From: a virus
DNA: 5,922 bases
IMG/VR virus record: IMGVR_UViG_3300045988_009961
Direction: 5' to 3' (one strand)
A program made the translations under genes and the position numbers. The notes under the pieces are model-generated. The model was not told the origin of the DNA, did not search any database, and saw nothing but the letters and a program-made list of their open reading frames with translations. Of this stretch, positions 1 through 5,922 are shown one piece after another (positions within the stretch are counted from its first letter, which is position 1; each line of letters begins with the position of its first letter).

Positions 1-95
1 CTTTTTTTCCGTTGGTACACTGGATATAGCCTTTTCTCCAAATTTCCTCTTTGTGCTCCTGATAGTAGGAATCGCCAAGTCCCGGTTTCAGGCTC
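1..95. repeat. Terminal redundancy copy 1 (identical to 5828-5922), a signature of linearising a circular genome or assembly
   Basis: I compared the two copies base by base and found 95/95 identity. Both copies lie inside the rep reading frame, and the frame is preserved across the junction. Confidence 0.97.
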
Positions 96-721
96 ATGCA
101 TGCAAATGGTTTCTGTTGGCCTAGTTCGTAATATACGTTTGCTTTCTGGCCGTCAATTTCGTACATCTTTTTTGTAACGTACCCTGCAACGTATCTATAT
201 GTTTCGGGTGTTGCTTGCGCTATCTGGATTTGACCCATGCCCCATAGATTGCACATCCATTTGCTCGTATAATATCCGTTGTGCCTTATTTTATAGATTT
301 GCTCTAGGTCTGTTGGTTGCCAACCGTATAAAATCATATGATAGTGCGGTCTTGCTGTTTGTTCTCCGTACTCTCCGGCACAGAAATAGCGTAGTTGCCC
401 CCCATAAGCCTTTCTGAGACGTTTTAAGAACTTTTGCATATCTGGATATAGCAGTGTTTGCACGCTTTCTGGTGCCTTTTCTCCCGGCTTCCAGACGTAT
501 TGAACCTTACGCATTATTTCACCGGTTTTAACTATCATTCCCGGTACATGATCATCATCATAAGTTAGTGTGATGAACCATACTTGTTCTTTCGGCCATG
601 CTCTGGCCTCTAATTCTATGCGTGTTGTCCAGTCCTCCCTCTGTCGGATTCTGCATCCGATGCACTTTCCGCATGGTATCAACATTACTTTTGGGTTATA
701 CATCAAATCTTCATACTTCAT
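1..721 (-). CDS. VP4: Replication initiation protein VP4 (HUH/rolling-circle Rep, phiX174 gene A family), 5' part covering codons 1-240. It continues across the circular junction into 5827..5631.
   Basis: Hand translation from the ATG at 721-719 gives MKYEDLMYNPKVMLIPCGKCIGCRIRQREDW...VWFITLTYDDDH...EYGEQTARPHYHMILYG...TPETYRYVAGYVTKKMY... with no stop down to base 1. It shows the Cys-rich CGKCxxCR block, motif 1 (FITLTY), the HUH motif (HYH) and the twin-tyrosine motif Y-V-A-G-Y-V-T-K, which resembles phiX A protein YVAKYVNK. The ORF track omits it because it runs off the window edge. The SD is weak (GGGAAACAG before the ATG). Confidence 0.93.
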   Translation of the reverse strand, partial: MKYEDLMYNPKVMLIPCGKCIGCRIRQREDWTTRIELEARAWPKEQVWFITLTYDDDHVPGMIVKTGEIMRKVQYVWKPGEKAPESVQTLLYPDMQKFLKRLRKAYGGQLRYFCAGEYGEQTARPHYHMILYGWQPTDLEQIYKIRHNGYYTSKWMCNLWGMGQIQIAQATPETYRYVAGYVTKKMYEIDGQKANVYYELGQQKPFACMSLKPGLGDSYYQEHKEEIWRKGYIQCTNGKK

Positions 722-743
722 CTGTTTCCCGGCTAACTCAGAA

Positions 744-773
744 AAGCGGGCAAGTGTTAGTACCCGCCCGCTT
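744..773 (-). terminator. Candidate intrinsic terminator/attenuator between VP2 and VP4
   Basis: The minus strand reads AAGCGGGC-(14 nt)-GCCCGCTT followed by TTCTGAG. This is an 8-bp GC-rich stem (744-751 pairs with 766-773). It lies 50 nt after the VP2 stop and about 20 nt before the rep ATG. The U-tract is short. Confidence 0.45.
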
Positions 774-822
774 ATTTCTCTGTTTTCCGGGTTGTACAGC
801 CTTATAAGTGGCTTGTAACAAC

Positions 823-1719
823 TCATCTTAAATAATCTCCTGGCTTTCTCTTTTCGCCATAATCTCCCGTTTTGTTTTGTGGCTTTGTGTATCCTTGGTT
901 TTGTGGCTTTGTGAATTCTTGCTTTCTGTCCATTTTTGGTTCTGGTACGGTTTTTTCAACTTTCTGCATTGCGTTATACGTTTTCAGAAGGTCTTTTACC
1001 AGTGATTCCGGGTTGCTGTGGCTCATGCTCATTTGTGATCCAATTGCATCTGCCAGCTGGTACCACTGTGAATGACTTTCCGACCGGTTGTAATAGCTCG
1101 TTGGCACGTTGCCGCTCAATGCTGATACTCCCAGCGCACTTGATGACGGCATGCCCATGCTTGCACCTGTGATGGTCGCTCCAGCTCCGCCCGGTGTGCT
1201 CGCTCCTCCGTTTGCGTATGCCAAAATAGGATTTAACCCTGCTTTTCGCATATCTTCTACGGCTCTTTGGTATGCCGTGCTGCTCATTCGCTCTTGAAAG
1301 TTGCGGTTTGCTAATGCTTCTGCGCTGTTGTAGCTCATGGCTGCGTTTTGTTCGATATGGTTATAAATTCCCTGCTGGATTGCTCCAAGTGTGTTATAAC
1401 CCATCTGCATTAACATGTTTTGGCGGTTTGTTTTGCTTTGAAATTCGTTTTGTCCGGCCTGCCATTTGTAGAAGTCTCCAAGATATTTCATGATTTGTTC
1501 ATCGTTGGTTCCTCCTTCGCTGTAGGAATCACTTGTCCCCCCGCCTTCACTATGGCTCTGATTGCTTCCATAACCTTTGCTGTCTGAAATCTGCCCGTAC
1601 AGGCTTGTTAATCCCTTTCCAAGCAGGCTTGCGCCTGCTGTGATTATTTGCGGATTGCTTGCCAGCCAGCCGCCTACCTTTGCCGCGCCTGTTGCAAGTG
1701 CTGCTCCTAATCCTGCCAT
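823..1719 (-). CDS. VP2: Minor capsid / DNA pilot protein VP2 (298 aa)
   Basis: The ORF sits directly after the capsid gene. It has a Gly/Ala-rich N-terminus (MAGLGAALATGAAKVGG...) and the block SSTAYQRAVEDMRKAGLNPILAY, which I recognise as the conserved core of gokushovirus-type VP2 proteins. The C-terminus is low-complexity with a KPQNxGYTKPQN repeat. Confidence 0.85.
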   Translation of the reverse strand: MAGLGAALATGAAKVGGWLASNPQIITAGASLLGKGLTSLYGQISDSKGYGSNQSHSEGGGTSDSYSEGGTNDEQIMKYLGDFYKWQAGQNEFQSKTNRQNMLMQMGYNTLGAIQQGIYNHIEQNAAMSYNSAEALANRNFQERMSSTAYQRAVEDMRKAGLNPILAYANGGASTPGGAGATITGASMGMPSSSALGVSALSGNVPTSYYNRSESHSQWYQLADAIGSQMSMSHSNPESLVKDLLKTYNAMQKVEKTVPEPKMDRKQEFTKPQNQGYTKPQNKTGDYGEKRKPGDYLR

Positions 1720-1727
1720 TTTAAAAT

Positions 1728-1747
1728 AGCCCGGATTTCTCCGGGCT
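1728..1747 (-). terminator. Hairpin between VP1 and VP2, a candidate attenuator and/or SD-bridging structure
   Basis: The minus strand reads AGCCCGGA-GAAA-TCCGGGCT, an 8-bp stem with a GNRA tetraloop, followed by ATTTTAAAATG, whose last three bases are the VP2 start codon. A GGAGG motif (1753-1749) lies immediately 5' of the stem. Confidence 0.5.
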
Positions 1748-1757
1748 TCCTCCTTTC

Positions 1758-3443
1758 TTACAGCTTATACAGGCCCGGCACGCTGTACAGCGGCATCCGT
1801 CGTGTGGTCTTGTTCGCCACTCGCACGGCTCCGAAGAACTGCGGTTCGTCCTGCACGATGAGTGTTCTTGCGATCTCTGCTTTTCCTTCTGCCATCCATT
1901 CCTGACTGAGTGTCGGAACAGTGTCGTAGTTGTCGGCATAATGCCAGAAATCTAACGTTCCGGTTGCGTTGCTTCTCATAAGGCCGGACACCCGGTTCGG
2001 TTTCATGCGGTAGTCGGCCCATGCTTCCTGATAACCGAAGGTTTCTTCATCGGTCGCGTTACCAGTCAACATGATTTCTTTCTTCTTTACCGGCTGCTCC
2101 CCCAGATTTGCGAACTGCGGCACATAATAGTCCAGCCTGTCGCGTCGGCTCCAGAAGCGTTCAAGGCCCTGCTGATAGCTGCGATTGTGTCTCACACATG
2201 CAACGCCAATGACAAAGCCGTGCTCTTCAAAGCTCTTGGTAAACGAACTTTCGTTGATAGGCGTTACAGACACCGCACCAGTTTCACCGATAGGCGTATC
2301 GGTTGCCGTTTGCTGGCCGCTTGTCTGGATAATTTGGTTAATGTTGACCATGTATCGGCCTCCGCCCAGATATTCCGGCACCTGTACTGTTTTGTCACTG
2401 ATGGTCACATCCCACAGTGCGCGTACCTGTTCGCGGTACCGGCTGCCGCCTCTGGCCAGCGCCTCATAGTATTGCTGCACGGCTACGGCCTGCCGTAGGT
2501 CGTTGATTGTTGCTGCTGTTACGCTGCTCAGGTCTGCCGTCATTCTATCGCCTACTTTTGCGCCGCTGCTGGTATATCCCAAAACTGCACGCGCTTTTTC
2601 ATCTGTATTATTGTAGTTTTGGGTCATCATTTGACTTGATGTGCGGCGTAGGTATCCGTTTTCAGCTGTCCATGTTCCGTTGTTTTTTAGGTCCTGAATT
2701 GTTAATGGGTTGTCTTTTGCGTCTGCCCAGTAAATCGGCGCGTTTCCGCTCATTGGCAGCGTAATTTCCGGCCCGCGGCTTGGGTAGGGCAAACAGGATG
2801 TGAAGTAGTCGTGGAATTTGTTTACCGGTAGCAGATTTCCGCCCAACACAGCGTTTTTTAGGTCGTCTTCCAGTGTTTCGCTTTTTTCTGCCACAAAGTT
2901 GTATGTCACGTCTGCATCGTCGCTCTTCAGAACTGCTGCGTTGTCTACGTTTTCGTCTCTAAAAAACTCGTTCCAGATTTTGACATATGCCCGGATAGGT
3001 AAGGCATTGACGCTGAATGGTCTTTTAATCTTCGTAGGTACACCCATATAGTCCAGAATGCTTTTTTCATCCGGCCCGGGTTTTGATGTTGATGCATTGA
3101 TTTTGATTTGCGGAACTGCGTATTCCTTGGTAGGCATCCATGGCGTTTCCTCAACTTCGCCCATAAAGTGTTTGAAGTTGTCCCACAGAATTCTGTTCGG
3201 TGCATAGAAGTAATATAGGTCGATGTATGAGTTATCCATTACCGGATATTTCGGTGTCGTCATGCGGATAATTGCCGTTGTGTCTACCTGGAATGTGTCT
3301 CCCGGCAGTACTTCATCCACGAAGAACGGAATCAGTTTACCGGAATCAAATGTGGTTAGGATAGTCTGGTCACGATTGAATCGCGTTCGGCTTGCGTGCA
3401 TTTCCGGAATCTGAAGGAAATGTCTTTCATTATTTCTGTTCAT
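1758..3443 (-). CDS. VP1: Major capsid protein VP1 (561 aa, Microviridae F-protein family)
   Basis: This is the longest ORF. Its N-terminal block ...RTRFNRDQTILTTFDSGKLIPFFVDEVLPGDTFQVD...YPVMDNSYIDLYYFYAPNRILWDNF... is the hallmark of Microviridae capsid proteins. A strong SD, GGAGG (3454-3450), lies 6 nt before the ATG at 3443. Confidence 0.97.
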   Translation of the reverse strand: MNRNNERHFLQIPEMHASRTRFNRDQTILTTFDSGKLIPFFVDEVLPGDTFQVDTTAIIRMTTPKYPVMDNSYIDLYYFYAPNRILWDNFKHFMGEVEETPWMPTKEYAVPQIKINASTSKPGPDEKSILDYMGVPTKIKRPFSVNALPIRAYVKIWNEFFRDENVDNAAVLKSDDADVTYNFVAEKSETLEDDLKNAVLGGNLLPVNKFHDYFTSCLPYPSRGPEITLPMSGNAPIYWADAKDNPLTIQDLKNNGTWTAENGYLRRTSSQMMTQNYNNTDEKARAVLGYTSSGAKVGDRMTADLSSVTAATINDLRQAVAVQQYYEALARGGSRYREQVRALWDVTISDKTVQVPEYLGGGRYMVNINQIIQTSGQQTATDTPIGETGAVSVTPINESSFTKSFEEHGFVIGVACVRHNRSYQQGLERFWSRRDRLDYYVPQFANLGEQPVKKKEIMLTGNATDEETFGYQEAWADYRMKPNRVSGLMRSNATGTLDFWHYADNYDTVPTLSQEWMAEGKAEIARTLIVQDEPQFFGAVRVANKTTRRMPLYSVPGLYKL

Positions 3444-3840
3444 TTGCTTCCTCCTTCTGCTTCTTTTCCGGCGCGTTTTCCTGTGCTTTCTTCAGTTCTT
3501 CCAGCTTCATGGCGTTTACCTGTGCTGTTGCTATCATCTGGTGATACTCGTGCACGGTTTGCGGCCATTCGGTAACGTCCGTGATAGGCGTTTCTTCCTT
3601 GGATAGTGCTCCCTGTGACAGACTTGCCATAAAGGCTGGGTCGAAACTTGCTTTCCTGACGATGTTTTTGATGTCGCATTCGTCTGCATAGCTTTCAATT
3701 TCGGCCTGCACGTCGATGCTTTCAGTTTCCTGCAAGTACTCCTTGCCGTCCTTGTCTTTTGCCCAAACGTATTGTTTTCGCTCGTTTTTGCCCGGTTCGG
3801 AAAAGAGGGGCTTTCGCCCCTCCTCATATCGTTTATTCAT
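3430..3840 (-). CDS. VP3: Internal scaffolding protein VP3-like (136 aa from the ATG at 3840; the track's longer version starts at 3867)
   Basis: It lies directly upstream of VP1 and overlaps it by 14 nt. It is acidic with a lysine/glutamate-rich tail, and the motif ESYADECDIKNIVRK resembles the conserved ECDIN block of gokushovirus scaffold proteins. The ATG at 3840 has a GGGAGGG SD about 9 nt upstream and overlaps the stop of the preceding ORF (cATGAATAA). The ATG at 3867 has no SD. Confidence 0.7.
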   Translation of the reverse strand: MNKRYEEGRKPLFSEPGKNERKQYVWAKDKDGKEYLQETESIDVQAEIESYADECDIKNIVRKASFDPAFMASLSQGALSKEETPITDVTEWPQTVHEYHQMIATAQVNAMKLEELKKAQENAPEKKQKEEANEQK

Positions 3841-4072
3841 GTGGCTTGCCCTCCCATGCTTTATCATTCATGTTCTGGAACTGGCCGGTTTCATCTTCAA
3901 ACATTGCCAGTTTGTAGCCCACGTAATCGGCCGGGGATTGTCCGATGAACGTTTTTTCGTCTTTTGCCATTACGTTGCACATCCTCGCAAACGTTTCGTT
4001 GTTTTTGCTTTCGCCTACCCATGCGTAGCACTTCGCCACTTTATCGTAGATACCATAGTAACAGTGAATCAT
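3833..4072 (-). CDS. Small non-structural protein (79 aa), resembling the gokushovirus ORF5/VP5-type protein
   Basis: AAAGGA lies 7 nt upstream of the ATG at 4072. The pattern GIYDKVAKCY...NNETFARMC...PADYVGYKLAMFEDETGQF matches my memory of the conserved YD-K...A-R-F...P-DY-L-xxG-FD-xTG-F layout of VP5-like proteins. I did not verify this by search. Confidence 0.6.
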   Translation of the reverse strand: MIHCYYGIYDKVAKCYAWVGESKNNETFARMCNVMAKDEKTFIGQSPADYVGYKLAMFEDETGQFQNMNDKAWEGKPHE

Positions 4073-4087
4073 TGTTTTGTCCTTTCT

Positions 4088-4189
4088 TTACAGCCGAATT
4101 CCGCCGCGCATCGGTTTCTGGCTCAGGTTGATACTCTTCGTTTTTCGCGCGGTTATGTTGAACATGCGTTTATCCTTTCGCGCGTTCAT
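4088..4189 (-). CDS. Small basic DNA-binding/packaging peptide, J/VP8-like (33 aa, MNARKDKRMFNITARKTKSINLSQKPMRGGIRL)
   Basis: I found this by hand; it is too short for the ORF track. It has 9 Arg/Lys in 33 residues. The C-terminal PMRGGIRL matches the conserved C-terminus I recall for small basic proteins of gokushovirus-like phages. The ATG at 4189 lies 4 nt after the stop of the upstream ORF. An alternative internal start at 4165 has an AAAGGA SD 7 nt upstream and would give 25 aa. Confidence 0.65.
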   Translation of the reverse strand: MNARKDKRMFNITARKTKSINLSQKPMRGGIRL

Positions 4190-4193
4190 CTTC

Positions 4194-4421
4194 TTACGAT
4201 GTGCCATTGTAAATTCCCCTTCTTATAAGTTCTAGTTCGATTGCATCTGCAAAGCTCTTCAAGTGCCAGATTTCGTCTAGCATCTTCTTTGCGGTTTCTA
4301 TGTCCGCTATCTTGCGCAAGAGCTTATATTGCGCGTCTATCTCTTTGTATTTCTTTTCGAGAATGTTTCTTAGTTCATCTTCGGTCTGGTCCCTTATGTT
4401 CCAGCTTTTGTGTAAGGCCAT
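4194..4421 (-). CDS. Hypothetical protein (75 aa), predicted helical/coiled-coil, function unknown
   Basis: A strong AAGGAG SD lies 8 nt upstream of the ATG at 4421. The ORF is in the operon orientation and fills the gap between neighbouring genes. I recognise no motif. Confidence 0.6.
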   Translation of the reverse strand: MALHKSWNIRDQTEDELRNILEKKYKEIDAQYKLLRKIADIETAKKMLDEIWHLKSFADAIELELIRRGIYNGTS

Positions 4422-4426
4422 GTCTG

Positions 4427-4543
4427 TTACTCCTTTTCGTTCGCCGCGTCTTTAAGCGCGTGGTAGATCTCATCGAGCTTCTCAAGAATGTCCATCATGA
4501 TCTTAACGGCCTGCTTGACGTCCTTAATGCTGATAAGTGCCAT
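4427..4543 (-). CDS. Hypothetical small protein (38 aa, MALISIKDVKQAVKIMMDILEKLDEIYHALKDAANEKE)
   Basis: I found this by hand; it is not in the track. An AAAGGGGGT SD lies 7-8 nt upstream of the ATG at 4543. It starts 3 nt after the peptidase stop, and its own stop (4429-4427) lies 5 nt upstream of the next ATG. It looks like an amphipathic helix with no TM segment. Confidence 0.45.
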   Translation of the reverse strand: MALISIKDVKQAVKIMMDILEKLDEIYHALKDAANEKE

Positions 4544-4546
4544 GGT

Positions 4547-4930
4547 TTATACCCCCTTTCTATATTTGCTTTCGCGCATGTCAATGTGTACGAAATTAGT
4601 GTACCGGATGACCCCGCCTTTGTCAAGTATGCTGTCCGCATATTTTGCGACTTCTTTTGTGCTGTGGTTTTTTACTACGATATCAGCCGCCATTCCTTTG
4701 CAGTGATATGAGTTCCCCGCGCCGTTTACTTTTGCGTTGTGGCTTGGCGTTCTGTAGCCGCTGTTAATCGTACAAGGTGCATTGAAATGATTTCTAATCT
4801 TCTCCAGTGCTTCAAGTAGCTCTGTGCATAGGAGTAGTTCAAAACTTCCGTCTTTACATGCAAATTCTTTTGCTTCAAAGTGTTCACTTACCTTTCCGAA
4901 GTCTCTGTTGATGAAGTTAACGTGCTTCAT
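4547..4930 (-). CDS. Zinc peptidoglycan peptidase, Peptidase_M15 (M15A / VanY-like, LAS fold), 127 aa
   Basis: The sequence HFEAKEFACKDGS...LLEALEKIRNHFNAPCTINSGYRTPSHNAKVNGAGNSYHCKGMAADIVV...NFVHIDMR carries the SGYR, SxHxxGxAxD and C-terminal H-x-D zinc-ligand layout of M15 peptidases. An AAGGAG SD lies 8 nt before the ATG at 4930. The track's 202-aa version (start 5155) adds a low-complexity basic extension, which is the off-frame read of the upstream ORF. Confidence 0.9.
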   Translation of the reverse strand: MKHVNFINRDFGKVSEHFEAKEFACKDGSFELLLCTELLEALEKIRNHFNAPCTINSGYRTPSHNAKVNGAGNSYHCKGMAADIVVKNHSTKEVAKYADSILDKGGVIRYTNFVHIDMRESKYRKGV

Positions 4931-4935
4931 GGTGT

Positions 4936-5118
4936 TCACTCCTTTTCGGTAAAGTACATTTGCACTTCCTCGACTTTGCATAATGAGTAGATGCCTTTGT
5001 GTTCGTTTGCGTATCTTTTTGCTCTTTGTTTTGCGTCTTTGGGTTCTGCGTTTATTCTTAGTACTGTTTCTACTCTTTCGTTGGCTTTTAATGCTCTCAG
5101 TTCGTATCTGTGCTTCAT
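4936..5118 (-). CDS. Hypothetical protein (60 aa, MKHRYELRALKANERVETVLRINAEPKDAKQRAKRYANEHKGIYSLCKVEEVQMYFTEKE), first gene after the promoter
   Basis: AAAGGAAGGTG lies 6 nt upstream of the ATG at 5118. The track start at 5127 is a GTG sitting inside that SD. The TGA stop lies within the peptidase SD region. I recognise no motif. Confidence 0.55.
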   Translation of the reverse strand: MKHRYELRALKANERVETVLRINAEPKDAKQRAKRYANEHKGIYSLCKVEEVQMYFTEKE

Positions 5119-5145
5119 TTTTAGCACCTTCCTTTCTGTGATTAT

Positions 5146-5174
5146 ATTCTATCATATTTTTAGGTTTTTGTTAA
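5146..5174 (-). promoter_or_regulatory. Sigma70/SigA-type promoter for the main operon
   Basis: The minus strand reads TTAACA (5174-5169), a 17-nt spacer, then TGaTAGAAT (extended -10, 5154-5146). It is preceded by an A/T tract (TTTTTTAAAAAAA, UP-element-like, 5176-5190) and lies about 28 nt upstream of the first ATG at 5118. Confidence 0.6.
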
Positions 5175-5212
5175 GCTTTTTTTAAAAAATTTAGAAAACT
5201 TTTCCTAGGATA

Positions 5213-5290
5213 GGAGCGCCGTTTAACTCCCCGCCGTGGCGGCTCATTTTGATTTGACCGGCAAAGCCGGTTAGACTATTGGTGCGCTCC
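5213..5290. other. GC-rich multi-hairpin element in the intergenic region
   Basis: The closing stem GGAGCGC (5213-5219) pairs with GCGCTCC (5284-5290). It encloses hairpins CCGC-CGTG-GCGG (5231-5242) and ACCGGC-AAA-GCCGGT (5257-5271). Alternative pairings are possible, and I did not compute a fold. Confidence 0.35.
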
Positions 5291-5342
5291 GTCAGACGTT
5301 GCCGTCACCGCTTACCCTGTTTTATTGGCCGTTCTTTCAACA

Positions 5343-5424
5343 CTTTCCACATAGTTTTCAACTTTTCCACATTGTTAAATTTTATCACAACAGAGTGTTT
5401 CAACAATTCAACAAGTTATCCACA
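5343..5424 (+). promoter_or_regulatory. Dispersed DnaA-box-like sites interleaved with TTCAACA repeats
   Basis: The sites are CTTTCCACA 5343-5351 (7/9 to TTATCCACA), TTTTCCACA 5363-5371 (8/9, fits TTWTNCACA) and TTATCCACA 5416-5424 (9/9), all in the same orientation. (T)TTCAACA occurs at 5335, 5356, 5398, 5407 and 5429. Confidence 0.5.
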
Positions 5425-5471
5425 ATTCTTTCAACACTTCAAAAGTGCATTTTTTATTGATGCTTTGTCGT

Positions 5472-5498
5472 TTTTCCATGTTTTCCACGTTTTCCACG
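5472..5498 (+). repeat. Three head-to-tail 9-nt repeats, TTTTCCATG / TTTTCCACG / TTTTCCACG (DnaA-box-like, 6-7/9)
   Basis: Read directly from the sequence. They have the same orientation as the boxes at 5343-5424. Confidence 0.85.
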
Positions 5499-5500
5499 TT

Positions 5501-5516
5501 ACTACTACTACGGCTA
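5501..5516. repeat. Trinucleotide repeat ACTACTACTAC GG CTA. In phase it reads CTA CTA CTA CGG CTA, which is TAG repeats on the minus strand.
   Basis: Read directly from the sequence. It starts 3 nt after the tandem 9-mers and is followed by the AT-rich stretch AACAAGTTAATAAATATATA (5518-5537). Confidence 0.85.
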
Positions 5517-5530
5517 CAACAAGTTAATAA

Positions 5531-5577
5531 ATATATACGCGTGCGTGCGTGCGCGTAGACGCGCGCGTATGCGCGTG
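5531..5577. repeat. Alternating purine-pyrimidine (CG/TG) tract, with Z-DNA or cruciform potential
   Basis: ATATATACGCGTGCGTGCGTGCGCGTA (5531-5557) is 27 nt of perfect R-Y alternation. There is a one-base phase slip at G5558. ACGCGCGCGTATGCGCGTG (5559-5577) gives 19 more. The tract contains the palindromes ACGCGT and ACGCGCGCGT. Confidence 0.85.
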
Positions 5578-5582
5578 AATAA

Positions 5583-5614
5583 AGCCTAGTACCTTACTTG
5601 ATAGGTACTAGGCT
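5583..5614 (-). terminator. Perfect 12-bp inverted repeat with an 8-nt loop, 17 nt downstream of the rep stop. It is a candidate terminator and/or origin hairpin.
   Basis: AGCCTAGTACCT (5583-5594), TACTTGAT (loop), AGGTACTAGGCT (5603-5614). On the minus strand it is followed by TTATTCAC, a poor U-tract. Confidence 0.4.
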
Positions 5615-5630
5615 AGGTGACACTAAAATT

Positions 5631-5922
5631 TTACAAACCGCCCTTTTGTAGCTTTACAGATTTTTTGATAACTCTTTCTTTTGTCTTTAGATCTTCTGCG
5701 AAATCTGCGCTTTCATATTTGAGCCTGTTTTGTTCGATTACAGCTTTCTGCCTGTTTCTTTTGATTCTCCATAACCGTTCCGGGTTTTCCGCTTCCATCA
5801 TTTTTTCATAATATCGTGGAATTTGTGCTTTTTTTCCGTTGGTACACTGGATATAGCCTTTTCTCCAAATTTCCTCTTTGTGCTCCTGATAGTAGGAATC
5901 GCCAAGTCCCGGTTTCAGGCTC
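5631..5922 (-). CDS. VP4: Replication initiation protein VP4, 3' part. Only 5631-5827 is unique; 5828-5922 duplicates 1-95. The TAA stop is at 5633-5631.
   Basis: The frame carried over from position 1 (equivalent to 5828) reads ...NGKKAQIPRYYEKMMEAENPERLWRIKRNRQKAVIEQNRLKYESADFAEDLKTKERVIKKSVKLQKGGL*. Total CDS is 721 + 197 = 918 nt, or 305 aa. Confidence 0.9.
   Translation of the reverse strand, partial: SLKPGLGDSYYQEHKEEIWRKGYIQCTNGKKAQIPRYYEKMMEAENPERLWRIKRNRQKAVIEQNRLKYESADFAEDLKTKERVIKKSVKLQKGGL
5828..5922. repeat. Terminal redundancy copy 2 (identical to 1-95)
   Basis: Same 95/95 comparison as copy 1. Confidence 0.97.

Follow-up and report, generated by a model that had tools for sequence, protein, structure and literature searches.

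The reading frame at 4547–4930 on the minus strand of the window (the whole stretch of viral DNA analysed here, 5922 nt) is, judged from its sequence, a real M15A/Peptidase_M15_3 gene under strong selection, far beyond chance, and its predicted product is a soluble single-domain M15A zinc peptidase with the LAS fold. On a slight balance of probability we take this peptidase to be the lysis enzyme of its clade of gut gokushoviruses. Late in infection it would cut stem-peptide or cross-link bonds of the host peptidoglycan, leading to progeny release, and it would functionally replace the membrane lysis peptide of a sister clade.

Genome organization and the accessory region

The last 95 nt of the window are an exact repeat of its start, indicating a circular genome of 5827 nt, and the VP4 (Rep) ORF crosses the junction of the circle. 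The G+C content is ~45%. All recognisable genes lie on the minus strand, and the layout is that of the Gokushovirinae, a circle in the ~4.5–6 kb class with VP1, VP2, VP3, VP4 and VP5 on one strand. The top GenBank matches of the window are Gokushovirinae, the best being Gokushovirus WZ-2015a KT264792 from human faeces (84% nucleotide identity over 80% of the window); on nucleotide comparison this genome is a new species-level mosaic. The accessory region between VP4 and VP5 holds the peptidase gene and four small ORFs (o63, o38, o75 and o39) in the order VP4 - (o63) - peptidase - o38 - o75 - o39 - VP5, together with a ~500-nt ORF-free stretch at 5128–5630. An Rfam search returned two sub-threshold miRNA chance matches only, and a promoter and terminator scan of the window gave counts not above those of shuffled sequences. 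The features are as follows, with counts among 54 peptidase-bearing relatives.

823–1719, minus strand: VP2 pilot protein (phrog_8742, E = 5e-107)
1758–3443, minus strand: VP1 (Phage_F, E = 2e-140)
3430–3867, minus strand: VP3 scaffold (Chlamy_scaf)
3833–4072, minus strand: VP5 (Phage_ORF5)
4088–4207, minus strand: o39, 39 aa, highly basic (net charge +12), ends MRGGIRL; in 51/54 relatives
4194–4421, minus strand: o75, 75-aa helical, lineage core gene; in 47/54 relatives and also in the peptidase-less sister clade
4427–4543, minus strand: o38, 38 aa, starts 4 nt after the peptidase stop; in 50/54 relatives, homologue in the peptidase-less genome L230
4547–4930, minus strand: M15_3 peptidase CDS, 127 aa, single domain, stop included (ORF list, PF08291, PHROG 894, AlphaFold2, dN/dS)
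4580–4588, minus strand: codons of His115-Ile116-Asp117 (VHID), presumed third zinc ligand and catalytic acid; H115 and D117 invariant, within the Pfam match
4682–4684, minus strand: codon of Asp83, second zinc ligand; invariant, aligns with Asp161 of the 1LBU chain
4703–4705, minus strand: codon of His76, first zinc ligand of H-x6-D (SYHCKGMAAD); invariant in 38/38, aligns with His154 of the 1LBU chain
4930–4928, minus strand: peptidase start ATG, read from the sequence
4939–4942, minus strand: Shine-Dalgarno GGAG, 8 nt 5' of the ATG at 4930, read from the sequence
4936–5127, minus strand: o63, 63 aa, likely true start ATG 5118; in 10/54 relatives and shared with the peptidase-less genome L243
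From 826 across the junction to 5631, minus strand: VP4 (Rep), ORF spanning the junction

The peptidase family, fold and reading frame

The protein matches Pfam Peptidase_M15_3 (PF08291) with 82.4 bits against a cut-off of 23.2 (E = 3.1e-23), over profile positions 2–108 of 108 and peptidase residues 17–117, and it matches the 'endolysin' family PHROG 894 (E = 4e-37). In a set of 38 homologues with 70–92% identity to the peptidase, SGYR (57–60), H76-x6-D83 and H115-x-D117 are invariant (38/38). The AlphaFold2 model has a pLDDT of 91.4 and a pTM of 0.85, and its top Foldseek matches in the PDB are all LAS-fold proteins (1LBU, hedgehog N-domain, Ply500, VanY/VanXY, ChiX, LysECD7) with probabilities of 0.9–1.0, E-values of ~3e-3 to 0.14 and TM values of 0.44–0.56. 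By sequence the only PDB entry to match is 1LBU (E = 7e-6 over 45 residues), the Streptomyces albus zinc DD-carboxypeptidase (D-Ala-D-Ala) of M15A; the NCBIfam MepK model scores 46 bits, below its cut-off of 185. Pairwise dN/dS values against relatives are 0.07–0.17. The M15/LAS zinc-ligand layout that a preliminary description had read from the letters is borne out by the invariant residues and by the profile search that it had proposed as a check; the structure prediction, also proposed there, points to a LAS fold.

The strong Shine-Dalgarno element claimed there is the GGAG at 4942–4939. The TGA stop of o63 (4938–4936) falls within the spacer between this element and the peptidase ATG, which suggests that o63 and the peptidase may be translationally coupled. 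An in-frame ATG at 5155 would make the peptidase 202 aa by a basic extension of 75 codons. We rejected this longer reading: nearly all of the best 120 database homologues listed are 127 aa, the polycationic extension is kept in 2/54 relatives only and overlaps o63 in a different frame, and ATG 5155 has no Shine-Dalgarno element and lies inside a promoter-like -10 element. The length of 127 aa follows from the first two of these observations.

The order peptidase - o38 - o75 - o39 - VP5 is kept in 47–51 of the 54 peptidase-bearing genomes. Searches of Pfam, PHROG and NCBIfam gave no useful match for o63, o38 or o75; o38 is an acidic, strongly amphipathic helix (hydrophobic moment 0.64, net charge -2). 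The o39 product matches phrog_10695, of unknown function (E = 4e-12), and is probably a small DNA-binding virion protein (VP8/J-like). Related peptidase-less genomes also contain o75, o39, o63 and sometimes o38. With these ORFs present in both clades, the peptidase is a solitary insert that has no dedicated partner, and we rejected o38, o75 and o63 as peptidase-specific partners (chaperone or disruptor), all three also occurring in peptidase-less genomes.

Search for a holin, signal peptide or amurin

Transmembrane segments were detected by a Kyte-Doolittle hydropathy scan with a threshold of 1.6 over 19 residues, which is not a trained predictor. No coding-strand ORF of at least 25 aa reaches this threshold. 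The coding-strand maximum, 1.09 over 19 residues, is found at the Gly/Ala-rich N-terminus of VP2, and a stop-to-stop scan of the three coding frames with windows of 15–21 residues gave no value above 1.39 (15 residues) or 1.09 (19 residues). The N-terminus of the peptidase is charged, and the protein has no signal, SAR or Tat motif and no N-terminal hydrophobic segment. Larger non-microviral loci served as a positive control: in 37/37 of them the scan detected one or more transmembrane ORFs no farther than 1.5 kb from the M15 homologue, and in ~20 of these 37 a 149–182-aa ORF with one to three transmembrane segments abuts the endolysin gene.

A holin-endolysin system would have a phage holin, or a signal or SAR sequence on the enzyme, and the coding-strand scan of the window shows neither; its muralytic enzyme is homologous to known endolysins, as the PHROG 894 match indicates. 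The small membrane-anchored and often overprinted protein of an amurin system is likewise missing from the coding strand of the window, the peptidase being predicted to be soluble and its ORF free-standing, not overprinted on another gene. According to the preliminary description, the peptidase lacks an N-terminal hydrophobic segment, no minus-strand ORF translated there contains an 18–20-residue hydrophobic stretch, the N-terminus of VP2 is the only mildly hydrophobic region, and the genome offers no holin, signal peptide or amurin candidate. The scan of all coding frames agrees on each of these points, and the last of them, like the identity of the enzyme, extends to ~100 related genomes.

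The antisense strand is T-rich and contains 16 hydrophobic ORFs of at least 40 aa. Fifteen of the 16 are not kept open in relatives. The remaining one, at 4077–4235 on the plus strand, is open in 72/101 relatives; it lies opposite the K/R-rich o39, and its hydrophobic stretch is broken by two Arg. Its openness is expected from the composition of o39, because only His and Gln codons there create antisense stops. We therefore rejected the antisense transmembrane ORFs as a hidden holin.

Complementary distribution of the peptidase and small transmembrane ORFs

A sister clade whose VP1 is ~55% identical to that of the window (e.g. KT264788) lacks the peptidase and has small transmembrane ORFs at fixed positions. 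A single-transmembrane peptide of 32–38 aa (e.g. MSAVFASMTMAFLAAGFYLVINAINIIKDWFK) is wedged between o39 and VP5 with 4-nt overlaps, and hydrophobic ORFs of 27–81 aa follow VP4. In the window, the slot between o39 and VP5 is 15 nt only. The 32–38-aa peptides of the sister clade are encoded at a neighbouring position within the corresponding accessory region.

We counted transmembrane ORFs in 170 genomes of 5.3–6.3 kb. Among peptidase-bearing genomes, 100 are without such an ORF and 5 have one, as compared to 9 without and 56 with (56/65) among peptidase-less genomes. This distribution fits the peptidase and the transmembrane peptides being alternative lysis modules. Since the pattern follows essentially two clades, the number of separate evolutionary changes behind it is small. 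The peptidase and a transmembrane ORF occur together in L005 (KT264793) and L037, which could mean that the transmembrane peptide acts as a holin where it is present.

Occurrence, ancestry and exchange of the gene

The gene is already known and is common in this virus family. Peptidase_M15_3 genes were reported in 11 human-associated Microviridae, five of them Gokushovirinae, and those of gut Gokushovirinae and Alpavirinae were inferred to be horizontally acquired, with the closest homologues found in Faecalibacterium and beside prophage holins and with an endolysin role proposed (Roux et al. 2012, PMC3394797). Peptidases are described as typical lysis-associated accessory genes of microviruses, and their exchange between microvirus families is documented (Kirchberger et al., PMC9239249); they are counted among the standard lysis-associated accessory genes in PMC11499846, and PMC7062461 is a further source on peptidases as microvirus accessory genes. 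GenBank relatives are annotated as 'peptidase M15' (KX513877, KX513868) or 'similar to peptidase' (MG945xxx), and KT264792 encodes an unannotated protein 92% identical to the peptidase. A protein database search yielded 695 clusters at E<=1e-5; the best 120 of these lie mostly on ~5.5–6 kb contigs, some under the name 'peptidase [Microviridae sp.]'. In IMG/VR we confirmed at least 556 peptidase loci, and every essentially complete genome among the 80 with the most similar VP1 (72–92%) has the peptidase. The earlier premise that genomes of this kind seldom carry muralytic enzymes, and that an endolysin or entry enzyme here would be unusual for the family, is not supported in view of the 2012 report, the listing as accessory genes, the GenBank annotations, the more than 690 clusters and the IMG/VR loci.

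The nearest tailed-phage and prophage homologues are 45–59% identical to the peptidase and are mostly C-terminal domains of larger proteins. The nearest non-microviral sources are Oscillospiraceae, Lachnospiraceae, Eubacteriaceae and Faecalibacterium phages. Two homologues examined by domain are NAGPA+M15_3 proteins, and for one of these, a protein of 341 aa, the gene lies immediately behind that of a Phage_holin_4_1 protein (E = 7e-38). Identity to the annotated endolysins of Vibrio phage D478 and Faecalibacterium phage FP_oengus is 44–46%. Homology and domain layout indicate a putative capture of the peptidase from a tailed-phage endolysin, in which the catalytic domain came alone and both the holin and the NAGPA domain were left behind.

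Peptidase identity shows no correlation with VP1 identity (r = -0.12), which implies exchange of the locus by recombination, in line with earlier work (PMC9239249). Two allele classes that are ~50% identical circulate on near-identical backbones: backbones with 90–92% VP1 identity carry an allele only 50% identical to that of the window, and one other IMG/VR genome (L098) carries a peptidase 97.6% identical to it. A search of 185,579 species genomes with VP1 found no host prophage. With the peptidase as query, the species genomes yielded two microvirus-sized contigs in Bacteroidales MAGs and Clostridia prophage endolysins. The two Bacteroidales-binned contigs are gokushovirus-like, with peptidases 58–65% identical, and are weak evidence of a host; the ancestry of the peptidase points to Clostridia phages.

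Possible roles and routes to the substrate

With no signal or SAR sequence on the enzyme and no phage holin, a peptidase acting in lysis would need a way to the wall that does not depend on a phage-encoded transmembrane protein. The membrane might be damaged by the Gly/Ala-rich, glycine-zipper-like N-terminus of the VP2 pilot protein or by the amphipathic, acidic o38; a host export or leak pathway might carry the peptidase to the wall; or the peptidase may not be exported at all. Several observations count against the peptidase as the lysis enzyme. A folded 14-kDa enzyme cannot cross an intact membrane, none of the coding-strand frames can encode a transmembrane helix, the complementary distribution comes from essentially two clades, and L005 and L037 carry both modules. 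The literature searched contained no experiment on a microviral M15 peptidase or on its export. The two roles offered in the preliminary description fared differently: a holin-independent endolysin remains the leading reading, and an enzyme for entry through a thick wall is disfavored, because the distribution of the peptidase complements that of small transmembrane lysis-type peptides.

The main rival, which we hold to be unlikely, is a peptidase that stays in the cytoplasm and hydrolyses soluble or lipid-linked peptidoglycan precursors (D-Ala-D-Ala, UDP-MurNAc-pentapeptide, lipid I/II on the inner leaflet), leading to wall starvation and the burst of growing cells. The outcome would resemble that of phiX174 E, Q-beta A2 or LysM, reached by catalysis and not by inhibitor binding. 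This would account, with no extra assumptions, for ~100 genomes under strong purifying selection that have neither a membrane protein nor an export signal, and the gene fills the niche of small transmembrane peptides similar to single-gene lysis proteins. Related enzymes use substrates of this kind: the clan holds DD-carboxypeptidases and dipeptidases, and 1LBU is a D-Ala-D-Ala carboxypeptidase. There is also a precedent in E. coli, which is lysed by VanX, a zinc D-Ala-D-Ala dipeptidase, when the enzyme is overexpressed in the cytoplasm and blocks D-Ala-D-Ala incorporation, as related in PMC11514776 with reference to Sohya 2014. However, the closest homologues of the peptidase (45–59%) are domains of holin-dependent endolysins that accumulate in the cytoplasm, where destruction of precursors would be expected to upset the timing of lysis. 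E. coli tolerates other peptidase or amidase endolysins in its cytoplasm, among them T7 lysozyme, the T5 endolysin and Ply500. A reading in which an M15 peptidase derived from a tailed-phage endolysin replaces, in this clade, the membrane-peptide lysis gene of the sister clade and acts on precursors from the cytoplasm as an 'enzymatic amurin', like overexpressed VanX in E. coli and needing no holin, signal or membrane protein, we consider a shade more doubtful still.

It is improbable that the peptidase is instead a virion-associated entry enzyme, of which a few packaged or capsid-bound copies would open the peptidoglycan at genome delivery while something else accounts for lysis. The peptidase is not fused to VP2 or to any structural protein, its gene lies in the accessory region among small non-structural ORFs, and gokushoviruses without it still infect, presumably, similar hosts. 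An entry role also leaves the loss of the small transmembrane ORFs from peptidase-bearing genomes unexplained, and the T=1 capsid already contains a 5.8-kb genome, which is large for a gokushovirus. Two observations speak for such a role: M15A domains occur inside phage proteins of 800–1190 aa that are described as cell-wall hydrolases and are apparently virion-associated, and, as a weak precedent, the peptidoglycan hydrolase Gp7 of the microvirus Ebor is present in virions in trace amount (PMC11980548). We give as little weight to a holin-type partner that escaped detection, whether its gene lies antisense, the peptide is very short or only weakly hydrophobic, or the phage exploits a holin of the host or of a prophage. 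The detector was a hydropathy scan, L005 and L037 demonstrate that the peptidase and a small transmembrane ORF can coexist, and the antisense strand does offer 16 hydrophobic ORFs, including the one at 4077–4235 that is open in most relatives. Against this, the other 15 are not kept open, that one is explained by the composition of o39 and is interrupted by two Arg, and the scan detected a transmembrane ORF near the homologue at all 37 larger loci. Most known microviruses carry every gene on one strand, and a single ORF on the complementary strand was called highly unusual by Roux et al. 2012 (PMC3394797).

Relation to known systems and significance

The M15_3 genes of gut Gokushovirinae and Alpavirinae share with the gene of the window the Pfam family, the size (127–132 aa), the slot between VP4 and VP5, the proposed endolysin role and the origin by horizontal transfer, and we see no fundamental difference between them. 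The endolysins of Clostridia tailed phages and prophages (e.g. FP_oengus) have a catalytic domain 45–59% identical to the peptidase with the same motifs, but they are multidomain proteins of 190–500 aa, NAGPA + Peptidase_M15_3 encoded after Phage_holin_4_1, whereas the peptidase of the window consists of the domain alone, preceded by 12 N-terminal residues of its own, and has no holin. The predicted LAS fold and the H-x6-D...H zinc-ligand layout are shared with 1LBU, VanX/VanY, Ply500, ChiX and LysECD7; among the solved structures of the M15 clan the sequence likeness is remote for 1LBU, and the others are alike by fold only (TM 0.44–0.56).

Ebor Gp7, from a 'Tainavirinae' microvirus, degrades peptidoglycan in a zymogram (PMC11980548). 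Both it and the peptidase of the window are accessory peptidoglycan hydrolases of microviruses that resemble tailed-phage enzymes. Gp7 is apparently another kind of enzyme, with an HHpred match to PDB 6SSC and the name lysozyme in the methods, and not an M15 peptidase; Ebor also encodes a predicted membrane protein of 45 aa (Gp1) (PMC11980548). Like phiX174 E and the amurins, the peptidase in its proposed role would be the one dedicated lysis gene of a tiny ssDNA or ssRNA phage and would work with no holin. Amurins are described as small membrane proteins that inhibit MraY, MurA or MurJ; in contrast, the peptidase is a predicted soluble hydrolase that has no transmembrane segment and is not overprinted.

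The gene itself is nothing new, M15_3 peptidases being recognised as horizontally acquired accessory genes of gut microviruses. What matters is the mechanism, in that more than 100 genomes represent phages which appear to bring about lysis by a soluble hydrolase of the wall in the absence of any membrane protein. The swap of the peptidase for a transmembrane peptide between clades provides a clean experimental handle on gokushovirus lysis, and it also allows testing for a lytic enzyme that is free of a holin or acts from the cytoplasm. Either outcome would be of interest to research on phage lysis, to the engineering of autolytic strains and to enzybiotics.

Small ORFs downstream of the peptidase gene

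Behind the M15 peptidase gene of the gokushovirus, and ahead of the Phage_ORF5 gene VP5, lie three small ORFs, the last of which is opposed by an ORF on the other strand:

4427-4543, minus strand: o38, a small helical ORF starting 4 nt past the peptidase stop
4194-4421, minus strand: o75, a small helical ORF, next after o38 and tightly packed
4088-4207, minus strand: o39, 39 aa, charge +12, MAHRKKMNARKDKRMF...MRGGIRL, phrog_10695 (unknown function)
4077-4235, plus strand: antisense ORF of 52 aa, opposite o39

Both o38, a strongly amphipathic, acidic helix, and o75 are kept throughout the lineage, and neither had a match in a search of family databases. The o39 ORF, which overlaps the end of o75, is kept in 51/54 relatives and is also found in the sister clade, the related gokushoviruses that lack the peptidase; it is probably a small DNA-binding packaging protein resembling VP8 or J. 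The antisense ORF is open in 72 of the 101 relatives, and is most simply explained as a by-product of o39 coding because antisense stops in that frame arise only from o39 His or Gln codons.

The ORF-free stretch between VP4 and o63

Between the Rep gene VP4 and the 63-aa ORF o63, about 500 nt (5128-5630, minus strand) contain no ORF and have a low G+C content of 0.38-0.40. The stretch carries two short GC hairpins and the following elements:

5583-5614: perfect 12-bp hairpin immediately 3′ of the VP4 stop (as DNA, z = −4.3 versus shuffles)
about 5535-5580: alternating purine-pyrimidine CG/CA tract, next after this hairpin
within about 5330-5510: (GTA)4, after the CG/CA tract
about 5330-5510: iterated motifs (A/C)NGTGGAAA(A) and AAGTGTTGAAAGAA, at least five
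5174-5146, minus strand: promoter-like TTAACA-17-TGnTAGAAT, shortly before o63

These elements may belong to a replication origin or its iterons, or may have a regulatory role.

Small transmembrane ORFs in related genomes

Conserved small single-TM ORFs occur in the peptidase-less sister clade (L089, L091, L092, L093 and L219-L281), and two relatives, L005 and L037, have a small TM ORF in the slot between o39 and VP5 together with an M15 peptidase:

4756-4872 and 3690-3773: small single-TM ORFs of L089 (KT264788)
655-774, minus strand: locus in L005 (KT264793)
3251-3340: locus in L037

The sister-clade ORF in the o39-VP5 slot encodes 32-38 aa with the motif ...IDIIK(D/E)WFK; its GTG start overlaps the o39 stop, and its GGAGG is supplied by the 'RGG' codons of o39. 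Further TM ORFs of 27-81 aa follow VP4 in this clade (FYPWNDIFWLILMLILLWITC; LLYYYLLVVVVVVGSVEML). None of the sister-clade TM ORFs is annotated in the GenBank records examined or had a match in a PHROG search, and we consider them candidate single-gene lysis peptides. L005 and L037 could be recombinant intermediates, or their TM peptide could serve as a holin for the peptidase.

Host, genome form and mosaicism

Two gokushovirus-like contigs of 5.7-5.8 kb, CAVKUS010000079 and CALBJK010000280, with VP1 (capsid protein) 40-51% and peptidase 58-65% identical to those of the window, are located within MAG bins that carry the names Bacteroides sp. CAG:545 and Prevotella sp., a placement that is either a hint of the host or an artefact of binning.

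Positions 1-95 and 5828-5922 form an exact terminal direct repeat of 95 nt, and the window is an over-read of a circular 5827-nt genome, with one gene crossing the circle junction:

826 to 1, then 5827 to 5631, minus strand: Rep (VP4)

Comparison with three related genomes (L096, L097 and L098) revealed two allele classes of the pilot protein VP2, with about 53% versus 93-98% identity to the window VP2 (823-1719). Allele class does not follow VP1 or VP4 identity, and the window genome is therefore a mosaic of exchanged modules, in which the VP2 gene and the peptidase gene have each apparently been replaced without a matching change in VP1.

Follow-up and report, generated by a model that had tools for sequence, protein, structure and literature searches.

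Gokushoviruses are the dominant microviruses in gut and environmental viromes, and their replication origins were never mapped before; the searchable literature yielded no account of iterons, of DnaA sites or of origin hairpins in this group. For comparison, several described origins are at hand. In iteron-type theta plasmids, whose origins combine iterons, DnaA boxes and an AT-rich region, and in CRESS-DNA viruses, which pair a stem-loop with iterons, short direct repeats for the initiator lie by the region that becomes melted or nicked. In phiX174, for which we checked the origin, the nick (here and below marked by a slash) is at CAACTTG/ATATTAATAAC (CAACTTG/ATA) and the rep_origin is annotated at position 4306. 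The direct repeats of the pMV158 origin bind RepB, bend the DNA and promote hairpin extrusion (PMC1851628). Finally, the unwinding module of the Firmicute oriC (BUS) can be searched for by a rule which asks for a DnaA box with not more than two mismatches that is separated by a spacer of 0-16 bp from three or more NAN trios (PMC8287927). The stringent DnaA consensus is TTWTNCACA, and in Clostridioides difficile the oriC trio is CACCTACTACTATTACTACTATGA (PMC7561715).

The window, that is the whole stretch of 5922 nt which was analysed, was assembled as a circle: its ends overlap by 95 nt, which leaves a true length of 5827 nt. It represents a microvirus genome of the gokushovirus type, in which every gene is located on the - strand:

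5155-4547, - strand: ORF for an M15 peptidase
4072-3833, - strand: ORF5/VP5
3867-3430, - strand: VP3, the scaffold protein
3443-1758, - strand: VP1, the capsid protein (PF02305, E = 2e-140)
1719-823, - strand: VP2
826 across the junction to a stop at 5631-5633, - strand: VP4/Rep (PF23343)
5146..5174, - strand: strong promoter of the sigma-70 type, TTAACA-17-TG-n-TAGAAT, with an extended -10 element, preceding the gene block
5205..5330, no strand assigned: GC-rich element between promoter and iterons, with covarying sub-hairpins (for instance GACCGGCAAAGCCGGT), present in a sub-clade only

The Rep protein contains the HUH and YxxxY motifs (PHYHMILY and YVAGYVTKK), and its match to PF23343 is of the phiX/G2P type. 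The extended -10 promoter together with strong Shine-Dalgarno sequences point to a Firmicute-like host. The sole large non-coding region spans 5156-5630, between the Rep stop and the start of the next ORF at 5155. Within it, the GC-rich element folds no more stably than shuffled sequences, and an Rfam scan of the whole window returned just two sub-threshold matches to miRNA models, both on the GC palindrome described below, which we regard as noise.

The end of this region that adjoins the Rep gene carries elements which a previous sequence-only reading of the same DNA had left out:

5538-5577, + strand: (CG/TG)n palindrome directly 3' of an AT tract, with an 18-bp hairpin, including G.T pairs, that forms only on the + strand
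5583..5623, + strand: perfect 12-bp hairpin of the origin type, with arms at 5583-5594 and 5603-5614, the loop TACTTGAT at 5595-5602 and the 3' flank AGGTGACAC at 5615-5623
between 5600 and 5601, + strand: putative Rep nick, ACTTG/AT, on the strand antisense to the genes

The loop TACTTGAT contains the nick core of phiX174, and the stem shows compensatory changes within the clade of the window. A hairpin with ACTTGAT and a TAGGTGA flank was also found in Chlamydia phage Chp2, in SpV4 and in 15 diverse gokushovirus contigs. Thus, both marks of a phiX-type origin, the ACTTG/AT core and a two-tyrosine HUH Rep, are present, and from homology we infer that the hairpin at 5583-5614 is the Rep nick site of the family. 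These 15 contigs have the hairpin only, with a short intergenic region and no iterons. Unlike phiX and most gokushoviruses, the window in addition holds an array of short repeats, followed by a trinucleotide run and an AT-rich tract:

5332..5445, + strand: distal iteron array, tTTTC(A/C)ACA, in a single orientation (family consensus TTTCAACA), with units at 5335-5342, 5344-5351, 5355-5362, 5363-5371, 5398-5405, 5406-5413, 5416-5424 and 5429-5436
5343-5351, + strand: CTTTCCACA, matching the DnaA box at 7 of 9 positions
5363-5371, + strand: TTTTCCACA, 8 of 9
5416-5424, + strand: perfect box TTATCCACA, 9 of 9
5472-5498, + strand: proximal iterons TTTTCCATG, TTTTCCACG and TTTTCCACG, head to tail, i.e. 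TTTTCCA(T/C)G, with 6, 7 and 7 of 9
5499..5516, + strand: trinucleotide run TTA CTA CTA CTA CGG CTA, giving TAG repeats on the gene-sense strand
5514..5528, + strand: invariant block CTACAACAAGTTAAT, on the gene-sense strand ATTAACTTGTTGTAG, with a phiX-like AACTTG core
5524..5537, no strand assigned: AT-rich tract TTAATAAATATATA, AT-rich in all relatives but variable in sequence

All of the motifs put forward as an oriC-like module, namely six 9-mers resembling the DnaA box, a CTA run and an AT tract, were located by a direct reading and a mismatch scan at the coordinates and in the orientation given. The box-like motifs are on the + strand and the genes on the - strand. A TTA spacer separates the triple tandem from CTA CTA CTA CGG CTA at 5502-5516. 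In 5000 dinucleotide-preserving shuffles, the number of boxes on one strand exceeded expectation (five with at least 7 of 9 positions against a mean of 1.1-1.5, two with at least 8 of 9 against 0.09-0.15; p = 0.003-0.01), a modest excess; the tandem box copies are not independent of each other. The boxes are interleaved with TTTCAACA-type units at 5335-5342, 5355-5362, 5398-5405, 5406-5413 and 5429-5436, which had not been noticed before. Boxes and units alternate, so that together they make up a single array with about 12 iteron units.

The related sequences make the nature of this array clearer. About 130 intergenic regions of related gokushoviruses form the comparison set; 12 relatives were collected from GenBank and 80 from IMG/VR, and 63 distinct intergenic regions were aligned. 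The intergenic region of the window matches 51 phage records at 67-79% identity, with names of the microvirus type throughout among the matches listed. The repeat tTTTCAACA is conserved, with 6-11 copies in a single orientation, and a logo of 730 copies from 65 representative cassettes reads t-T-T-T-C-A(0.85)/C(0.13)-A-C-A. The spacings of 8/9 and 11/12 bp correspond to approximately two iterons per two helical turns. On the strand that corresponds to + of the window, an intergenic region has a mean of 6.1 exact copies of TTCAACA, against none on the other strand; TTCCACA occurs 1.2 times. In the alignment columns of the perfect box, TTTTCAACA is found in 35 out of 63 regions, TTTTTAACA in ten, TTTTCCACA in seven and TTATCCACA in the window alone; the only further instance is the truncated contig L017, which is 99% identical to the cassette of the window. 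The same two sequences are also the only ones to possess the triple tandem at 5472-5498, the relatives having TTTTCAAC-TTTTCCAC(n) instead. Judged from these alignments, the "DnaA boxes" of the window are iteron copies with a C in place of an A at one position.

The part next to the iterons is even more uniform. The elements CTACTACTAC and CTACAACAAGTTA are essentially invariant in the 63 aligned regions and the following 10-15 bp stay AT-rich, whereas the (TAG)n run varies from 3 to 7 copies, in steps of 3 nt, among 113 distinct cassettes. Across the relatives the (CTA)3-7 run, CTACAACAAGTTAAT and the AT tract form a near-invariant succession. From this strong conservation it follows that the cassette is functional. 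Compared across the relatives, 5335-5537 represents the central part of a non-coding cassette, some 200-300 bp long, which is conserved and portable among gut gokushoviruses. Such an iteron/trinucleotide/AT cassette at a gokushovirus rolling-circle origin is previously undescribed.

The portability becomes obvious from the distribution. The arrangement of the window is found in 70 out of 77 assessable relatives. In five distinct, mutually diverged contigs (L037, L071, L078, L079 and L082), the whole cassette from the AT tract to the distal iterons is inverted, while hairpin, GC palindrome and genes have not moved; short GC-rich inverted repeats (TGTGCGCGT / ACGCGCA...) flank the inverted segment. 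The cassette is missing entirely from one relative, L043. When the genome collection was scanned for CTACTACTACNNCTACAACAAGTT, one distant gokushovirus was found, L216, apart from a chance match within a coding sequence (L217). L216 has 41% identity in VP1 and 39% in Rep, and its copy of the same cassette lies between the VP2 and VP4 genes; there TTTCAACA is read on the sense strand, so the orientation relative to the genes is opposite to that in the window. This arrangement is shared by 47 of 52 relatives of L216, with 7-11 exact TTCAACA and no TTCCACA, and in one relative of L216 the cassette is located downstream of Rep. Both orientations, a second genome position and the cassette-free relatives argue for an element that would act on duplex DNA rather than on RNA or one DNA strand, that would be accessory to the basic replication mechanism and that has probably moved horizontally. 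The basic mechanism does not depend on the cassette, for the majority of gokushoviruses replicate in its absence. A separate observation concerns the gokushovirus L151, in which a parS site and a perfect DnaA box were seen together, a pair that its two detectable relatives do not share.

With regard to its source, a check for capture from a host had been suggested; neither plasmids nor bacterial genomes yielded a convincing match, and no capture of the cassette from a host oriC or a plasmid came to light. In these searches and among the phage matches listed, the cassette is restricted to microviruses; blastn against 72,556 plasmids gave only weak matches of 22-41 nt. The best of the weak matches, 40 nt in an intergenic array upstream of terS in a prophage of Subdoligranulum variabile (E = 0.005-0.2), is suggestive with respect to host range only.

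Which role could such a cassette have? We consider it about evenly balanced whether it is an origin-accessory iteron and melting element working on duplex DNA. According to this explanation, a sequence-specific protein would coat and bend the iteron array on the duplex replicative form, the bound protein would help to melt the adjacent trinucleotide/AT tract, and melting would promote initiation at the neighbouring nick hairpin, as in the bind locus of a rolling-circle plasmid. The double-strand origin of the pMV158 family is similar in several respects: the nick sequence, putative here, is in a hairpin loop, an A-T tract lies between hairpin and repeats, the heptamer TACTACG is present, and direct-repeat arrays, conserved here, are located tens of bp away as candidate sites for initiator binding or bending. 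Unlike pMV158, however, the Rep is phiX-type with two tyrosines (YVAGYVTKK) and not RepB/Rep_2, TACTACG is not in the loop and its G/A step is not conserved, and there are 8-12 short iterons instead of three 11-mers. The origins of theta plasmids and CRESS-DNA viruses share the short direct repeats next to a candidate melting or nick region, but here no plasmid-type initiator gene is present, length and sequence of the repeats are unrelated, and a GC palindrome intervenes where CRESS iterons abut the stem. Taken together, a family-wide ACTTGAT hairpin, a strand-specific GC hairpin and a mobile, invertible iteron/trinucleotide cassette constitute a concrete origin architecture that can be tested.

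Three kinds of protein come into consideration for binding the iterons. A tentative case can be made for the phage Rep (VP4), supported by the analogy to the pMV158 bind locus and by the presence of a Rep-like AACTTG motif within the cassette; if true, microviruses would join plasmids and CRESS viruses in iteron-assisted nicking. This case loses weight because no feature of Rep is peculiar to the cassette-bearing clades, in which no extra Rep domain was found. Their Rep proteins are only 39% identical between two clades with identical iterons, which fits a host factor better than a co-evolving Rep. Nor did we find a dedicated iteron-binding protein common to these clades, the M15 peptidase being the sole shared accessory protein; the transfer of the cassette without a co-transferred DNA-binding gene likewise favours a host factor. 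Host DnaA as the binding protein would be a doubtful candidate, and another host factor is on the whole unlikely as well.

The idea of host DnaA deserves closer consideration, because if the iterons bind it, a rolling-circle phage would borrow the chromosomal initiator. In detail, ATP-DnaA would nucleate on the weak-to-strong boxes of the iterons and extend onto the gene-sense TAG trios, so that the AT tract is opened as in the Firmicute BUS and either the nick hairpin becomes exposed or the host helicase is loaded. With respect to order, spacing and polarity the claim of an oriC-like module holds. In the window, CGTGGAAAA, with two mismatches to TTATCCACA, is followed after a spacer of 0-3 by trios that read TAA TAG TAG TAG on the gene-sense strand and, behind these, by CCG TAG and the AT tract, and with strict TAG/TAA trios this is the only place in the whole genome that satisfies the BUS rule (PMC8287927). 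As in the oriC BUS of Bacillus subtilis and C. difficile oriC2, tandem box-like 9-mers with a spacer of 0-4 bp precede at least three TAG/TAA trios on the strand with the TGTGGATAA-oriented boxes, and AT-rich DNA follows. The trio of C. difficile oriC2 is also a CTA/TAC repeat, the (TAG)n run changes in whole trios, the iteron is one mismatch away from TTWTNCACA, and the promoter and Shine-Dalgarno sequences suit a Firmicute-like host. In its loose form, the rule is satisfied by 98 out of 113 distinct related cassettes, but it is permissive, with three false positives elsewhere in the 5.8-kb genome. What is not supported is a reading as conserved DnaA boxes: missing conservation in syntenic relatives had been named beforehand as a refutation, and for the boxes, taken as DnaA boxes, conservation is missing. 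The cassette repeat is TTTCAACA and not TT(A/T)TNCACA, and no high-affinity box is conserved, the perfect box occurring in one of the 63 aligned regions plus L017. An A at position 6 in 85% of 730 copies, against 13% C, is a consistent alternative consensus, unlike the scatter among oriC boxes. The CCAC units are confined to part of one clade, and the second clade has none. Furthermore, the cassette has no GC cluster before the trios, is located in a rolling-circle phage by a putative Rep nick hairpin and not beside dnaA, and shows no tie to any host oriC.

We know of no rolling-circle phage that needs DnaA, and in the searchable literature no report was found on DnaA together with gokushoviruses or Microviridae. 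The likeness to the Firmicute oriC unwinding module is real in formal terms, but conservation speaks against canonical DnaA boxes. Judged by the sequence, host DnaA may be recruited; with a low prior on one side and a specific but imperfect resemblance on the other, we consider a functional use of DnaA by the cassette rather unlikely, and the mode of opening outlined above is only a little less doubtful. It is less probable still that a gut gokushovirus clade acquired a mobile cis-cassette which imitates the Firmicute unwinding module and recruits host DnaA beside the Rep hairpin; if true, a microvirus origin assisted by DnaA would be seen for the first time. The variant of an ABC-type primosome, also raised before, did not find support, as the perfect box is unpaired in the predicted single-stranded fold rather than in a hairpin stem, the intergenic region as a whole folds no better than shuffled sequences (z = -1.44) and the cassette occurs in both orientations.

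Alternatively, the cassette's own AACTTG motif means that the nick site could sit inside the cassette rather than be merely assisted by it, with the iterons as the bind locus of the same origin. Cleavage would then be expected either at TTAACTTG/TTGTAG on the gene-sense strand (5527 to 5516) or, on the + strand, at the pMV158-like TACTACG/. For the former speak the invariance of AACTTGTTGTAG, the AACTTG core in common with phiX174 and a 10-mer, ACTTGTTGTA, shared with the hairpin loop on the sense strand of phiMH2K; for the latter, that the 9-mer nick sequence of pMV158, TACTACG/AC, begins with the same seven bases. However, the motif is outside any hairpin loop, and in the inverted relatives and in the second clade it shares its strand with the ACTTGAT-type hairpin. 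If both sites were active in direct orientation, sub-genomic circles would be excised, which argues against a nick within the cassette. The pMV158 site could be rejected on its own: TACTACGGC at 5506-5514 is outside any predicted loop, the base following TACTAC is G or T so that the G/A step is not conserved, and the Rep belongs to PF23343 and not to Rep_2. Cleavage inside the cassette therefore appears unlikely.

Slightly less probable again is an array for another host regulator, for instance a Spo0A-like one, or structurally bent DNA, serving the control of transcription or of replication timing. The 0A box bound by Spo0A is TGTCGAA, from which the TGTTGAA of the iteron differs by one base, but the G at the base which a true 0A box requires is found in fewer than 1% of the copies. 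The spacing of the iterons brings T-tracts into helical phase, and Chp2 has phased A-tract repeats at the equivalent place. The match to the array of the Subdoligranulum prophage would fit a host regulator but is weak, and against a control of transcription stands that the sole predicted promoter is about 160 bp away and that the cassette can be inverted and moved. Spo0A box, parS and pMV158 nick site each fail at a conserved base as the identity of the repeat, and by eye there was no convincing match to a dif/XerCD-type integration site.

CTA is the preferred initiation triplet of Firmicute primases. A complementary-strand (single-strand) origin, where the packaged ssDNA would be read by primase, RNA polymerase or a DnaA-dependent ABC-type primosome, would agree with these triplets and with the position of the cassette just 5' of the hairpin on the apparently single-stranded strand, the usual location in plasmids, but is very improbable since such origins are orientation-specific whereas relative to the hairpin the cassette is found either way round. 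In addition, no structure is predicted for the region, and the neighbouring GC hairpin is a better candidate for such a role.

There remains the question of the packaged strand, which touches the hairpin rather than the cassette. In Chp2, SpV4 and the 15 other contigs ACTTGAT lies on the sense strand, but in the clade of the window it is antisense to every gene. The L216 clade has a variant hairpin (loop CCTTGTC, flank TTGACACC), which is antisense, too. Unlike in these phages and contigs, the origin hairpin in both cassette-bearing clades is not on the gene-sense strand, where positive-sense virion DNA would have it. The GC palindrome independently points in the same direction. The segment 5528-5625, which holds it, folds with -28.9 kcal/mol on the + strand versus -24.4 kcal/mol on the - strand, and in 62 of 63 distinct versions the palindrome folds better on the + strand of the window (mean ddG -5.4 kcal/mol). 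The MFE structures of the palindrome contain 229 G.T pairs on the + strand versus 4 on the - strand (Wilcoxon p = 6e-12). Whether by selection on folding or by C-to-T deamination, this asymmetry in the predicted structures marks the + strand as the single-stranded one. It is confined to the GC palindrome: for the ACTTGAT stem, a flexible count of G.T versus A.C was asymmetric, but fixed-register and MFE recounts showed none. With the hairpin antisense to the genes and the palindrome asymmetric in its G.T pairs, the simplest reading is that the clade of the window packages the strand antisense to its genes; the chances for this are even or slightly better. Virions with the non-coding strand would overturn the assumption of a uniformly positive-sense family. 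The polarised substitution spectrum at four-fold sites of Rep was uninformative, with only 41 usable sites. In its base composition the + strand is strongly T-rich (AT skew -0.33), a suggestive marker of the packaged strand; this is the usual sign for the hairpin strand of other gokushoviruses, with phiMH2K and L151 as exceptions.

The cassette, i.e. the non-coding iteron array with its CTA run and AT tract, differs among the compared gokushovirus contigs in orientation, presence and genomic position. It was examined together with the neighbouring elements:

L037, L071, L078, L079 and L082, intergenic region downstream of Rep: inverted cassettes
L216, 3040-3260, likewise L220-L271: cassette of the second clade
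Window 5205-5330: GC-rich element common to a sub-clade, with covarying small hairpins (GACCGGCAAAGCCGGT; GGAGCGCC...GGTGCGCTCC)
Window 5538-5577: (CG/TG)n palindrome, forming an 18-bp hairpin with G.T pairs on the plus strand only
Window 5583-5623, plus strand: gokushovirus-wide origin-type hairpin, loop ACTTGAT, flank TAGGTGA
L093 (Chp2) 2900-2950 and L095 1630-1665, likewise L105-L213: origin-type hairpin elsewhere

In the five contigs with inverted cassettes, about 300 bp are flipped as a whole, with hairpin, GC palindrome and genes staying in place, and short GC-rich inverted repeats border the flipped segment. A further contig, L043, has no cassette and carries unrelated sequence in its place. 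In the L216 clade the cassette is located between VP2 and VP4, and its core is about 85% identical to that of the window clade, at a VP1 and Rep identity between the two clades of only about 40%. This implies that a non-coding module was transferred horizontally. The sole other unusually similar part is the M15 peptidase, with 58% amino acid identity. The GC-rich element at 5205-5330 is replaced by a different one (GAATGGCGCTTTAGCGCC...) in other relatives. It had no match in Rfam and its predicted fold was no better than that of shuffled sequences.

Since its positions 1-95 are repeated exactly at 5828-5922 as a terminal direct repeat, the window is a circular assembly; the genome measures 5827 nt, and the Rep gene runs across the junction. 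Chp2, SpV4 and 15 diverse contigs carry the hairpin with the ACTTGAT loop on their sense strand; in the window clade and likewise in the L216 clade it is antisense to every gene. Virions of the clades with an antisense hairpin may contain negative-sense DNA. Strand composition bias is extreme in the coding regions of the window, with sense-strand frequencies at four-fold sites of 0.44 for A, 0.25 for G, 0.19 for C and 0.12 for T; this bias is opposite in sign to that of phiX174, the sense strand of which is T-rich. The plus-strand folding asymmetry of the (CG/TG)n palindrome recurs in 62 of 63 distinct versions among relatives (G.T pairs: 229 versus 4). The palindrome is a candidate for the complementary-strand origin or for a marker of which strand is packaged.

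Position 5155 is probably not the true start of the 202-aa 'peptidase' ORF (window 5155-4930, minus strand), because a predicted promoter -10 element overlaps the ATG there, the peptidase domain begins only near residue 92 and the annotation in relatives gives about 130 aa. Residues 1-75 are extremely basic (J/VP8-like). The strongest ribosome-binding site precedes an ORF of 60 aa that is read in another frame (5127-4936).

The 4484-nt gokushovirus contig L151 (identical to L277) holds a perfect 16-bp parS palindrome, TGTTCCACGTGGAACA, at 2485-2500, found in none of 200 shuffles. Some 70 nt further downstream comes a perfect TTATCCACA and, after it, TATCCACGG. The contig's origin hairpin follows approximately 250-320 nt after these sites, which are absent from both detectable relatives. 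Upstream of terS, an intergenic region of a Subdoligranulum variabile prophage contains GTTTTCAACGAGTTTTCACACCGGTTTCAACTTTTCCACATT (L218 1640-1690; L219 1995-2045) and shares a 17-mer with the proximal iterons of the cassette; the match is weak, and might point to a host among the Oscillospiraceae or else to a host-factor site that both share. In Chp2, the stretch upstream of the origin hairpin (2815-2880) contains five phased A-tract repeats, two of which are tandem TGTGCAAAA, whose reverse complement fits a relaxed DnaA consensus.
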